NCBI GenBank assembly: GCA_965219455.1
Contig: OZ244744.1
Coordinates: 4,096,001-4,160,000, forward strand
Source: Candidatus Latescibacterota bacterium
GTDB lineage: Bacteria > Latescibacterota > UBA2968 > GCA-2709665
Direction of reading: 5' to 3'
DNA: 64,000 bases
The translations under genes were made by a program, and so were the position numbers. Below the pieces are notes generated by a model. That model saw only the letters and a list, made by a program, of their open reading frames with translations. It did no database searches and was not told where the DNA came from. Positions 1 through 64,000 of the stretch are shown here, piece after piece. Numbering within the stretch: position 1 is the stretch's first letter; every line of letters begins with the position of its first letter.

Positions 1-842
1 ACGGATCGAGCAAATATTTCCGCCCGACCCTCTTCGTCGCGGCGGTCAGGGCGGCGCTGGGTCGACCGACGGTTCTGCACGGCGTAGACGGAATGCCGCC
101 GAAATGGGGGGTCACCGACGAACAGATCCTGAAGGCGCTGGGGGCAAGCGTAGATCTCACTCTGCAACAGGCCGGGCGTCTGATTGAGAACCCAAATGTG
201 GGTTTTGCCTACGTCAGCCAGCGCATTTTCTCACCAGAGGCTTACGCTGCCAGGGAACTCCGTGCGCATATTGGAAAACGGCCTCCCTGGGCGGCAACGG
301 AGAAAGCCCAGCAGCTTTTCACGTGTCCAGGCAAGAACCACATGGTCGTCGGCTACTACCATCCGGGCTACGAAGATATGTTTCTTCAACTGGCAAAGGA
401 TCGCGGTCTCAACTCCGGCCTTGTCGTGAAGGGTATCGAAGGCGCCGGTTCCTTCGGCCTCCGACTGGGCAAACCCTCCGACGGCGAACGAAAGGCCATC
501 AACAATATACGGGGCTTCAAAACCAGCGCAGCGAGACTCGAATCCTACGATCGCGACATTGACCCGGCTGCCGCAGGATTCTGTTATAACCGGCATCCGC
601 GCCCCGAAACCGTATGTGCGGAAGCCTTCGCAAAAGCGGGCTATGCCGCGCTTTCCGGACAAAGAGGCTGGGTCTACGACCAGATCGTGCTCAACGCCGC
701 AATTAAAGACAATTTACTCGGATTTGATGTCGATCCATCCGCGGCAATCGAACGCGCAAAGGGCGCTATTGACAGCCGCCGCGCCGTGGCGCACCTGAAC
801 GCATACGTCGAAGCATCGAACGGAGTCGTACCTGAAGCGTAA
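1..842 (+). CDS. Anthranilate phosphoribosyltransferase-like (glycosyltransferase family 3 / YbiB-like) protein, 5'-truncated by window edge
   Basis: Frame is open from position 3 (GSSKYFRPTLFVAAVRAALGRPTVLHGVDGMPPKWGVT). LHG..MPPK.GVT, R..IGKRPP.AT.EK and VKGIEG motifs are typical of TrpD-like proteins. Confidence 0.75.
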   Translation, partial: GSSKYFRPTLFVAAVRAALGRPTVLHGVDGMPPKWGVTDEQILKALGASVDLTLQQAGRLIENPNVGFAYVSQRIFSPEAYAARELRAHIGKRPPWAATEKAQQLFTCPGKNHMVVGYYHPGYEDMFLQLAKDRGLNSGLVVKGIEGAGSFGLRLGKPSDGERKAINNIRGFKTSAARLESYDRDIDPAAAGFCYNRHPRPETVCAEAFAKAGYAALSGQRGWVYDQIVLNAAIKDNLLGFDVDPSAAIERAKGAIDSRRAVAHLNAYVEASNGVVPEA

Positions 843-878
843 TGTAATCATCGGTTCGAAACGAAGGGAACCATCTCT

Positions 879-2414
879 ATGGACTCGGATGTCGTCGTCG
901 TTGGCGCCGGCCACAATGGCCTCACCGCCGCTGCCTATCTCGCAAAATCCGGGCTAAACGTCCGGGTGTTTGAACGCCGGTCCTTTGTCGGCGGCGCCTC
1001 CATCACAGAAGAACTCTGGCCGGGGTTCCATTTCTCAACCTGCGCCCACATGATCCATGGCCTGCCCCCGAAAATAATACGGGATCTCGAACTCTACGAA
1101 CGTGGTATGAAGATGCTGCCGCGCGAGGGGTACATCCGCCTCCGCGCCGACGGCACCTATCATGGACCCTCAGATCACGACTCTCCCAGAAATCGAACCC
1201 ACGGGAGCCGCCTCACCAATACCGAACGCGCGGACTCACGTCGGTACGGTGAGTTCAAGCGCATTCTCTCTGATATCGTCACCCCTTATAGATTCCAGGC
1301 GCCCCCACCCCTGGACGAAGTACGTTCCCGGATAGCCGGTACTCCAGCGGCCGGCGTGCTCGAGAGAGCCATTTCCACCCGAATCCGGGAACTTCAGGAC
1401 GAGTTCCTCTCTACCGACCACCTGAAGGATCTCCACGCCTCGGAGGGTGCCTCCGTCGGCCGGAATCCCCTTGGGCTGCACTTTGCCTACGGTTCCATCA
1501 ACCGCCCCGACACCGAAACCGGGGAAGCCCATCCTTATGGCTACGTTTCAGGCGGAATGGGCGCCGTCAGCGATGCAATTGCCGAGGCAGCGCGAGAGAC
1601 GGGCGCGGCCATCCACCTCGATGCAGGCGTCGAGGGATTCCTCGTGGAAGACAATGCCGTTATCGGTGTCCGCCTGGAAAACGGGGAGGAGGTCCGCAGC
1701 CGCATCACCGTTTCCAACCTGGACCCCAAGCACACCTTCCTCAGACTCATGCCGTCCGAATGGGTGGACGCCCGGTTGCGCAGGCGTCTTGAAGGCCTGA
1801 TTACCCACGTAAGCTGTTACAAACTCCTCGCCGTTATCAGCGAAGCGCCGCAGTGGAAGTATTGGGACGGGGACCCGGAACAACCCTACCGGGGGGCGAT
1901 CACCCTTCACGCCTCAAGGGCGGAAATCGACGCGGCCTATGACGAGTTGGAAGCCGGTCTGCCCGTGCGCAAACCCGTTATCAGTTTTTCGATGCCGTCG
2001 TTCGCAGACCCCGCCCTCAGCCGACCGGGCTATCACACCGCCTCCGTGTGGATCTATCCGGCGCCCGCAAGCCTGCGCTCCGGCAAGTGGGACGACGTCC
2101 GGGAAGAGGTCGCGGAAGGGATCATAGACCAGATCACCGAGTTTGCGCCCAACTTCAGGTCCTCCATACGAAACTACATCTTCCGAACGCCCCAGGACAT
2201 CGAACGGGAAAACGGCCTGACGGACGGGTGTATCTGGCATGTACAACACGCCGGCGAGCATCTCTTCTGGAACCGGCCCCTTCCGGAACTCTCGCAGTAT
2301 CGAGCGCCGCAAAAAGGCCTGTACCTCTGCGGCGCGGGACAGCATCCCGGCGGCGAAGTGAGTGGTATTCCAGGCCACAATGCCGCGCAGGAAATCCTCA
2401 AGGATCTGGCATGA
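879..2414 (+). CDS. Phytoene dehydrogenase-like NAD(P)/FAD-dependent oxidoreductase
   Basis: N-terminal VVVGAGHNGLTAAAYLA FAD motif, ERR..VGG, GGMGAVS, and C-terminal GLYLCGAGQHPGGEVSGIPGHNAA. Confidence 0.9.
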   Translation: MDSDVVVVGAGHNGLTAAAYLAKSGLNVRVFERRSFVGGASITEELWPGFHFSTCAHMIHGLPPKIIRDLELYERGMKMLPREGYIRLRADGTYHGPSDHDSPRNRTHGSRLTNTERADSRRYGEFKRILSDIVTPYRFQAPPPLDEVRSRIAGTPAAGVLERAISTRIRELQDEFLSTDHLKDLHASEGASVGRNPLGLHFAYGSINRPDTETGEAHPYGYVSGGMGAVSDAIAEAARETGAAIHLDAGVEGFLVEDNAVIGVRLENGEEVRSRITVSNLDPKHTFLRLMPSEWVDARLRRRLEGLITHVSCYKLLAVISEAPQWKYWDGDPEQPYRGAITLHASRAEIDAAYDELEAGLPVRKPVISFSMPSFADPALSRPGYHTASVWIYPAPASLRSGKWDDVREEVAEGIIDQITEFAPNFRSSIRNYIFRTPQDIERENGLTDGCIWHVQHAGEHLFWNRPLPELSQYRAPQKGLYLCGAGQHPGGEVSGIPGHNAAQEILKDLA

Positions 2415-2550
2415 TGCTCGAATCCACCGGACCGAAGGGTCGCCCGTTGGTCCCTTTCTCACCCACTGGGAGAGGGACGTCGCGCGTCATGCCGCCGATC
2501 GAGCGCTATCTCAAGTATCACCCTCACGTCCCCTTCTTTTAGGGTGCCCC

Positions 2551-5508
2551 ATGCCTGGCGAACATTTCATCGCCTCCGAACGGATCGCCAACGCGCGTCG
2601 CAACATTGAACAAATGCCCTGGGCTGCCGCCGAACGGGACGCTGCCGTCGATTGTGCCCGACGCTGGCTTGACCTGGACGATGACGCCCTGTGGACACTG
2701 GTTGCCGGGCAAACCACCGGTCGCAGCACCAACGCGAGCGTCTCCAAAGGGTGTCCGCAATGCGGCGACGGCATCAATCGCTATGGGGGTGCCTTCAAAG
2801 TGGACGTTCTCCGCGACCCCTGGAAGATCATCTGCCCCAACTGCAGCGGCCGTTTCCCCAGCAACGACTTTGCCGCTTTTTACAAGAGCGGCAAAGGCCC
2901 CGACGGACTCTTTCATCCCGAGAAAGCCGACCGTAGCCTGCTCTTCAATACCCAACATCCTGATAGCAACGACCCCCTTTACGCGTGGTGCGTGGACGAC
3001 GGTACTGGCTGGACCGACGACACCGGAGAATCATTCAAACTCGTTGGCGTCTATGGACACCATGGCATCTGGAACGAAATACGGTCCGCCTGCCAGGGGT
3101 TGAAGCGGGCATACCTGCTCACGGGCGACCCCATGTACGCCCACAAAGCCGGCATCCTGCTGGCCAGAATCGCCGACGTCTATCCCGACATGCACTGGTC
3201 CTACTGGGCGAGACTCGGATTCTTCAACTCGGACGGATTGAGCGGACGGGGTCGTATCTACGGCCGCATCTGGGAGCCGGGCCTGCTCATCACCTTCACG
3301 GAATGTTATGACGCCGTCCGAACGGCGTGGCGGGATGACGACCCACTCTTCACTTTCCTCTCACGTAAACAAAACGTCCACGGTTTGTTTTCCCGGAACA
3401 ACGTGGACGAACTGTGCCGCCATATTGAAGATCGTATCATCCGCGAGGGCATTGCCGCCATCCTCGCGGGCGACGTCGCCCGAAACGAACCCGGCGATCA
3501 GGTCACGATGGCCGTCCTCTCCGTTGCCCTGGATGCGGAAGATACCGATCACTGGCTGGACTGGGTCTTCAAAGCCGGCAAACTGCGCGGTCAAAAACCG
3601 AACGGCGGTCACATCCCGAAACTCTTCGCGGGAGAAATCGACCGGGACGGTATCGGCTCCGAAGCCGCGCCTTCCTACAGCTTGGGCTGGCTCCACAAAT
3701 CCCAGGGTATGAACGATCTGGACCGTGTACTCAGATGCCGGCGCTCGTACACCCGTCACAACGTCCGCGGATATTTCCGGTACAAGCAGATGTTTCTGGG
3801 CCACATTCGCATGATCTGCCTGGGGAAATACATCCCCAACATTGGCGACACGGGCCACACGGGCAGCCCCAACCTTTGCGGTCTCACCGCCGAGCAATGT
3901 CTGGAGGGCCTTGAGCTGTTCGGCGATCCCATTTTCGCCAGGGCCGCTCACCACCTCGTTGGCGGAGATCTGACACGGATTCACGGCAGCATCTTCGACG
4001 AGGATCCGGAAGCCATCCGGCGTCGCGTGACAGAGACCGTAGCGCAACACGGACCCTTCCGCCTCGATTCTGACGTGATGGCGGGGTACGGTCTGGCCCT
4101 GCTCAGAGACGGCACGGATGAAACCGAACGCACCCTCTGGCTCTACTACGGCCGCAACACCGGCCATGGGCATGCGGACCGATTAAATCTGGGTCTCTAC
4201 GCCTTCGGCTTGGACCTGTTGCCTGACCTGGGCTATCCCGAACACGCGCGCGTATGGCCCAAACGCTCAGGCTGGACAAGCCATACCGTCTCCCACAACA
4301 CGGTCCTGGTTGACCGAAGCAAGCAGATTGGCGATTATTCCGGAAAGGTCGACCTCTATGCAACCACGGAGGAAGCTCAGGTGGTCTCCGTTTCATCGAC
4401 CGACGTCTACCCACAGTGCTCGATCTACCGTCGCACCAGCGCGCTTGTGCGCATCTCCGATACGGACTTCTATGTGGCAGACCTTTTCCAGGTCTCCGGC
4501 GGTAATTCCCACCACTTTCTCTTCCATGCAGCCGAAGGGATCGTCCGGACTGAGGGTCTCGACCTAACGCCGCAGGATAAAGGCACCTACGCAGGCGAAG
4601 ACGTCAAGTTCGGAGAATTTTACGATGGCGAAGTTCGCAACTATAGTGGCAGCGGCTTCCAGTACCTCTACGACGTAAAGCGGTGTGCGGCCCCGGTCGG
4701 CACGGTCTCCGTCGACTGGACCATTACCGATACGTGGCAGGTGCTCCCCGCATCACCCAGGCCCGGCGCTCCAACCGACATCCACCTGCGATGGAATTTG
4801 ATGAACGCACCTGGCGAGATTGCCCTCTGTCACGGCGATCCACCCCTCAACAAACCCGGTAACCCCCGGTGTTTGACCTACGGCATTGTCGCCCATGAGG
4901 GTAAAACGCCCCTCAATTCCGGCTATTTGAGCCTCATCGAAGCTTTCAGAAAAAACCGGAATATTGTGCAAATTGAAGAAATCGACCTCCCTGGCGGACC
5001 CGTTCTCCGTGCGCTAAGAGTCCGCCTGCCGGACGAATATACCCACACAGTCATTTTCGGCGACGGGCACACCTCCATTAACATAGACGGCCGCATTCGC
5101 TTCGACGGCATTTTCGGAATCTTTGCCGAATCGAAAAACGGTCCGCAATGGGCCACGCTCGTCGGCGGGACTATCTTAGGTACCGAATCTCACGCCATCC
5201 GGAAAGCGGAAGCCGCCTGGACCGGCATCGTCTCCACCCACGAGCCCGGGGTCATCCACGCAGCCGGTCCACCACCCAACCGACCCCTTGCAGGCGCTTA
5301 CATCTCCATCCGGAACGATAACGAACGCGATGCCTGCTATCGGATCCGGAGCGTCGAGCGCAAAAACAATAAGACCCTCATCCACGTCGGCGATGAAAAT
5401 TTCATCCGCGGAATGGTGGACGACCTGGATGACACAAAAGGATTCCGCTACGACTTTGAATCGGGTGACGCGTTTAAAGTTGTCCACACCGCATTTGAAC
5501 GCTGGTAA
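2551..5508 (+). CDS. Heparinase II/III-like polysaccharide lyase
   Basis: GHGHADRLNLGLYAFG..L.PDLGY and TVSHNTVLVD motifs, plus an N-terminal CPQC/CPNC pair. Start set at ATG 2551 because the ORF-track start at 2362 overlaps the upstream gene. Confidence 0.75.
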   Translation: MPGEHFIASERIANARRNIEQMPWAAAERDAAVDCARRWLDLDDDALWTLVAGQTTGRSTNASVSKGCPQCGDGINRYGGAFKVDVLRDPWKIICPNCSGRFPSNDFAAFYKSGKGPDGLFHPEKADRSLLFNTQHPDSNDPLYAWCVDDGTGWTDDTGESFKLVGVYGHHGIWNEIRSACQGLKRAYLLTGDPMYAHKAGILLARIADVYPDMHWSYWARLGFFNSDGLSGRGRIYGRIWEPGLLITFTECYDAVRTAWRDDDPLFTFLSRKQNVHGLFSRNNVDELCRHIEDRIIREGIAAILAGDVARNEPGDQVTMAVLSVALDAEDTDHWLDWVFKAGKLRGQKPNGGHIPKLFAGEIDRDGIGSEAAPSYSLGWLHKSQGMNDLDRVLRCRRSYTRHNVRGYFRYKQMFLGHIRMICLGKYIPNIGDTGHTGSPNLCGLTAEQCLEGLELFGDPIFARAAHHLVGGDLTRIHGSIFDEDPEAIRRRVTETVAQHGPFRLDSDVMAGYGLALLRDGTDETERTLWLYYGRNTGHGHADRLNLGLYAFGLDLLPDLGYPEHARVWPKRSGWTSHTVSHNTVLVDRSKQIGDYSGKVDLYATTEEAQVVSVSSTDVYPQCSIYRRTSALVRISDTDFYVADLFQVSGGNSHHFLFHAAEGIVRTEGLDLTPQDKGTYAGEDVKFGEFYDGEVRNYSGSGFQYLYDVKRCAAPVGTVSVDWTITDTWQVLPASPRPGAPTDIHLRWNLMNAPGEIALCHGDPPLNKPGNPRCLTYGIVAHEGKTPLNSGYLSLIEAFRKNRNIVQIEEIDLPGGPVLRALRVRLPDEYTHTVIFGDGHTSINIDGRIRFDGIFGIFAESKNGPQWATLVGGTILGTESHAIRKAEAAWTGIVSTHEPGVIHAAGPPPNRPLAGAYISIRNDNERDACYRIRSVERKNNKTLIHVGDENFIRGMVDDLDDTKGFRYDFESGDAFKVVHTAFERW

Positions 5509-5670
5509 AATTGAATGAGAATCAAGAACCTGCAACTGGCGCCGAATTTTTCTTCTGATTTCGTCCCGAAATTTCGTCCCGTACGTTATAATGGCGGAAA
5601 CACCACGAATTGTTGAGTTTACGTTGCCTGTGGTAAGATCCGCAGATTTTCACTTAAAATTCTGATTTTT

Positions 5671-6033
5671 ATGTCTCAAGCCCTTCTCATTGTAGATCAT
5701 GGCTCCACCCGGGACGAAGCCAATCGAATGCTGGAAGACGTTGCGGACGTCGTGCGGCGAAAACGTCCCGGGCTGATCGTACATATCGCCCATATGGAAC
5801 TCGCCCACCCCACCCTGGAAGAAGGCGTTGAAGCCTGCGTTCGCGACGGTGCAGCCGAGGTCATCGTTCACCCCTACATGCTCTCGCCCGGCCGCCACGC
5901 CGCTCACGACATCCCGGATATGGTTACACAAACCGCGGTCCGTTTTCCGGGCGTCAGGTTCCGGGTCACCGGCCCCCTGGGTATCCACGACAAAATCGGT
6001 GAGGTCGTCATCGAACGTGCCGGACTTGAATAG
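5671..6033 (+). CDS. CbiX/SirB family short tetrapyrrole chelatase
   Basis: LLIVDHGS, AHMELAHP and PYMLSPGRHAAHDIP motifs; 120 aa single domain. Confidence 0.88.
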   Translation: MSQALLIVDHGSTRDEANRMLEDVADVVRRKRPGLIVHIAHMELAHPTLEEGVEACVRDGAAEVIVHPYMLSPGRHAAHDIPDMVTQTAVRFPGVRFRVTGPLGIHDKIGEVVIERAGLE

Positions 6034-6035
6034 GT

Positions 6036-7304
6036 ATGCCAGGTCGTGAGGTCTCCTTGCGGCAGCCCGCTGCCATCAACGCCGCCTTACGGCCGCCAGG
6101 TACTCCGATGCCCGTAACGCAACGTCCCATGCTCAGGGTTTGTCTGATCACCTGTGCACACACGACGGTGGATTTCTACATGACCCTGTTCCCACCGTTG
6201 CTCGCCCTGTTTAAAAACCTCTACGGGCTTTCGCTGGTGGAGGCCTCCCTCCTTCCCATGGTCGTTTCTCTTTTCGGTAACATTCCACAACCGTTTATGG
6301 GCTACCTTGCCGACCGGACCAATCGAATGCGCCTGGCCTCGCTCGGCGTGCTGGCGTGCGGTCTTTTCGTATCCGTAATCGGCGTGTTACCCTCGGCAGG
6401 CGTGCTGGCCGTCTTTCTGGTTCTGGCCTCGCTCGGTTCATCCCTTTTTCATCCGACTGCCGGGGGCCTCGTGACGACTTCGTTGCCCAGGCGCACCAAC
6501 TTCGCAATGGCCGTCTTCCTCACTGGCGGTCCTCTGGGCATGGCCATCGCTCCCGTAACCGGGACGCAGATTGTTGCACGATACGGACTGGATACCCTCT
6601 GGATCGTTGTTTTTCCATGTCTCGTGGCCGCCGCTGTGCTATCCCGCCTGTCGAAGACAACAACCTCGGAAGAAAGGGCGAAACCTTCCGTCCGTATCAA
6701 CTTCGCTCTCTTGAGGGCGGCGGCGATGCGGCCGCTGTGGATCCTCTATGCAATCGCGGTATGTCGATCACTGGTACACGCTGCCTGTGTCAGCTTCATA
6801 TCCATCGTAGGTTTCGACAGGACGTGGGACATCTCCAAAATCGGCTGGGTGTTGTCCGCCTACCTGATCGCGGCCACGCTGGGCCGCCTGGCCGGCGGAT
6901 ATCTCGGCGACCGCGTGGCTCCCCGCAAGCTTCTGGGGTGGTCCTGTGCGTTCTCTACCGTTTTCTACGTTGTCTTTTGCTTCACTTCCGGACCCGTTTC
7001 TCTGGTTTGTTTTCTGTTCGCCGGGTTCATTTTCGACCTCGGCGCCACCACCAACATTGTGTTGGCGCAGCGTATCCTGCCGCAACACGCCAGTATGGCC
7101 ACCGGTCTGGTGATGGGATTTGCGTGGGGTGTCTCGGGTCTGCTCCTTCCCGGGATCGGACTCCTTGCAGACATCACGTCCATCGGTTTTGCTCTGGCGT
7201 GCGTCTCTCTCATTCTACTTCCCTCCGCCGCGCTTGTCGCGGCCCTGCCCGACCCGCCCCACCGGGAAAACGCCGTAGCAGCTTCCGATCGCCAAACGAC
7301 ATAA
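6036..7304 (+). CDS. MFS transporter (Fsr-like)
   Basis: About 12 TM segments; H..VD, QPFMGYLADR, FHP and GGYLGDR motifs. True start may be ATG 6108 or 6130. Confidence 0.85.
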   Translation: MPGREVSLRQPAAINAALRPPGTPMPVTQRPMLRVCLITCAHTTVDFYMTLFPPLLALFKNLYGLSLVEASLLPMVVSLFGNIPQPFMGYLADRTNRMRLASLGVLACGLFVSVIGVLPSAGVLAVFLVLASLGSSLFHPTAGGLVTTSLPRRTNFAMAVFLTGGPLGMAIAPVTGTQIVARYGLDTLWIVVFPCLVAAAVLSRLSKTTTSEERAKPSVRINFALLRAAAMRPLWILYAIAVCRSLVHAACVSFISIVGFDRTWDISKIGWVLSAYLIAATLGRLAGGYLGDRVAPRKLLGWSCAFSTVFYVVFCFTSGPVSLVCFLFAGFIFDLGATTNIVLAQRILPQHASMATGLVMGFAWGVSGLLLPGIGLLADITSIGFALACVSLILLPSAALVAALPDPPHRENAVAASDRQTT

Positions 7305-7407
7305 ACGGAACCTTGGGGTGGATACCCCGTCCATAGTGAAAAGGCCGGTGAGAAACGGTGGATCAAATTCGTACGGTATCGATATATTATAATCCGGGAG
7401 CCGGACA

Positions 7408-10400
7408 TTGAATCGAACCATCGGAAAGCACGTGACACCTGTCATATTTCAACTCCTGGTATTAGTTCTTGCTTTCCGTTCCGCTACGGCCCAACCCGCC
7501 TACTCACCCGGACAAATTCTCGTCAAGTTCAAAACAGTGGCGGCCAAAACCGCTACCGGAGACCTGGCAAGCCTGCATGCACGATTTGGTGCGGGCACCC
7601 CCGAACCCGTGTTTCCGCGGGGTGCGGTTCTGTCCAAACGGGCGCGCGGATTCGAGCAGGTTTACCGCCTCGGTCTGGACCCCGACGTAAATCCGGCGGA
7701 AGCCGCCGCCGCATATTCCGAGCACCCGGACGTCGTCTATGCCCAGCCCATCCACCTCTTTTTCCATCACGACGCGCCGGACGACCCCCGCCTGCCCGAG
7801 CAGTACGGCCTGGAGCAGATCAGATGGCAGGCCTTGCGCGACGGGCTCCCGCCGGGTAAGCAGAACGTCGTCATCGCCATCATCGATTCCGGCGTGGACT
7901 ATACCCACGAAGACCTCGCCGGCAATATCTGGAGTAACCAGGTCGAAGCAACGGGCCGTCCAGGCGTTGACGACGACAACAACGGGTACGTGGACGACAT
8001 TCGCGGCTGGGACTTCACTCACACCCCGACACTTCCGGCAAAAGGCGACTACCTTGCCCCCGATAACGATCCGATGGACGAATCCAGCCATGGCACGCGT
8101 GTTGCGGGCATTGCCGCGGCTGTGACAAATAATGGCGTGGGCATCGCCGGCGTTGCGCCGGACGCCAGGATGATGGCCTTACGCGCCGGGGTTACCCTGC
8201 AATCCGATCTCACCTTTCTTGAGGAAGACGACCTGGCGGCGGCCATTCTCTATGCCGTGGAAAACGGAGCACATATCATCAATATGAGTTGGGGTGGACC
8301 GGAAAGTGCGTTCCTTATCCACGACGCGGTGCGCTATGCGGCTGCGAGTGGGCTTGTCCTCGTCAGTTCCGCTGGAAATAGCGGTGAATTCGGTCTGTCC
8401 TACCCCGCAGCCATGGACGAAACCATTGCCGTGGGGGCCACGGCGCCCCAGGACCGAATTGCCGGTTTCAGCAGCAGGGGAGTCCCGCTGGACCTGGTCG
8501 CACCAGGTGCCGGCACACTCACAACGATGCCACGGGATGCATACCGGCACGCCTCCGGCACGTCCTTCGCGGCGCCCCATATTTCGGGCCTGGCCGCGCT
8601 TATTCTCTCCCGTCGTCCTGAACTCGCTGTCGAACAGGTTCGTTCGCTGCTCGCCGCGTCCGTGATCGACCTCGGACCGAAGGGTTGGGACAGCAGCGCC
8701 GGCGCCGGCCGTATCGATGCGGCGATTCTGCTCGAAAATCTCACACGATGGGCCAATCCCCCCGTCGTGCGCATTGACCATCCCCAGACGGACGGCAGCG
8801 CCAGGCAGAGCTTTGACATCGTCGCTCGGGCCGATGGTCCGGATGTTGCCACCTACGAACTTTCCTGGGGCCTGGGTGAAGATCCTCAAACCTGGATCCG
8901 CCTCTCCGGTGGAACGTCAAATCCGGTCATCCGGCGCACCTGGACACCAGGTACGCCGACCGACACAACCGCCATCCTGCGGCTGACGGCTCGACTGACC
9001 GGCGGCACAATCCTGGAAGATCGCGTTAGAATTGGCATCCGGCGTGCTTCACCGGTTATATCAAAGGCGTCTTTCGCGCCTATACTCATAGGAAACCGCC
9101 AGACTTACCAGGCCGTCTGGCACACCCGGCACCCCACGCGGGGCGCTCTGATCTACCGTTCGTCTGCGGCGACGCGAGAAGACAGCCTCTTTTCGGACAT
9201 TGTCTACACCCGTCACAGCGTCACCCTGCCCCCGGACATCGCACCGGGACCTCTGGTATACCGGATTATGGCGCGGGACGCCGCCGGTCAGGCCGCGTTC
9301 TCCGAACCGATGACATTTACGGTAAATCCGCTGCGTATCTCCGCCCGTGGTTTTGTCCAGGTCGACACGTTGCCCGACGGGTTTCTTGCCAACGCGCCCG
9401 CCGACTTCGACATGGACGGACGATTGGAAATCGTACTGATGCCCTACGTTAGCGGCCGTCCTTACAACATGAACCGGATCATGGAACGTGACGACAATGG
9501 AAGCTTCACAACCGTCTTCCAGACCACTGAGTCGTTCCTTCCCTGGTCTGTGGGTGATGCAAACAACGACGGCCGAACCGACCTTCTCGGCATCAACTTT
9601 CCCCGCACCAACATCGCGCGCCTCCGGCTCTTTGTCGGGACTCCCTTCCCTTCCGAAACCCTTCTGGACCTGGCTCAAGCCGAGGGCGGGGAAATCGCCG
9701 ATATCGACGGCGATGGCAGAAACGAGATCGTGGCCCGGTCGGCTCTTACGCCGGGCATTCGGATCCTGAAGAGTACGCGGGAGGGCGCTTTCGTGGAAAC
9801 CGCCATGCTCCCGAACCCGACCGAAGGCTTCAACTGGCCGGGTCCACGGTTTGTCATTGCGGATTTGAACGACAATGGCCGGAAAGAAATCCTCTCCGGC
9901 GACGACGACGGCGACCTCTGGATCTACGAAGCTCGGCAGGGCGGCGGCTTCGAGGAGATCTGGAAAATAGCAGGCAGTGACAGCACCAACACCCAATGGA
10001 TAGGCGGCGGGGCCGATATTGACAATGACGGCGACGTGGAATTCGTCGTCGCCCGTGCGGAGGAAGACCGCAACGACGCGCTCAACGGTCGCTGGACCCT
10101 CGAGATCTACAGCCGGGACGGCCGCTCCTCCTACGCTCTGGAGTGGTCGATTCGTGTCTCGGGCGTGATTTCAACGGGTAACGGCATAGCAACGGGCGAT
10201 GTGGACGGCAACGGCATACCCGACCTGGCCGTCTGTCTGCGGCCGGATCTCTACCTCATCCGTGCCACGGGGCCGAATTCCTACGAGCCTTTCTGGCACG
10301 AAACCGTTTCGGTCACGCACCGTCCTCTCATTGCGGATTTGGACAAAGACGGTTACGTCGAGCTTCTCTACAACCGGGACGGCGCCGTGCGTCTGATGGA

Positions 10401-11157
10401 ACGAACTGAACGTCCCATCGGTAGTAGCCTTCAGGTTCTTCGCGCCCACCCGTTGGGACCAGACAGCGCCCGGCTCACGTGGACGCATTTGGAAGGCGCT
10501 GCCACCTATCGCATCCTGCGCGGCATTGGCGGAGAAACGCCGACCCTCCTTATAGACAACCTGACAGCCAATACCCACACGGACACGGGCCTCACTGAAA
10601 ACCGGGTCTATCGTTACGTTGTGGCGGCCATTTTGACCGACGGCGATGAAATTCGCTCCGAGACGTACACCCTTCGCCCCAACAAGGCTCCGGAACTCGA
10701 CCGCGTCGAAGTCCTTCGGGAGAACAGCCTCTCACTGACATTCAATGAACCGATGTCAGCCGGGACGGCCGATCCTCACGGTTATACGGTAGCCCCCGTC
10801 CTCGGACGGCCGACGTCTGCGATTCTGGACCGGACGAGCCGACGATGCCTGTTGTCGTTTTCGAAACCCTTTGAAGCCGGTCGCGCCTACAGCCTTACCC
10901 TCTCCACGGCGGCGGACACGTCAGGCGTCCCCCTTGCGCCCGGACACACCAGCATCACTTTTGCAACCGGCGAGAGCGCTTTCACCGCCGCAGGCCGGGC
11001 GGATTTTGACAATAACGGCCGGGTCGACTTTCCGGACTTTCTGCTCTTTGCCCTCGCTTTCGGTTCCACCGATTCCCGGTTCGATCTGGACGACGATGGC
11101 AAAGTCGCTTTCTCGGACTTCTGGCGATTTGCCCTCTTGTTCGGCAGTGCGGCATAG
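7408..11157 (+). CDS. Secreted S8 subtilisin-family serine protease with FG-GAP/VCBS repeats, Fn3 and Ig-like domains and a C-terminal dockerin/EF-hand-like duplication
   Basis: Signal peptide; catalytic triad motifs IAIIDSG / HGTRVAG / GTSFAAP; repeated DxDxDG motifs; C-terminus ADFDNNGRVDFPDF...FDLDDDGKVAFSDF. Confidence 0.9.
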   Translation: MNRTIGKHVTPVIFQLLVLVLAFRSATAQPAYSPGQILVKFKTVAAKTATGDLASLHARFGAGTPEPVFPRGAVLSKRARGFEQVYRLGLDPDVNPAEAAAAYSEHPDVVYAQPIHLFFHHDAPDDPRLPEQYGLEQIRWQALRDGLPPGKQNVVIAIIDSGVDYTHEDLAGNIWSNQVEATGRPGVDDDNNGYVDDIRGWDFTHTPTLPAKGDYLAPDNDPMDESSHGTRVAGIAAAVTNNGVGIAGVAPDARMMALRAGVTLQSDLTFLEEDDLAAAILYAVENGAHIINMSWGGPESAFLIHDAVRYAAASGLVLVSSAGNSGEFGLSYPAAMDETIAVGATAPQDRIAGFSSRGVPLDLVAPGAGTLTTMPRDAYRHASGTSFAAPHISGLAALILSRRPELAVEQVRSLLAASVIDLGPKGWDSSAGAGRIDAAILLENLTRWANPPVVRIDHPQTDGSARQSFDIVARADGPDVATYELSWGLGEDPQTWIRLSGGTSNPVIRRTWTPGTPTDTTAILRLTARLTGGTILEDRVRIGIRRASPVISKASFAPILIGNRQTYQAVWHTRHPTRGALIYRSSAATREDSLFSDIVYTRHSVTLPPDIAPGPLVYRIMARDAAGQAAFSEPMTFTVNPLRISARGFVQVDTLPDGFLANAPADFDMDGRLEIVLMPYVSGRPYNMNRIMERDDNGSFTTVFQTTESFLPWSVGDANNDGRTDLLGINFPRTNIARLRLFVGTPFPSETLLDLAQAEGGEIADIDGDGRNEIVARSALTPGIRILKSTREGAFVETAMLPNPTEGFNWPGPRFVIADLNDNGRKEILSGDDDGDLWIYEARQGGGFEEIWKIAGSDSTNTQWIGGGADIDNDGDVEFVVARAEEDRNDALNGRWTLEIYSRDGRSSYALEWSIRVSGVISTGNGIATGDVDGNGIPDLAVCLRPDLYLIRATGPNSYEPFWHETVSVTHRPLIADLDKDGYVELLYNRDGAVRLMERTERPIGSSLQVLRAHPLGPDSARLTWTHLEGAATYRILRGIGGETPTLLIDNLTANTHTDTGLTENRVYRYVVAAILTDGDEIRSETYTLRPNKAPELDRVEVLRENSLSLTFNEPMSAGTADPHGYTVAPVLGRPTSAILDRTSRRCLLSFSKPFEAGRAYSLTLSTAADTSGVPLAPGHTSITFATGESAFTAAGRADFDNNGRVDFPDFLLFALAFGSTDSRFDLDDDGKVAFSDFWRFALLFGSAA

Positions 11158-11233
11158 GATGAAGGCGTAGCATTGAACGCCCTTGCCTTTCGCTGCCTCG
11201 CACCATTATCGGCTGTGTCGTCATTGAAATAAA

Positions 11234-11262
11234 GAAACGCCGTTCAATTCGAACGGCGTTTC
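11234..11262. terminator. Probable bidirectional intrinsic terminator
   Basis: Perfect 12-bp stem GAAACGCCGTTC-AATTC-GAACGGCGTTTC between two convergent genes. Confidence 0.7.
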
Positions 11263-11272
11263 CTGGATAATA

Positions 11273-12583
11273 TCAGTTCTTAACGCGTCGTCGCTCTATT
11301 CTTTGGAATGCCCAGACAAGGGCGAATCCGCCGAATAGCACACACTTTACCCATACCGCCTCCTCCCATATCCCTTCGCTCGCATATTTTATCAGGATCT
11401 GATACGAGATTGCGATAAGGCCGGTAAAGACGAGCCACGCCGGTTGTCTGTAAAATACCATGAAGGGTATAATCCAGATGGCATACCAGGGGTGCAATGT
11501 CGGTGTAAGCAACAGGAAGGCGCCAACGAGGAAAAACCCAGCCTGGATCGGCGGCATCCGGCTGAACGTGAACAGAATCACCGCCCCGGCAAATACAACA
11601 GCGATGACCGCGCGAGCCCAAAACGGACTTTCCAATAGATGGCTCAGGATGTAAAAAACAGGTGCGTTGAAGCTCCAGTGTTCGGCGTATACGAGCAACC
11701 CTGAAAACAGGTTTTCTCCCGCTTCGCGATATGGCAGGTATCCAACGGCCATTATCGCCGCGAAGATAACGACCGGCCAGACGGTTTGCGGCCTGAAGCC
11801 GGCCGGGAGCCGCCCTTCGGTTGTTCGGGCGGTTCTCCCGCAGATCCACCGCCAAAAGACCGGAACCAGGCAGATCGCAAAGAACTTGCCCAAACAGGAG
11901 AGGGCCAGCGCGGCGAACGCCCTCGCGTAACCCCCTACTTGAAGATACAGGAAAGCAAATACCATGAAGGCGACGCCCATCGCGTCTATATGGCCGTTGC
12001 CCGCCACCTCTACCAACAACAGGGGATGCCAGAGATAGATGAGCAGTTGTCCCGGATGCTGATCGTAAAGCCGGATCAAGCCCAGGAGAAACCACGCCGT
12101 TAGCAGATCGAAGAGGACCAGAGCCGTCTTTAGGGTCAAGATCGACGGATATACGAAATAACATATTCTGAAGAATATCTGAGCCAGCGGCGGATAAATG
12201 GTTGGTACATCGGGATGGTTTACCTGGGGGAAAACCGCATCGTCTCTCAGAAATGCGAGCTCCTCAGAAGCCGGTGGATACGCGTATGGGTTGATCCCCG
12301 CAGCCTGGACGCGCCCGTCCCAGAGGTACCGATACACGTCATCCGAAAGGCCGGGTGGGGAAAAGAGTAAAATGACCCGGAACAATACACCGAAAAGCAC
12401 GACAGTCTTGAGCGAGGCTGTCGTACATTGCCAGACAGCCGCCATGTAGAAAATCATCCACAGGCCGAACAGTACAAAAAAAAGCGGCACCTGGTACCGA
12501 AAATCGCCCAGTGCCAGCATGCCTATTGCACACAGTCCGATCAATATTCCGAATATCCAAAACCTGTTCTGCCTTTCCTCCAT
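11273..12583 (-). CDS. Integral-membrane GT-C glycosyltransferase (GT87-like)
   Basis: LSDDVYRYLWDG, GINPY, TIYPP, GNGHID and TLHPWY motifs; multiple TM helices. Confidence 0.85.
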   Translation of the reverse strand: MEERQNRFWIFGILIGLCAIGMLALGDFRYQVPLFFVLFGLWMIFYMAAVWQCTTASLKTVVLFGVLFRVILLFSPPGLSDDVYRYLWDGRVQAAGINPYAYPPASEELAFLRDDAVFPQVNHPDVPTIYPPLAQIFFRICYFVYPSILTLKTALVLFDLLTAWFLLGLIRLYDQHPGQLLIYLWHPLLLVEVAGNGHIDAMGVAFMVFAFLYLQVGGYARAFAALALSCLGKFFAICLVPVFWRWICGRTARTTEGRLPAGFRPQTVWPVVIFAAIMAVGYLPYREAGENLFSGLLVYAEHWSFNAPVFYILSHLLESPFWARAVIAVVFAGAVILFTFSRMPPIQAGFFLVGAFLLLTPTLHPWYAIWIIPFMVFYRQPAWLVFTGLIAISYQILIKYASEGIWEEAVWVKCVLFGGFALVWAFQRIERRRVKN

Positions 12584-12796
12584 ACCTGCACCCCCCTTTT
12601 ACGGGCGTGCTCCTTGTGTTCTGTCCCGGAAATATATGTCACCATTCTCCCGCCGTTCCATCCTCTCTCGCTGCGTTGTTAAAAGGCGGTGAGACGGAAG
12701 AGGTAAGCCGTGTTAGTTACTTTCCCGTATCACTCGTCCGTAAAAGGACACTCGTTGTGCGAAACGAGAAGCGAATTGCGCAGCGGAGCGCTAGAC

Positions 12797-12990
12797 CTAC
12801 CCCCTAACCCCCTTCCTGAAGGAAGGGGGAACTGTCGTCGGTTGAATGCAGATTGATCGATGAATAAATCCAGGCGTCATATTGTGATCGCGCGACACCC
12901 GGTTCTGCTCCCCCTCTCCCCCCGGGAGAGGGGGTTGGGGGGTGAGGTCCTCCCCCTTTCCTTTAGGAGAGGGGGCCGGGGGGAGAGGTC
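12797..12990. repeat. Cluster of three GC-rich REP-like palindromes (CCCCTCTCC...GGAGAGGGG type)
   Basis: Three units at about 12797-12832, 12908-12949 and 12950-12990, each with a CCCCT(C/T)-rich left arm and (G/A)AGGGG right arm. The last two end in GAGGTC. Confidence 0.7.
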
Positions 12991-13052
12991 ACGGCGCTGA
13001 TATCAACTGATTGGGTTTTTGATTCAAGCTGACGGCTGAGGGCTGATAGCTG
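12989..13052 (-). repeat. 64-bp dispersed repeat, copy 1 (contains heptamer NNTCAGC tandem units)
   Basis: Reverse complement aligns ungapped to 58556-58619 with 9 mismatches in 64 by hand alignment. Confidence 0.8.
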
Positions 13053-13106
13053 TTTTTGCTGCTTCTGGTCGGCCGAATTTCGGCAATCTATTTTTGGGGC
13101 AGAACA

Positions 13107-13610
13107 CTAACGCCGGACAGAAACAATCCTTGCCCGGCGCCGCGTTACCTCATCCGGGACGAGATCGCGGATCGTATTTCGACTATCCCGGTCCATTGTC
13201 CAGTAATCCTCGATCAGATAACGCCTGCCGTTCTCGTCCGTTACCGTGATCGACGGCGGTTCCGAACCATCCAGCGCCTCACGGTCCTGCGTTCGGAACA
13301 CCAATTCTCCATCTACCGAAACAACGGTCCATACACCGCCCGTTCCACGAGGTGTCATCGAGAGAATTTCCCGAATCCGGGGAATAAAGTACGCGTCCTT
13401 CAACGCGTCATCCAGTACTTCCTGGGAGCTCCTGTCCAGTGTGCCGGGATCGTCAATCAGGCAAATCTCATGGCCGTCTTCTCCCAATAGCCCCACGAAG
13501 TGGTCAGGGTTGCTTCTGGGGAACGCCTTGGCGACGCGGGCCACCGTGTGTACATTTTCTCCAATCTCGGCCCTTATTCCGTTTTTGCACCGCACCAACC
13601 GAATTTTCAT
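13107..13610 (-). CDS. DUF1854-like domain protein
   Basis: AFPRSNPDHFVGL, EICLI, YFIPRI.EI and ITVTDENGRRYLI resemble DUF1854. ATG 13610 chosen; upstream in-frame starts exist up to 13724. Confidence 0.7.
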   Translation of the reverse strand: MKIRLVRCKNGIRAEIGENVHTVARVAKAFPRSNPDHFVGLLGEDGHEICLIDDPGTLDRSSQEVLDDALKDAYFIPRIREILSMTPRGTGGVWTVVSVDGELVFRTQDREALDGSEPPSITVTDENGRRYLIEDYWTMDRDSRNTIRDLVPDEVTRRRARIVSVRR

Positions 13611-13727
13611 CGAGGTTCTTCCCACGGGTCCCGTCGGAAGTGGTAATGGTTCCCCCAGATCCCCGTATCGTTTACTTTCCCTTACCAGCCTTTTCTCACC
13701 CCGTGTACAGCAACCCGCACCCACCGC

Positions 13728-14624
13728 TTAACGTGCGGTGCGGCGGTTCGGGTCCCGCCGGAGCACAATCTCTCCGCACTTAAAAGCGCGTACCGTTCCG
13801 GTAGATTCCGAAACCGCCACCGCGATGGCGTTGGTGTTTTTGGTTATCGCCGCTGCCGCAACGTGCCGTGCACCCAACCCCTTGGGTAGGGTTAGACCTC
13901 TCACGTAGGAAGTGATATAACGACAACCTGAGCGTATAACGCCGTCCTCCTGGACGATGAAGGCGCCGTCCATCAAGGCAACCTCCTTCACGCCTTCCCG
14001 GTTGTCGGGGTCGCAGATATTCCGCTCCCGTTTTGAATACCCGCGGAACGGATCATACGTCATTACGCGGGAATTAGCCAGGACGCGGTCCGAATCACCA
14101 AGGACGAAGAGGGTGCCAACCTGTTCTCCTTCGCGGCCCTCCCGTCCGATGTCGAGGGCGATATCCAGCACCGATTTGACAACTTCAATGGGCAGATCGC
14201 CGGCCAGCATCGCCAGACTTTCCGGATCGAAATCCTCGAACTCCCAGCGGGTGTCCACAGTCATCAGCGTATCCACGCCGCCGTGTCCCATGACATTAGT
14301 AAGGCAGATCAGCCGGCTGCCCTTTTTAATGTGGCCGCCCTCCATGCCCAGCGCAATGCCCTGTCGTACCCGTTCGAAATAGGATACGTCGTCAAGGTCA
14401 AAATCGAACCTCAACCTGCGGATGCCCACGCCGTCGATGCCTTGAAGAAACCGATTGTGTCGGGTGACCAGCAGCACCGGACAGACCTCATTCAGGGTTT
14501 GCACTGCGGTCCGGTTCACGCCGGAATCCGCCAAGAGCAACACGAGATCGGCTCCAATCTCGCCGGAGAGTCTCGCGGCGGTTTTCAACAACGCGTGGGC
14601 TCGAGCCCGTTCTTCTCTTGCCAT
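13728..14624 (-). CDS. Diadenylate cyclase (DacZ-like; DisA_N/DAC domain)
   Basis: REGREGEQVGTLFVLGD; catalytic DGA and GARHVAA motifs; AVSESTGTV. Soluble N-terminal extra domain. Confidence 0.88.
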   Translation of the reverse strand: MAREERARAHALLKTAARLSGEIGADLVLLLADSGVNRTAVQTLNEVCPVLLVTRHNRFLQGIDGVGIRRLRFDFDLDDVSYFERVRQGIALGMEGGHIKKGSRLICLTNVMGHGGVDTLMTVDTRWEFEDFDPESLAMLAGDLPIEVVKSVLDIALDIGREGREGEQVGTLFVLGDSDRVLANSRVMTYDPFRGYSKRERNICDPDNREGVKEVALMDGAFIVQEDGVIRSGCRYITSYVRGLTLPKGLGARHVAAAAITKNTNAIAVAVSESTGTVRAFKCGEIVLRRDPNRRTAR

Positions 14625-14742
14625 CGGATGTCCATCTCCCGTCGAGGATAAAAAGAGGGGGAGAGGTATTGGAAAGATCGCCGAACTGATCGGAAACAGC
14701 CCTATTTCTGACCAGTGTTTGCAGGGCAGCCGGGTGTGGGTA

Positions 14743-15402
14743 CTATCGTCGGGACCTAAATCTGCGTTTTCTTCCGTACGTCACTGGTCCCTCGCTTTGT
14801 TCCTTCGTCACGCCGCCATCCGACCTCGCTCCCGGTGTCTCTTCGATGGAGAGGAATTCAGGCGGAATCTCACGTGCCAGGATCGTGGGTCCACAGTCGA
14901 AAAACTGGATACCGTCCGCGGCCGCCCGGCCCGCCTCCACCCGTATCACAGCCCCGGGCTCCTGCCTGTGTCCTGCCAACCTTCGCGCGACGGCCGCTTC
15001 GAACGAGAGGTGTACATACTGCCTGTCTACGGGCTTCAAGCCCGATCTCAGAATTTCTTGCACTTCCGATACACTTGAACCCTTGTAGAGGTGTTCAGGA
15101 GGTTCCATGTGATCGGCTCCAAGTTCCATGGAAAAGCTATGCCCGTAGCGCGCTCGAATTCGCCCTTCGACAATCTCAAACCGTTTCTTCTCGGCTTTGT
15201 AAACCAGTGCTTCCACATCTCCGGATTCGATATCTGCATCCTGTTTCTTCAATGCAGATAACACCGCGTCGAAATCCGCATAGCCGTATCTGTCGACCTC
15301 AACGCCAAACTCTTCCGGCCGATGCCGAAGCATTAGGGTCAGCAGCTTGGATACCCTTACGGGAGATCGGTTACCTTCCATATCTATTCCTCGGAAAGAC
15401 AT
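14743..15402 (-). CDS. kptA: RNA 2'-phosphotransferase (Tpt1/KptA family)
   Basis: SKLL..MLRH, KKRFE, IRARYGHS and RQYVHLS motifs. Confidence 0.88.
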   Translation of the reverse strand: MSFRGIDMEGNRSPVRVSKLLTLMLRHRPEEFGVEVDRYGYADFDAVLSALKKQDADIESGDVEALVYKAEKKRFEIVEGRIRARYGHSFSMELGADHMEPPEHLYKGSSVSEVQEILRSGLKPVDRQYVHLSFEAAVARRLAGHRQEPGAVIRVEAGRAAADGIQFFDCGPTILAREIPPEFLSIEETPGARSDGGVTKEQSEGPVTYGRKRRFRSRR

Positions 15403-15491
15403 TTCGATTGATTCGACCCGTTATCGTTGCCGGTCGCCGCCGGGAAGGCCGGCCGCTTGCCTGCCCGATACGGCTTACTGCGTGCGTTGCG

Positions 15492-16874
15492 TTAGAATGG
15501 ATCGCCCGGTGTGTAACTTGCAAATCGTAAAGTCTCGGGCAAAAACGTTAGAAACACGCTGCCCGTCGGGCCGTTGCGATGCTTGCCGATGATGATCTCA
15601 GCCTTCCCCGGCGCAATTGGCTGGTCCTCGTCGTCTACTATGCCGTACACCCCCGGCCGATAGAGAAACGCGACCACGTCCGCGTCCTGCTCGATGCTGC
15701 CGCTTTCGCGCAAATCGGAAAGCTGCGGCCGTTTGTCCGTCCTGGACTCAACGGCGCGCGACAACTGCGCACAGGCGACCACGGGCAGATCCAGCTCTTT
15801 GGCCAAAGCTTTGAGCGAGCGAGAAATGTGTGCGATTTCCTGTTCCCGGTTGTCTGTTCGCTGCGAGGTGGTCATCAGTTGGAGATAATCAACCACGATA
15901 AGGCCGATGTCGTGCTCCAACTTTACGCGCCGGGCCTTGGCCCGCAATTCCAGAATGGAGATGTCAGGTGTGTCGTCAATGAAAATAGGCAAGTCTGATA
16001 GCTTTTCAGCCTGTGCGGCCAGCCTTTGCCACTCATCGCCTGATAGTTTCCTATTACGCAATTCGTGTGAAGGCACGCTGGCTTCGGCGCAAAGCATCCG
16101 TAATGCCAACTGCTGCATACTCATTTCAAGGGAGAAATAGAGCACCGGCGTTTTTTTCTCCTCGTCGACAGCGGCATTGCGAGCCATGCAGAGCGTCAAC
16201 GCAGTCTTGCCCATCGACGGACGTGAGGCAATGATAATCAAGTCCGATGGCTGCAGCCCGGCGGTTATTTTGTTGAGATCGGGATACCCCGTGGTAACGC
16301 CCAACAAGGCGCCGGCCTCCCTTTGGGCTTTTTCGATCAGATCAAGTGTCTCGTGCAGTTTGGACTTGAGCGACACCACGCCCTGTCCGAGTTCGCCCTC
16401 GGCGATCCGGAATACCCGTTGCTCCGCACGGTCTATCACTTCCTTAACATCTTCCGCGTCGTCAAAGCACTCAGTCATCGTCTGTGTGGAAGCGTCGATC
16501 AACCTGCGGCGCTGGGCGCGCTCGAGCACGATTCTGGCATGGTATTCCGCGTTCGCGCTGGTCGCCATTTCGCCGCCCAGCCCGGCAACATAGGCATATC
16601 CGCCCACGTCTTCAAATTGCCCGCGGCGCTTCAACTCCTCTACGACCGTCACCTCGTCCACCGGCAGCCCGCGTTCGGATAACGCCAGGACGGCCGCATA
16701 GACCCTGCGGTTTGCAGTATGGTAGAAAGCCGTCTCGTCGCCCAGGACCTCAATTACCCGACTGACGGCCGTGTTGTCAATGAACATGGCGCCCAGAACT
16801 GCCCGTTCGACCTCCAGCGCCTGGGGCTGCGGACGATCTGCGGATGTCGGTGCCGTCGTTGGTTGGGAAGCCAT
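15492..16874 (-). CDS. dnaB: Replicative DNA helicase DnaB
   Basis: PQALEVERAVLG, ASRPSMGKT Walker A, FSLEM, VDYLQLM, QLSRAVE, DLRESGSIEQDAD and KHRNGPTG. No intein. Confidence 0.97.
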   Translation of the reverse strand: MASQPTTAPTSADRPQPQALEVERAVLGAMFIDNTAVSRVIEVLGDETAFYHTANRRVYAAVLALSERGLPVDEVTVVEELKRRGQFEDVGGYAYVAGLGGEMATSANAEYHARIVLERAQRRRLIDASTQTMTECFDDAEDVKEVIDRAEQRVFRIAEGELGQGVVSLKSKLHETLDLIEKAQREAGALLGVTTGYPDLNKITAGLQPSDLIIIASRPSMGKTALTLCMARNAAVDEEKKTPVLYFSLEMSMQQLALRMLCAEASVPSHELRNRKLSGDEWQRLAAQAEKLSDLPIFIDDTPDISILELRAKARRVKLEHDIGLIVVDYLQLMTTSQRTDNREQEIAHISRSLKALAKELDLPVVACAQLSRAVESRTDKRPQLSDLRESGSIEQDADVVAFLYRPGVYGIVDDEDQPIAPGKAEIIIGKHRNGPTGSVFLTFLPETLRFASYTPGDPF

Positions 16875-16916
16875 AGGGTTACACAATCAAATTGGACCCG
16901 GCGTTCTGTCCCGGGG

Positions 16917-18628
16917 ATTAGAGTCTTACAGTGTGACTTCTACGCAAAATGCGTAGATAATTATTCATGCTGCTTGTTTAGTGGTAGGGTGTTGATGGTA
17001 AAGGGTCAAAGACAAGGCGAGTGTTTTGTGCCCCGCGGGTGTGACGCGCCATCGTCTGGACCGTGGGATTTTTGCAATCAGGCCGCGGACGTGTAGACGT
17101 TTGAGGAGGCGGCTGGTGGCATTGGCGTGCCGAGTGCGTTGCAGAAGGGATGCGGGTTGTTGGAAGAGGTGTGTTCGGATGTCCTGGTTGCGGAAGCCCA
17201 TAAGGGCGTGTTCGCCTTTCAACACAGCGGTAAACAGGTCGAGGTCGTAAAGGTCGGCGGGGTTAAAGCCCCGATAGGTACGTCCCTTGTGCCTGCGTGG
17301 CCGCGCCAGTGTGGTGAGGCTTTGATGTCCGGTAGCGGCGTCAGGGGCTGCGGACAGCGCCTGAAAGTAGCGTTGGTTGGCCGTCAACGAGATTTCCCGA
17401 TAGCGGTAGAGGTTGGCCACGCCTTTGGCCATGGGATACCAGCCCATCACGCGTTGTCCTCGCCGTATGCCCCAGCGGCGAACCTTGAACTGCCTTGGAT
17501 GGTTGATCACTGTTTCGACGCGTAGTACGCACCCGTGTTTGTCGTACATTTTAATCCAGTTCTCACACATCCGGTGTTTGACTCTTGCGCCTTTGTGGCG
17601 TTTGTTTTTGAAGTCCGTGAGGACTTCACCCTGAAAGTTGCCGTGGAGTTTGCGGCCCAGGAAGGTCAAGATGTCCTGGGGAGAGAAGCACAGCACCGTG
17701 TGTCTGAGCAGGTTTTCATACAGCGCCTTCAGGGCGTGGGGGTTTTGGAACATCACGTCGGTGGCGAACTCGGCCTGGTCAACGACCCAGTAGTAGTCCA
17801 TGCCCAAAAGCAGGTCGTTGAGCAGGGGGTTGACCTTGCGGGCGAACGCAGAGAGAATGCGCGGCCAATTCTTGCCCACAAAACGATCGGCAAAGCGTTG
17901 CGCCCGGTCCACATCGGCAATCCAGACAAACGCGTTGTCCAATTTTTCATAGGCGATGCCGTGTTTGTCGAGCTTGCGCGCCAAGAACTCGTGGCCATTG
18001 AGACAGATCTGTACCACCAGCGGGAACCAGGACTGGATGCGGATATGCATCAGTCCAAACTCCCGGTCAATCCAGTAGAAGTAGTAGCACAGGCATTTCC
18101 GTTGTGCGTTGATCAGGCGAGGCCTTCCTTCCCCTGGCACCAGCTTGAAACTCTGGCAGCCTTCCAGGGCCCGAAACACACAGACCAGGCCTTGCGTGAT
18201 CCCATCGCGTTTTGCCAACCGTCGCGCTTCGTCCTCTTTCCTGATGGTGTTGCGTTGCAGATAGATGAACGGGCGCTCGTGCTTGTTTGCCATCGCCTCC
18301 GCGTGGGCTTTGATCGTATCGGAATGCGTCATCACAAAACGCTTGAAGTCCTTCAACAACAAACCCTGATTGCTGATGAACCGCTCCATCGCAGTTCCAA
18401 ATCCCAGCGGCAGGTACCCTTTGAACAGAACCCGATCAAAACAGGATACCACTCCGGTGATTTTTTCACTACATTGGTCCACGAAGTCTTTCACGGCGTT
18501 CCTCCTTCCATTGATGGCGGTGGGTACCACCATCATAGGGGATGAACGCCGTTTTGCATACCCAAAAACAATCTGCTCTTGACTACCACCTATTTGGTTG
18601 CGGCTGAGCAAAGCGAAGCCGCGCTAGG
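16917..18628 (-). mobile_element. Candidate single-gene insertion element with hairpin ends (putative rolling-circle/tyrosine transposon); boundaries approximate
   Basis: Lies between udg and dnaB in a co-oriented housekeeping run. Perfect hairpin TCTACGCA-AAA-TGCGTAGA (16939-16957) at one end and TTGGTT-GCGGCT...AGCCGC-GCTAGG (18594-18628) at the other. No TIRs found. Confidence 0.65.
16965..18494 (-). CDS. Putative transposase/Rep-like protein with C-terminal winged HTH (509 aa)
   Basis: GTG start at 18494 preceded by strong RBS GGAAGGAGG. N-terminal GVVSCFDRVLFKG, central IKMYDKHGCVLRVET, basic C-terminal LKRLHVRGLIAKIPRSRRWRVT. Confidence 0.75.
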   Translation of the reverse strand: MKDFVDQCSEKITGVVSCFDRVLFKGYLPLGFGTAMERFISNQGLLLKDFKRFVMTHSDTIKAHAEAMANKHERPFIYLQRNTIRKEDEARRLAKRDGITQGLVCVFRALEGCQSFKLVPGEGRPRLINAQRKCLCYYFYWIDREFGLMHIRIQSWFPLVVQICLNGHEFLARKLDKHGIAYEKLDNAFVWIADVDRAQRFADRFVGKNWPRILSAFARKVNPLLNDLLLGMDYYWVVDQAEFATDVMFQNPHALKALYENLLRHTVLCFSPQDILTFLGRKLHGNFQGEVLTDFKNKRHKGARVKHRMCENWIKMYDKHGCVLRVETVINHPRQFKVRRWGIRRGQRVMGWYPMAKGVANLYRYREISLTANQRYFQALSAAPDAATGHQSLTTLARPRRHKGRTYRGFNPADLYDLDLFTAVLKGEHALMGFRNQDIRTHLFQQPASLLQRTRHANATSRLLKRLHVRGLIAKIPRSRRWRVTPAGHKTLALSLTLYHQHPTTKQAA

Positions 18629-18642
18629 ACAAACGGGCGTCC

Positions 18643-19323
18643 TTAACCGGCCGCGCCGTCGTACACTCGTCTGAGAAGCTGCAAATCCTGCCAGGCGGGG
18701 CGCTTCCATTGCTGGTTTCGCAGCAGTGCGGCCGGATGATAGGTGGGAATCAGATGAATGCCTCGGTAAGTAAAAAGCCGACCCCGCAGCGTGCCCAGCG
18801 GTTCGTCCGTATCCAACAGTGTCTGCGCGGCGAATCGACCCAGCGCGCAGATTACGACTGGCTGTATGTGTTCAATCTGCCGTTCGAGATAGGGCTTGCA
18901 TGTATTCACTTCTTCCGGCTGCGGGTCTCGGTTTCCCGGAGGCCGGCATTTGATTACATTGGCGATATAGACCTCTTCGCGTTGAAACCCGATGGCCTCG
19001 ATCATGCGGGTCAGCAATGCGCCGGCTGGCCCGACGAACGGCAACCCCGTCCTGTCTTCGTCCGCTCCGGGCGCCTCCCCGATAAACATCACGCCTGCAT
19101 TCGGGCTGCCGCTGCCAAAGACAACGGTGCGCCGACCCTCCGAAAGCCCGCACTTCCGGCAGTCACGGACCGATTCGTGGAAATCGGCAAGCCGTGTGCC
19201 TGCATCCGTGCGCATGAGTCTGAATTCGGTCAGACCATATTCCGCCTGGGTCTGAACGAACGTCCGCACCGCTTCCAGCGTCTCTCTCGCCTCGACGTCT
19301 AAGTCCACCGGTCTCTTACCCAA
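18643..19323 (-). CDS. Uracil-DNA glycosylase family 4 (Fe-S)
   Basis: [34 protein letters not shown] and TYHPAALLR. Confidence 0.93.
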
Positions 19324-20498
19324 TCCAGAATCCGTTCCGCAACCTCGAGCTTGGACATTTTCGGCAAGGATTCTGCCTCACCACCCGCGTCGATCAGCGT
19401 GACCACATTGGTGTCGACGCCGAATCCGGCGCCCGCCACATTCAAATCGTTCAGGACAATCAGATCCAGGTGTTTCTCTTCGAGTTTCTTTCGCGCGTTA
19501 GACAGGCCATTTTCCGTTTCCATCGCAAATCCGACCACAACCCGGTCTTCTTTTCGGGCTCCAAGTTCCACCAGGAAATCCTCGTTCGCGACCAGATCCA
19601 GAGTCAGCCCGTTGGCGCTTTTTTTGATTTTTCTGTCAGAGACGACGCGAGGTTTGAAATCCAACACGGCCGCCGTCATTACCAGGGCATCCGCCCCTTC
19701 AAATGCCGATTCGGTCGCCGCGCGCATTTCAGATACCGTTCTTACTCGAATCAGGTCCACGCCTACGGGCGGATCCAGAATGCCGGGGCCGCTTACCAGC
19801 ACCACCTCGGCGCCACGCTGCCGCGCGCGGCGCGCCACCGCATACCCCATCTTTCCCGTGGACCGATTTGTGATAAAGCGGACCGGGTCGATATCTTCTT
19901 CCGTCCGTCCACCCGTCACGACAATCCTGCGGCCCGAAAGGTCGCCGCGTGTCTCGACCGTGGATACGGCCTCCGAAACGATTCGCTCCGGATCTGCAAG
20001 GCGCCCTTTTCCACTTCGGCCCGATGCGAGAGCTCCCTCGTCGGGTCCAATCACACGATATCCCATATTGGCAAGTCGCTGAAGATTGCGCTGTGACGCA
20101 GGATGCCGGTACATTGCCGTTTCCATGGCGGGAGCCAACATCACCGATGACTCACTGGAAAGCACCGTGCACGTCAACAAATCGTCCGCCAGGCCGTTTG
20201 CCATTTTGCCGATCACATTGGCCGTTGCCGGAGCGATAAGAATCAGGTCGGGCCATTCACCCAACGTGACGTGGATAACTTCCGGATCACCCGTCTCAGG
20301 AAAAAGCCGGGTGTAGACACGGTGGCCGGAGATCGCTTCAAACGTTAATGGACGTATGAATTTCTGTGCCGCGGCTGTCATCATCACGCGCACTTCGGCG
20401 CCCTCCCGCTGCAGGCCGCGAAGCACTTCAACGCCCTTGTAGGCGGCAATCCCACCGCTAATTCCGAGAAGGATCCTCATTTTCGACGGCGTTGCCAT
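19299..20498 (-). CDS. coaBC: Bifunctional phosphopantothenoylcysteine decarboxylase/phosphopantothenate-cysteine ligase
   Basis: GISGGIAAYK, APATAN, APAM, TEEDIDPVRFITNRSTGKMG and VGFAMET. Start at 20498 or 20480. Confidence 0.95.
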   Translation of the reverse strand: MATPSKMRILLGISGGIAAYKGVEVLRGLQREGAEVRVMMTAAAQKFIRPLTFEAISGHRVYTRLFPETGDPEVIHVTLGEWPDLILIAPATANVIGKMANGLADDLLTCTVLSSESSVMLAPAMETAMYRHPASQRNLQRLANMGYRVIGPDEGALASGRSGKGRLADPERIVSEAVSTVETRGDLSGRRIVVTGGRTEEDIDPVRFITNRSTGKMGYAVARRARQRGAEVVLVSGPGILDPPVGVDLIRVRTVSEMRAATESAFEGADALVMTAAVLDFKPRVVSDRKIKKSANGLTLDLVANEDFLVELGARKEDRVVVGFAMETENGLSNARKKLEEKHLDLIVLNDLNVAGAGFGVDTNVVTLIDAGGEAESLPKMSKLEVAERILDWVRDRWT

Positions 20499-20712
20499 CT
20501 TCCGCTTCCTCATCGCCGTCGTACGAAGCCTGTACTTTGCCCGTCGACAGTCGATCAAGCGACAGCGTTGTGGGTTTTTCCGCCTCTCCTGAAACGTCTC
20601 TCGCCATCCGGGCCTGGTTGATCCGGCGGGACTCTTTCGAAGCGGCGCTGACCGCCTCGTATGGGTTTGTTTCGTCGTTGCTGATCTCTTCCAGAAAGAA
20701 AATCCGTGGCAT
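20458..20712 (-). CDS. rpoZ: DNA-directed RNA polymerase omega subunit
   Basis: NPYEAVSAASKESRRIN and KPTTLSL motifs; canonical position between gmk and coaBC. Confidence 0.8.
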   Translation of the reverse strand: MPRIFFLEEISNDETNPYEAVSAASKESRRINQARMARDVSGEAEKPTTLSLDRLSTGKVQASYDGDEEAEDGNAVENEDPSRN

Positions 20713-20817
20713 ATGGACCTAATCCTCCATTTGTGGGGCGTGGCTGTCCGTGGTCGACGTAGAATTTCCTTTCGTGCACCTGTTTAGGACGATATGACGC
20801 CCCTGTGCAATGCTGCG

Positions 20818-21483
20818 TCAAGGCGCATTCCCCTGCCCGAATTCAACGAGGAGATCGGGCGTTCGCCATGGCCTGCGTCGCTCGACGCGAATCAGTTCCT
20901 GAACCTCGGTGATGGCTTGATCCAAATCTGTATTGACGATGAGATAATCGAACTCTATGGCTCTGGCAAGTTCCATTCGTGCGTTTTTCAACCTGCGCTT
21001 CAAGGCGGCGACCTCTTCGGTCTGACGCCCCCCCAAGCGCTTTTCAAGCACGTTGACCGATGGCGGCAGTATGAACACGCTTATGCACCGTTCCTTGAGC
21101 AGACGCTTCCACGCCGCCGTGCCCTGTACGTCTACCACGAGCAGCAAGACCCCGCCGTTACCAAGTGCCCGCGAAATCGCCTCAAAAGTCGTGCCATAAA
21201 GAAAGCCGTACACCTCCGCCCATTCGAGAAAATACCCCTGTTTCAACCTGGAACGAAACGCCTCCTCCGAAACGAAATGGTAATCCACTCCTTCCGTCTC
21301 GTCGTGACGCTTCGCGCGGGTGGTGGTGGTTACGCATCTCCGCAGCGCGTCGTCACGTGCCAGGAGTCCCCGGCTGATTGATGTCTTACCTGCCCCCGCA
21401 GGACCGGACAGCACGACGGCGAACGAAGTGGGATCGCGATCGAGTCGCCTTCGAAGGGTCTCAATTCCGAACGATTTTTCCAT
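20818..21483 (-). CDS. gmk: Guanylate kinase
   Basis: SGPAGAGKT, TTR..R..E..GVDYHFVS, FLEWAEVYG..YGT and FILPPS. Confidence 0.95.
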   Translation of the reverse strand: MEKSFGIETLRRRLDRDPTSFAVVLSGPAGAGKTSISRGLLARDDALRRCVTTTTRAKRHDETEGVDYHFVSEEAFRSRLKQGYFLEWAEVYGFLYGTTFEAISRALGNGGVLLLVVDVQGTAAWKRLLKERCISVFILPPSVNVLEKRLGGRQTEEVAALKRRLKNARMELARAIEFDYLIVNTDLDQAITEVQELIRVERRRPWRTPDLLVEFGQGNAP

Positions 21484-21500
21484 CTGTGGAACCGATCACG

Positions 21501-22379
21501 CTATTCTATGTTCTGCACCTGCTCTTTGAGCTTCTCGATCTCTTCCTTGATCCCGACCACCAGATGCGCAATGTCCACGTCGCCGGCTTTGGAGCCGATT
21601 GTATTCGCTTCCCGGAGCATCTCCTGGAGCAGAAAATTCAGACGCCGGCCGATTGGCTCGTTTCGATCGAGTGTTTTTAGAAATTGCTCGTTGTGGCTGT
21701 GGAAGCGGACCGTTTCCTCGGTAATGTCCATTCGCTCGGCGAGCACGGCGATTTCCGTGATAAGGCGGTTCTGGTCAACCTGTTCCGGGGCGATCAGTTC
21801 CCGGAGTTTCTCATTGAGTTTCTTGTGCGCGGATTCGACCTGGTTGGGCGCCAACTTCTGGACCTGAATGATCAGATCCTCAAGGTGATGAACGCGCTGG
21901 ACGAAATCTTCTGACAGCCGTTTGCCCTCTCTGGCTCGCATCGATTGGCACTGGGCCACCGCCTGTTCGCAGGCCGGCGCGACCACCTTCCAGACGGCTT
22001 CAAAGTCCGGCGCCGTGGATTCGAATTCGAATACATTTGGCATCAGCGCCAACTGTATGGGATCGGGTGCATCCGAAAGACCCAGGCGCTGTTGAAGCCG
22101 CGCAAGCCCGTTGCGATATCCCTCAAAGATCCGCTCGTTTAGAACCGGAATGCCCTGTTCAAGCGCTTTACCGCTCAGGTTCAGCGAGAACCGGACGTGG
22201 CCCCGCGAGAAAACAGAAAGCGCGAGTTCCTTGATTTGGGGTTCCAGGGCCGATAGTTGCCCGGGCAGATGGACGGATACCTCGCCGTATCGCCCGTTGA
22301 CCGACTTCACCTCCACCGTGGCGCGATACCCGTCAGTTTCGGCTTCTCCCCTCCCGAAACCCGTCATGCTGACAACCAT
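21501..22379 (-). CDS. yicC: YicC/YloC family endoribonuclease
   Basis: SMTGFG, EVKSVN, DITEE..R..SH, GRRLNFLLQE..REANT.GSK and EQVQNIE. Confidence 0.93.
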   Translation of the reverse strand: MVVSMTGFGRGEAETDGYRATVEVKSVNGRYGEVSVHLPGQLSALEPQIKELALSVFSRGHVRFSLNLSGKALEQGIPVLNERIFEGYRNGLARLQQRLGLSDAPDPIQLALMPNVFEFESTAPDFEAVWKVVAPACEQAVAQCQSMRAREGKRLSEDFVQRVHHLEDLIIQVQKLAPNQVESAHKKLNEKLRELIAPEQVDQNRLITEIAVLAERMDITEETVRFHSHNEQFLKTLDRNEPIGRRLNFLLQEMLREANTIGSKAGDVDIAHLVVGIKEEIEKLKEQVQNIE

Positions 22380-22429
22380 ACGTTCTCCCGTCACTACGCC
22401 GCACAAAGGGTGTAAAAATGAAACTTATA

Positions 22430-22458
22430 AAGATAGCACATTCAAGGGCGTTTGTCAA
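22430..22458 (-). promoter_or_regulatory. Sigma70-type promoter for the yicC-gmk-rpoZ-coaBC operon
   Basis: Minus strand TTGACA (22458-22453) - 17 nt - TATCTT (22435-22430). Confidence 0.6.
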
Positions 22459-22585
22459 CCGGCAAACCGCGGCGCCGTTGTCGAAAATTCGAATTGCCCC
22501 ATGAGTGGCGCCGGCGTACATTCCGGAAAACCACCGAACTCATGTCGGGCAGCGCCAGTCTCACACGCACTGAAAGGAACCAGGC

Positions 22586-23155
22586 ATGCACGATAGATGC
22601 CGTTTTGCGGTGTTGTCTTTTTGCACCTTATGGCTGTGTCTCAGCCATGCCCTCGCGCCGCGGGCATATCCAGCGGAAAAGGATCTGGTCAAGACCGAGG
22701 TTCATCAGGTCGGGCGGGACTCGGAAGATCAATATATCGTTTTTCTGCGGAACAGCGAGACCGGACGACTTCTGCCCATCTGGATCGGTCCCTGCGAAGC
22801 GATGGCAATCTGGCGAAAACTGAACAACGAGACGTTTCCCCGTCCGTTCACCCACGATTTATTCCACAACGTCATGGAGGAGGCCGGGGTTCGTCTTCGA
22901 TCCATCGTGATAGACGAACTTCGCCCACTGAAAGAGGGGGGTCTGAGGAGTACGTATTTTGCCGTTCTGACCCTGCAGAGTCCGGATGGAACAACCTTCA
23001 AAATGGACGCTCGCCCAAGCGATTCATTGGCGCTGGCCGTCCGAATGGGCCTTCCGGTTCACGTGGTACGCGACATTCTTGAAAGCCACGGAATCCCCGA
23101 AAAAGAGGCGCCTCCGAATCCGGCGGCGCCCCGCAAGACACCCAGATACTTTTGA
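22586..23155 (+). CDS. Bifunctional nuclease (DUF151/BFN) family protein with N-terminal signal-like peptide
   Basis: LPIWIGPCEA, RPFTHDL and DARPSDSLALA motifs. Confidence 0.88.
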   Translation: MHDRCRFAVLSFCTLWLCLSHALAPRAYPAEKDLVKTEVHQVGRDSEDQYIVFLRNSETGRLLPIWIGPCEAMAIWRKLNNETFPRPFTHDLFHNVMEEAGVRLRSIVIDELRPLKEGGLRSTYFAVLTLQSPDGTTFKMDARPSDSLALAVRMGLPVHVVRDILESHGIPEKEAPPNPAAPRKTPRYF

Positions 23156-23265
23156 TCGACCGGCGGAGAATGCCCTACTTCGCACCGGGCCATTTCAAAC
23201 TCCAACCAACGGGACTCCGCGCCTCTTATGGGTCAAATTCCGGCGATAGTTTCTTCCTGGTTGTA

Positions 23266-23811
23266 TCACGACACCACATCGAAATCGTGTACATCCTCTC
23301 CTGCCTCGGTCGATAGAATATCGAGCGCGGCGGATGCTCCCTGGCCGGCGGAAATAATCGCCTGTGTCTTCCGCAGTCGCGTACTCCAACCCACTACGTA
23401 CAGTCCTTCAACGGTCGTGCGTCCGTCCCTGTCGCATACCAGCCCGTCGGGGCCTCTCTCCAACCCGACATTCACGCCCAGTTTCACATTGGTTCCTGCC
23501 GCCAGAATCAGATAGTTTCCTGCGTGTGTGGCCCCGCCCTCCGTGGTCACCGTGAATCCGGTTTGGGTTTTTTCGACGCCGGCTACCTGTACATTTTCGA
23601 TGCGAGTACCCTGCGCCTTCACCTGATCCCGCGAGATCCGTTGAAATTCGCTCCCTGTCAACTCTGGAATACCCAGGTAATTGTAGAGCATTGCCTTATG
23701 CATGGGCGTTGTATCCTGCCCGAATACCGCCACATCCATGCCGTTCTTGGCCAGAAACAGGGCCGCGCTCAGGCCACCTGGACCATCTCCTACCACCAAT
23801 ACCGATGCCAT
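23266..23811 (-). CDS. Short FAD-dependent oxidoreductase (thioredoxin-reductase-like N/C-terminal fold)
   Basis: VVGDGPGGLSAA, NYLG, GRT.VEGLY.VG and QAIISAGQG. Lacks the NADPH domain and CxxC. Confidence 0.8.
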   Translation of the reverse strand: MASVLVVGDGPGGLSAALFLAKNGMDVAVFGQDTTPMHKAMLYNYLGIPELTGSEFQRISRDQVKAQGTRIENVQVAGVEKTQTGFTVTTEGGATHAGNYLILAAGTNVKLGVNVGLERGPDGLVCDRDGRTTVEGLYVVGWSTRLRKTQAIISAGQGASAALDILSTEAGEDVHDFDVVS

Positions 23812-23834
23812 TATATCCTCCTGTCAGGGCTTAA

Positions 23835-23994
23835 CAGTCAGTTGATAAAGTCGCTCTGCAGGCGAGGCCGAGCCATTGTGACCGAAGACAAGGCGCGCGA
23901 CCGAGTCGAATCTGGGGATTCGGGAAGGGAGCGCAACGCAGTAATTCGGGCACAAGAGCCGGCCGCAGCCCGGATGGACTTTTTTAACGGGCTG
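23835..23994. mobile_element. 160-bp MITE, copy 1, TSD TTAA
   Basis: Imperfect TIRs CAGTCAGTTGATAAAGT / ACTTTTTTAACGGGCTG flanked on both sides by TTAA. Highly similar to 48505-48664. Confidence 0.85.
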
Positions 23995-24035
23995 TTAAGT
24001 ATCGTTTGTTTCCTCGGTTGGCACTCTCGTGTTTC

Positions 24036-26114
24036 TCACGACGAATCCTGTAACAACGCGTCCAGTTGGGCTTCTGTCGTTACCGGCGCGGAACAGACGG
24101 AATCTCTGCACACGTACGCGGTGGGTTTTCCGTCCACTGTCGTCTTGCCGGCAAGAAGTGGAATACGTCGTGACAGATCCTCACTTTTCTCTGGATCCGT
24201 ACGCACAATCACCCGGTTGGAAAGCAGGCGTCTGTATGCGGCCGCCAAGAGCTTTTTCGTGTCTGCGTCCTCCGGTTCGCCCACCAATACGACCTCGACC
24301 GGACGCCGGGAGAAGAAATCGAGACCGCAGAGCATCTGACCGAAACCGGACGGCATCTCTCGGAGCATCGGTTCGAACAGCTTCAGGGTTTGCTCTGCCC
24401 TCTTCCACAGATCCGGCCGGTCGAGAATCGTACCCAGACGCATTAAGGACATAACGGCCATCGAATTTCCGGATGGGGTCGCGTTGTCGTAAGGATTCTT
24501 GGAACGGACAATCAGTTCCTCGTTCGACTTTCCGGAAAAAAAGAAACCACCCTCCGCCGGGTCCCAGAACTCATCGAGCATCGTCTCCGTGAGCGTCTCC
24601 GCCGCATCCAGCCAGGCCGGATCGAAGGAGGCCTCGTAAAGGTCGAGAAGTCCACAGCAGAAAAAGGCGTAATCGTCCTGGTATCCCACGAACCGGGCCC
24701 GTCCGGCCTTGTACGTGTGCAACAGACGTCCGGATTCCGTCAGCATGTGTTGGAGGATGAATCCGGCCGCGTTTTGTGCCGTTTCGAGATACTCTTGTTT
24801 TCCGAGAACCTGATAGGCACGCGCAAAAGCCGAGATCATGAGACCGTTCCAGCTCACCTGGATTTTATCATCCCGTTCCGGCTTGATCCTGCCCTCGCGA
24901 ACGGCTGCCAGTACCTCCCGCCCGCGCCGCGTCGCGGCTTCCAGGCGCGCCAGGTCCACGTCCAGGAACCGGGTTAACTCTTGCGCCGCCACAGGTATAT
25001 TCAGAATACTCTTGCCGTGTTCAAAATTGCCCTCCGACCGTACATCGTAATGCCGGCAAAACAGCCGCCCGTCTTCTTCCTCCAGCAATGTGTGCACCTC
25101 CTCCTGATCCCAGACGAAAAATTTCCCCTCCTCCCCTTCGCTGTCCGCGTCCTGGGTGGAATAGAATCCTCCCTGCGGATCGGTCATCTCGCGCATGACA
25201 TACGACAGCGTTTCCTGTGCAATCTTTCGGAACAGCGGCTCTCGGGTAAGTTGAAAAGCTTCCAGATAGAGCCCGGTCAGCAGGGCATTATCGTAAAGCA
25301 TTTTCTCGAAGTGTGGGACCAGCCATTGATGGTCAACCGAGTACCGATGGAATCCGCCACCCAGGTGATCGTATATCCCGCCGTGCGCCATTTTCCGCAG
25401 CGTCAGCAGTACCATATCCAGTGCGTTGCGATTTCCGGTTCTCTCGAATTCTCGCAGAAAAACCGATAGGTTCATGGTACTTGGAAACTTCGGCTGCGAT
25501 CCGAACCCTCCGTTTTCTGAATCAAAATTGCGGGCGATCTGCGCAAATCCGTTAGAAAACAACCCACCGGTCAACTCTCCGTCCAGGTTTCGCAAGTCGG
25601 TCAGCCGTTTTAAACCGGCCATCAGCCGTTCGGCCGCTTCTCCCACTTTGTCCCTGTTCTCGCGGTAATGCCTGGCCACGGAGCGCAGCACGTCGGGAAA
25701 TCCCGGTCGACCGTATCTGCTGTCGGGAGGGAAATAGGTGCCGCCGTAGAACGGTGTTCCATCGGGCGTGAGAAACACGCTCATCGGCCACCCTCCGGCG
25801 CCGGTCATCATCTGAACCGCATTCATATAGATTTCGTCCACATCCGGACGTTCTTCGCGGTCTACCTTTACGTTTACGAAGAAATGATTCATCACGGTTG
25901 CAATGGTCTCATTCTCAAACGACTCCCTTTCCATCACATGGCACCAGTGGCAGGCCGAATAACCGATACTCAGGAAAATGGGGCGGTCCGATTTTTTCGC
26001 CTGTTTAAAAGCTTCGTCGCCCCACGGAAACCAGTCCACCGGGTTATGCGCGTGTTGCAACAGATAAGGGCTCGTTTCATGTAACAACCGATTTGTAAAA
26101 CGCGGCTTTTTCAT
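24036..26114 (-). CDS. Thioredoxin-domain / six-hairpin protein, YyaL/SSP411 (DUF255) family
   Basis: [57 protein letters not shown]. Confidence 0.93.
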
Positions 26115-26329
26115 CGATGGTTCCCGAGTCTTAATCGCATTGATGCTGATTGAGTCCGTGGGTGAGCTTCCGTGCGTAATGACACGGTCTACCTGCAGCG
26201 GGCGGGTGGGTCGCGACGGGTAATCCCGCGAGTTGCGGGCAATGTCGGTTCGACCCGATCGGTGATTCAGCCGGCTGGCGACGGCCTATCGACGCCGCAA
26301 GCCCTGGCGCAGGCAGGAAATGGCTGGAT

Positions 26330-27736
26330 TCATTGAAAGCACAACAAAGTCGTGGCGGGCCGTCCAGGGTACATTTTCAGCAGCCGGGTCGAATTCCACT
26401 CGCCCCACCGGTCGGACCAGGTAAAAATCTCGCCTGTTGGCCGCGTTCGAACAAATCTCCCACCGGGCAAGACCGCTTCGAGTACGAAATTGCCCAGTGT
26501 ACACGCCTCATTCCGGGGAACCCGGATCTCGATACGATTCTCCATCCGCAGATGTTCAAGGCATTTCGCGGGCAACTCCATCCGGATCGGCGCATATTCG
26601 TTTGCGGGAGGCAGGTTGCCAACCCACTCGTCATTGAGGAAAACCTGCTTATCAGTGCGCAAGGCATGCCATCCGCAGAACCGCAAGGAAGCACGCCGAA
26701 TATGGTTCAAGTCGTCATAAATCAAACGGGCATCGGGCGGGTGCTCCATTTTTTCGAATGCCGAAAGATCTCCGGGTCGATGCCAGGCAAGTCGGGTCTC
26801 CACACCTCTATTCAAATGATGCCATGCCGTTTCGACCGAAGTCTGGCCGACATGGACGATAAACCATCCGGGCGCCGTATTCTCAAGATAGCCCGGCCAG
26901 CAGGTCAGCACGTCCTGGGGATACGGTAACAGGTTTTGCACACGGTCCAGCGGCGTTGGCATCTCGCTGGAAAGGCCGATGGAAGCACACATGCATTGCA
27001 GAACGGGTCGTCCATCCGTACGGTGAAGCAACACGCTCTGGTTGTGGGTATGCCCACAAAAAAAGGCGTCTACGGGTTGTTCCCGCAGTATTTCCGGCAT
27101 ATCGAGATGAAAATCGATGTTCGTAAAAAAGGCCCTTGCCATTGGCCAGACCGGATGGTGCCCAAACAGAAACGTACGTTCGATTCCCGCAGCCTCCCGC
27201 CCATTTAACGCGAATTCCAGCCACTTCCTTTGTGCGCCCTGCCTTTTCCACGTGGGCGTGTCGAGGAAAACCAGCCGGCAGCCGGCAATATCCAGAAAGA
27301 AAAACCGCTCTCGGGGCGTGCTGCCGAGCCAACGGGAAAGGTAGGGTCGAACGACGCCGTCGAAGGCCTCGACGCGGTCCCTGTTTCCACATGCGAACAG
27401 CAGCGGAATCCCATATCCTTCGAAAAATCCCAGCCCTTCCTTGATCTCATCAATGGAGAGTTCGACGTCCTGGTGCCCCTCAACGAGATCTCCGGTGATG
27501 ACCAGAAAAGCAGGCGAGACTTCTTTTAGCGAAGCCATCATCGGCATAAGAACATAGTGAACGCTCTCGAGGTACTGGTCAACCTGCAAGGGTCGAAACG
27601 AACCACCGGGTTCACCTGTTTGTCGCCCGAACTTTGGGTGCAAAAAGTGCGTGTCGCCCACCACGGCAAAAGTGAACGGTTTGTCGATGCGGTCGCCGGC
27701 CTCCTGCAGATTCATTTGTACGCTTTCCTTGTTCAT
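26330..27736 (-). CDS. Calcineurin-like metallophosphoesterase with C-terminal extension
   Basis: GDTH, TGDL, GNRD (GNHD variant), GHHP and GHTH motifs. Confidence 0.8.
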   Translation of the reverse strand: MNKESVQMNLQEAGDRIDKPFTFAVVGDTHFLHPKFGRQTGEPGGSFRPLQVDQYLESVHYVLMPMMASLKEVSPAFLVITGDLVEGHQDVELSIDEIKEGLGFFEGYGIPLLFACGNRDRVEAFDGVVRPYLSRWLGSTPRERFFFLDIAGCRLVFLDTPTWKRQGAQRKWLEFALNGREAAGIERTFLFGHHPVWPMARAFFTNIDFHLDMPEILREQPVDAFFCGHTHNQSVLLHRTDGRPVLQCMCASIGLSSEMPTPLDRVQNLLPYPQDVLTCWPGYLENTAPGWFIVHVGQTSVETAWHHLNRGVETRLAWHRPGDLSAFEKMEHPPDARLIYDDLNHIRRASLRFCGWHALRTDKQVFLNDEWVGNLPPANEYAPIRMELPAKCLEHLRMENRIEIRVPRNEACTLGNFVLEAVLPGGRFVRTRPTGEIFTWSDRWGEWNSTRLLKMYPGRPATTLLCFQ

Positions 27737-28206
27737 ACGCCGCCACTCGGCGGACCGCCGCCCCGCCGCCCGCCGCCGCGTCCACGTTGAAACCCTCGTC
27801 GCATCCTCTCCAGATAACCATCCAGAACCTTATCCTGTCTGTCGTCCAGCACCGATTTGACCTTATCGAACATTGTGTTCCGAAGCCCGCCGAGCTTCTC
27901 CATAACTTGCTGCCGGTCCGCTCCATCCTGCATTTCTTTTACCAGTTCGGCCCGCTTGCCGTGTATCTCCATGAGTGCGCTTCGGATCTCAAGCATTTGA
28001 TTGTCTTTCAACGCGATCTTGCCGTCAAACGCCAGAAAACTCAGCGTTTGCTCTACAGGCAACATCATTCTGATCCGGGCTGCGCCACCGCGCCTTCCGC
28101 GTCCGCGCCCGCCCCTGCCCTCCGGTTGTGCTGCCGCCTCCACGGCAAACGCCAATACAATACACGCAACGAGCGTAAGTCCTGTGAACCTTTCACCCCG
28201 TTTCAT
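27733..28206 (-). CDS. Secreted helical protein with RG-rich segments (Spy/CpxP-like)
   Basis: Signal peptide MKRGERF...AVEAAAQ; LKDNQ and LDDRQ (LTxxQ-like) motifs; RBS AAGGAGG before ATG 28206. Confidence 0.6.
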   Translation of the reverse strand: MKRGERFTGLTLVACIVLAFAVEAAAQPEGRGGRGRGRRGGAARIRMMLPVEQTLSFLAFDGKIALKDNQMLEIRSALMEIHGKRAELVKEMQDGADRQQVMEKLGGLRNTMFDKVKSVLDDRQDKVLDGYLERMRRGFQRGRGGGRRGGGPPSGGV

Positions 28207-28340
28207 CGGTGCCTCCTTCTTGTTGAAACATGCCTGTCGGTTCAGGCGGACGTAAAATCGCCCGGATTCGGCTTCTTTGGTAACTTCCTTAGACAGTCGG
28301 AATCCGGGCGGCGTTCCATAATGGAATGCAGTTTTCCGGA

Positions 28341-30389
28341 CTAGAAGACAACCTGGGAAACGGCCTTTGATATCAACACAACAGAAACCGAAGTCATCCC
28401 GATGAGCCCCATACCACAGTAGTATCCGGCCAGGAGAATGGGCGCGTATGCCCTCCATTTGGTCTCGCCGAAACGTCTGGCGAAGTAGAAACGTCCAAGA
28501 AGCGCGCCGGCAAACTGCAGAATCACAAAATGTGGCCACGTGGCGAGTGAGCCCACAAAACCGAAAAAGAACAGCGTCGGCGCCTTCAACGCGGCCAGAA
28601 TCAGATACATGAGGCCGCCCACGGCAAACCCGGCCCCGATGATTTCCGGCTTGATGATATCCTTAAGGAGTTCGACGCCGACGGTTCCCTGGCCTTCGAG
28701 TTCCGGCATCGTCGACTTCAACCACATCGTGGTCATTGTGGCGTCGTATGGCCAGAACGTCTGCACATAGTAATAGCTGGACGAGGGAATGGGCCCCAGT
28801 CGCCAGATGAATTCCCAGAAAATAAAGCTGAAAATGAAAATTACGACCATGGTCACCGCAGTCAATTTCACGTAACTGACAAATTTCGTCTTCGTCAACT
28901 CCATCTGTTTATATGTAGGCACGGCAAGGCCGTGGTCGTGCAGGGGAAGTGGCGCAAACCAGACCGCCACGCCCTTGTATCCGGACAGAAGAATCCCCGC
29001 TTCCCGCAAATAGGGAATGCTCGCCCCGTACGGGCTTCCCGTCAGGCCGATCATTCGGGCGCCTATATAAGACGAAATCGGCGTGTAGATGAGCCCGAAG
29101 AACACAACCCAGCCCCAGTGGAATTCCGGAACCAGCATCTGACATAGCACTATAAAGCCGAGTGTGGCGGCGCCCCAGAACAGAATCGGGTAAATCATTT
29201 TCATGTCCGAGCGACCTTCCGGCAGGTCCTCGAGGTCGATACCCGATGTATGATGCCCGGTTTCCTGTTTCTGACGACGTTGTTCCATAAGCACTCGAAA
29301 CACCTGGTAGAATCCGGTGAACGCGATTATAAACGAAGTGCCGATACCAAAACTCAACCAGAAGTCGAACTGGTTGGAGATCGAAGTCGGGATCGCCGTC
29401 ATGCCCGCAGACCAGCGGTCCAGGATTTCATATTTGTAAAGAAACGGGTTGACAACCAGGTTTCCCAGGACGGCGCCGGCAAACGACCCGATAACCACCC
29501 AGAACGGCAACACGAATCCGACAATCAGGTGGCCCAGGTCGGTTGCAATTCCGAACAGCGCCGCAGGTAAGATGGTTTTGATCTGCTCCGTAAAATCGAT
29601 CCAGGGAATGGGCAGAATCTGGACCGTATCGGTCAGGAATATGCTGGAAAGCGTGGGGACAACAATGTAGAGCAGGCCCCAGACCAGTCCGATGCACGCG
29701 CCGGTACTGAATACCCGCCATCTCCAGCCCTCCTGCTTGGCCGACGTCTCGGCCAGCGCGGTGGCTCCGCGCGCCTGTACGGGCGCCAGCGGAAACGGCA
29801 ACCGTTCGATATCGCTCGTAATGCGAAACATCACGTACCCAAGCGATAGTCTCGCGGTATTGCTTAACAGTGTTAATGCAACGAGGATGCCGATCGGCTT
29901 CAACCACGCAGCGTGCAAAAACGTACGTTCGGCGTAGATCTCCGGATGTTCGCTGATCCTGGGAACCACCCAGTCCGGGAAGAAATCCGCGAGCCCCCTG
30001 GCCGCCGGGGATTGGATCAAGTATTGATCCCAGATTAATCCGCCGAACGGGCCCCCATACACGAGCGCCGCGCTGCCCAGTCTCACCCCCACCCCCAGCA
30101 ATCCACCCGCCACCCAGTAGATTACCAGGACCTCCTGCGTCTTCAGCCGCACGAAGGACCGTTTGGCGATTTCCAGGAAGAGGATGATGGTCACCCATTC
30201 GGACGCGCCCGCCATGTTCTGTCCGGTGACCAACCCGAGGTAGATTGCCCCCGGCAACATCACCAGGCCCACAAATAGCGTCGCCCACATGGTCTTCATA
30301 TTGAAACCATCTTCAAACGGCGCATCCACCGGCATGATGTTTTCGTACTGTTCCTGATCTTCTCTATTGTCTTCGGGTTCGATTGCCAA
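28341..30389 (-). CDS. OPT/YSL-like multi-pass membrane peptide transporter
   Basis: Many TM helices; ERLPFPLAPV motif. TTG start 7 nt after AGGAGG (alternative GTG 30395). Confidence 0.65.
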   Translation of the reverse strand: MAIEPEDNREDQEQYENIMPVDAPFEDGFNMKTMWATLFVGLVMLPGAIYLGLVTGQNMAGASEWVTIILFLEIAKRSFVRLKTQEVLVIYWVAGGLLGVGVRLGSAALVYGGPFGGLIWDQYLIQSPAARGLADFFPDWVVPRISEHPEIYAERTFLHAAWLKPIGILVALTLLSNTARLSLGYVMFRITSDIERLPFPLAPVQARGATALAETSAKQEGWRWRVFSTGACIGLVWGLLYIVVPTLSSIFLTDTVQILPIPWIDFTEQIKTILPAALFGIATDLGHLIVGFVLPFWVVIGSFAGAVLGNLVVNPFLYKYEILDRWSAGMTAIPTSISNQFDFWLSFGIGTSFIIAFTGFYQVFRVLMEQRRQKQETGHHTSGIDLEDLPEGRSDMKMIYPILFWGAATLGFIVLCQMLVPEFHWGWVVFFGLIYTPISSYIGARMIGLTGSPYGASIPYLREAGILLSGYKGVAVWFAPLPLHDHGLAVPTYKQMELTKTKFVSYVKLTAVTMVVIFIFSFIFWEFIWRLGPIPSSSYYYVQTFWPYDATMTTMWLKSTMPELEGQGTVGVELLKDIIKPEIIGAGFAVGGLMYLILAALKAPTLFFFGFVGSLATWPHFVILQFAGALLGRFYFARRFGETKWRAYAPILLAGYYCGMGLIGMTSVSVVLISKAVSQVVF

Positions 30390-30474
30390 AACCACCCCTC
30401 CTCATTGGGAGCAGCGAGTCACGGGTTGCGGGTGTCAAGCTACCGGCTGTCCACGAATCGCGGCACAACGCTTC

Positions 30475-33400
30475 TTATACCCTTGCCTCTTCCACTGTGT
30501 TTGACAGAATCCGACTGCCCTCGTCCGCGTACTGGTGTTTCAATTCGGGTGGAATGGTCCGCCAGACCAGGAATCTTTTCCTGAGCACGTTCAGGAATCC
30601 TCGGTTGATCCGCTTCCAGGAGGCGACGTCACCGCTGAGTCGGTTGATAACAACCTCAATTTTATAAATATTGTATTCTCTGGTTGGTATCGCCCTCAAC
30701 TCCACCTCCTGGCTGATGCCCAGGTCGTAGGGCGCAAGCCAGCAGGTCAGGTTGATTTCATACTGCGGTTCACCCTGAATGTCCTGCGAGGTAAAACGGA
30801 CGTAATCGGCCACAAAGTCGCCGACGGACCCTTCGCCGTAGGATTCAAAAACCCGCGTCAGATAAGTGTACATTCCCAATACTTCCGCGCCGCCGACCGT
30901 AAACGGAAAATCGAACACCCATCTGTCGCCGTCGGGCTCCGGAAACTCCCATTTTCGCGTCACATCCGGCACGGCCATATCGGCGGCCTTCTTCGCAGGG
31001 TACAGCGTAGAGAGGAACACCGTTGCCATGACAATCAAGGTGGAGGAAATGGCCGACAAAGAAGAATAGTTCAACTCCAGGCTGAGCAGTTGTCCCTGTG
31101 CCTGCGCCTGAGTAAACAGCACAAGAACCAGCACTTGTCCTATTAAATACCCAAAGACGGCGCCAACCGTGGCGAATACTGTCGCCTCCGCGAGAAACAG
31201 CGCCGCAATGTGGTTTGGCGCCAGCCCGACGGCCGAGTAGATGCCAATTTCGTTGAACCGTTCGTACACCGCGCCCATCATTGTATTCAACACGATCAAC
31301 GCGGCAATCAGGATCGGAATAAACAGTGTGCCCAGACCGGAAAGAGACGTGGATCCGATGGAACTGTAAACCGTGACTTTTTCCTCGTGGCCCACGAACA
31401 TGGTCAGGGACACCCGGGTCATGAACTCTTCGACATCCGGCAGGAAGTTCGTCTTGGCGTTGCCCTGTGAGTCCACAAAATTCGCTACCGCGACGGAATT
31501 CAGGGTACCTCCAATATTCCGCACGTAATCATAAGGTACGATCATCACGTTGGTCGATTCCAGATGCGTAAACGTCTCAATTGGTGCCGCTGCGACAACC
31601 CGCGGGTCCTGGTCCTGAGCATCAGCCAGGTCGTCCTTCTCCTTTACCGTATCCACGGGCGTAAGCTTCTCGTCGTCCATATCCTTGTATTTATTGAAAT
31701 CCTCCGAGTCCATAATTCCGATAACCGTGAAAACACCGCCCAGCATCTCTATCTTTGCGGTACCGGCGTCTTCGGGAAAAATACCCACCAATTCCGCCAG
31801 GTCGTTCGGCAGAATACATACATCCGTCTCTCCTGGATTAAACCACCGCCCGCTCATCAGATATCGGTCGATACCGGTAATTTCCGGCTCCTCCGCCGTG
31901 AGGCCCAGCAACCCATTCACAAAACTGTCTTTTCCCGTGGTGATACCCACGTCAAAATCGACATAGGTATCTCTCGAGCCAAGGTAGGAGGTCTGCTCGG
32001 TGGTCCGAGAGAAGTTGACGTATGCCCGTTCCCCGCGAACCTGAGAAAGGTACCATGCGCGGGGAACAATGGTCGCACGGCCCTTAAATGCACTGGTCAG
32101 GTACTGGAGAACGGATTCCTGCAATCCTCTCCAGGAACGATCCCGGACCAGGCCTCCCTGATACGGGGGTTGGTTGTCCCTCGGCAATCGATAAAATTTG
32201 ATTGAAGTCTGTACCGACGTAAATGATAGCGCCGTAAACGTCAGCAATGTGAGGGTGATGGCCGTCAGTCCGGTACGGAGAGGACGTTTTCGCAAATTGG
32301 AAATGCCCAGAATTATTGAAGCAGCCGTCGCGCTCAACCTCCCCACGTCCGCCTCGTACGTTCCTGCCGAGGCCTGCTTCATTTTCCGTACCTCTTCGCC
32401 GAACTTGGAAACGACAATGAACATCGCAATGCCGCCAAGCGCCATGATCACGAAAGCCAGAAAGATGATGTAGGGCGTGCTGCTCAGCTTGAAGGCCGGA
32501 TGGACGTAACGAAGGACAATGAAAAACAGCACGAAGATTCCCGCAAAGCCGCTCAGGCGCCGGGTGATATCCGGAAATCCGAAAAGCAGCCGCTCGCAGA
32601 AAAAGGAAAACGGCAGCAGGAGAATGAAATAAAAGATAATCCCACGTACCGTGTCGTTTGCCGTGGACATCACTTCAGGGTATCCGCGGGCTTCCAGCCC
32701 CCAGGCCTCCCTGGACGCGGCGATAAACCCTTCGTAGTCGTGGCGGGCCAGGTCCTCACGCGCCCGTTTTAGCGCGTCGGCCGCGTGCGTGTGCAGCTTT
32801 TCCAACCGGGCATTCGTTATTCCGTACTGGGCAAGCTGCTTCATCCGGATGTCGTCTATCACCCACATATCCTTGGCGGCCTTGTATGACGGGTAGAGGA
32901 TCACGCCGGGAGGATAACCTGCGCCGCGAGACTGCTCCAACAATTCATCGTCCACGTCCCACTTGCCCACGGGGTTTTCCAGAAACTCCTCCGGGGCGTT
33001 TGTCAGCAGGTATTTCACCCCGAACAGGCCCGTGCTCATCAGAATCTTGATGGGATCGGGACTGCCGGTTGTGGGGTTTATCGCGGTAAACGCCACCGCC
33101 GCCCGCGTTACGTCGCCCTCTTTGATGCTCTGGTTCTCAATATAGTAGTAACCGTATTCCAGCGGCTGGGAATCGCCGGCATTCAACACGGTCATAAAAT
33201 CCAGCGCCGAAAGGTAACTGGAATCGATTATTTCAAACACACTGAGAGACCTGCACTTGAAGAGGACCGCCAGCATCTCGTTCTCCCACCATCCGTAGCC
33301 CTGCCGGGCGGGAAACTTCTCCTCGCCTTCCGTACCCAGATCCGGCGCCGATATGATTCGGCCATGGTCGTCGATTTCATATGCCAATATTTGATTTGTA

Positions 33401-35271
33401 AACCGGTTGCGCATGATGTTGAAATGGAATCGGCCAGTGGCCTCCACTTCCTCTTTTGTGCCGAATATGGGCCCTGTGGATCGGTCGCTCACGTATTTGG
33501 GGCCTTCCGTGGTTTTGTCCACAATCAAGGTACGTACCCCACCGCAGCTGGCAACCGGCCCGGGCTGTTGATATGTGACGATGGCCCCAGGCACGGGCAC
33601 GCGTGGAATCGCAAAATCGGCATCTCGTTCAAACCACAGAATGCGTCCCTTCATACTGTGGCCAAGGTCCTGCAACTTGAGTTTGGACACCCGGAAGAAC
33701 TCGGGATCTTCCAACGCCTTCAGCAGCATGCCGGTCGCCGTACGGGTTTGCCGGGCCAGGTTGGCGAAGTTGACGAATTCCACCCGGTCGGCGGGCGTAT
33801 CCACCTTTTCACGCGTTGTGGACGGGGTGGCCAGCGTAATCCCTTCCTTGCCAACGAATTTGACCGCCTCGCTGTCGAATCCCAAACGGACGGGCATGTA
33901 GTTCTTCCACGTTCGTTTCGGTGGCGCAACGGCGTCGACGTGACGTTCTTCGCCAGGATAGATTTTGGCCAGGTATTTGTTGAATTTCTTCGCGTACGGC
34001 GCCAGCAGGTTGTTTTCGTAGTTGTTCGTTGACCAGTTCGGGTTGATAAACGTACCGTGTGAGAAACTGGCGATCTCGTCCGTTTCGCTCGACAGGTCGA
34101 ACCCGACGAATAGCCGGAAATCGATCTTCTGTCCGTCCGGAATCTTCTCCCGGAAGTGGTCGCTTTCCCGGGAATGCCTGAAAAGGAAGTCGTTGACGCC
34201 GGACAACCCCTGGAAGTGGGCGCCTGTTACCAGGAATTTTACCGTGTACCGCGGCAGCCGCGACAGTCGTCCCGAGGCGTCTAGCCACGATTTGTCTTTC
34301 AACGCCGCCGCGACATCCAGAAGGGCGGCCAACCCGGTCGCATTCTCCGCACCCGGAGCCAATGCCGGCACCACGGAAATGGCGTCGTAAAACGAACTCA
34401 GGACAACCATCTCGTCCTTCCATTTCCGTTCTTCACGCTCCGTGACAAAGGCGTCGGAGCCAGGCAGGGTGGCGTATATGTTCCACGTGGGAACCTTTTC
34501 CCAGTCCATTTTGGACGTCATTCTCACGAGCGTGGCGTTGGACTCTGCGAGTGCCGCGAGACGGGCCGCGTCGGCTTTCTCCACCCAGAACCTGGGCACA
34601 TCCACCGGTACCTGAAGGAGTTTCTCCTGGGCTTGTCCTCTGCTCACGCCGCCGTTATCGTAGAAAATGATGGCCTGTGCGCCCAACATGCGTGGGTTGA
34701 GATAGTTCTGACCGCAATCGAATTCCATCAACGCGATGCTGTTCGCCACCGGCTTCGAATTCAATGCCCGGAAAGATCCATCACCTGCGTCGATCAGCGC
34801 GCCCGTAACGCCGCCGTCCGGCAGGGAAGGCGTTTGCACGTGATTGGGCCAAAGCCCGTACAGCCGGATCGTGTCTCCGGTTTCCAGAACATCCAGTGTC
34901 GCCCCCTTGTCGATGGGCACGGTGACGTGGTGTTCCTCTACCGTGATATCCTCCAGACCCAGCGCCTCGAAACGGTCTTTGACGTATTCGAAGGCCTTCC
35001 TGTGCCCCGGATACCCCGGTACCCGGGATCCCATCCCGGCCAGAGCGGATACCGTTTCCTGGAGACTCGCCTCTGAGATCTGATCGGCGAAATCCTGAAT
35101 GCGTTCGTCTCTGTGGGAGGGCTTCTCCACACGCACCTGAGGAACGCTGGGCTTGATATTGAAAACACGAATAAAAAAGTCGGTTACCTGTCCCGGGTTG
35201 AACACGGTAACCGACGAAAGCATGAAAATCGCGATCAGCCACAGAATCGCGCCGCCGAGTTTACGCAGCAT
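30475..35271 (-). CDS. Large membrane protein: M28 peptidase-like ectodomain fused to an FtsX/MacB-like permease
   Basis: SRVPGYPG, NI.A.LPG and APGAENATG (M28-like). SNLRKRPLRTGLT and ERFNEIGIYSAVG..P..I..LFLAE (FtsX-like). Confidence 0.8.
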   Translation of the reverse strand: MLRKLGGAILWLIAIFMLSSVTVFNPGQVTDFFIRVFNIKPSVPQVRVEKPSHRDERIQDFADQISEASLQETVSALAGMGSRVPGYPGHRKAFEYVKDRFEALGLEDITVEEHHVTVPIDKGATLDVLETGDTIRLYGLWPNHVQTPSLPDGGVTGALIDAGDGSFRALNSKPVANSIALMEFDCGQNYLNPRMLGAQAIIFYDNGGVSRGQAQEKLLQVPVDVPRFWVEKADAARLAALAESNATLVRMTSKMDWEKVPTWNIYATLPGSDAFVTEREERKWKDEMVVLSSFYDAISVVPALAPGAENATGLAALLDVAAALKDKSWLDASGRLSRLPRYTVKFLVTGAHFQGLSGVNDFLFRHSRESDHFREKIPDGQKIDFRLFVGFDLSSETDEIASFSHGTFINPNWSTNNYENNLLAPYAKKFNKYLAKIYPGEERHVDAVAPPKRTWKNYMPVRLGFDSEAVKFVGKEGITLATPSTTREKVDTPADRVEFVNFANLARQTRTATGMLLKALEDPEFFRVSKLKLQDLGHSMKGRILWFERDADFAIPRVPVPGAIVTYQQPGPVASCGGVRTLIVDKTTEGPKYVSDRSTGPIFGTKEEVEATGRFHFNIMRNRFTNQILAYEIDDHGRIISAPDLGTEGEEKFPARQGYGWWENEMLAVLFKCRSLSVFEIIDSSYLSALDFMTVLNAGDSQPLEYGYYYIENQSIKEGDVTRAAVAFTAINPTTGSPDPIKILMSTGLFGVKYLLTNAPEEFLENPVGKWDVDDELLEQSRGAGYPPGVILYPSYKAAKDMWVIDDIRMKQLAQYGITNARLEKLHTHAADALKRAREDLARHDYEGFIAASREAWGLEARGYPEVMSTANDTVRGIIFYFILLLPFSFFCERLLFGFPDITRRLSGFAGIFVLFFIVLRYVHPAFKLSSTPYIIFLAFVIMALGGIAMFIVVSKFGEEVRKMKQASAGTYEADVGRLSATAASIILGISNLRKRPLRTGLTAITLTLLTFTALSFTSVQTSIKFYRLPRDNQPPYQGGLVRDRSWRGLQESVLQYLTSAFKGRATIVPRAWYLSQVRGERAYVNFSRTTEQTSYLGSRDTYVDFDVGITTGKDSFVNGLLGLTAEEPEITGIDRYLMSGRWFNPGETDVCILPNDLAELVGIFPEDAGTAKIEMLGGVFTVIGIMDSEDFNKYKDMDDEKLTPVDTVKEKDDLADAQDQDPRVVAAAPIETFTHLESTNVMIVPYDYVRNIGGTLNSVAVANFVDSQGNAKTNFLPDVEEFMTRVSLTMFVGHEEKVTVYSSIGSTSLSGLGTLFIPILIAALIVLNTMMGAVYERFNEIGIYSAVGLAPNHIAALFLAEATVFATVGAVFGYLIGQVLVLVLFTQAQAQGQLLSLELNYSSLSAISSTLIVMATVFLSTLYPAKKAADMAVPDVTRKWEFPEPDGDRWVFDFPFTVGGAEVLGMYTYLTRVFESYGEGSVGDFVADYVRFTSQDIQGEPQYEINLTCWLAPYDLGISQEVELRAIPTREYNIYKIEVVINRLSGDVASWKRINRGFLNVLRKRFLVWRTIPPELKHQYADEGSRILSNTVEEARV

Positions 35272-35722
35272 AGTCAACTCCTGAATCTTGAGAAACTCAG
35301 TTTTCGTTTTGGCCGCCCTGTTCGGCGCATTACGACAAAGGACCCGACAGGCGTCCCGGGGTTGCCCGAATGGTATTCCGACGCATTGGCGCGATCTCAG
35401 TTGCGGAAGATCACCAAGCGCATTGCGGATGGTCGCGGAACCCGCCCCTGCGGTAGCCGATGGTCAATTCCGAAATGCAGGCCGTCGCGGGAATCAACGA
35501 AATTTTGATATAACAAATAAGAATACCGTTGTCAAGGCATTTTCTATTGCTCTAATCATCTGATTTTTCTGGCCTTCGTGGCTCATGCCATCCGTGTCCA
35601 CCGACCGGAAACAAGAAAAACGCTTGCGTCCGAACACGCTTTTTTTATATTGGTGATCCGCTGTACTGGCCAGTTAAAACGGGTTCATCGATCCTACCCT
35701 CTCCCGAAAGGAGAAGTACCTT

Positions 35723-36583
35723 ATGACATGGTGCCCTCCCCGGCTCTTGCACCTGATCACAATTCCCGTTGCCGCACTCGGTCTTTCTTCCTGCGGGGGT
35801 CCTGAAAAAAAAATCGAGGAAAAGCTCGCAGCGAATGTCCTCTTTTTTGCTAACTTTGACGACAGATCCCGTTTCGAGGCGCTTACGATAAAGAAGGGCA
35901 CGGTCGCTGCGATGGAGACGAGCAGCCCGCCCCGACATGAGTTTACCGGGGGCAAAGAGGATGGCTTCGTTTCATTCGCAAACGGCGCAACCTATCTCAG
36001 CTATCAGGCCAAAGGAAACTTTCCGTACGGTGTGAATAGCCCATGGTCCGGAGGGGTCTCTTTCTGGTTGAGCGTAGATCCAAACAGCGACTTCACGGAG
36101 AAGTTCCCCGAGCCCTTTTCCATCGGAAAGAAGTGGGACGACGCGGTCATATTCGTAGACTTCGAAAAGAGCCAGAAGGATCGCCCTCCCAGCGCCCTTC
36201 GCTTCGGCTGTTATCCCGATAAAACGCGGGCAGTCGCCGAAGAACTGGTAAAACAGTGGACGATCCGGTATGAGAAGCTCAACTGGAAATCCGACCAATG
36301 GCACCATATTGTCGTCACGTGGTCCAATATCAACAGCGGCAACGCCGATGCCGAGTACGCACTCTTCGTCGACGGAGAAGAAATAGGCCGGAAGAAGAAT
36401 ACCCGGCGCGACATTACCTGGAACATGGACGATATGGCCATTCGATTCAACAATTACAAGACCGCCTATTCCGGTAAGATCGACGAAATCGCCGTTTTCA
36501 ATACCATGCTCGACCCGGCCGACGTAATCTATCTATTCAAGCCCAAACGACCATTGAATGTACTCCTGAAAAAAGACAGATAG
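35723..36583 (+). CDS. LamG/concanavalin-A-like jelly-roll lipoprotein
   Basis: Lipobox LSSC; GVSFW, QWHHIVVTW, LFVDG and GKIDEIAVFN motifs. Confidence 0.8.
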   Translation: MTWCPPRLLHLITIPVAALGLSSCGGPEKKIEEKLAANVLFFANFDDRSRFEALTIKKGTVAAMETSSPPRHEFTGGKEDGFVSFANGATYLSYQAKGNFPYGVNSPWSGGVSFWLSVDPNSDFTEKFPEPFSIGKKWDDAVIFVDFEKSQKDRPPSALRFGCYPDKTRAVAEELVKQWTIRYEKLNWKSDQWHHIVVTWSNINSGNADAEYALFVDGEEIGRKKNTRRDITWNMDDMAIRFNNYKTAYSGKIDEIAVFNTMLDPADVIYLFKPKRPLNVLLKKDR

Positions 36584-36909
36584 GTGCCGGGTGGCGATTC
36601 GATTCTCCGACGCGACACGCCAATAAAGCCGATCCTGGCGCCGCGATCGGGAATATAGGCACTCACCCCGGTTTCGTAATTTCTGTCCTGCCGCGGCCGA
36701 TGTGATTCGACATAAGTCGTCAATTGCCTTCCTGTTGCATGGCGTTGTGGCTTGAAAACAGTCTTCATTTTAAAAAAGGGGCGATAGAGACGATGCTATC
36801 CCCCCCTTTTCGTGGTCGGGTCCGCGGCTCCCGGCGTCAACGGCCGGTACCGCGAACAGGGCCCGTGTCGACGACATCCTTCCTTCGACGATCGTCCCCC
36901 GGAGTGCCA

Positions 36910-38061
36910 GTGTTAAACTTTCTGATCTTTATTATACCTCTTGGCATCGGCTGGTTCGGAAGCCCGGTGCAGGGCGCTGAAGGCGGGGAGAATGAAGCTG
37001 AACTGGCTCATTTTCGGCGCCTTGTCAGAGTCCGGCCTGAGGACATCCAGGCGAACATTCACTACCAGGACCTGATGCTCAAGTCGGACCGCAGCCGGGA
37101 GTTGCTTGTCGAATATCTGAGGCGCCTGCAGGCCAGACCCGGATCGGCCGTGGGTCTCTACCTGTATGCGCGCCTGCTAACCCGTCCGGATGAGCGACTT
37201 GCCTATCTGAAACGGTCGATAAGTGCCAATCCCGAAATCTTTCAGGCGCGGGTCGATCTGGGCAGGACATTCTACCACAAAGGGAATTATGACTCGGCCC
37301 TGGCGCACTATAAAGCCGCCCTGGAACTCAGACCAAAGTCGGCATTTGTGCGAAATCTGATGGGCCTGGCCTATTACCATAAAGGATACGCCGACCAGGC
37401 GATTGCGGAATACAGACGGGCGGTCAAGCTCAACGACAAGTACACGGATGCTTATCTCAATCTGGGCCTTACCTATATCTACACGGGGAAGACGGACAAA
37501 GCGATAGAAATCTATGAACAGGCGCTTCGATTCCAGTCGGAAGCCACGGAACGCCGGTACATTTACAGAAACCTGGGAATGGCCTATGCTCAGGAAGGAA
37601 ATCTCAGGAAAGCACGGTCCGCCTACCTGAAGGCTCTGGAGATCGATCCCCAATACGGCGAAGCGTATGTAAGCCTCGGCAACCTGGCATTCAACCGCAG
37701 GGACTTCAAGGCCGCCGTCGACACCTACCGAAAGGCGATTGCCGCCGGTGCCGACGACGCTTCGGTCTATCTCAAATTGGGGGTATCCTACTTCAACGTT
37801 CGCAATTACGACAATGCCATCACGCATCTGCAAAACGCGGTAAAGATCGATTCCCTACAGGTAGACGCCTACTTCTACCTGGGTTTGGCCTGCTTTAGAG
37901 ACGGTCGCCACGATAGCGCCCGCGAAGCGCTTGAAACCTACGTACGTAAGGAGAAACGCATTTCGAAGAATTCCGTTGTATTCGACGCCAAGCAACTTCT
38001 GGATGACCTGAATCGCCTTAGAATAAGATCATCCATTCCGGGTACCCAGAAAAAGGAATAG
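36910..38061 (+). CDS. Secreted tetratricopeptide repeat protein
   Basis: Many TPR units (e.g. AYLNLGLTY..G..DKAI..Y..AL). A hydrophobic signal follows GTG 36910. Start uncertain (36724-36910). Confidence 0.85.
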   Translation: MLNFLIFIIPLGIGWFGSPVQGAEGGENEAELAHFRRLVRVRPEDIQANIHYQDLMLKSDRSRELLVEYLRRLQARPGSAVGLYLYARLLTRPDERLAYLKRSISANPEIFQARVDLGRTFYHKGNYDSALAHYKAALELRPKSAFVRNLMGLAYYHKGYADQAIAEYRRAVKLNDKYTDAYLNLGLTYIYTGKTDKAIEIYEQALRFQSEATERRYIYRNLGMAYAQEGNLRKARSAYLKALEIDPQYGEAYVSLGNLAFNRRDFKAAVDTYRKAIAAGADDASVYLKLGVSYFNVRNYDNAITHLQNAVKIDSLQVDAYFYLGLACFRDGRHDSAREALETYVRKEKRISKNSVVFDAKQLLDDLNRLRIRSSIPGTQKKE

Positions 38062-38265
38062 GAATCCATTGGCGAATAGCCCGCTGACCAGACCGTTCTT
38101 GAATACCTCCCCGACCGTCTCAAGTTCTCCGAAAAACGCGACCATCAGGACCGACAGAACCAACGGCGTCACCGGCGTCCAGCGTTTGGGAACCCCAATC
38201 CATCGAAATAGCAGCGCCCCCAGAACCGAAAGCGCGGCAACACCCAGTTGGTTTTCTAAACCCAT
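38029..38265 (-). CDS. Small 3-TM membrane protein, holin-like
   Basis: 78 aa, hydrophobic, VPKRWTP and GLVSGLFANG segments. RBS GGAG upstream. Overlaps the TPR gene end by 33 bp. Confidence 0.45.
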   Translation of the reverse strand: MGLENQLGVAALSVLGALLFRWIGVPKRWTPVTPLVLSVLMVAFFGELETVGEVFKNGLVSGLFANGFLFLFLGTRNG

Positions 38266-38745
38266 GGATTTCTCCAGTAGGCTCTGGCAATGCGCACAAC
38301 CGATATATGTATGATTTTTTTGGACCTATGAAATTGTTGAATAGCAAAGAATGTGATGTGCGGAACCGGCGGGCTTCCACATCGGAACCCCCATGCGAGA
38401 AACGAATCTGTGCCGCGCACAAACTGCTGCACGCGCCCGACCTACCGGTGAATTCCGGAGTGCCCGCAATATACCGCTTGCACCCAGGGCACGCAACCGC
38501 AAAGGGTGGCTTGCTGAAGTCGAGGAACCGACCTCACCCGGCTTTGCGGGCGCGGTTTGTCGTAACGTGATCCGTTTTTGGTTCTCGACGATCGTCCCCT
38601 GGCAACACACCCTTTGATGTCTGCATTTCGGGCGTAATTCAGGTCGAATCCGGCCTCGCCGGACCCAGGGAGACTTCCTTCGTATAGCCCTTTGTATGGA
38701 GAATCCATTCACCGCCTGCAGTGACGAAATTTCTAGAGAAATCGC

Positions 38746-38774
38746 TTGACTTTGATGAACTTAAGATGTATCTT
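38746..38774 (+). promoter_or_regulatory. Sigma70-type promoter for the lipoprotein/L,D-transpeptidase operon
   Basis: TTGACT - 17 nt - TATCTT. Confidence 0.55.
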
Positions 38775-38873
38775 CTTGTCGTATCAGTGCGCTAACTGTG
38801 AGTTGTTTCGGAAATGGTTATTTCTGTTTGACTTGTTGCCAACATTTGAGGTCCTATCAACCAAGGAGGGGAG

Positions 38874-39476
38874 ATGCGATCTGTCCTGAGAATCGGCCTT
38901 GTTGTCTGTTTTGCCGCGGCCTTTGTGGCTTGCGAACAACCTCCCGAAGAGGAAATCAAAGCCGCCGAAGGCGCCCTCAGTAAAGCCAAGGCCGCCGAGG
39001 CCGACGTCTACGCCGAGGAGATTTTCCGTTCGGCCACGAATACCCTGAAAGACGCCAAAGACAAAGTAGAACAAGGCGAATATAAAGAGGCCAGAGCCGC
39101 CGCCATTGAGGCGGAGGAACGCGCAAACCAGTCCGTGTCTCAGGCGGAAACAAACAAGGTCAAAACACGCGACGACGCTCAGGCAATCATCGATTCGACG
39201 TCTCCCAGCGTGGCGGAGGCACGAGAAGCGCTTAGCGCCGCCCCCCGTGGCAAGGGCGCAGATGGAGATTTGGACCAGCTCGATGCAGATCTTGGCGAGG
39301 CCGAAGTGTCGCTGAATAGCGCAAGGGGCAGCCTGGAAAACGGCATGTTCAAGGATGCCTTGGCCCAGGCTCAGGCCGCGGAAAGCAAGTTGGGCGGGGT
39401 ACAGGACGCAGCAAAAACGGCAATGCAGAAAATCGAAGATTGGAAAGAGGAAAACAAAGCCTGGTATCTGCGTTAG
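38874..39476 (+). CDS. Ala-rich helical lipoprotein (DUF4398-like)
   Basis: Lipobox FVAC; PPEEEIKAAE.A...AKAAEA..YA pattern; strong RBS AAGGAGG. Confidence 0.75.
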   Translation: MRSVLRIGLVVCFAAAFVACEQPPEEEIKAAEGALSKAKAAEADVYAEEIFRSATNTLKDAKDKVEQGEYKEARAAAIEAEERANQSVSQAETNKVKTRDDAQAIIDSTSPSVAEAREALSAAPRGKGADGDLDQLDADLGEAEVSLNSARGSLENGMFKDALAQAQAAESKLGGVQDAAKTAMQKIEDWKEENKAWYLR

Positions 39477-39562
39477 CCCATTGCCATTTTGTCATTTTCT
39501 TTTCTTAGTTTAAACTGGAAAACCGAGAAGCCTGCTCACTTCTCGGTTTTCCAGTTTTAGGT

Positions 39563-40198
39563 ATGGTTTGCATGCGCCGGTTTTCTGTTATTCTGATTCT
39601 GCCTTTGGTGGTCGCCGCCGCTTGCCGGACTCGACCTCCGGACGCCCGTAGCCGGGCTTCCGGTCCAGCGGATACGTCCGCCCCATCCTCCACGGCAGAA
39701 CGTCTTGCGGCGGATATAGAAAGGCTGGAGGCCGCCCTTATCGGATTGATGGATGAAAAGCCACATATTGTAATCGACACGGTTCACAACCACCTGCAGG
39801 TCTGGCATCGAAACCGTCTGTTGGAGGACGCGGTCTGCGCAACCGGAAGCGGAAAGATTCTGTTGGGCGACAAGCGAAAGTCATGGCGGTTCATCACACC
39901 GAAAGGGCGATTCGAAATCCAACGAAAAGTGGTGAATCCGATATGGAAGAAGCCTGAATGGGCCTTTGTGGAGGCGGGACGGAAGGCTCCGGTACTGCCG
40001 TGGGATTTCGGGCGTCTGGATCCCGTCACGCTGGGCAAATATGCCCTGGAGTTGGGCGACGGATACGAAATTCACGGCAACCTCTACCCGAATCTCATCG
40101 GGCGAAACATTACGCACGGGTGCATTCGACTGAACGACGCCGACCTCGAGGCCGCGTTCGTCCGGGCGCAAATAGGAAGCCGTGTCTACATCTATTGA
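39563..40198 (+). CDS. L,D-transpeptidase (YkuD family) lipoprotein
   Basis: Lipobox AAAC; TPKG.F.I, NPIW.KP and LGKYA motifs; catalytic IHG...THGCIRL. Confidence 0.9.
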   Translation: MVCMRRFSVILILPLVVAAACRTRPPDARSRASGPADTSAPSSTAERLAADIERLEAALIGLMDEKPHIVIDTVHNHLQVWHRNRLLEDAVCATGSGKILLGDKRKSWRFITPKGRFEIQRKVVNPIWKKPEWAFVEAGRKAPVLPWDFGRLDPVTLGKYALELGDGYEIHGNLYPNLIGRNITHGCIRLNDADLEAAFVRAQIGSRVYIY

Positions 40199-40776
40199 TC
40201 CTCACTATTACCATCCCCTTCGTCTTGTTCATGCCGTCTCCCGAGGCATGCGCCCAGAGCGTGCCGGACTCGCTCGAACAAGCGCTCAGTAACAGGAAAC
40301 AGGCGCTGGAGCTTGAAGTTCGGTTTGCAAGAAAGAACCCCGACGCCTACTACCTCGTAATCGATCTGCCGTCCCGCAAGGTTTATCTCAAAACCGGTGC
40401 GCACATCTTAAGGTCCTGCGCAATTCAGAAATACCGACTTACGGGAGCGTTGAGCCGGTCGTCTTCGCAACTCCGGATGATCGCCCGGCTCGACCCGGTC
40501 AGCGCCGAACCCGGAAATACCGGACTCAGGCTTCGCGGCCGCCGTTTGCCGCTCGATTTCAGCGGTCGGCTGATTGAGGGTCCCCGTGGTCGATCCAGGT
40601 TGTATTTTTCTCCTGCCCTGCTCATCCAGCCGCACGAATTTTCCTTGCCCGCCAGGACTGGCGGCATCGTCCTTGACTCGTCCGACGTCAAAGCGCTTGA
40701 TTCTGCTCTTCACCCGGGTAGCACCGCCATACTCATACCAATCGTCGACCGCATACCCGGAGAGCTATTCCCGTGA
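40195..40776 (+). CDS. L,D-transpeptidase-like protein lacking catalytic His/Cys
   Basis: TTG start overlaps the upstream TGA; signal peptide. YLVIDL..RKVYL matches the YkuD N-strand. IQP...TGGIVL replaces IHG...HGCIRL. Confidence 0.6.
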   Translation: MILTITIPFVLFMPSPEACAQSVPDSLEQALSNRKQALELEVRFARKNPDAYYLVIDLPSRKVYLKTGAHILRSCAIQKYRLTGALSRSSSQLRMIARLDPVSAEPGNTGLRLRGRRLPLDFSGRLIEGPRGRSRLYFSPALLIQPHEFSLPARTGGIVLDSSDVKALDSALHPGSTAILIPIVDRIPGELFP

Positions 40777-41720
40777 AGCAGCTCCTCCTAACCATTCTGA
40801 CGCTTGCCCTGTCGCACCCCGTACCAGTTCCGGCGCAATCCGAGACCCGTTATTCGGAAGACCCTCTGCTGCTCGGCGCAGGCGCAAGACCTCTGGGGAT
40901 GGGAAGCGCTTTTGTGGCCGTCAGTGACGATGCCACCGCCATCTATTGGAACCCGGCAGGCCTTCAGCGGCTGCGGCGAAGAGAATTGCAGATTCAACAT
41001 GCCGAGCAGTTCGGCGGCACGGTCAACCATGACGTCTTTACCCTTGGCGGCCCTTCTCCGCTCGGCGGCTTTGGCGTCGGTCTCACGCGCCTGGGGGTGG
41101 ACGGCGTCAAGATCACTACCCTTGAGAACCCGACGCTTTCGCCGGGTCCGGACAATCGCCCCGTCGTACGTCGTATCGTGGGTACAACCGAATACCACCT
41201 CCACCTTGCCTTTGGCCGCGGCCTGAGGTCGAATCTGTTCGCGGGTACCGGGGTGAAGCTCGTATCCCGCAGGCTCGGCACCGGTACGGGATCGGGATTT
41301 GGTGTTGATTTTGGCATGCTCTATATGCCGCGGCCGGACCTGACGGCGGGCCTGATGATTCGCAATCTCATACCCATGAAGATCACCTTCGACTCGGGTT
41401 CGTCGGAACGGGTCCCGCCTGTCCTTGTCATTGGTCTTGCGTTTGCGCGGCCGGTCGCGGCGTTTGACGGACTGATCACATGTAGCGGGAGTGTCAGCAT
41501 CGGTGAGGAAAAATCTGCCGCAGAAAACCTACAGGGTGTCCGGATTGGCGTAGAATACCTCTACCGGAAAAAGCTGGCCTTTCGCCTCGGCGCACGGGGA
41601 AATCACTTTACCGCAGGTGCGGGCGTCCGACTCCGCGGACGCGTTGCCTTCGACCTCGCCTTTCTGGAACACGGCGAATTGGATAACACCTACCGCATCT
41701 CGGGTTCCTTCTATTTCTGA
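40773..41720 (+). CDS. PorV/PorQ-like outer-membrane beta-barrel
   Basis: GARPLGMGSAFVAVSDDATAIYWNPAGL signature; C-terminal aromatic YF. Confidence 0.85.
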   Translation: MKQLLLTILTLALSHPVPVPAQSETRYSEDPLLLGAGARPLGMGSAFVAVSDDATAIYWNPAGLQRLRRRELQIQHAEQFGGTVNHDVFTLGGPSPLGGFGVGLTRLGVDGVKITTLENPTLSPGPDNRPVVRRIVGTTEYHLHLAFGRGLRSNLFAGTGVKLVSRRLGTGTGSGFGVDFGMLYMPRPDLTAGLMIRNLIPMKITFDSGSSERVPPVLVIGLAFARPVAAFDGLITCSGSVSIGEEKSAAENLQGVRIGVEYLYRKKLAFRLGARGNHFTAGAGVRLRGRVAFDLAFLEHGELDNTYRISGSFYF

Positions 41721-41735
41721 ATCCTGAACACATTC

Positions 41736-42626
41736 ATGCGAAGCGCGACCGATTTCAGATCCGGATATATCGTCATCGCCGGCAAAGCCAACGTGGGAAA
41801 ATCCACGCTGTTTAACCTGCTCGTCGGCGAACGCCTGTCCATTGTGACCGCCAAACCTCAGACCACGCGGCATCGGGTATTGGGCATCCTCACGTCCCGA
41901 ACATCCCAGATGATTTTCCTGGATACGCCGGGAATGCTTCAGCCCGGCTACGGTCTGCACGAGCGTATGTCCGATCAGATAAGGCGTTCCATCAGCGACG
42001 CGGATGTTTTTCTCGGTGTGATCGACGCCTCCGACTTCAAAGCCACCTTCGACCACGAAGTACGCGAAATCCTGCGCAGGGTCAGGCGCCCGCGCATTGT
42101 CGCGGTAAACAAATCCGACCTGGTTTCCGCCGCCCAGGCACAGCGGTGCGTCGATACCGTCAGGAAAGAAGCCGCAGTTCAGGAAGTTCTGCCGGTTTCC
42201 GCCCAAACCGGTTTCAATGTCGAATTGCTCCAGGCCAGTCTTGAGCAGGCGCTGCCTTCAGGTCCCGCATACTACCCCGAAGACATGCTCACCGAGCGCC
42301 CGGAGCGGTTTTTTGTGGCCGAACTCATCCGGGAGGAGATTTTCCTGCAACTCCGGCAGGAGTTGCCCTACGCGACGGCGATCAAAGTGGAGGCGTTCCG
42401 CGAAGGCAAACCCAGAACCTATATCCGGGCCAGCATTGTCGTCGAACGAAAGTCCCAAAAGGGAATCGTCATCGGCGGAAATGGAAAAACCCTCAAATCC
42501 ATCGGCAAAAATGCAAGGGGTAAGATTGAGGCCTTCCTGAACGCCCCGATCTATCTGGATCTGCGTGTGAAAGTTCACCAGAATTGGCGGAAGAAAGAAC
42601 AGGCCCTGCGCGGGTTCGGCTACTGA
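41736..42626 (+). CDS. era: GTPase Era
   Basis: GKANVGKS, KPQTTR, DTPG, NKSD, ELPYA, SQKGIVIG..G KH domain. Confidence 0.96.
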   Translation: MRSATDFRSGYIVIAGKANVGKSTLFNLLVGERLSIVTAKPQTTRHRVLGILTSRTSQMIFLDTPGMLQPGYGLHERMSDQIRRSISDADVFLGVIDASDFKATFDHEVREILRRVRRPRIVAVNKSDLVSAAQAQRCVDTVRKEAAVQEVLPVSAQTGFNVELLQASLEQALPSGPAYYPEDMLTERPERFFVAELIREEIFLQLRQELPYATAIKVEAFREGKPRTYIRASIVVERKSQKGIVIGGNGKTLKSIGKNARGKIEAFLNAPIYLDLRVKVHQNWRKKEQALRGFGY

Positions 42627-42650
42627 ACGTGAATTCCAACGAGAGCCATT

Positions 42651-43685
42651 GTGCCTCACGCTATAAAGACGCTGCTCAAATTTGTCATCGGCGTTGCGCT
42701 TTCCGCAGGGTTTCTATGGTTGGCCTTTCATGGTGTCGCGCCAGCTGAAATGTGGTCTGCGGTAAGACAAGCCAGGGTTCACTGGCTTGTCTTAAGTATT
42801 TTTCTGCTCTTTCTGTCGATTCTCCCTCGTGCCTGGCGTTGGCAGATCCTTTTGAAACCCGTCAGTCATCGGATTTCATTTCAGAGAGCCAGCCATGCCA
42901 TTCTCGTGGGTTATGCTGCCACCAACGTCGTTTCCCGTGCCGGGGAGATCGCCCGTGGGGTCGCGCTACAAAAATACGAGCGCCTGCCGTTGAGCGGCAT
43001 TCTCGCCACCATTCTGGTAGAACGGGCGATCGACATGCTGGCCCTCCTTACCTTCCTGGGAGGCGTCCTCTATTTTTCCCGAGAAAAAATCGTCACCGCG
43101 TTCCCATGGATGGAGGGGGTCGCACTCCTCGCACTGGCGGCCACCGTGGGTTTTCTCGTTCTCTTCGTGCTTCTGTCCGTCTACGGTGATCGCGCATTGA
43201 ATATCATGCGTCTGCCTGTCCGCTGGGTCTCCCAATCGGTGGCGGACCGGCTCATTGGAATTCTCCGGTCGCTGTTTCAGGGTCTGGGCGGCGTTCACGC
43301 GACTTCTGGCTATGTCGGCATCCTTGCGTCCAGCATCCTTCTCAACCTGATTTACATTCTGACGTCTTATGCCGCATTCTTCGCCTTCGATTTTCCTTCC
43401 CGGTACGACCTCGGTTTTTTCGACGCCGTCGTGGTCCTGGTAATTTCGACCATAGGCGTGATCATTCCCACCCCGGGAGGAACCGGCACCTACCATTATT
43501 TTTGCAGCCAGGCCCTCAACGCGGTATTCGACGTGCCGATTGCGGATGCTCTGGCTTACGCGACTGTGATGCATGGTCTCGCCTTCATCACTTATCTGAT
43601 CGCGGGCGGCCCGGGGTTGATCCGACTTTTGCTTACCCGCCGGTTGGGCACCGTGGATACGACCGGTTTCCAGAGAAGGAAATAA
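42651..43685 (+). CDS. Lysylphosphatidylglycerol synthase TM-domain (flippase-like, UPF0104) protein
   Basis: RAWRW..LL, GY..N...RAGE.AR, ER..D and PTPGG.G motifs. Confidence 0.88.
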   Translation: MPHAIKTLLKFVIGVALSAGFLWLAFHGVAPAEMWSAVRQARVHWLVLSIFLLFLSILPRAWRWQILLKPVSHRISFQRASHAILVGYAATNVVSRAGEIARGVALQKYERLPLSGILATILVERAIDMLALLTFLGGVLYFSREKIVTAFPWMEGVALLALAATVGFLVLFVLLSVYGDRALNIMRLPVRWVSQSVADRLIGILRSLFQGLGGVHATSGYVGILASSILLNLIYILTSYAAFFAFDFPSRYDLGFFDAVVVLVISTIGVIIPTPGGTGTYHYFCSQALNAVFDVPIADALAYATVMHGLAFITYLIAGGPGLIRLLLTRRLGTVDTTGFQRRK

Positions 43686-43741
43686 AAAGGACGCGAACGA
43701 TATGTTCGCGCCCTGCTGGAACCAGCCGTTTCACGTCACGA

Positions 43742-44050
43742 TCAGGACTGCAGCCGCCGGGACATTTCCATCGCCTCCTCCGCTTCGTCGATAAGGCCCT
43801 TCTGCTGGTACAGCCTCGAAAGACTCGTATGGGCAAGCGGTTCTTCCGGCGCGATTCGAATCGCTTCCCGCGCGTGCAGAATCGCTTCATCGACCTTGCC
43901 CTGCCTGTCCAGCACCTGCGCCAGACCCAGGTGCCCCATGTAAAAATCCGAATCTTCTTCCAGCGCCCTGCGAAACATCTCGAAAGCCCCGTCCAGGTTG
44001 CCGGTGGAAATCTGCTTTAATCCTTCCCGATAGTGATTTTTAGCCGCCAT
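43742..44050 (-). CDS. Small TPR protein
   Basis: MAAKNHYREG; LGLAQVL..QG..DEAI; AHTSLSRLYQQKG...EAE. Confidence 0.8.
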   Translation of the reverse strand: MAAKNHYREGLKQISTGNLDGAFEMFRRALEEDSDFYMGHLGLAQVLDRQGKVDEAILHAREAIRIAPEEPLAHTSLSRLYQQKGLIDEAEEAMEMSRRLQS

Positions 44051-44167
44051 TTGCGCGTACTCCCGAAACCCTGAATTCAGACACCGCCAACGCGCCCCGA
44101 CCGGTTCCGCACCGGTTTCTGGTGGCATGGTACGGAGTTCGATGCCATCGGGGGTGGTTTGGCGATC

Positions 44168-47100
44168 CTAAAAATGTCCTGTCATGTCAATTGAGAAATA
44201 CTGGTGAGGATGGTAGGTCCGTGCGAAATCCGTGGGCCAGGCCAGATCGTATCGGAACAGGAAGTACCCCAGATTCACACGCACGCCGAATCCGTACCCC
44301 GCTGCCATCTGCGGTTTCTCGAATCCGTGTCTGGATTCCCCGCCCCGGAAGTGCTGCGGCACATTGAGCTCAAAGCCGCCGTCGCGGGCGACCCAGCCGT
44401 CTCTCCATTTGGATCTTTCAAAGGCGCCGCCAATGTCCAGGAACAATTCACCCTGGACGTTCTGGAAGAAGAGCGGCAGCGGCCAGCCCATGATCAGTTC
44501 CCGGATGAGGGGAAAACGGAACGCCGCATTGGCCAGCACATACGAATCGCCGGCCAGTTCGAACAATTCCACGCCCCGCAGCGGCCATACAAAACTGGAA
44601 AAGAATATCCGATCCTGGTCCACGTTGGCAAACGTATTGAAATTAGGATTCACGGGATTGTTGACGCCACCTACGAAATAGACTCTCTTGTTGGGGCCGA
44701 AGCTGCTGCCCCCGGAGAGACGAAAGGCAAACGTGTATTCGCCCAGCGCGAGCAGATACTGGCGCAGATCCACATTGAACGCCGCAAAACGCATTCCCGC
44801 CCAACTTCCTTCAATGCCAAGGCGCATCCGGCGTCCGTCCACGGCTCCGAAACGGCTCATCAGCGAGTTGTCGTCCACAAGCGCCAGGTAGGAAACGGCG
44901 GCTCCACGGGAATCGACTTCAGTGCCAGAAAGCCCGCGCAGGTTTCTTCCGGTAAATCCACGTCGTACCCACCGATCGTCGTATCGTTCCCGTTCCAGGC
45001 GTTCGCGGGTAATTCTGATGCCCCGTGTGCCCAGTTCCATCCTGCTGAATCGGCTGAACGGCCGAATCAGGCTTGCTTCGGCGCCGAGATAGCGATCGGC
45101 ATTCAACTGACCGCTGTCGAAGAAGAACAGACGCGTATGGATGGCGCTGAGGTAGTAGTTGGTCTGGTGTTTGAGGTTCTGGTATCCGAGGAAGAGATCG
45201 CTGTCTTTCAGGGAGAAGCTCAACCCTGACTGTATGATGACGCGATGGTCGCCCATCACGTCCGTCAGCGACAACTGGACCAGGCTGCTCACACCGTAGA
45301 AGGTGTCGAAGCCGGCGTTGGCTCCGAAGAATTCCGGTTTGAGTTTCACACGGTATTTGTTCACCGTGAACTCCCTGTTCCAGTCGCGCAGCGTCAGTTC
45401 CCTGTCGCCGTCCGTCTCCAGGGTGTCGGCCCCGGCGCCCTCGTCGTCGTCGCCGCGCGCCTCGGCGGCCGCCAGCGCCATCTGATCCGACATCCACGTC
45501 TCCACCTTCCTGTCCGTCGCCGCCGCCACCACCGTATCCTGTTGTGCGCCGCTGTCCGCGCTGTCGGCCGCCGCGCTTGCCGTCGCCTGCTCCTCCCTGC
45601 GCTCACGCTGCAGTTCCACGAACGGCCGGTCTTCGATACCCGCCAGACGCTTCGCATACCGCGTCAGCGGCAGATCTTCGGTCCCCCGCTTCTTCTTTAG
45701 CGGGTCCTTCATTACGAAGATGTCATAACCGCCCCTGTGAAACGTCGTAAACGCCAGCTTCTTGCCGTCGGCCGACCAGTCGATATACCGCGCCCCCGAC
45801 AACAGATTGCTGATGGGATACACCTGTGAGCCGTCCACGTGCGCGATGTAGATGTTGCCCACGCCCGTCCTGTCCGACACGAACGCCAGCGTCTGCGAGT
45901 CCGGCCCCCACGTGGGATGGCTGTCGTTCACCTCGCTTTCCACCACGCGACGGATCTCCGAACCGTCACGGCGGATCACGAACACGTCATACGTGCCGAA
46001 GACGAAATCCTTCGACCCGTCATACGTCAGGGCCGCCGACGGTCGGTCCGAACTGATGGCGATCCACTCCCCGTCCGGCGACCAGTCCAGGTGCTTCTCG
46101 TCATACGGATCCCGCGTCATGCGCCGCAGCGACTCGTCCTCCACGTTCACGACATACACGTCCGACCACCCGTCCTTCAACCCCACGATCGCGATCTCTT
46201 TCCCGTCGGGCGACCACGTGGGCTCGAACAATCCGTCCAGATCGAACTTGAAGCGCTTCGTCACGCGCCGCTTCCTCACGTCCAGCGTATACAGCGTGTT
46301 CTTGTTACGCGACTTCGCCGCAAACGCGACCTGCTTGCCGTCGGGCGACCACGTGATGCCGGGACGCAGTACGAACAATCCCTCGAAGTCCGACGATCGC
46401 TCGCCCTCCACCAACCGGCCCAGGTCCTGACCGTCGATCGCCGACATCAGATAGATGTCGAACGTGCCCTGACGCTCCGTCACATACGCGATCTTGTCGC
46501 CCTGCGGCGAAAACGACGGCGCGATATTGTAAAAACCACGACCCACAGACGCTTCCGTCAACTGCTTCGCCACCTCCTCCGACACGTGGTGCAGGTTGAT
46601 CTCGTTCCAATACTGACGCTTCAACCACAACTGCCACTTCTCGTCCAGCTCCTCCACACCCTCGCCCACCGATGCCTTCAGCGCCTTGTCCACAGACCGC
46701 GCCGACCGAAACGACGAGATAAACTCCGCCACCTTGTCCTTGCCATACTCCTCTTCGATCATCACGAATACAGACTGACCACCCTTATACGCAAACGCGC
46801 CGCTCAACGCCATCATACCAGGCACATAACCCGTGATCGTCGCGTGACGCATGAAATTGTCGCCCTCACGGTCCCAGCCTCCCTGCGATAAATACTCCGC
46901 CACACCCTCCGCAATCCACAATGGCGGCAACGTCGCCGCCTGCGTCATCATCGCTCCCAGCCACCCGCCGCCCGTCCACATCTCCAATGTCACCACGTGC
47001 GCCAACTCGTGATGTATCACGTGACGGAAATCGCCATAAGATCCCGTATACGGTATCACCACACGACCCTGCGCAAACTCCGTAAATCCGCCCGTAAACT

Positions 47101-47413
47101 CCGACTGCTCCGTCGGCGCGATGTTCGTCACTGAAAAACCGTTGTGCGAGTTGTAGATTACTATCGGATATCGGTCCTTCAAAGTATACTTCAGATCCTT
47201 CTCCAGACGCACCAGCGAGCGCTCCGCCTCCTTCGCCGCAAACTCCGCCGCAGGCTGCGACGCCCTGTCGAAATAGATCTTGAAATGCTCCGTCTCCAGA
47301 TAGTGCCAGTCGTAATCGTCATACGTCACCTTGTTCTTGCCGAAATACTCCTGACCGCCCGCAATACCATACGTGAACAAGGTGATGCCAAATAGAAGGG
47401 ACCACCGGGACAT
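44168..47413 (-). CDS. Omp85/BamA-like barrel protein with N-terminal peptidase MA-like domain and PD40/TolB beta-propeller
   Basis: Signal peptide; YFGKNKV; HHELAH...PLWIAEG..EY gluzincin motif; repeated WSPDG; C-terminal barrel with PLRG and terminal Phe. Confidence 0.85.
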   Translation of the reverse strand: MSRWSLLFGITLFTYGIAGGQEYFGKNKVTYDDYDWHYLETEHFKIYFDRASQPAAEFAAKEAERSLVRLEKDLKYTLKDRYPIVIYNSHNGFSVTNIAPTEQSEFTGGFTEFAQGRVVIPYTGSYGDFRHVIHHELAHVVTLEMWTGGGWLGAMMTQAATLPPLWIAEGVAEYLSQGGWDREGDNFMRHATITGYVPGMMALSGAFAYKGGQSVFVMIEEEYGKDKVAEFISSFRSARSVDKALKASVGEGVEELDEKWQLWLKRQYWNEINLHHVSEEVAKQLTEASVGRGFYNIAPSFSPQGDKIAYVTERQGTFDIYLMSAIDGQDLGRLVEGERSSDFEGLFVLRPGITWSPDGKQVAFAAKSRNKNTLYTLDVRKRRVTKRFKFDLDGLFEPTWSPDGKEIAIVGLKDGWSDVYVVNVEDESLRRMTRDPYDEKHLDWSPDGEWIAISSDRPSAALTYDGSKDFVFGTYDVFVIRRDGSEIRRVVESEVNDSHPTWGPDSQTLAFVSDRTGVGNIYIAHVDGSQVYPISNLLSGARYIDWSADGKKLAFTTFHRGGYDIFVMKDPLKKKRGTEDLPLTRYAKRLAGIEDRPFVELQRERREEQATASAAADSADSGAQQDTVVAAATDRKVETWMSDQMALAAAEARGDDDEGAGADTLETDGDRELTLRDWNREFTVNKYRVKLKPEFFGANAGFDTFYGVSSLVQLSLTDVMGDHRVIIQSGLSFSLKDSDLFLGYQNLKHQTNYYLSAIHTRLFFFDSGQLNADRYLGAEASLIRPFSRFSRMELGTRGIRITRERLERERYDDRWVRRGFTGRNLRGLSGTEVDSRGAAVSYLALVDDNSLMSRFGAVDGRRMRLGIEGSWAGMRFAAFNVDLRQYLLALGEYTFAFRLSGGSSFGPNKRVYFVGGVNNPVNPNFNTFANVDQDRIFFSSFVWPLRGVELFELAGDSYVLANAAFRFPLIRELIMGWPLPLFFQNVQGELFLDIGGAFERSKWRDGWVARDGGFELNVPQHFRGGESRHGFEKPQMAAGYGFGVRVNLGYFLFRYDLAWPTDFARTYHPHQYFSIDMTGHF

Positions 47414-47551
47414 ATCCAGGCTCCTTAGTTTGTCAACATGCCCTTCGGATACCGTTTTGCATTGGAATTAAACCGGAAGCGTCACGTCTTCGGTATTATA
47501 CAGCCGCTTGTTGGCTTTTGATGTCGCCGCGTTCGGGGTTCACGCTGAGGC

Positions 47552-48397
47552 TCAGCATGAAAAAAACGGGTTGTGCTCCAGTTCCTCAGCAACCGACGTG
47601 ATGGGTCCATGCCCCGGAAAAACGCGGGTTTTCTCATTTCGACACAGGACCTTTTCCACTACCGCCGTGATCTGACCGGCATAAGCCGGTCCCAGCGCGC
47701 CGCCCATGGATCCTGCAAAAAGCGCGTCGCCCGAAAAGAACATTCCGTCTCCTCCATAACCGATTCCGCCCGCCGTATGCCCGGGGAGGCTTACCGCATC
47801 GATGGCGATACGCCCCACGTTCGTGCGCCAGCCGTCGTCCACCAGGTCGGTCACGAGTCCTTTCAGACTTCCAAGAAGACCGAAATCACGTTCGCAACAA
47901 CACACCCGGGCACCGGTTGTCTCCGCGATTTCAGCAAGTGCGCCCACGTGATCCGCATGTCCGTGGGTAAGCAGCACGTGGGTCACCTTCAGACTCATTC
48001 GCTCCGCCATTTCAAAAATCCGCTCGGTCTGGCCTCCCGCGTCGACAATCGCGCCTTCACCTGAAGCCTTGCACTTCAACGCATAGGCGTTCACTTCCAT
48101 ACCCACGTCCAGAATCGTTCGCTCAACGGACAGTCGCGCGTCGTCGTGAGGCGCGTTTCCCCGGTCCGGCACCCATCCCTTCGCAATCCCGAGCAGCTTT
48201 TCCCCATCCAGATGCAGCGCGCCGGCGAGCGCCCGAATACGGCCATCTTCCGGCGTGAGTTCGTAGGCTTCAATCAGTCCGACTTCCTCGGAGGTCAGTC
48301 CCGCCGCTTCTGCAAGCGCCTTTTCCGAAAGACCCCGCCCCCGCCTGGCCTTTCCGACAATATCTCCGAAAAAATCCTCGAGCGTCGTGTATGCCAC
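47552..48397 (-). CDS. MBL-fold metallo-hydrolase with N-terminal XRE-like HTH
   Basis: THGHADH, PGHT, GDALF and PGHG motifs; N-terminal KARRGRGLS...LA..AGL HTH; RBS GGAGGAGG. Confidence 0.88.
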   Translation of the reverse strand: MAYTTLEDFFGDIVGKARRGRGLSEKALAEAAGLTSEEVGLIEAYELTPEDGRIRALAGALHLDGEKLLGIAKGWVPDRGNAPHDDARLSVERTILDVGMEVNAYALKCKASGEGAIVDAGGQTERIFEMAERMSLKVTHVLLTHGHADHVGALAEIAETTGARVCCCERDFGLLGSLKGLVTDLVDDGWRTNVGRIAIDAVSLPGHTAGGIGYGGDGMFFSGDALFAGSMGGALGPAYAGQITAVVEKVLCRNEKTRVFPGHGPITSVAEELEHNPFFSC

Positions 48398-48429
48398 GTG
48401 TCCTCCTCCGTTCGAAGGTCATTCGCAAT

Positions 48430-48488
48430 TGGCATGGTCGCTTTCAGGACCATGCCAGTATTATGATATATACAAACGAAAATGTCAA
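48430..48488 (-). promoter_or_regulatory. Promoter and downstream inverted repeat upstream of the HTH-MBL gene
   Basis: Minus strand TTGACA (48488-48483) - 17 nt - CATAAT. Perfect 10-bp IR TGGCATGGTC-N8-GACCATGCCA at 48430-48457. Confidence 0.5.
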
Positions 48489-48504
48489 TTAATTTCGGCC
48501 CTAA

Positions 48505-48664
48505 CAGTCCGTTGATAAAGTTGCTCTGCAGGCGAGGCCGAGCCATTGTGACCGAAGACAAGGCGCGCGACCGAGTCGAATCGGTGCATTCGGGGAGGGA
48601 GCGCAACGCAGTAATGCGGCCACAAGAGCCGGCCGCAGCCCGGATGGACTTTTTCAACGGGCTG
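48505..48664. mobile_element. 160-bp MITE, copy 2, TSD CTAA
   Basis: TIRs CAGTCCGTTGATAAAGT / ACTTTTTCAACGGGCTG flanked on both sides by CTAA. Homologous to 23835-23994. Confidence 0.85.
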
Positions 48665-48805
48665 CTAAGGCCAGGGACCAACGGCGCAGCGGGGGTGATG
48701 TCACCCACATTTCTCGTTGCATTTCGGGTCGCCAATCCATAAATTCCCGGCGAATCGGATCAGGCCTGGAAGCCTTCCGGAAAGAGAATGGAAGATCGTG
48801 TAACG

Positions 48806-49507
48806 ATGCCAGATAAAACAGTGGCTGCCAGCCCTAAACAACTCGCAGGCGAACGCGCCGCCGATTTGGTGGAAGACGGGATGATCGTTGGTCTGGGGAC
48901 CGGATCGACCGCGTTCTTCGCCATTCGAAAGCTGGGCGAGCGCGTCCGGGAGGGCCTCCGGATACGTGGTATTCCCACGTCCGAACAGTCCCGGATACAG
49001 GCGGAACGCGAAGGTATTCCCCTTATCGATTTCGCCGATACCACCCGGATCGACCTGACTATCGACGGCGCGGACGAGATCGATCCCGCCTTCAACCTTA
49101 TAAAGGGCGGTGGCGGGGCGTTGCTTCGTGAAAAACTTGTGGCCACGGCCAGCCTCCGGGAGATCATCGTTGCCGACGAATCCAAACTCAAGGATCGACT
49201 CGGCGGATTCCCGCTGCCGGTGGAAGTGGTGCCCTTCGGCTGGCAGTTTGTTCGGTTGCAAATAGAAGCCCTGGGGTGCCGCGCCAGTCTCCGTGTCCTC
49301 CAAAACACGGCTTTCGTTACGGACAATGGCAACCACATCATGGACTGCGCCTTTGGCGCCATCGAGGACCCCGCCGACCTTGAACGACGTATTGCGGCGA
49401 TCTGCGGCGTCGTTGAATCCGGACTCTTTATCGGCCTTGCCCACCACATCGTCATCGGCAAAGCCGACGGCACCCTCGAAGAACGCGCCAGACTCCGGCC
49501 GTTGTAG
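48806..49507 (+). CDS. rpiA: Ribose-5-phosphate isomerase A
   Basis: GLGTGST, DGADE, IKGGGGALLREK, PVEV and TDNGN motifs. Alternative start 48788. Confidence 0.96.
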   Translation: MPDKTVAASPKQLAGERAADLVEDGMIVGLGTGSTAFFAIRKLGERVREGLRIRGIPTSEQSRIQAEREGIPLIDFADTTRIDLTIDGADEIDPAFNLIKGGGGALLREKLVATASLREIIVADESKLKDRLGGFPLPVEVVPFGWQFVRLQIEALGCRASLRVLQNTAFVTDNGNHIMDCAFGAIEDPADLERRIAAICGVVESGLFIGLAHHIVIGKADGTLEERARLRPL

Positions 49508-49652
49508 CCGCCGCCCGCGCGTTCTTCGCACGTTTACCATTTAATGTTATACATAAGTGACCAATACATATAATGGAAACAGCGCGCTTAATTCAATGTT
49601 GTCGACGATTTTAATGCGCCAACCGTGTCCCCCATCGGATCCGCCTTCCCCG

Positions 49653-49741
49653 GTAGGGGCAACCCTCGTGGTTGCCCAGGTTTACGTGGCGGTGCCTGTG
49701 TCGTCGCAGTGGGGTCGGGCGCCCACAAGGGGCGCCCCTAC
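49653..49741. repeat. GTAG-family REP doublet (REPIN-like)
   Basis: GTAGGGGCAACCCTCGTGGTTGCCC (49653-49677) and an inverted copy GGGCGCCCACAAGGGGCGCCCCTAC (49717-49741). Confidence 0.8.
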
Positions 49742-49779
49742 CAATGTTTGTGAATTCTCCTGACCTAAAGGGATACTCA

Positions 49780-50682
49780 GTGAGCATTTTTGTCGATAGC
49801 GAAACCCGCGTGGTTGTGCAGGCGATTACCGGAAACGAGGGCTCGTTTCACACGCGTCAGATGCTGGACTACGGCACCCGGATCGTAGCCGGCGTCACGC
49901 CGGGTAAGGCCGGCAATCGCGTCGACGGCGTACCGGTTTTCAATACCGTGTCGGACGCGGTCGACGCCACCGGCGCCGACGTTTCGATCGTGTTTGTTCC
50001 GGCCGCGTTTTCGGCGGACGCGATTATTGAAGCGGCAGATGCGGGCCTGGGCCTGGTTGTGTGCATCAGCGAGGGCATCCCGGTCCTGGACATGATAAAA
50101 GTAAAACACTACCTGAGTTGTCGTTCCACCCGGCTCATCGGTCCCAACTGTCCGGGAATCATCGCTCCCGGCAAAAGTAAAATCGGCATCATGCCGGCCG
50201 AGATTCACCGGAGCGGGAACGTCGGCGTCATTTCCCGCAGCGGGACATTGACCTACGAAGCCGTTGCACAACTGACCGCCCTGGGCCTCGGCCAGTCCAC
50301 GTGCGTGGGTATAGGGGGAGACCCAATTATCGGAACCAGCTTTATCGACTGTCTCGAAGCGTTCGAGAAGGATCCGGACACCGAATGCGTTGTCATTATC
50401 GGTGAGATTGGCGGCGCCGCCGAAGAACATGCGGCGCACTATGTAAAGAGTTCCTTCCACAAGCCCGTCGTCGGGTTTATCGCGGGCCAGACGGCGCCTC
50501 CCGGCAGGCGCATGGGTCACGCCGGAGCCATCATTTCCGGCGGGCAGGGCACGGCGGAAGAAAAGGTCGCCGCCCTCGAAGCCGCGGGAATCCGGGTCTG
50601 CAAAAGCCCGGCCGACATCGGCGAAACCGTGCTGGAGGTTCTGGCGGCCGGCCCGGGTCAGACATCCGCTCAATCCGGTTGA
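49780..50682 (+). CDS. sucD: Succinyl-CoA synthetase alpha subunit
   Basis: [32 protein letters not shown] and phospho-His RMGHAGA. GTG start. Confidence 0.96.
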
Positions 50683-50779
50683 CTCCAGAATCGGGCGGCA
50701 ACTTGAGGGGGACGGGCGGGGAGCGTTGTGCGCGTTCCGCTTGAATCCTTGGCCGACGAAGATTGCTGGATAAAAAGGG

Positions 50780-50808
50780 TTGACAATTGAGATAATGTTC
50801 TATATCTT
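50780..50808 (+). promoter_or_regulatory. Sigma70-type promoter of the OMP-TonB receptor locus
   Basis: TTGACA - 17 nt - TATCTT in an AT-rich region. Confidence 0.6.
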
Positions 50809-50936
50809 CTCTCGATTAACCTGCTGTATTGCTTGCGAATTCAATATCTAAGCTCAAATGGTTGGTGTATGCTAAATTGCTACCGCGTAGTCGATTATCA
50901 TAAATTCCGTACGCTTGAAACAGAAGTTCCTTTTGG

Positions 50937-50973
50937 GGGCGTTGCCGGTTTGCTGGCAGGTGCGCCCTTTTTT
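50937..50973 (+). terminator. Terminator-like hairpin within the 5' leader of the OMP-TBDR operon
   Basis: GGGCG-TTGCCGG-TTTG-CTGGCAG-GTG-CGCCC followed by TTTTTT. Confidence 0.45.
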
Positions 50974-51089
50974 GTGGTTAAAAGGGGGTGGGAAATCGAG
51001 CAAGCTGCGAGAGTTTTTTTTGGGGCAGACCGTATAAGGATGTGCAGGGAGGCGGGGTCAAGTCATCGTCCAAGTGTAAGGAGGTGTTT

Positions 51090-51788
51090 ATGAAGGTGTT
51101 CAGGGTTGTTGGCCTGTTGATTCTTGTGTTCACGGTTTCAACTTGGCCCGCAGTTGCCCAGGAAGGGAATTGGGGAGTCGGCGTGTTTGCGAATTACAAC
51201 GTGCCGGTCTTCGGTCTGGGAGACTGGTACGACAACGACTCCAAGTTCGGATTGAACGCGGCCTACGTGCTTGCGTCGAACGTTACGGTGGAAATGGAGT
51301 TTCACCATGGTAATTTCAACGACGGGAGCCTGCTGACCCGCACGTTCACCTGGACCGACGGCAACGATTACACCAGCCCGAACGCGGCAAGCAATATGAG
51401 CCTGAACAGTCTGCTGGTGAACGCGCTCGTCCGCCTGCGGCAGATCGGGCAGCCGTTCGCCGCCAGCAGTTTTGCCTCGTACATCGCGGTGGGCGGCGGC
51501 TTTTACCGGTACAAGAACGACGTCAGCGGGTTGTTGTGGCCCGGGCAGACGGGAGATCTGGTCATCGAAATGGATCCGTTCACCGACCAGCGGTTTGCGC
51601 TCGGGATCAACGCCGGTCTGGGTGTCGAGGCGTTCATAATCGATAACGTGGCCGTGGACCTTCGCGCGCGTTACAATATGATGATCGGGGACCTTCGGGG
51701 CCTGGAAGACTGGGAGCTTTCCGAAACGTTCCCCCTGCAGATGCTGGACCTCGGAGCCGGGGTTAAATTCTACTTCAGCGGGAAATAG
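51090..51788 (+). CDS. Outer-membrane beta-barrel protein (OmpA/OmpW-like 8-strand)
   Basis: RBS AAGGAGG; signal peptide; amphipathic strands (YIAVGGGFY, GINAGLGVE, GAGVKFYF). Confidence 0.8.
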   Translation: MKVFRVVGLLILVFTVSTWPAVAQEGNWGVGVFANYNVPVFGLGDWYDNDSKFGLNAAYVLASNVTVEMEFHHGNFNDGSLLTRTFTWTDGNDYTSPNAASNMSLNSLLVNALVRLRQIGQPFAASSFASYIAVGGGFYRYKNDVSGLLWPGQTGDLVIEMDPFTDQRFALGINAGLGVEAFIIDNVAVDLRARYNMMIGDLRGLEDWELSETFPLQMLDLGAGVKFYFSGK

Positions 51789-51818
51789 CCGCGGAATCTT
51801 TTCGAAGGAGGTCTTCAG

Positions 51819-54800
51819 ATGAATCGATGGAAGTTGTTTGTGGCTTTGCCGGTCGCGCTCTTTGTGCTGGTGGGTTTCACCGCCGGCGCATTCGCTGGAA
51901 CTACCGGTAAACTGACCGGACGCGTCATGGATGCGGCGTCCGGCGAGCCGCTGCCGGGCGTGAATGTCGTTATTGAAGGTACGCGCAGGGGCGCCCAGAC
52001 GGATGTGGACGGATTCTATCTTGTCCTCTCGGTCGATCCCGGCAACATCACGCTGGTGGCGTCGATGGTGGGCTACAACGCGGTTTCGCAGACAGACGTG
52101 CTGATACACGCCGACTTCACCTCAACCGTCGATTTCCAGTTGAAAGAGACCGCGCTGGAAGCCGAGGAACTCGTGGTCATCGCGGAGCGCCCGCCGGTGG
52201 AGCCCGACAAGACCACCAGTCATTACGTGATGGGCGCGGAGCAACTCGAGTCGCTTCCCATGGCGCGATCGGTCACGGATCTGGTCGCGTTGAATCCGGG
52301 CGTGAACCTGACCAACGCCACCGTCATCCGCGGCGGCGACTCCAGGGACGGTATCCTGATGGTGGACGGCGTGGTGCTGCCGAACAACGACGGATACGGC
52401 CGGCAGTTCACCGGCGTCTCCAAGACCGCGGTGCAGGAAATCACGGTGATTTCAGGAGGCGCGAGTGCCGAGTACGGCAACCTGGAGTCGGGCGCGGTTT
52501 CGATCATCACGAAGGACGGCGGACGCGACTTCCGCGGCTGGGGCGACTTTCGCTATACGCCCCCGGGGCAGAAGCACTGGGGTTCCAATCTCTACGAAAG
52601 CGCGTATCACCGTGACAGGCTCAAGTGGGACAACAGGGAGTGGCGCGCGGAAACGGTGATCATTAGCGACGGAGACGATGGCGTTCCGGGAACACCCGAC
52701 GACGACGTGGGTCTGGCGCACAACGCCGTGGACTATACCGACGTCAAGGGCTCCTACATCGAGGGCGGCGTTTCTGGCCCGCTGGGCGACCAGGCCAGCT
52801 TCTTCGCGAGCGCCCGGTGGACCCGGCAGCCCACCGACGTGCTGAATACCGCCACTCGGACTGCCACGGTCGACCCGAGCCTTGGCGCCACCAGCCTCAA
52901 CAGCGTGATGTCGGGCGGGTTCCCCACGCTGAGTACTCCGCTGGATTTCCGCGGAAATGTAAAGCTGACGTTCCGCCCGGGCGCCGACGCGAAGGTGAGT
53001 ATCGGGCACATCAACTCCGTTGCGGAAGTTTACAATAGGGCAACGAACACCCAGCGCGACAGGGCTTCAAACGGTCAGAACGTCTTCCTGCCGGAGGGGT
53101 CCGGCGCGGGCGGGCGCAGAATTACCGACCAGGTCACCTATGCGTCGCTGACCCACACGGTATCCCCGAAGACGTTTTACGAAGCCAGGGTGTCGTTCTA
53201 TGCCACAGCGGAAGATACCCAAAATACCAACTGGCCGAAGGACCAGTTCGGGTTCCCCTTAACGGTATTCGGCGAGAAGGACCTCGACGGCTGGTTCAAC
53301 GTGAAGCCCAACTATGTCGCGAACTATACCATCGCGGACCGGACCCGGCTGAACCTCAAGCTGGACGTGTCTTCGCAGGTCACCAAAGGGCACTTCGTCA
53401 AGGCGGGTATGGATCTGACCCGATACAGCATCTACTACCTGAACTACAATGCGCCCAACCCTAGCCAGCGGATCGTCGACTTCATCACCCACTCCGGCAA
53501 TCTGCCCGACGCGAAAGCCCCCATCAATCCCATTCAGATCGGATTCTATCTGCAGGACAAGATGGAGTTCGAGGGCATGGTGATGAACGCGGGTATCCGG
53601 TTCGACGCGCTGTACACGAACCACGATTTCTACAATGTATCGCAGCTTCAAACGCCGCAGAACCGCTGGCTCATCAAGCACGTGGATATGATCACGGTCG
53701 ACCCGCAGTGGGCGACACAGTTCAGCCCGCGTTTCGGGATCTCCCATCCCATCACGCACCGGTCGGCCTTCCACTTTACGGCCGGACTGTACTCGAAGGT
53801 GCCCGACCTGCTGGAGTTCTTCCGCGAACAGTGGCGGGCCAACGGCCCCGACGCTAATGTGGCCTGGGATGCGTTCCGGGGTCTGCACGGGCAGGTCCGG
53901 ATGGCGAACCCCTACGTTTCCCTCACGCGTACCCGGGCTTACGAGGCGGGCGCCGACTGGAACTTCGTGGCCGACTATACGGCGGGTATGGCGGCCTACT
54001 ACAAGAGCGCCCTGGGCAAGATCAACTCCGGAAGCCGGTACTGGTACGAGCCGCAGCGGACAACGTGGGTCTGGGGCCGCAAGCCCAGCGGTTTCCAGGA
54101 CATGAGAGGGTTTGAGCTGCACGTGCGCAAGGGCTTCAGCCACTACTTCTCTTTCAACGCGGCGATCAACTTCGGTTGGGCGTCCTCCGCGCGCGTGGGT
54201 TCCAACGCCACCATGTTCTATCCCGATTCCTCGTATGTGATGAATTCCGATCAGTATCACACCTGGGAGTGGAACGGTTCCTCGTACGCGCGCAAAGACT
54301 ATACGCTGGAAGAGCGGATGGAATTCGCCGGAAGGGCGGCCAGGAACTGGCGGGGCCGCTCCAACGCCATGATCAACGGCTATCAATACGTTGTCTTCGA
54401 GTTCATGGATATCCAGAAGGCCTACGACGCGCCTGCAAATATGAACGGCGTGTGGCAGCCCACCTACGGCGGCGGCCGGCTGTTCAACCCGAAGAGTTCC
54501 GACCTTCGTATCCAGTCGAGTCTCTCGCTGTATCTGGACACGCCCACGGACTTCGGTCCGGGGCTGCGCCAGTTCCACGTGGCGGGCGGCCTGCGCGCGA
54601 ATATGGTCTGGCGTATCCAGAGCGGCCGTCCCCAGTGGTACACGCCGCCTGGCAAGCAGCCGGAGTTGCGCCACAGGCCTATCCGGACCTGGACAGACCT
54701 GCAGGTTGAGAAGACGCTCGTGGAAGGCGGGCACCGGAACGCTATTTTCTACGTCGAGGTGTTCAACCTGTTCAACCAGCAGGACAGCCCGGTAGCCGGT

Positions 54801-54944
54801 TCCTATCCTGACTTCGTGCGGTGGGGTCTGAACGTCCCCAGGCCAAACGACGGGGACTACCTGACGTACGGCGACTACAACGAGTTGACCCGGTACTACG
54901 GAAAGCCGCGCGAGTTTGGCGTGGGTCTGAGAATCAACTTCTGA
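51819..54944 (+). CDS. TonB-dependent receptor with N-terminal carboxypeptidase-regulatory-like domain
   Basis: GKLTGRV.D...GEPLPGVNV; plug IRGG...VDG and GG.SAEYG...GAV.IITK; NAGIRFD; SPRFGISHPI; NLFN; terminal RINF. Confidence 0.92.
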   Translation: MNRWKLFVALPVALFVLVGFTAGAFAGTTGKLTGRVMDAASGEPLPGVNVVIEGTRRGAQTDVDGFYLVLSVDPGNITLVASMVGYNAVSQTDVLIHADFTSTVDFQLKETALEAEELVVIAERPPVEPDKTTSHYVMGAEQLESLPMARSVTDLVALNPGVNLTNATVIRGGDSRDGILMVDGVVLPNNDGYGRQFTGVSKTAVQEITVISGGASAEYGNLESGAVSIITKDGGRDFRGWGDFRYTPPGQKHWGSNLYESAYHRDRLKWDNREWRAETVIISDGDDGVPGTPDDDVGLAHNAVDYTDVKGSYIEGGVSGPLGDQASFFASARWTRQPTDVLNTATRTATVDPSLGATSLNSVMSGGFPTLSTPLDFRGNVKLTFRPGADAKVSIGHINSVAEVYNRATNTQRDRASNGQNVFLPEGSGAGGRRITDQVTYASLTHTVSPKTFYEARVSFYATAEDTQNTNWPKDQFGFPLTVFGEKDLDGWFNVKPNYVANYTIADRTRLNLKLDVSSQVTKGHFVKAGMDLTRYSIYYLNYNAPNPSQRIVDFITHSGNLPDAKAPINPIQIGFYLQDKMEFEGMVMNAGIRFDALYTNHDFYNVSQLQTPQNRWLIKHVDMITVDPQWATQFSPRFGISHPITHRSAFHFTAGLYSKVPDLLEFFREQWRANGPDANVAWDAFRGLHGQVRMANPYVSLTRTRAYEAGADWNFVADYTAGMAAYYKSALGKINSGSRYWYEPQRTTWVWGRKPSGFQDMRGFELHVRKGFSHYFSFNAAINFGWASSARVGSNATMFYPDSSYVMNSDQYHTWEWNGSSYARKDYTLEERMEFAGRAARNWRGRSNAMINGYQYVVFEFMDIQKAYDAPANMNGVWQPTYGGGRLFNPKSSDLRIQSSLSLYLDTPTDFGPGLRQFHVAGGLRANMVWRIQSGRPQWYTPPGKQPELRHRPIRTWTDLQVEKTLVEGGHRNAIFYVEVFNLFNQQDSPVAGSYPDFVRWGLNVPRPNDGDYLTYGDYNELTRYYGKPREFGVGLRINF

Positions 54945-54960
54945 GTATGGCAAACCATTC

Positions 54961-54991
54961 GGGGGCGGGCGGTTTTTCCCGCCCCCTTTTT
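54961..54991 (+). terminator. Intra-operon hairpin/terminator after the TBDR
   Basis: GGGGGCGGG-N8-CCCGCCCCC followed by TTTTT, 18 nt before the next start codon. Confidence 0.6.
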
Positions 54992-55009
54992 AGAAAGGGA
55001 GAAGCAAGT

Positions 55010-57397
55010 ATGAAACCAGGCATCAAGCTTATGGCGCTTGTCTGCGGCTTGCTCCTGCCAGTGGGCGCCTGGGCTGTAGACCAGAGCGACACCCCGAGGC
55101 TGTCGACCAGCCGGGGGCACGTCCAGGTCAGCTGGAACACGGATGGAACCATGGGCGGGTGGAACTTGGGAAGCGGGCAGACGGGCGAGCCGGATATGTT
55201 CTGGTACCCCGGCTGGGCCAACATCCCCGCGAGCAACGCGAGTTCCAACTATACCCGCCGGGGCGGCAACGCCGTTGGTTTCGGCACCTGGATCATGGTG
55301 GTGGGGCCCGGGGGCGTGGATGCGGCATGGACCGGTCCCAGGGGCAAAAGCGTCGGTATCACCCCGCTGGTGTACGATCCGTCCAGCGGGCCCGAGGTGG
55401 GTCTCGGCGCGGCAACGGAGTGGGAGCAGGGGCGTTACGGGGCGTTCTCGCCGTCCAGCAACTACTGGCCGGGCGTGGACGTGCCGGATGAGATGGACAC
55501 CAGCGCGCCGCCCAGACTCATCCATAACTTCTCGCCCGGTGAATACACGCCGGACGATGCGTTTGCCGAAGAGATTCTGATTACCAAGTGGAACAACAGG
55601 TTCGACATCACGATAACCCGGAAGGTCCACAACTGGGCTCACCAGATGTTCGACGATTTTGTCATCGTGGAATACACGCTCGAAAATATCGGCAGCACCC
55701 GTCACAACGAGGTGTACCTGCCGCTGGTGGCCACCTGGAAAGTCAACGAGACGGCGGACAACAACCAGGGCGGCGGCCGCTGGTGGCGGTGGTTGGACCA
55801 ATCTCTCGACGATCACTTTCGCTACACCGAGGCCGGCAACTACGTGGACGGCGGCCCCGGCGGCCCGGTGTCCATCAGCGCGGCCCGCGTGCAGGGTCTC
55901 AAGCTGAGCTATCAGTTCGACGGCGACAGCCCGTTCAGGGCCTGGGAAGACACCGGCGACCCGTGGATCAAGGATATCGAAACCTCCGACCTCAAGGAGA
56001 TGGCCTTCCCCGACGGCAAACTGGCTTCGCATTCCTTTGTGGGCATGGCGCCGATCGCCTTCGCCGACAACGCTGCAGACCCGAGACACTCGTTCAATAT
56101 GCACGATGCCGGTCAGTACGTGCAACCCGAAGGGGACCAGCCGGTCTACCAGGGCTGGTGGAACGTACGCACCACCGCCGACTACGACGAGCCGGTCCTC
56201 GAGGGCGAGACCCCAGCAGAGGCGTTCGCCAAGCTGACCGCAACCTCCGCGCAGGACAACCCCACCGACGTGGGCGGTTTCACGAACGCGCAGGTGTACG
56301 GTCCCTGGGCATTGGGTCCTGGCGAAAAGGCGAAGGTCGTGGTGGCGTACGTGGCCGGCTCCGGCGCGGAGTATGCCGGCCCTGGCAAGTCGCCAATAGA
56401 CATCTGGCAGTGGTCGGTCACGGCCGACAAGGCCAGCTTTTTTCAGGGCGAGCAGGCGATTGTAGAACACCTGGAGCACGCGATATTCGCCTATCAGAGC
56501 GGTTTTGATATCCCGGATGGTCCTCCCGACATCGACGTCTACGCGAAGAGCGACGAAAACGCCAAGGTGAAGCTGTTCTGGGCCGCCGAGGCCCAGGGCG
56601 CCATTCATCCCGACTACGATGCGGCCGACGTGGCCGGATTCCGCGTCTATCGCGGGCTGCGGGGAACGCTCACGGCCACGGGGCCGTTCTCGCTGGTCGC
56701 CGACCTGCCGGTGGGTGGGCCGCTGCCGGCGGGTGTCACGTACGATGCCGGCGCGGATTGGCCGGTAGCTGCAGCCGAGGGCGACGACGTCTCGGCTGGA
56801 AGCCTGGCTATTCAGGCCAGCCAGGGGCGGCGGGCGGGCCGACCGGGAATGTACGGCTGGTCCGACGCGAGTTCCAATGCCGGATTCTTCTATTACTACA
56901 GCGTGCGGGCCTACCAGAAGCCGCATGATGACTGGGTGAACAACGACGGCACCAAGACCTTCGCGGATCTCCCGCCCAGGGCGCAGAAGTTTCTCCAGAA
57001 TGGGCAGGAGGGGCCGTATTCCAACTTCCTCCAGGTGAACCGGGGGTCCCCGCAGTTGCCGTTCGTGGCTGCCGCGGACGCATTGGAACGCGATATCGTG
57101 GTGGTCCCGAACCCGTACATGGCCAACGGCACCAACGAGTACGGCGGCGGTCTGAGTATCCGGTTTGTAAACGTGCCTTCCAACTCGTACATTTATATCT
57201 TCAACACCGCCGGGCAGCTGATCCAGGTATTGCGCCAGAAGGGTAACCGGTCCAGTGAGACCAGGTGGAACGGCCGTCCTTATTCGACCATCCGGGCGAT
57301 TGTCGGCCCGGGAATCTATTTCTATGCCGTGCACGGCGTGGAAGGTTCGGCAGGCGCCGGAAAGATCAAGACCGGCACATTTGTGGTGATCCGTTAA
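55010..57397 (+). CDS. Secreted protein with Fn3-like region and T9SS-type C-terminal sorting-like domain
   Basis: Signal peptide; DDFVIVEY..EN; GFRVYR and YYYSVRAY; C-terminus IVVVPNPY...IRFVNVP...IYIFNTAGQLI...WNG...GIYFY.V...GTFVVIR. Confidence 0.75.
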   Translation: MKPGIKLMALVCGLLLPVGAWAVDQSDTPRLSTSRGHVQVSWNTDGTMGGWNLGSGQTGEPDMFWYPGWANIPASNASSNYTRRGGNAVGFGTWIMVVGPGGVDAAWTGPRGKSVGITPLVYDPSSGPEVGLGAATEWEQGRYGAFSPSSNYWPGVDVPDEMDTSAPPRLIHNFSPGEYTPDDAFAEEILITKWNNRFDITITRKVHNWAHQMFDDFVIVEYTLENIGSTRHNEVYLPLVATWKVNETADNNQGGGRWWRWLDQSLDDHFRYTEAGNYVDGGPGGPVSISAARVQGLKLSYQFDGDSPFRAWEDTGDPWIKDIETSDLKEMAFPDGKLASHSFVGMAPIAFADNAADPRHSFNMHDAGQYVQPEGDQPVYQGWWNVRTTADYDEPVLEGETPAEAFAKLTATSAQDNPTDVGGFTNAQVYGPWALGPGEKAKVVVAYVAGSGAEYAGPGKSPIDIWQWSVTADKASFFQGEQAIVEHLEHAIFAYQSGFDIPDGPPDIDVYAKSDENAKVKLFWAAEAQGAIHPDYDAADVAGFRVYRGLRGTLTATGPFSLVADLPVGGPLPAGVTYDAGADWPVAAAEGDDVSAGSLAIQASQGRRAGRPGMYGWSDASSNAGFFYYYSVRAYQKPHDDWVNNDGTKTFADLPPRAQKFLQNGQEGPYSNFLQVNRGSPQLPFVAAADALERDIVVVPNPYMANGTNEYGGGLSIRFVNVPSNSYIYIFNTAGQLIQVLRQKGNRSSETRWNGRPYSTIRAIVGPGIYFYAVHGVEGSAGAGKIKTGTFVVIR

Positions 57398-57427
57398 CGA
57401 ACCTCTCGACGTTTAAGGAGAATCGCT

Positions 57428-58471
57428 ATGAAAAAAGGATGGATCATCTTGGGGTTGGTCCTCGTGACCGTCGCTCTCCTTTCCGTGAAGCCGGCGCTGG
57501 CCGTTGAGCAGCCGGCGCCCGGAGCCGAGACGCGCAAAGGGGCGTTGATCGATCCGAAGATGGAGAACGTAGACAAGGCCTGGGGTCTGTGGGCCGAACG
57601 GGTTGGGCTTTCGGAATTCCCCTTCCTGAAGATCGGCCAGGGCGCCCGCGCCGAGGCCATGGGCGGGGCTTACACGGCCATTGCGGACGATATCTCGTCC
57701 GCGTTCTGGAACGCCGCGGGTCTGGGGCACATCGAAAACGTGGCCTATACCCTCAATTACACCCGCTGGCTGGCCAATTCATCAGTGGTTTCCGGCGCGC
57801 TGGCCTTCAATGCCGGGTTCGGAATCATCGGGTTTACGTTCACCAGTTTCGCGCCGGAAGAGTTCGAAGTCACCACGCCCACGGCCCCCTGGGGTACCGG
57901 CACGATGGCGCAGGTGGGGGATATTGCCCTTGGCGCTGTTTTTGCCAAAAAGATGACCGATAAATTCATGCTGGGCGGTCAGATCCGCTGGATGCAGGAA
58001 GATCTCTACCTGGAGAAGGTGTCCACGCTCGACTACAGCATCGGCACCCACTTTTACACCGGGTATCGCAGCAGCCGGATTGCCATGAGTTTCCGGAACC
58101 TGGGTCCGAACGTCAAGGCGACGGAGGGCGGTTTCACGGCCGCCATGCCCACCACCTACTCCCTTGGCGGAGCCATGGAGATTTTCGGTCAGAAGGGCGA
58201 TCCCGGATACTTCACGCTTTCGCTCGAGCACGAGTTCGTGACGGACTTCCGGCCGATTACCCGCGTGGGCGGGGAACTCTGGCTGGAAAACACGTTGGCG
58301 CTTCGCGCGGGTTACCGGACGCATACGGCTCTCGAAAGCTGGAGCGTCGGCGCCGGCCTGAAGCACGAACTGGCGGGCGGTCAGCTGATCACCGTGGATC
58401 TCTCCTACCATAACCCGGATCTGGGTATTTTCGATCCTCCGTTGCGTCTGTCCGTGGGCGGGACGTTCTAA
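57428..58471 (+). CDS. PorV/PorQ-like outer-membrane beta-barrel
   Basis: FLKIGQGARAEAMGGAYTAIADD.S..FWNAAGL signature; terminal Phe. Confidence 0.88.
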   Translation: MKKGWIILGLVLVTVALLSVKPALAVEQPAPGAETRKGALIDPKMENVDKAWGLWAERVGLSEFPFLKIGQGARAEAMGGAYTAIADDISSAFWNAAGLGHIENVAYTLNYTRWLANSSVVSGALAFNAGFGIIGFTFTSFAPEEFEVTTPTAPWGTGTMAQVGDIALGAVFAKKMTDKFMLGGQIRWMQEDLYLEKVSTLDYSIGTHFYTGYRSSRIAMSFRNLGPNVKATEGGFTAAMPTTYSLGGAMEIFGQKGDPGYFTLSLEHEFVTDFRPITRVGGELWLENTLALRAGYRTHTALESWSVGAGLKHELAGGQLITVDLSYHNPDLGIFDPPLRLSVGGTF

Positions 58472-58494
58472 GGGCGTGACGCGCGCTAAACATA

Positions 58495-58530
58495 AAGGGG
58501 GGCGGTCCCGCGGGATCGTCCTCCTTTCTT
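58495..58530 (+). terminator. Intrinsic terminator after the PorV-like gene
   Basis: AAGGGGGGCGGTCCC-GC-GGGATCGTCCTCCTT stem (with G-U pairs) followed by a T-rich tail. Confidence 0.6.
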
Positions 58531-58555
58531 GTTATAGGTGAAACAAAGAAGCACT

Positions 58556-58619
58556 CAGCAATCAGTTTTCAGCAGTCAGCTTGAATCAAAGACCCAATCA
58601 TTTGACTTCAGCGCCGTGA
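58556..58619 (+). repeat. 64-bp dispersed repeat, copy 2
   Basis: CAGCAATCAGTTTTCAGCAGTCAGCTTGAATCAAAGACCCAATCATTTGACTTCAGCGCCGTGA matches the reverse complement of 12989-13052. Confidence 0.8.
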
Positions 58620-58645
58620 AGCGGCAGGACCAGAAGGGGGCGCGA

Positions 58646-58669
58646 CGAGGGCAAGATGCCCTCGCTCCC
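58646..58669. repeat. REP-like palindrome
   Basis: CGAGGGCA-AGA-TGCCCTCG-CTCCC. Confidence 0.5.
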
Positions 58670-58858
58670 ATCCGAAATCCGTTTCCTGTTTGAATATCGC
58701 GGGAGTCCGTTGCGGACGTCTGGATTTTCTGCAACCAAATACGACTATGGGCATCATAGATGTTACGGGGAGCGGGAACACGGTTTCCGCTGCTGCGCCG
58801 GGGAGACGACGCGTTCGGCCTGACGTATTGATGCCAACCTGAAACGAGGAAGAAAACG

Positions 58859-61261
58859 ATGTACCGGATTCGATCACGGAGGATGGTTCTCGGGCTCGCG
58901 GCATTGACCCTTATTCTGACGGGAGGTCTGCCAGCCCGCGCGCAAGAAGGAACGCCGGAATCGGACGGGGACTCAACCGCTGTCCCTGGCCCCGACTGGG
59001 AGGTGCAGCGCGCCGTGCGGGTGTACTGGCCGCAATTGGCGGGGGATCCGGCCGGCCACAATACCCGGATCGGATACGCCCGGTTGCTGAAAGCGGATTT
59101 GTCCGGCGCCAGGGAGGCGTTCCAGTCGGCCCTTTCGCAGAACGACGGATTTGCGCCAGCCCACTTCGGCATGGCGCTGGCATCCTATCGGTCGGGGACG
59201 GCGGAGGGAGAAAAAGGAAGGTTTTCCGAGCAGACGATCTACCATGCGTCCCAGGCGGCCGCGCTTTCGCCAGAGTTCGAATTGGCCCACCGGCTTCTGG
59301 GGCGGCTTTATTCCGATATCGAGGACTATGACAAGTCGGTGGATGCCTATGTGCGCTCTCTATCGGTGGAGCCGACGCGGGCGCCCGCGGTGCTCCAGGC
59401 CGTGGTCACAGCCTATATTCGGACGGGCGTTTTAGAGGACTTACCCTCGCAGACGCTGGATTCACTCGAGGTAACGAAGGACGAGGGGTTGTTGTTGCCC
59501 GTGGTCGCGCAGGCATGCGCGAGCCGAAAGGCCCTGGATCTGGCTATGCAGTACTACGGCCGGGGGTTTTCCAGGATGCCGCCCGAGGAACGCCGGTTGT
59601 ACCAGGACGTGAACCTGATCGCCTCCCGGGAGGAGCTTGTCGCCTATCGGGCGACCGCGGATGATCCGGCGGCGCGGCGAGAGTTTCTGGTGAGGTTCTG
59701 GTCGGTGAGGGACCCGGACCTGATGACGGCCGTGAACGAGCGCAAGCTGGAGCACTATCGCCGGGTGTGGTATTCCAGGACCGGATTCTCGGAAAGGGCG
59801 CACCCCTGGGACCGGCGGGGCGAGGTCTATATCCGGTACGGTACTCCGGATTTTCGGTCGACTTCGAGCAGTATGGCGCCGCCAATGCCGGTTTCCGTGG
59901 AGCGGATCAAGGAGCGTGTCGCCCACGATATCTACGGACCCCTGGGTATGGCGGAGGTGGGACGGGGACCGGTGTTCCCGATTCGCAGGATGCACGAGGT
60001 GGGCCTGGATTTCCCCGCCGAAATGCCGCCGGGATCCGACCAGGGCGAAGCGCCGGACCCCCTGGAGGTTGAGGAGGGGGCGCCCGCGCTGATCGACGAT
60101 CCGCTCGCACCGCCCGATATGTCGGCTCTGAATAGCGAAAACTATGAGGTGACCCTGTCCCCGAACCGCACGCAGGCGGCCGGTGGGGACTTCATGTCCT
60201 TCATAAGATGGGAGTCATGGGTGTATACCGGCGTTGCCGGGGGGATCGAAGTTGTGTTTACCAACGAATGGGGGGGCGGGAAGTTCGACTTTGCGCCCGT
60301 GCCCGCGGCGGCATTCGACGACGGCGCGTTGCGGCGCACCAGCCGGATGGTGAAGTACTCTCCCGCGATGGTGATGAACCGGAGCATCCGGCAAATGCCC
60401 GAGCACTATCTGCCCGGCGGCCGGGAGGCATTTCTGGATTTTTTCTACGATCGGGCGACGTTTCGAGGATCCAATGGAAAGACGCGCGTGGAGGTTTATT
60501 ACGGAATTCCACCCCGAAGTCTGCGCGAGACTGAATCTGAAGAGCAGCCCGTGTTCCAGTTGGGCTGCGCGGTGGCCCTGTTCGATACGGAAACCGGACA
60601 TACACTGCTGGACAGCGAAGAACTGGTATTGCGTACGTCGAAGGAACTCTATACGGGGAAAGGAACCTTTATTCCGAATCAGCTTGCGCTGGACGCGAGC
60701 CCGGGCACGTACGAAATGCGGGTACAGGTCAAGGACCTGCTTTCAGGCCATTCGGGCATCTACAAGGAAAGGCTCGAAGTCGAGGATTATTCCCTGGATA
60801 CGTTGAAGCTGAGCGGACTGGAACTGGGGTTTCAGGTATCTACGGAGGGCGGCCTGGAGAAATACGACAAGGGCGGCGGCGTCTGGGTGATTCCGATGAC
60901 AACCAAGACCTATCGGATGAACCAGCATCCGTTTGTATATTACGAAGCCTACGGGTTGAAGCCGGACGCGTTCGGTCAGAGCCGGTTTACGTTGCATTAT
61001 ACAATCCACTCGATGCCGGAGAAGGGCGGTACGTTCGGACGTCTCTGGGCGGGCGCGGGCGCTCTCTTCCGCAGGGGCGAACGAAACCCCGAGGTTTCGG
61101 TATCCACGGAGCAGGTGCGGGAGGAAGTGGATCTCCAGGAGTATTTCGAGATGGATCTCGGGAATGCCAAATCCGGTGTAAACCGGTTGACGGTGCGCGT
61201 TGTGGATCAGAACGGCAACGCGGAGGCGGAGAAGGAGGTCTTGTTCCGGCTGGAGCGGTAG
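58859..61261 (+). CDS. Secreted TPR + GWxTD domain protein
   Basis: N-terminal TPRs; FW..RDPD..T..NE...EHYRR and DRRGEVYIRYG.PD; WVY; Ig-like C-terminus. Confidence 0.85.
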   Translation: MYRIRSRRMVLGLAALTLILTGGLPARAQEGTPESDGDSTAVPGPDWEVQRAVRVYWPQLAGDPAGHNTRIGYARLLKADLSGAREAFQSALSQNDGFAPAHFGMALASYRSGTAEGEKGRFSEQTIYHASQAAALSPEFELAHRLLGRLYSDIEDYDKSVDAYVRSLSVEPTRAPAVLQAVVTAYIRTGVLEDLPSQTLDSLEVTKDEGLLLPVVAQACASRKALDLAMQYYGRGFSRMPPEERRLYQDVNLIASREELVAYRATADDPAARREFLVRFWSVRDPDLMTAVNERKLEHYRRVWYSRTGFSERAHPWDRRGEVYIRYGTPDFRSTSSSMAPPMPVSVERIKERVAHDIYGPLGMAEVGRGPVFPIRRMHEVGLDFPAEMPPGSDQGEAPDPLEVEEGAPALIDDPLAPPDMSALNSENYEVTLSPNRTQAAGGDFMSFIRWESWVYTGVAGGIEVVFTNEWGGGKFDFAPVPAAAFDDGALRRTSRMVKYSPAMVMNRSIRQMPEHYLPGGREAFLDFFYDRATFRGSNGKTRVEVYYGIPPRSLRETESEEQPVFQLGCAVALFDTETGHTLLDSEELVLRTSKELYTGKGTFIPNQLALDASPGTYEMRVQVKDLLSGHSGIYKERLEVEDYSLDTLKLSGLELGFQVSTEGGLEKYDKGGGVWVIPMTTKTYRMNQHPFVYYEAYGLKPDAFGQSRFTLHYTIHSMPEKGGTFGRLWAGAGALFRRGERNPEVSVSTEQVREEVDLQEYFEMDLGNAKSGVNRLTVRVVDQNGNAEAEKEVLFRLER

Positions 61262-61304
61262 TAAGGGATCGCGACCGAGGATGATGCGGCGGTTCGCCTT
61301 TGTG

Positions 61305-61382
61305 GAATCCAGGAGTCGAGAGTCAGGATTTGGAAGAAAACCCGGGTTTCCTTCCGGATTCTGATTTCCAGCTTCTGGATTC
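61305..61382 (+). repeat. Long imperfect hairpin (~38-bp stem) with heptamer-like units
   Basis: GAATCCAGGAGTCGAGAGTCAGGATTTGGAAGAAAACC pairs with GGTTTCCTTCCGGATTCTGATTTCCAGCTTCTGGATTC through many G-U pairs and about 3 mismatches. Confidence 0.7.
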
Positions 61383-61401
61383 TTCTTTTGTTGGAGCGAA
61401 A

Positions 61402-62619
61402 ATGGAGAAGCTTGCAATCCATGGAGGCCCGAAGGTCCGAACCAGCCCGTTTCCCGAAAGGGCGCCGTTCGGGCAACGGGAAGAGGAACTGTTGATCGCA
61501 GCGGTACGAAGCCAGAATCTATTCGGCAAGAGCGGCAGGTTCGTAAGGGAATTCGAGGAGGCTTTTGCCGACCTCTACGGCGTCAGATACGCGCAGAGTT
61601 CCACGGGTGGATCGGCGGCCATCCACCTTGCCGTGGGGGCCGTGAACCCGGAGCCGGGCGACGAGATCATCACCGCGCCCGTTACCGATCCCGGCAGCGT
61701 GATGCCTATCCTGCAGCAGAATGCGGTGCCGGTATTTGCCGACGTGGATCCGAGGACATTGAACATGACCCCCCGGTCCATCGAAGCGGCCATTACGGAC
61801 CGGACCCGGGCGATTATCCTGGTGCATCTGTTCGGCAGGCCCTGCGACGTGGACGCGGTGGTGGATATTGCGAATAGACACAACCTGGTTCTTATCGAGG
61901 ATTGCAGCCAGGCTCATGCCACCAGATTCAAGGGTCGGTACGTCGGTACCTTCGGGCATATGGGATGTTTCAGCCTGCAGCAGTCCAAACACATGACGAC
62001 GGGCGACGGCGGGATGACCGTTACCAACGACGAGGAGACGTTTGTTCGCCTGAAACTGTTTTCGGATAAGGGTTGGGACTACCGATACATGGGAGAGCGG
62101 GACCACGGCTTCCTGGCGCCGACGTACCGCATGACAGAGATGCAGGGGGCCGTGGGCCTGGCGCAACTCGACAAGGTACGGGCCGTCGTCGAGCGCCGGA
62201 TCCACCTGGGGCGGCTGTTGTGTGAGTTGATTGCGGTTGCGCCGGGAATCGAACCCGTGCCCGGGGAGGCGGATCGGGAGGTGTCGTGGTGGAATTTCAT
62301 ATTTCACGTGACGGGTCACGATCCCGATCGGTTCTGCAAGGCGGTGTCCGCCGAGGGCGTCGGGGTAGGAGCGCACTATATTGGTGACCCGATATTCATG
62401 CGCGGGAAATATCTGACTGAGAAGATCACCTACGGAAATAGCGGATGCCCATTCACCTGCGGGGTGACGGACCGCGAGTACCACTATGGACCCGATACAA
62501 CCCCCCAGGCCGTGGCTGGTTTGCGGACGGTCGCAGTCCGAGGCATCCACGAACATATGGACGAGTCGGACATCCGGGACATCGCGTCCGCAATCAACAA
62601 AGTCGCGGCGATGCTGTAA
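61402..62619 (+). CDS. DegT/DnrJ/EryC1/StrS family PLP aminotransferase
   Basis: LAIHGG, PGDEII, VHLFG, IEDCSQAH and FSLQQSKHMTTGDGG (PLP Lys). Start at ATG 61402 after GGAG. Confidence 0.93.
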   Translation: MEKLAIHGGPKVRTSPFPERAPFGQREEELLIAAVRSQNLFGKSGRFVREFEEAFADLYGVRYAQSSTGGSAAIHLAVGAVNPEPGDEIITAPVTDPGSVMPILQQNAVPVFADVDPRTLNMTPRSIEAAITDRTRAIILVHLFGRPCDVDAVVDIANRHNLVLIEDCSQAHATRFKGRYVGTFGHMGCFSLQQSKHMTTGDGGMTVTNDEETFVRLKLFSDKGWDYRYMGERDHGFLAPTYRMTEMQGAVGLAQLDKVRAVVERRIHLGRLLCELIAVAPGIEPVPGEADREVSWWNFIFHVTGHDPDRFCKAVSAEGVGVGAHYIGDPIFMRGKYLTEKITYGNSGCPFTCGVTDREYHYGPDTTPQAVAGLRTVAVRGIHEHMDESDIRDIASAINKVAAML

Positions 62620-62720
62620 CGACGTCCCGTATGCACAACTCCTGTTGCTGCCTGGTATCAATTTTGGGATGTGCATGCCGTACAATATTCGGCTTCCATT
62701 TCCACCGGGTCATATATTCT

Positions 62721-62844
62721 GTAGGGGCAACCCTTGTGGTTGCCCGGTTGCAACTGGCGTTGTAACCCGCCCACGACGTCCGAGTTGTCGGTTTGCAATT
62801 TTCCCGCGATAACGAACGGGTAGGGGCAACCCTTGTGGGTGCCC
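62721..62844. repeat. Two direct GTAG-family REP copies
   Basis: GTAGGGGCAACCCTTGTGGTTGCCC (62721-62745) and GTAGGGGCAACCCTTGTGGGTGCCC (62820-62844). Confidence 0.8.
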
Positions 62845-62905
62845 GCGTGGAATGTTGCAACGCATACCGGTCAATAAGTGGCCGGCCTGCGAATGGAGGA
62901 AACGG

Positions 62906-64000
62906 ATGATTGAAGGAAAGGAAATCCTCACGCCCAGAGGCGCCGTCGCGGCCGGCCCCGCGGAAGCCGCCCGGGTGGGGGCGCGGATAATCGAGCAGGG
63001 TGGAAACGCGATGGACGCGGCGGCGGCGACCAGTATGGCCTGCTGTATGCTGCAGCCGCAGTCCACGGGCGTGATGGGGTACGTGCTGTGCGCCCTGGTG
63101 CTGGACGGGCGGTCCGGGAAGGTGTGGTCTCTGGATGCGAACTCGATCGCGCCCGCGTCGGCGAGTGAGACGATGTACTATGTGATGCCGATGCAGGACG
63201 GGCCGAAGGGAATCAACGAGAACGAATTTCTCTGTTCCGTACGGGACAACGCCAATGTGCACGGACCGCTGGCGGTGGGTCCGCCCGGAATGATGGCCGG
63301 GATGGGGGTATTGTGGGAGCGCTGGGGAAGGTTGAAGTGGTCGGAAATCGTGGCGCCGTCCCTGACGTTGCTGGAGAATGGATTTCCTTTTGGCTCCACC
63401 TCGGGCGCGATTCGGAATCTGCAAGCGGTCATTCGCCGGTTTGAAGCAACACAAGAGCATTTGATGCCGGAAGGGCGTTTGCCCGCGCCGGACGACGTCT
63501 GGCACAGGCGGGACATGGAGAAGTCGTTGACGCGTGCGTGTGAGGCGGGGTGGCGCGACTTCTACGATGGGGAGATCGGGCGGAAGATCGCGGACCACGT
63601 CAGCCTTACCGGCGGTGCGCTTACCAGGGAGGATATGGCGGGCTATATGCCGCGGGTGACCGCGCCTTACGAGACCAGTTACCGCGATGCGACCGTCTAT
63701 GCGGCGATATTGCCGAACGGAGGGCTGACGGCCCTCCAGGTTCTGAATATGCTGGAATGCTTCGAGCCCGTTCCGGGCAATACGGTAACGTACTGGCACC
63801 GGCTGGCCGAAGTGTTGAAATTGGCCTGGCGCGATCGGCTGCTGTATCTGGGAGATCCGGATCACGTGGAGGTTCCGGTCGAACGGCTGTTGAGCAAGGA
63901 CTACGCGGCAGGTCGCGTGGAGTCGGTTCGGCAGTCTCCCGGTCTCGTAGATCGGCGGTCCCCGAGGCCCGAAGGGGATTCGAGGGCTGGGACGCTCCAT
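62906..64000 (+). CDS. ggt: Gamma-glutamyltransferase, 3'-truncated by window edge
   Basis: Not in the ORF track because there is no stop in the window. Hand translation from ATG 62906 (RBS GGAGG): MIEGKEILTPRGAVAAGPAEAARVGARIIEQGGNAMDAAAA...QPQSTG.MG...GPPG...FYDGEIG...DRLLYLGDP. Confidence 0.88.
   Translation, partial: MIEGKEILTPRGAVAAGPAEAARVGARIIEQGGNAMDAAAATSMACCMLQPQSTGVMGYVLCALVLDGRSGKVWSLDANSIAPASASETMYYVMPMQDGPKGINENEFLCSVRDNANVHGPLAVGPPGMMAGMGVLWERWGRLKWSEIVAPSLTLLENGFPFGSTSGAIRNLQAVIRRFEATQEHLMPEGRLPAPDDVWHRRDMEKSLTRACEAGWRDFYDGEIGRKIADHVSLTGGALTREDMAGYMPRVTAPYETSYRDATVYAAILPNGGLTALQVLNMLECFEPVPGNTVTYWHRLAEVLKLAWRDRLLYLGDPDHVEVPVERLLSKDYAAGRVESVRQSPGLVDRRSPRPEGDSRAGTLH

Follow-up and report, generated by a model that had tools for sequence, protein, structure and literature searches.

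The transposases of prokaryotes draw on a handful of chemistries, namely DDE, DEDD, HUH, serine, tyrosine recombinase and Cas1. IS608, of the IS200/IS605 group with its Y1 HUH transposase TnpA, inserts 3' of TTAC. IS91/ISCR elements and Helitrons, which use Y2 HUH enzymes, have one origin-like and one terminator-like end, insert at a tetranucleotide without duplicating it, and encode a transposase related to plasmid rolling-circle Rep proteins. Many members of IS110/IS1111, whose DEDD enzymes are guided by a bridge RNA, carry no inverted repeats, make no duplication and choose specific targets. Also close to the system considered here are the Rep_trans initiators (PF02486), among them RepC/RepD of pT181/pC221, RepSTK1 and the Rep proteins of Inoviridae (e.g. 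the CTXphi Rep), together with the MOB_T relaxases of ICEBs1 and Tn916. A further group, Rep-Arvir/RepSNJ2 (DUF7845, PF25227), is described as occurring in archaeal pleolipoviruses and plasmids and as containing experimentally tested initiators, and the same account states that no winged-helix fusion had been observed among bacterial Rep_trans proteins (PMC13107129). We found no description, in the literature searched, of a Rep_trans-type tyrosine nickase serving as a transposase.

Here we examine a locus in a stretch of 64,000 nucleotides from a Latescibacterota genome (the window). Positions 16919-18624 are, in our judgement, probably one copy of an insertion sequence (IS) that is, or until recently was, active and that belongs to an undescribed family, whose transposase joins a tyrosine nickase of the Rep_trans superfamily, with its TBP fold, to a MarR-like winged helix.

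The element, its copies and its empty sites

The mobile element occupies 16919..18624 on the minus strand (1706 bp), the stretch common to the 11 copies found in the 5.84-Mb, one-contig genome; these are 94-100% identical, and four of them are identical to one another, each at another site. A sequence-only reading had proposed a candidate rolling-circle transposon, of a poorly characterised class, at 16894-18642 and had called for a search for extra copies and empty sites; the mobile unit was borne out by that search, its true borders being narrower. In gene orientation the element reads 5'-G-C-[hairpin]...tnp...AAGACTCTA-3', and its sole long ORF is the transposase gene (16965..18494, minus strand, stop codon counted in), which leaves noncoding parts of 130 bp before the start codon and 46 bp after the stop codon. 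As the same reading had it, this gene encodes 509 aa, lies between udg (PF03167, E 7.6e-42) on one side and dnaB (PF03796/PF00772) on the other, and has a strong RBS of its own, GGAGGA at 18500-18505, 5 nt upstream of a GTG start. Contigs of an RNA library (X12) span parts of the transposase gene at a depth of 3-5, where DNA carry-over is possible.

The dnaB-udg site is without the element in 8 congeners, and its exact empty form, ..gtttgt CCTAA tcccc.., is found in contigs of three public runs, X2 (a contig of 5687 nt), X3 and X12, in which 16918 is joined straight to 18625, with 1706 bases missing and three ambiguous letters at the joint. Three further copies lie inside repeated DNA whose uninterrupted paralogues have 5 bp instead of the element, the best of these (99% identical) reading ..cactc[CCTAA]cgtcc... 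The source genome also contains short derivatives of 140-300 bp that carry both ends. A protein match to the transposase was obtained in 8 of 31 related genomes, the source genome counted; two genomes with no such match, G003 and G007, possess derivatives of 261-266 bp (about 262; five measured by script), with both ends present in all eight that were fetched. The element thus presents the generic hallmarks of an IS: its copies share the same sharp borders, sites without it exist, and it carries one transposase gene. That the protein is a non-mobile regulator was considered and rejected.

Could the chromosomal copies nevertheless be integrated forms of a tiny rolling-circle replicon, made of a Rep and its origin, with the protein an initiator that acts as an integrase by side reaction? 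Such a replicon would account for the two palindromes directly downstream of a rep-like gene, as in pT181 and Rep-Arvir origins, and for the many relatives found on contigs of 1.7-2 kb, and the Rep_trans relatives named in the literature are indeed replicon initiators or relaxases. However, three contigs of relatives (L066, L067 and L068) start exactly at the left end and continue past the right end into unique flank, a pattern that is what collapsed repeats look like and that counts against a replicon. Moreover, the short derivatives need only the two ends, the 11 chromosomal copies sit at CCYA^A sites with precise borders, and no circle junction joining right end to left end was seen in the contigs of runs X1, X2, X3 and X12, material that cannot show absence. 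Taken together, a replicon appears quite improbable.

The family to which this IS belongs is very abundant and unannotated. Among 8000 candidates scored, 4472 relatives fall at E<=1e-3, and cluster representatives number 7139 at E<=1e-3, 3404 at E<=1e-10 and 758 at E<=1e-30, amounting to thousands of clusters at 50% identity. It is present in at least six phyla, cultured Paraburkholderia and Rhodococcus among them. The sequence-only reading had anticipated that such proteins would easily be mistaken for regulators, and a homologue from a cultured strain does carry the label 'ArsR family transcriptional regulator'. Being labelled 'hypothetical' or 'ArsR regulator', the family is missed by IS annotation, by repeat masking and in the assembly of many environmental genomes.

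The two ends and the target site

The two ends are unlike each other. The left end (18586..18624, minus strand) consists of an element-borne G-C, a hairpin GCGGCT(11 nt)AGCCGC at 18600-18622 and then AACCAAATAGGTGG; on the plus strand the hairpin is followed by GCTAGG at 18623-18628. The right end (16919..16966, minus strand) contains hairpin 1, TCTACGCA-TTT-TGCGTAGA at 16939-16957, with an 8-bp stem and a 3-nt loop, followed by a degenerate second palindrome AGTC..GACT (16922-16938) and the terminal CTA (16919-16921). Both hairpins had been pointed out in the sequence-only reading, the one just after the stop codon and the other, with its GCTAGG, upstream of the gene (18600-18628), and both are present. 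As DNA folds, hairpin 1 stands out (z = -4.4, 0 of 200 shuffles as good) and the left-end hairpin is unremarkable in energy (z = -1.4, 15 of 200 shuffles as good). A role of the right hairpin as a terminator was rejected because no T run follows it.

Across relatives, the left end keeps the layout R-N-hairpin(GCGGC..GCCGC)-AACCA and the right end finishes in ..AAGAsTCTA. This layout is preserved across at least six phyla and was seen in Latescibacterota, Phycisphaerae, Desulfobacterales, Paludibacter, Paraburkholderia and Caballeronia, at protein identities of 26-87%. Conservation of the hairpins beside homologues had been put forward as a check, and the end motifs and the left hairpin are kept there down to 26% identity. 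The left hairpin with A(A/G)ACC is kept in 19 of 22 loci scored by script, and in L068 as judged by eye; in two loci the stem letters have changed and the pairing is kept (CCGG/CCGG in L073, GAGGC/GCCTC in L075). At the right end, a stretch of 43 nt, aligned by eye, stays in register among relatives of 46-87% protein identity. Hairpin 1 displays compensatory changes (CTACGC/GCGTAG vs TGCGCG/CGCGCA), and L011, G001, G009 and the short derivatives have the second palindrome without mismatches. In a Paludibacter-like subgroup the right-end hairpins are weak or absent.

The element sits in a CCYA^A target. In the window, the target-derived tetramer CCTA (18625..18628, minus strand) stands 5' of the left end, with the proposed nick 3' of it, and a single target-derived A (16918, minus strand), the last base of CCTA^A, stands 3' of the right end. 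Among 38 complete insertion sites the left tetramer is CCTA in 28, CCCA in 7, and TCTA, CATA and CTTA in one each; the base following the right-end TCTA, read in 31 insertions, is A in 28, T in 2 and G in 1. The right end itself is TCTA in every locus read but one, Paraburkholderia L073 (CTTA). In the left pentamer, base five is G or A according to clade (groups of 4, 2, 4 and 1 copies), and since it segregates with clade and the empty site has A there, the left-end G is element-borne.

These junctions also bear on whether an ordinary cut-and-paste IS of the DDE type, one whose inverted repeats are degenerate and whose target duplication is the 3-bp CTA, would suffice. CTA does lie on both sides of the window copy, where it is all that the two junctions have in common, and about 1.7 kb with one ORF is a typical IS size. 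On the other hand, seven insertions in relatives have CCCA on the left vs TCTA on the right, which excludes a target duplication, whether of 3, 4 or 5 bp, and terminal inverted repeats are lacking in any frame of the 3-bp ambiguity, in agreement with the absence of both features noted from the sequence alone. The protein, moreover, gives no RNase-H-like fold match, its domain being TBP-like, and no match to a Pfam or NCBIfam transposase model. A DDE transposase was rejected on these grounds (no inverted repeats, no duplication, no RNase-H-like core), and this account is close to refuted.

The transposase: predicted fold, active site and chemistry

What kind of enzyme, then, is the transposase? 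Sequence searches give little. Pfam, NCBIfam and PHROGs all fail to place the 509-aa protein in a family, a weak MksE row (E 0.16) in the winged-helix part being the sole result; no family of the DDE or HUH type is therefore indicated, in keeping with the sequence-only reading, which had seen neither motif, and with a fold that is neither DDE nor HUH. PF02486 did not match the protein at E<=1 and had no match in the whole genome, and PF25227 did not match the transposase (the control genome of Haloferax volcanii does match). Searches with phmmer and hmmsearch against PDB sequences returned weak MarR-type rows only, and the ESM Atlas only unnamed clusters. Comparison with Rep_trans by hhalign was not significant (probability <3%, E 0.02-0.2), the family alignment scoring a probability of 0.3% against an alignment of nine Rep_trans sequences; these were diverse Reps from plasmid records, a search for RepD homologues having yielded only proteins at least 85% identical. 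The best local hhalign matches in the two halves fall on the FDR..G.L motif and on IKMYDK/IRIYNK.

The AF2 model (pLDDT 94.1 overall, 95.0 for the catalytic domain) comprises a catalytic domain with a two-lobed TBP-like fold (residues 1-385; 17340..18494, minus strand) and a predicted C-terminal DNA-binding domain of the MarR/HxlR-like winged-helix type (residues 386-509; 16968..17339, minus strand), which follows the core where a wHTH had been expected. Neither the whole model nor the domain obtained a Foldseek match in the PDB at E<=1e-3. In BFVD the model matches A0A345MNV4 (E 2.9e-4, probability 1.00), described as an Inoviridae Rep with PF02486 (PMC13107129). Rep_trans was absent from the top 50 of a VIA search with the whole model; because the winged helix filled that list, residues 1-385 were folded alone, and in a search of this catalytic domain against 48,161 chains TBP scores highest and both Rep_trans structures rank 7 and 8, with fold-match scores that are middling.

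The residues that would make up the active site are D20-R21, E242/D246, K315-x-Y317-x-K319 and R325-x-E327, the Tyr317 codon lying at 17544-17546. Among 95 homologues of 30-87% identity, the IKMYDK and LRVET motifs are invariant or nearly so; Y317, D20, E242 and E327 are invariant, and K315 and K319 are kept in at least 90% of the sequences. In the AF2 model the Y317 motif lies on strand 312-319, which places the tyrosine on a strand of the TBP-like sheet, and D20, E242 and E327 lie on strands 12-27, 235-249 and 323-330, respectively; the YDK and RxE motifs occupy neighbouring strands, an arrangement also found in RepD. From the offsets of the alignments (model 13 = chain 39 of RepDE; model 12 = chain 1 of RepSTK1), D20 falls on D46/D9, published as a metal ligand. 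On equivalent strands and in order, FD20R..F.G.L maps to motif N', QxE242xAxD246 to motif I (RxDxAxD), IK315-M-Y317-D-K319 to motif III (IRIYNK) and LR325-V-E327 to motif IV (WRVE). Motif II (T/SxY/ExG) has no conserved counterpart in strands 291-309, where the consensus is K.R.EG.R.KH, and motif I reads QxE, the Q standing where Rep_trans has R (RxD). Motifs, strand order and alignment offsets suggest an active site of the Rep_trans type. The likeness of IKMYDK...LRVET to Rep_trans, from which the sequence-only reading had started, stands as regards motifs, strand order and the TBP-like fold, and does not extend to a significant sequence profile match to PF02486.

It is conceivable that the same element and the same transposase employ another chemistry, either that of a metal-dependent nuclease or recombinase acting on double-stranded DNA by crossover within a CTA core, without a covalent tyrosine intermediate, or one with a different nucleophile, such as Y138 or Y140. 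CTA is common to both junctions in the source genome, which is also the pattern of site-specific recombination of the core type; among the 95 homologues, Y138 and Y140 are likewise invariant; TBP, the top fold match, binds double-stranded DNA; and the copies show no strand bias relative to replication, five of 11 lying on the lagging-strand template (origin at about 3.52 Mb by GC skew). Nonetheless, the seven relatives with CCCA on the left vs TCTA on the right indicate that an identical core is not needed, and Y-x-K and R-x-E on adjacent strands, together with the D/E ligands, reproduce the Rep_trans active site in order, in a domain for which both Rep_trans structures rank so high among the 48,161 chains. 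Another chemistry is unlikely on this evidence, if less so than a replicon.

For the tyrosine nickase that we favour, the following sequence of events can be proposed. The winged helix and the nickase would recognise the two unlike ends, R-N-hairpin-AACCA on the left and the palindrome(s) with AAGAsTCTA on the right. With a metal held by D20, E242 and E327, Tyr317 would open a single strand at each border, 3' of CYA (flank-CCTA^G... on the left, ...TCTA^A-flank on the right), the exact nick presumably falling within or next to CTA, and the enzyme would remain on the 5' phosphate. Strand transfer of the right end to the left end would then yield a circle of single-stranded DNA whose joint reads ..GACTCTA|RC-hairpin.., the donor strand being resealed or replaced, and the same reaction run backwards would insert the circle at a CCYA^A site. 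Such a route would produce neither target duplication nor inverted repeats; in logic it would follow either the peel-and-paste movement of IS200/IS605 or the rolling-circle copy-out of IS91, executed by a different fold. The word that is nicked (CYA^R at the target, TCTA^R across the joined ends) may be read by the element's own DNA between the two hairpins, and if so, the target could be reprogrammed, as in IS608.

Relation to known systems

We consider it fairly likely, with a little less assurance than the reading proposed at the outset, that this is the first IS family with a Rep_trans/TBP-fold tyrosine nickase as its transposase, and that it stands as a third deep branch alongside bacterial Rep_trans and archaeal Rep-Arvir. 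If so, one more chemistry would join the handful of prokaryotic transposase chemistries, and the Rep_trans superfamily would, like the HUH superfamily, extend from replicon initiators and conjugative relaxases to transposases; transposons would have arisen from the second of the great rolling-circle initiator families as well, just as IS91, IS200 and Helitrons did from HUH. A compact enzyme predicted to cut and join at a short word beside hairpins would also be a candidate tool for site-specific integration of single-stranded DNA.

Among known IS groups, the element resembles IS200/IS605 (IS608, ISDra2) in having unlike ends with subterminal hairpins and no inverted repeats or duplication, in inserting 3' of a short word (here CCYA) with a similar word closing the right end, and in its precise empty sites and short non-autonomous derivatives. 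It differs in its 509-aa enzyme with a TBP-like fold, in left and right hairpins that are unrelated in sequence, and in showing no lagging-strand bias (5/11); neither an HUH motif or fold, with Y1 or Y2 on an alpha-helix, nor a match to an HUH or transposase model of Pfam or NCBIfam was found. With IS91/ISCR and Helitrons it shares two differing ends, a target of four nucleotides, the lack of a duplication and a transposase apparently related to plasmid rolling-circle Rep proteins, whereas its fold is Rep_trans-like, it has one motif-III tyrosine instead of two and no helicase domain, and the copies examined give no sign of one-ended read-through captures. Many members of IS110/IS1111 likewise combine a specific target with no inverted repeats and no duplication, but the present element has no DEDD/RuvC fold and no long non-coding region.

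The other close systems are initiators. Like Rep_trans proteins, for which a two-lobed TBP-like beta-sheet catalytic domain has been described (PMC4797284), the transposase has a strand tyrosine in Y-x-K, R-x-E one strand on and a first-strand Asp within FDR..G.L, and hairpin-bearing DNA sites adjoin its gene. Unlike them, it shows no significant sequence match, no motif II and QxE rather than RxD in motif I; its catalytic domain is about 385 aa with long insertions, vs about 200; a MarR-like winged helix is fused on; and it belongs to an element that has several chromosomal copies and two unlike ends, and not to a plasmid, phage or ICE. With Rep-Arvir, as this group is described (PMC13107129), it shares the domain order, with a nickase of TBP fold first and a MarR-like winged helix after it, the Foldseek matches to giant-virus TBPs and to the Inoviridae Rep A0A345MNV4, and hairpin sites downstream of the gene. 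In contrast to the Rep-Arvir proteins described there, it does not match PF25227 and is without a third C-terminal domain, and it is bacterial and resides in an insertion sequence rather than in a viral or plasmid replicon.

Borders, copies and empty sites

The gene encoding the 509-aa protein (16965-18494, minus strand; GTG start, GGAGGA ribosome-binding site 5 nt upstream), with udg on one side and dnaB on the other, is carried by an insertion sequence whose borders and target we regard as close to certain. A transposon mobilised through hairpin ends by a tyrosine replication initiator had been proposed in the sequence-only reading, an interpretation that is supported overall, with its observations confirmed; both extra copies and an empty udg-dnaB site were found. 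The one-contig 5.84-Mb genome holds 11 protein-coding copies of 94-100% identity (two with a TAA stop), which have in common a block initially measured at 1711 bp, flanked by unrelated DNA. Matches to the protein occur in eight of 31 related genomes, the study genome counted; one congener has 18 and most have none.

The dnaB-udg gap is only a short spacer in eight congeners, and contigs of three public sequencing runs (X2, X3 and the RNA library X12) link window position 16918 straight to 18625, omitting 1706 bases, with three ambiguous letters at the joint; the X2 contig (5687 nt) matches over 219 and 226 nt on either side with 0-1 mismatches. Read in the direction of the gene, the empty site is ..gtttgt CCTAA tccccggg.. 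and the filled site ..gtttgt C-CTA-G CGCGG...AAGACT-CTA-A tcccc... Three further copies lie in repeated DNA whose uninterrupted paralogues have 5 bp where the element sits, and a 99% identical uninterrupted paralogue has CCTAA at the site. Paralogous empty sites came from a long diverged repeat array in the study genome (G000:C1:4390000-4416200; period ~2.4-2.6 kb), probably a repeated coding region, one unit of which holds copy L005.

Which bases belong to the element is settled by the fifth base of the left pentamer (left being 5' of the gene), which travels with it: at the dnaB-udg locus this base is A in the empty and G in the filled site, and it segregates with the tree of copies, since G (four identical copies and a second identical pair) and A (the other five) follow the groups of copies. 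The element is therefore 16919-18624 on the minus strand; it starts R-N-hairpin, finishes ..TCTA and sits in the target CCTA^A. Of 38 complete left junctions (study genome, two congeners, and 17 further loci from genomes or metagenomes), 28 have CCTA as the tetramer next to the element, seven CCCA, and one each TCTA, CATA and CTTA; the right end is followed by A in 28 of 31 cases. The CTA common to both junctions in the window might be taken for a target duplication, a reading ruled out by seven insertions in which CCCA on the left faces TCTA on the right, so that the shared bases reflect target similarity. Inverted repeats are likewise absent in any reading frame of the ends, and the earlier impression of an element with neither repeats nor a clear duplication thus holds.

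The right end is interrupted by another insertion sequence in two copies. Inside copy L010 lies a different element of 1.55 kb (G000:C1:4795363-4796915), placed in the right end; it has seven copies of 96.6-100% identity in all (e.g. G000:C1:1687631-1689196), its ends are inverted (CCTCAATG.../...CATTGAGG), it has a duplication of YTAA, and it looks IS5-like. An L010 flank (G000:C1:4795149-4795298) carries a ~100-bp repeat of an unclassified short family, found at ~20 genome places with 82-99% identity. Inside copy L008, a ~1.6-kb, mostly single-copy insert (G000:C1:2449997-2451592) splits the right end just past its first hairpin; portions of the insert are found again at three further genomic sites. 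Metatranscriptome libraries (X12 and related, labelled 'sponge metagenome') hold, for window 16700-18850, pieces of the transposase gene together with the empty form of the locus, which hints at transcription and a host-associated habitat, DNA carry-over being possible.

Conserved ends and short derivatives

Both hairpins noticed beside the gene are present, the right one, TCTACGCA-TTT-TGCGTAGA, at 16939-16957 and the left one, GCGGCT(11)AGCCGC, at 18600-18622 (both minus strand). On DNA folding, the right hairpin lies far outside chance (z = -4.4; 0 of 200 shuffles as good) and the left does not (z = -1.4; 15 of 200); the significance of the left hairpin lies in its conservation across loci and not in its folding energy. 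In the layout of the left end, the tetramer is followed by R, a single base and a GC hairpin of 4-7 bp, after which comes A(A/G)ACC; a script recovered this layout in 19 of 22 loci, and it is visible by eye in a twentieth, L068. Most left stems are GCGGC/GCCGC and for that reason say little on pairing as such; the sixth pair switches from T-A to C-G. Two loci, the most distant ones, preserve pairing through other stems: the Paraburkholderia locus (33% protein identity) has CCGG/CCGG, and the Caballeronia locus (26%) has GAGGC/GCCTC.

The right end is conserved more in its primary sequence than in its pairing. A 43-nt stretch, AACAT.CTACGCA....GCGTAGAAGT.......AAGAsTCTA, stays in register by eye among loci of 46-87% protein identity. 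About half of the loci have a strong first palindrome, whose arms show compensatory changes (CTACGC/GCGTAG versus TGCGCG/CGCGCA). Some copies carry a perfect version of the second palindrome, AGTCTTA-CTG-TAAGACT, which is degenerate in the study genome's four identical copies; a Paludibacter-like subgroup has almost no right-end pairing.

The study genome also contains five or more short elements (140-300 bp) that have both ends and an unrelated interior. The protein has no match in two related genomes, G003 and G007, but the query DNA matches them 34 and 27 times, and many of these matches involve its ends; all eight regions taken from the two genomes hold an element with both ends, five of which measured 261-266 bp by script. 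Since such derivatives have only the two ends, these must be sufficient in cis, with the protein acting in trans.

Fold, proposed active site and family of the transposase

AlphaFold2, run on 95 sequences, gave a pLDDT of 94.1 for the whole protein and of 95.0, with a pTM of 0.92, for residues 1-385 alone. Foldseek against the PDB returned the same three Rep_trans entries as the other structure search, weakly (E 0.009-0.085); one phosphoglucomutase in the match list aligned over half of the domain only. Against viral models there were nine hits at E<=1e-3, including giant-virus TBPs and A0A345MNV4 (E 2.9e-4, probability 1.00), which PMC13107129 describes as an Inoviridae replication initiator with PF02486.

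According to Carr et al. and the review PMC5714925, Rep_trans proteins are marked by an Asp in motif N' (D46 in RepD, D9 in RepSTK1), R-x-D-x-A-x-D in motif I, R-x-Y-x-K with the nucleophile Y191 in motif III and W/L-x-R-x-E in motif IV; the metal is described there as bound by D46, D142 and E214, three residues on different strands at the sheet's inner face. Across 95 homologues of the transposase (30-87% identity), D20-R21, E242, Y317, R325 and E327 are among the invariant residues and D246, K315 and K319 are at least 90% conserved, and model and conservation together place cFDRvlFkGyL on strand 12-27, QaEfAtD on 235-249, IKMYDK on 312-319 and LRVE on 323-330. This order and these strand positions are those of RepD, which, aligned with five diverse plasmid Reps, gives sFDRmTIvG.L, RLDLAFD, IRIYNK and WRVE. 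Judged by the end points of the structural alignments (model 13 on RepDE 39, model 12 on RepSTK1 1), D20 falls on D46/D9 if the strand is ungapped. The family has Q in motif I where Rep_trans has R, and motif II was not found in it.

The Y-D-K...R-x-E likeness to Rep_trans that had first drawn attention is thus borne out by fold and motif order, but not by a profile link: profile-profile comparison with Rep_trans was not significant (probability <3%), although its best local hits in the two halves are exactly FDR..G.L and IKMYDK/IRIYNK, and neither PF02486 nor PF25227 matched. Fold, motif order and domain architecture give good support, though not proof, for placing the transposase among the tyrosine nickases of the Rep_trans superfamily.

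No family in Pfam, NCBIfam or PHROGs matched the protein, nor did NCBI's curated transposase models recognise it. Of 8000 candidates scored, 4472 are relatives at E<=1e-3, and cluster representatives number 7139, 3404 and 758 at E<=1e-3, 1e-10 and 1e-30; the family reaches Latescibacterota, Planctomycetota, Desulfobacterota, Bacteroidota, Pseudomonadota and Actinomycetota. None of the 120 relatives listed has a Pfam domain, and those that bear a name are all 'hypothetical protein' except one 'CBS domain-containing protein'; most sit on 1.7-2 kb contigs, as with collapsed repeats. Misannotation as a regulator, which had been predicted, does occur: the homologue on Paraburkholderia phytofirmans plasmid pOLGA1 is labelled 'ArsR family transcriptional regulator'. 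Congeners carry, beside or instead of the first, a second subfamily at 30% identity (G005:C83:13810-15000, locus L015; G001:C2:20610-21836; G001:C4:390065-391261), so that the genus harbours several lineages of the family side by side.

A possible mechanism and its known counterparts

How might such an element move? We infer a single-strand mechanism, in which the nickase would cut one strand 3' of CYA (left border CCYA^R, right border TCTA^A, coding strand) and join the right end to the left, yielding a circle in which the nick word lies in a short linker, flanked by the last right-end palindrome on one side and the left hairpin on the other; the reverse reaction would insert it at a CCYA^A site, and the donor strand would be either replaced by rolling-circle synthesis, as for IS91, or resealed, as for IS200/IS605. 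Such a scheme would explain why the ends are unlike, why neither duplication nor inverted repeats occur, why the fifth base is carried by the element, why the empty site is precise and how the short derivatives are mobilised. No circle junction was seen in the contigs, and the copies show no lagging-strand bias (5 of 11). In the study genome, cumulative GC skew is lowest near 3.52 Mb and highest near 5.5 Mb or 0; the implied replichores would be very unequal (~2 and 3.8 Mb), which points either to a rearranged chromosome or to a skew that carries little information here.

Full-text searches covering few subscription journals found no paper that describes a Rep_trans-fold or TBP-fold transposase. 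Among known systems, the element is closest in logic to IS200/IS605 and IS91 and closest in fold to the Rep_trans initiators, while in domain order its protein comes closest to the archaeal Rep-Arvir initiators, in which Y283, E25 and E303 proved essential (PMC13107129). The same paper states that a winged-helix fusion is not observed in bacterial Rep_trans proteins; the present family is a bacterial example of it.
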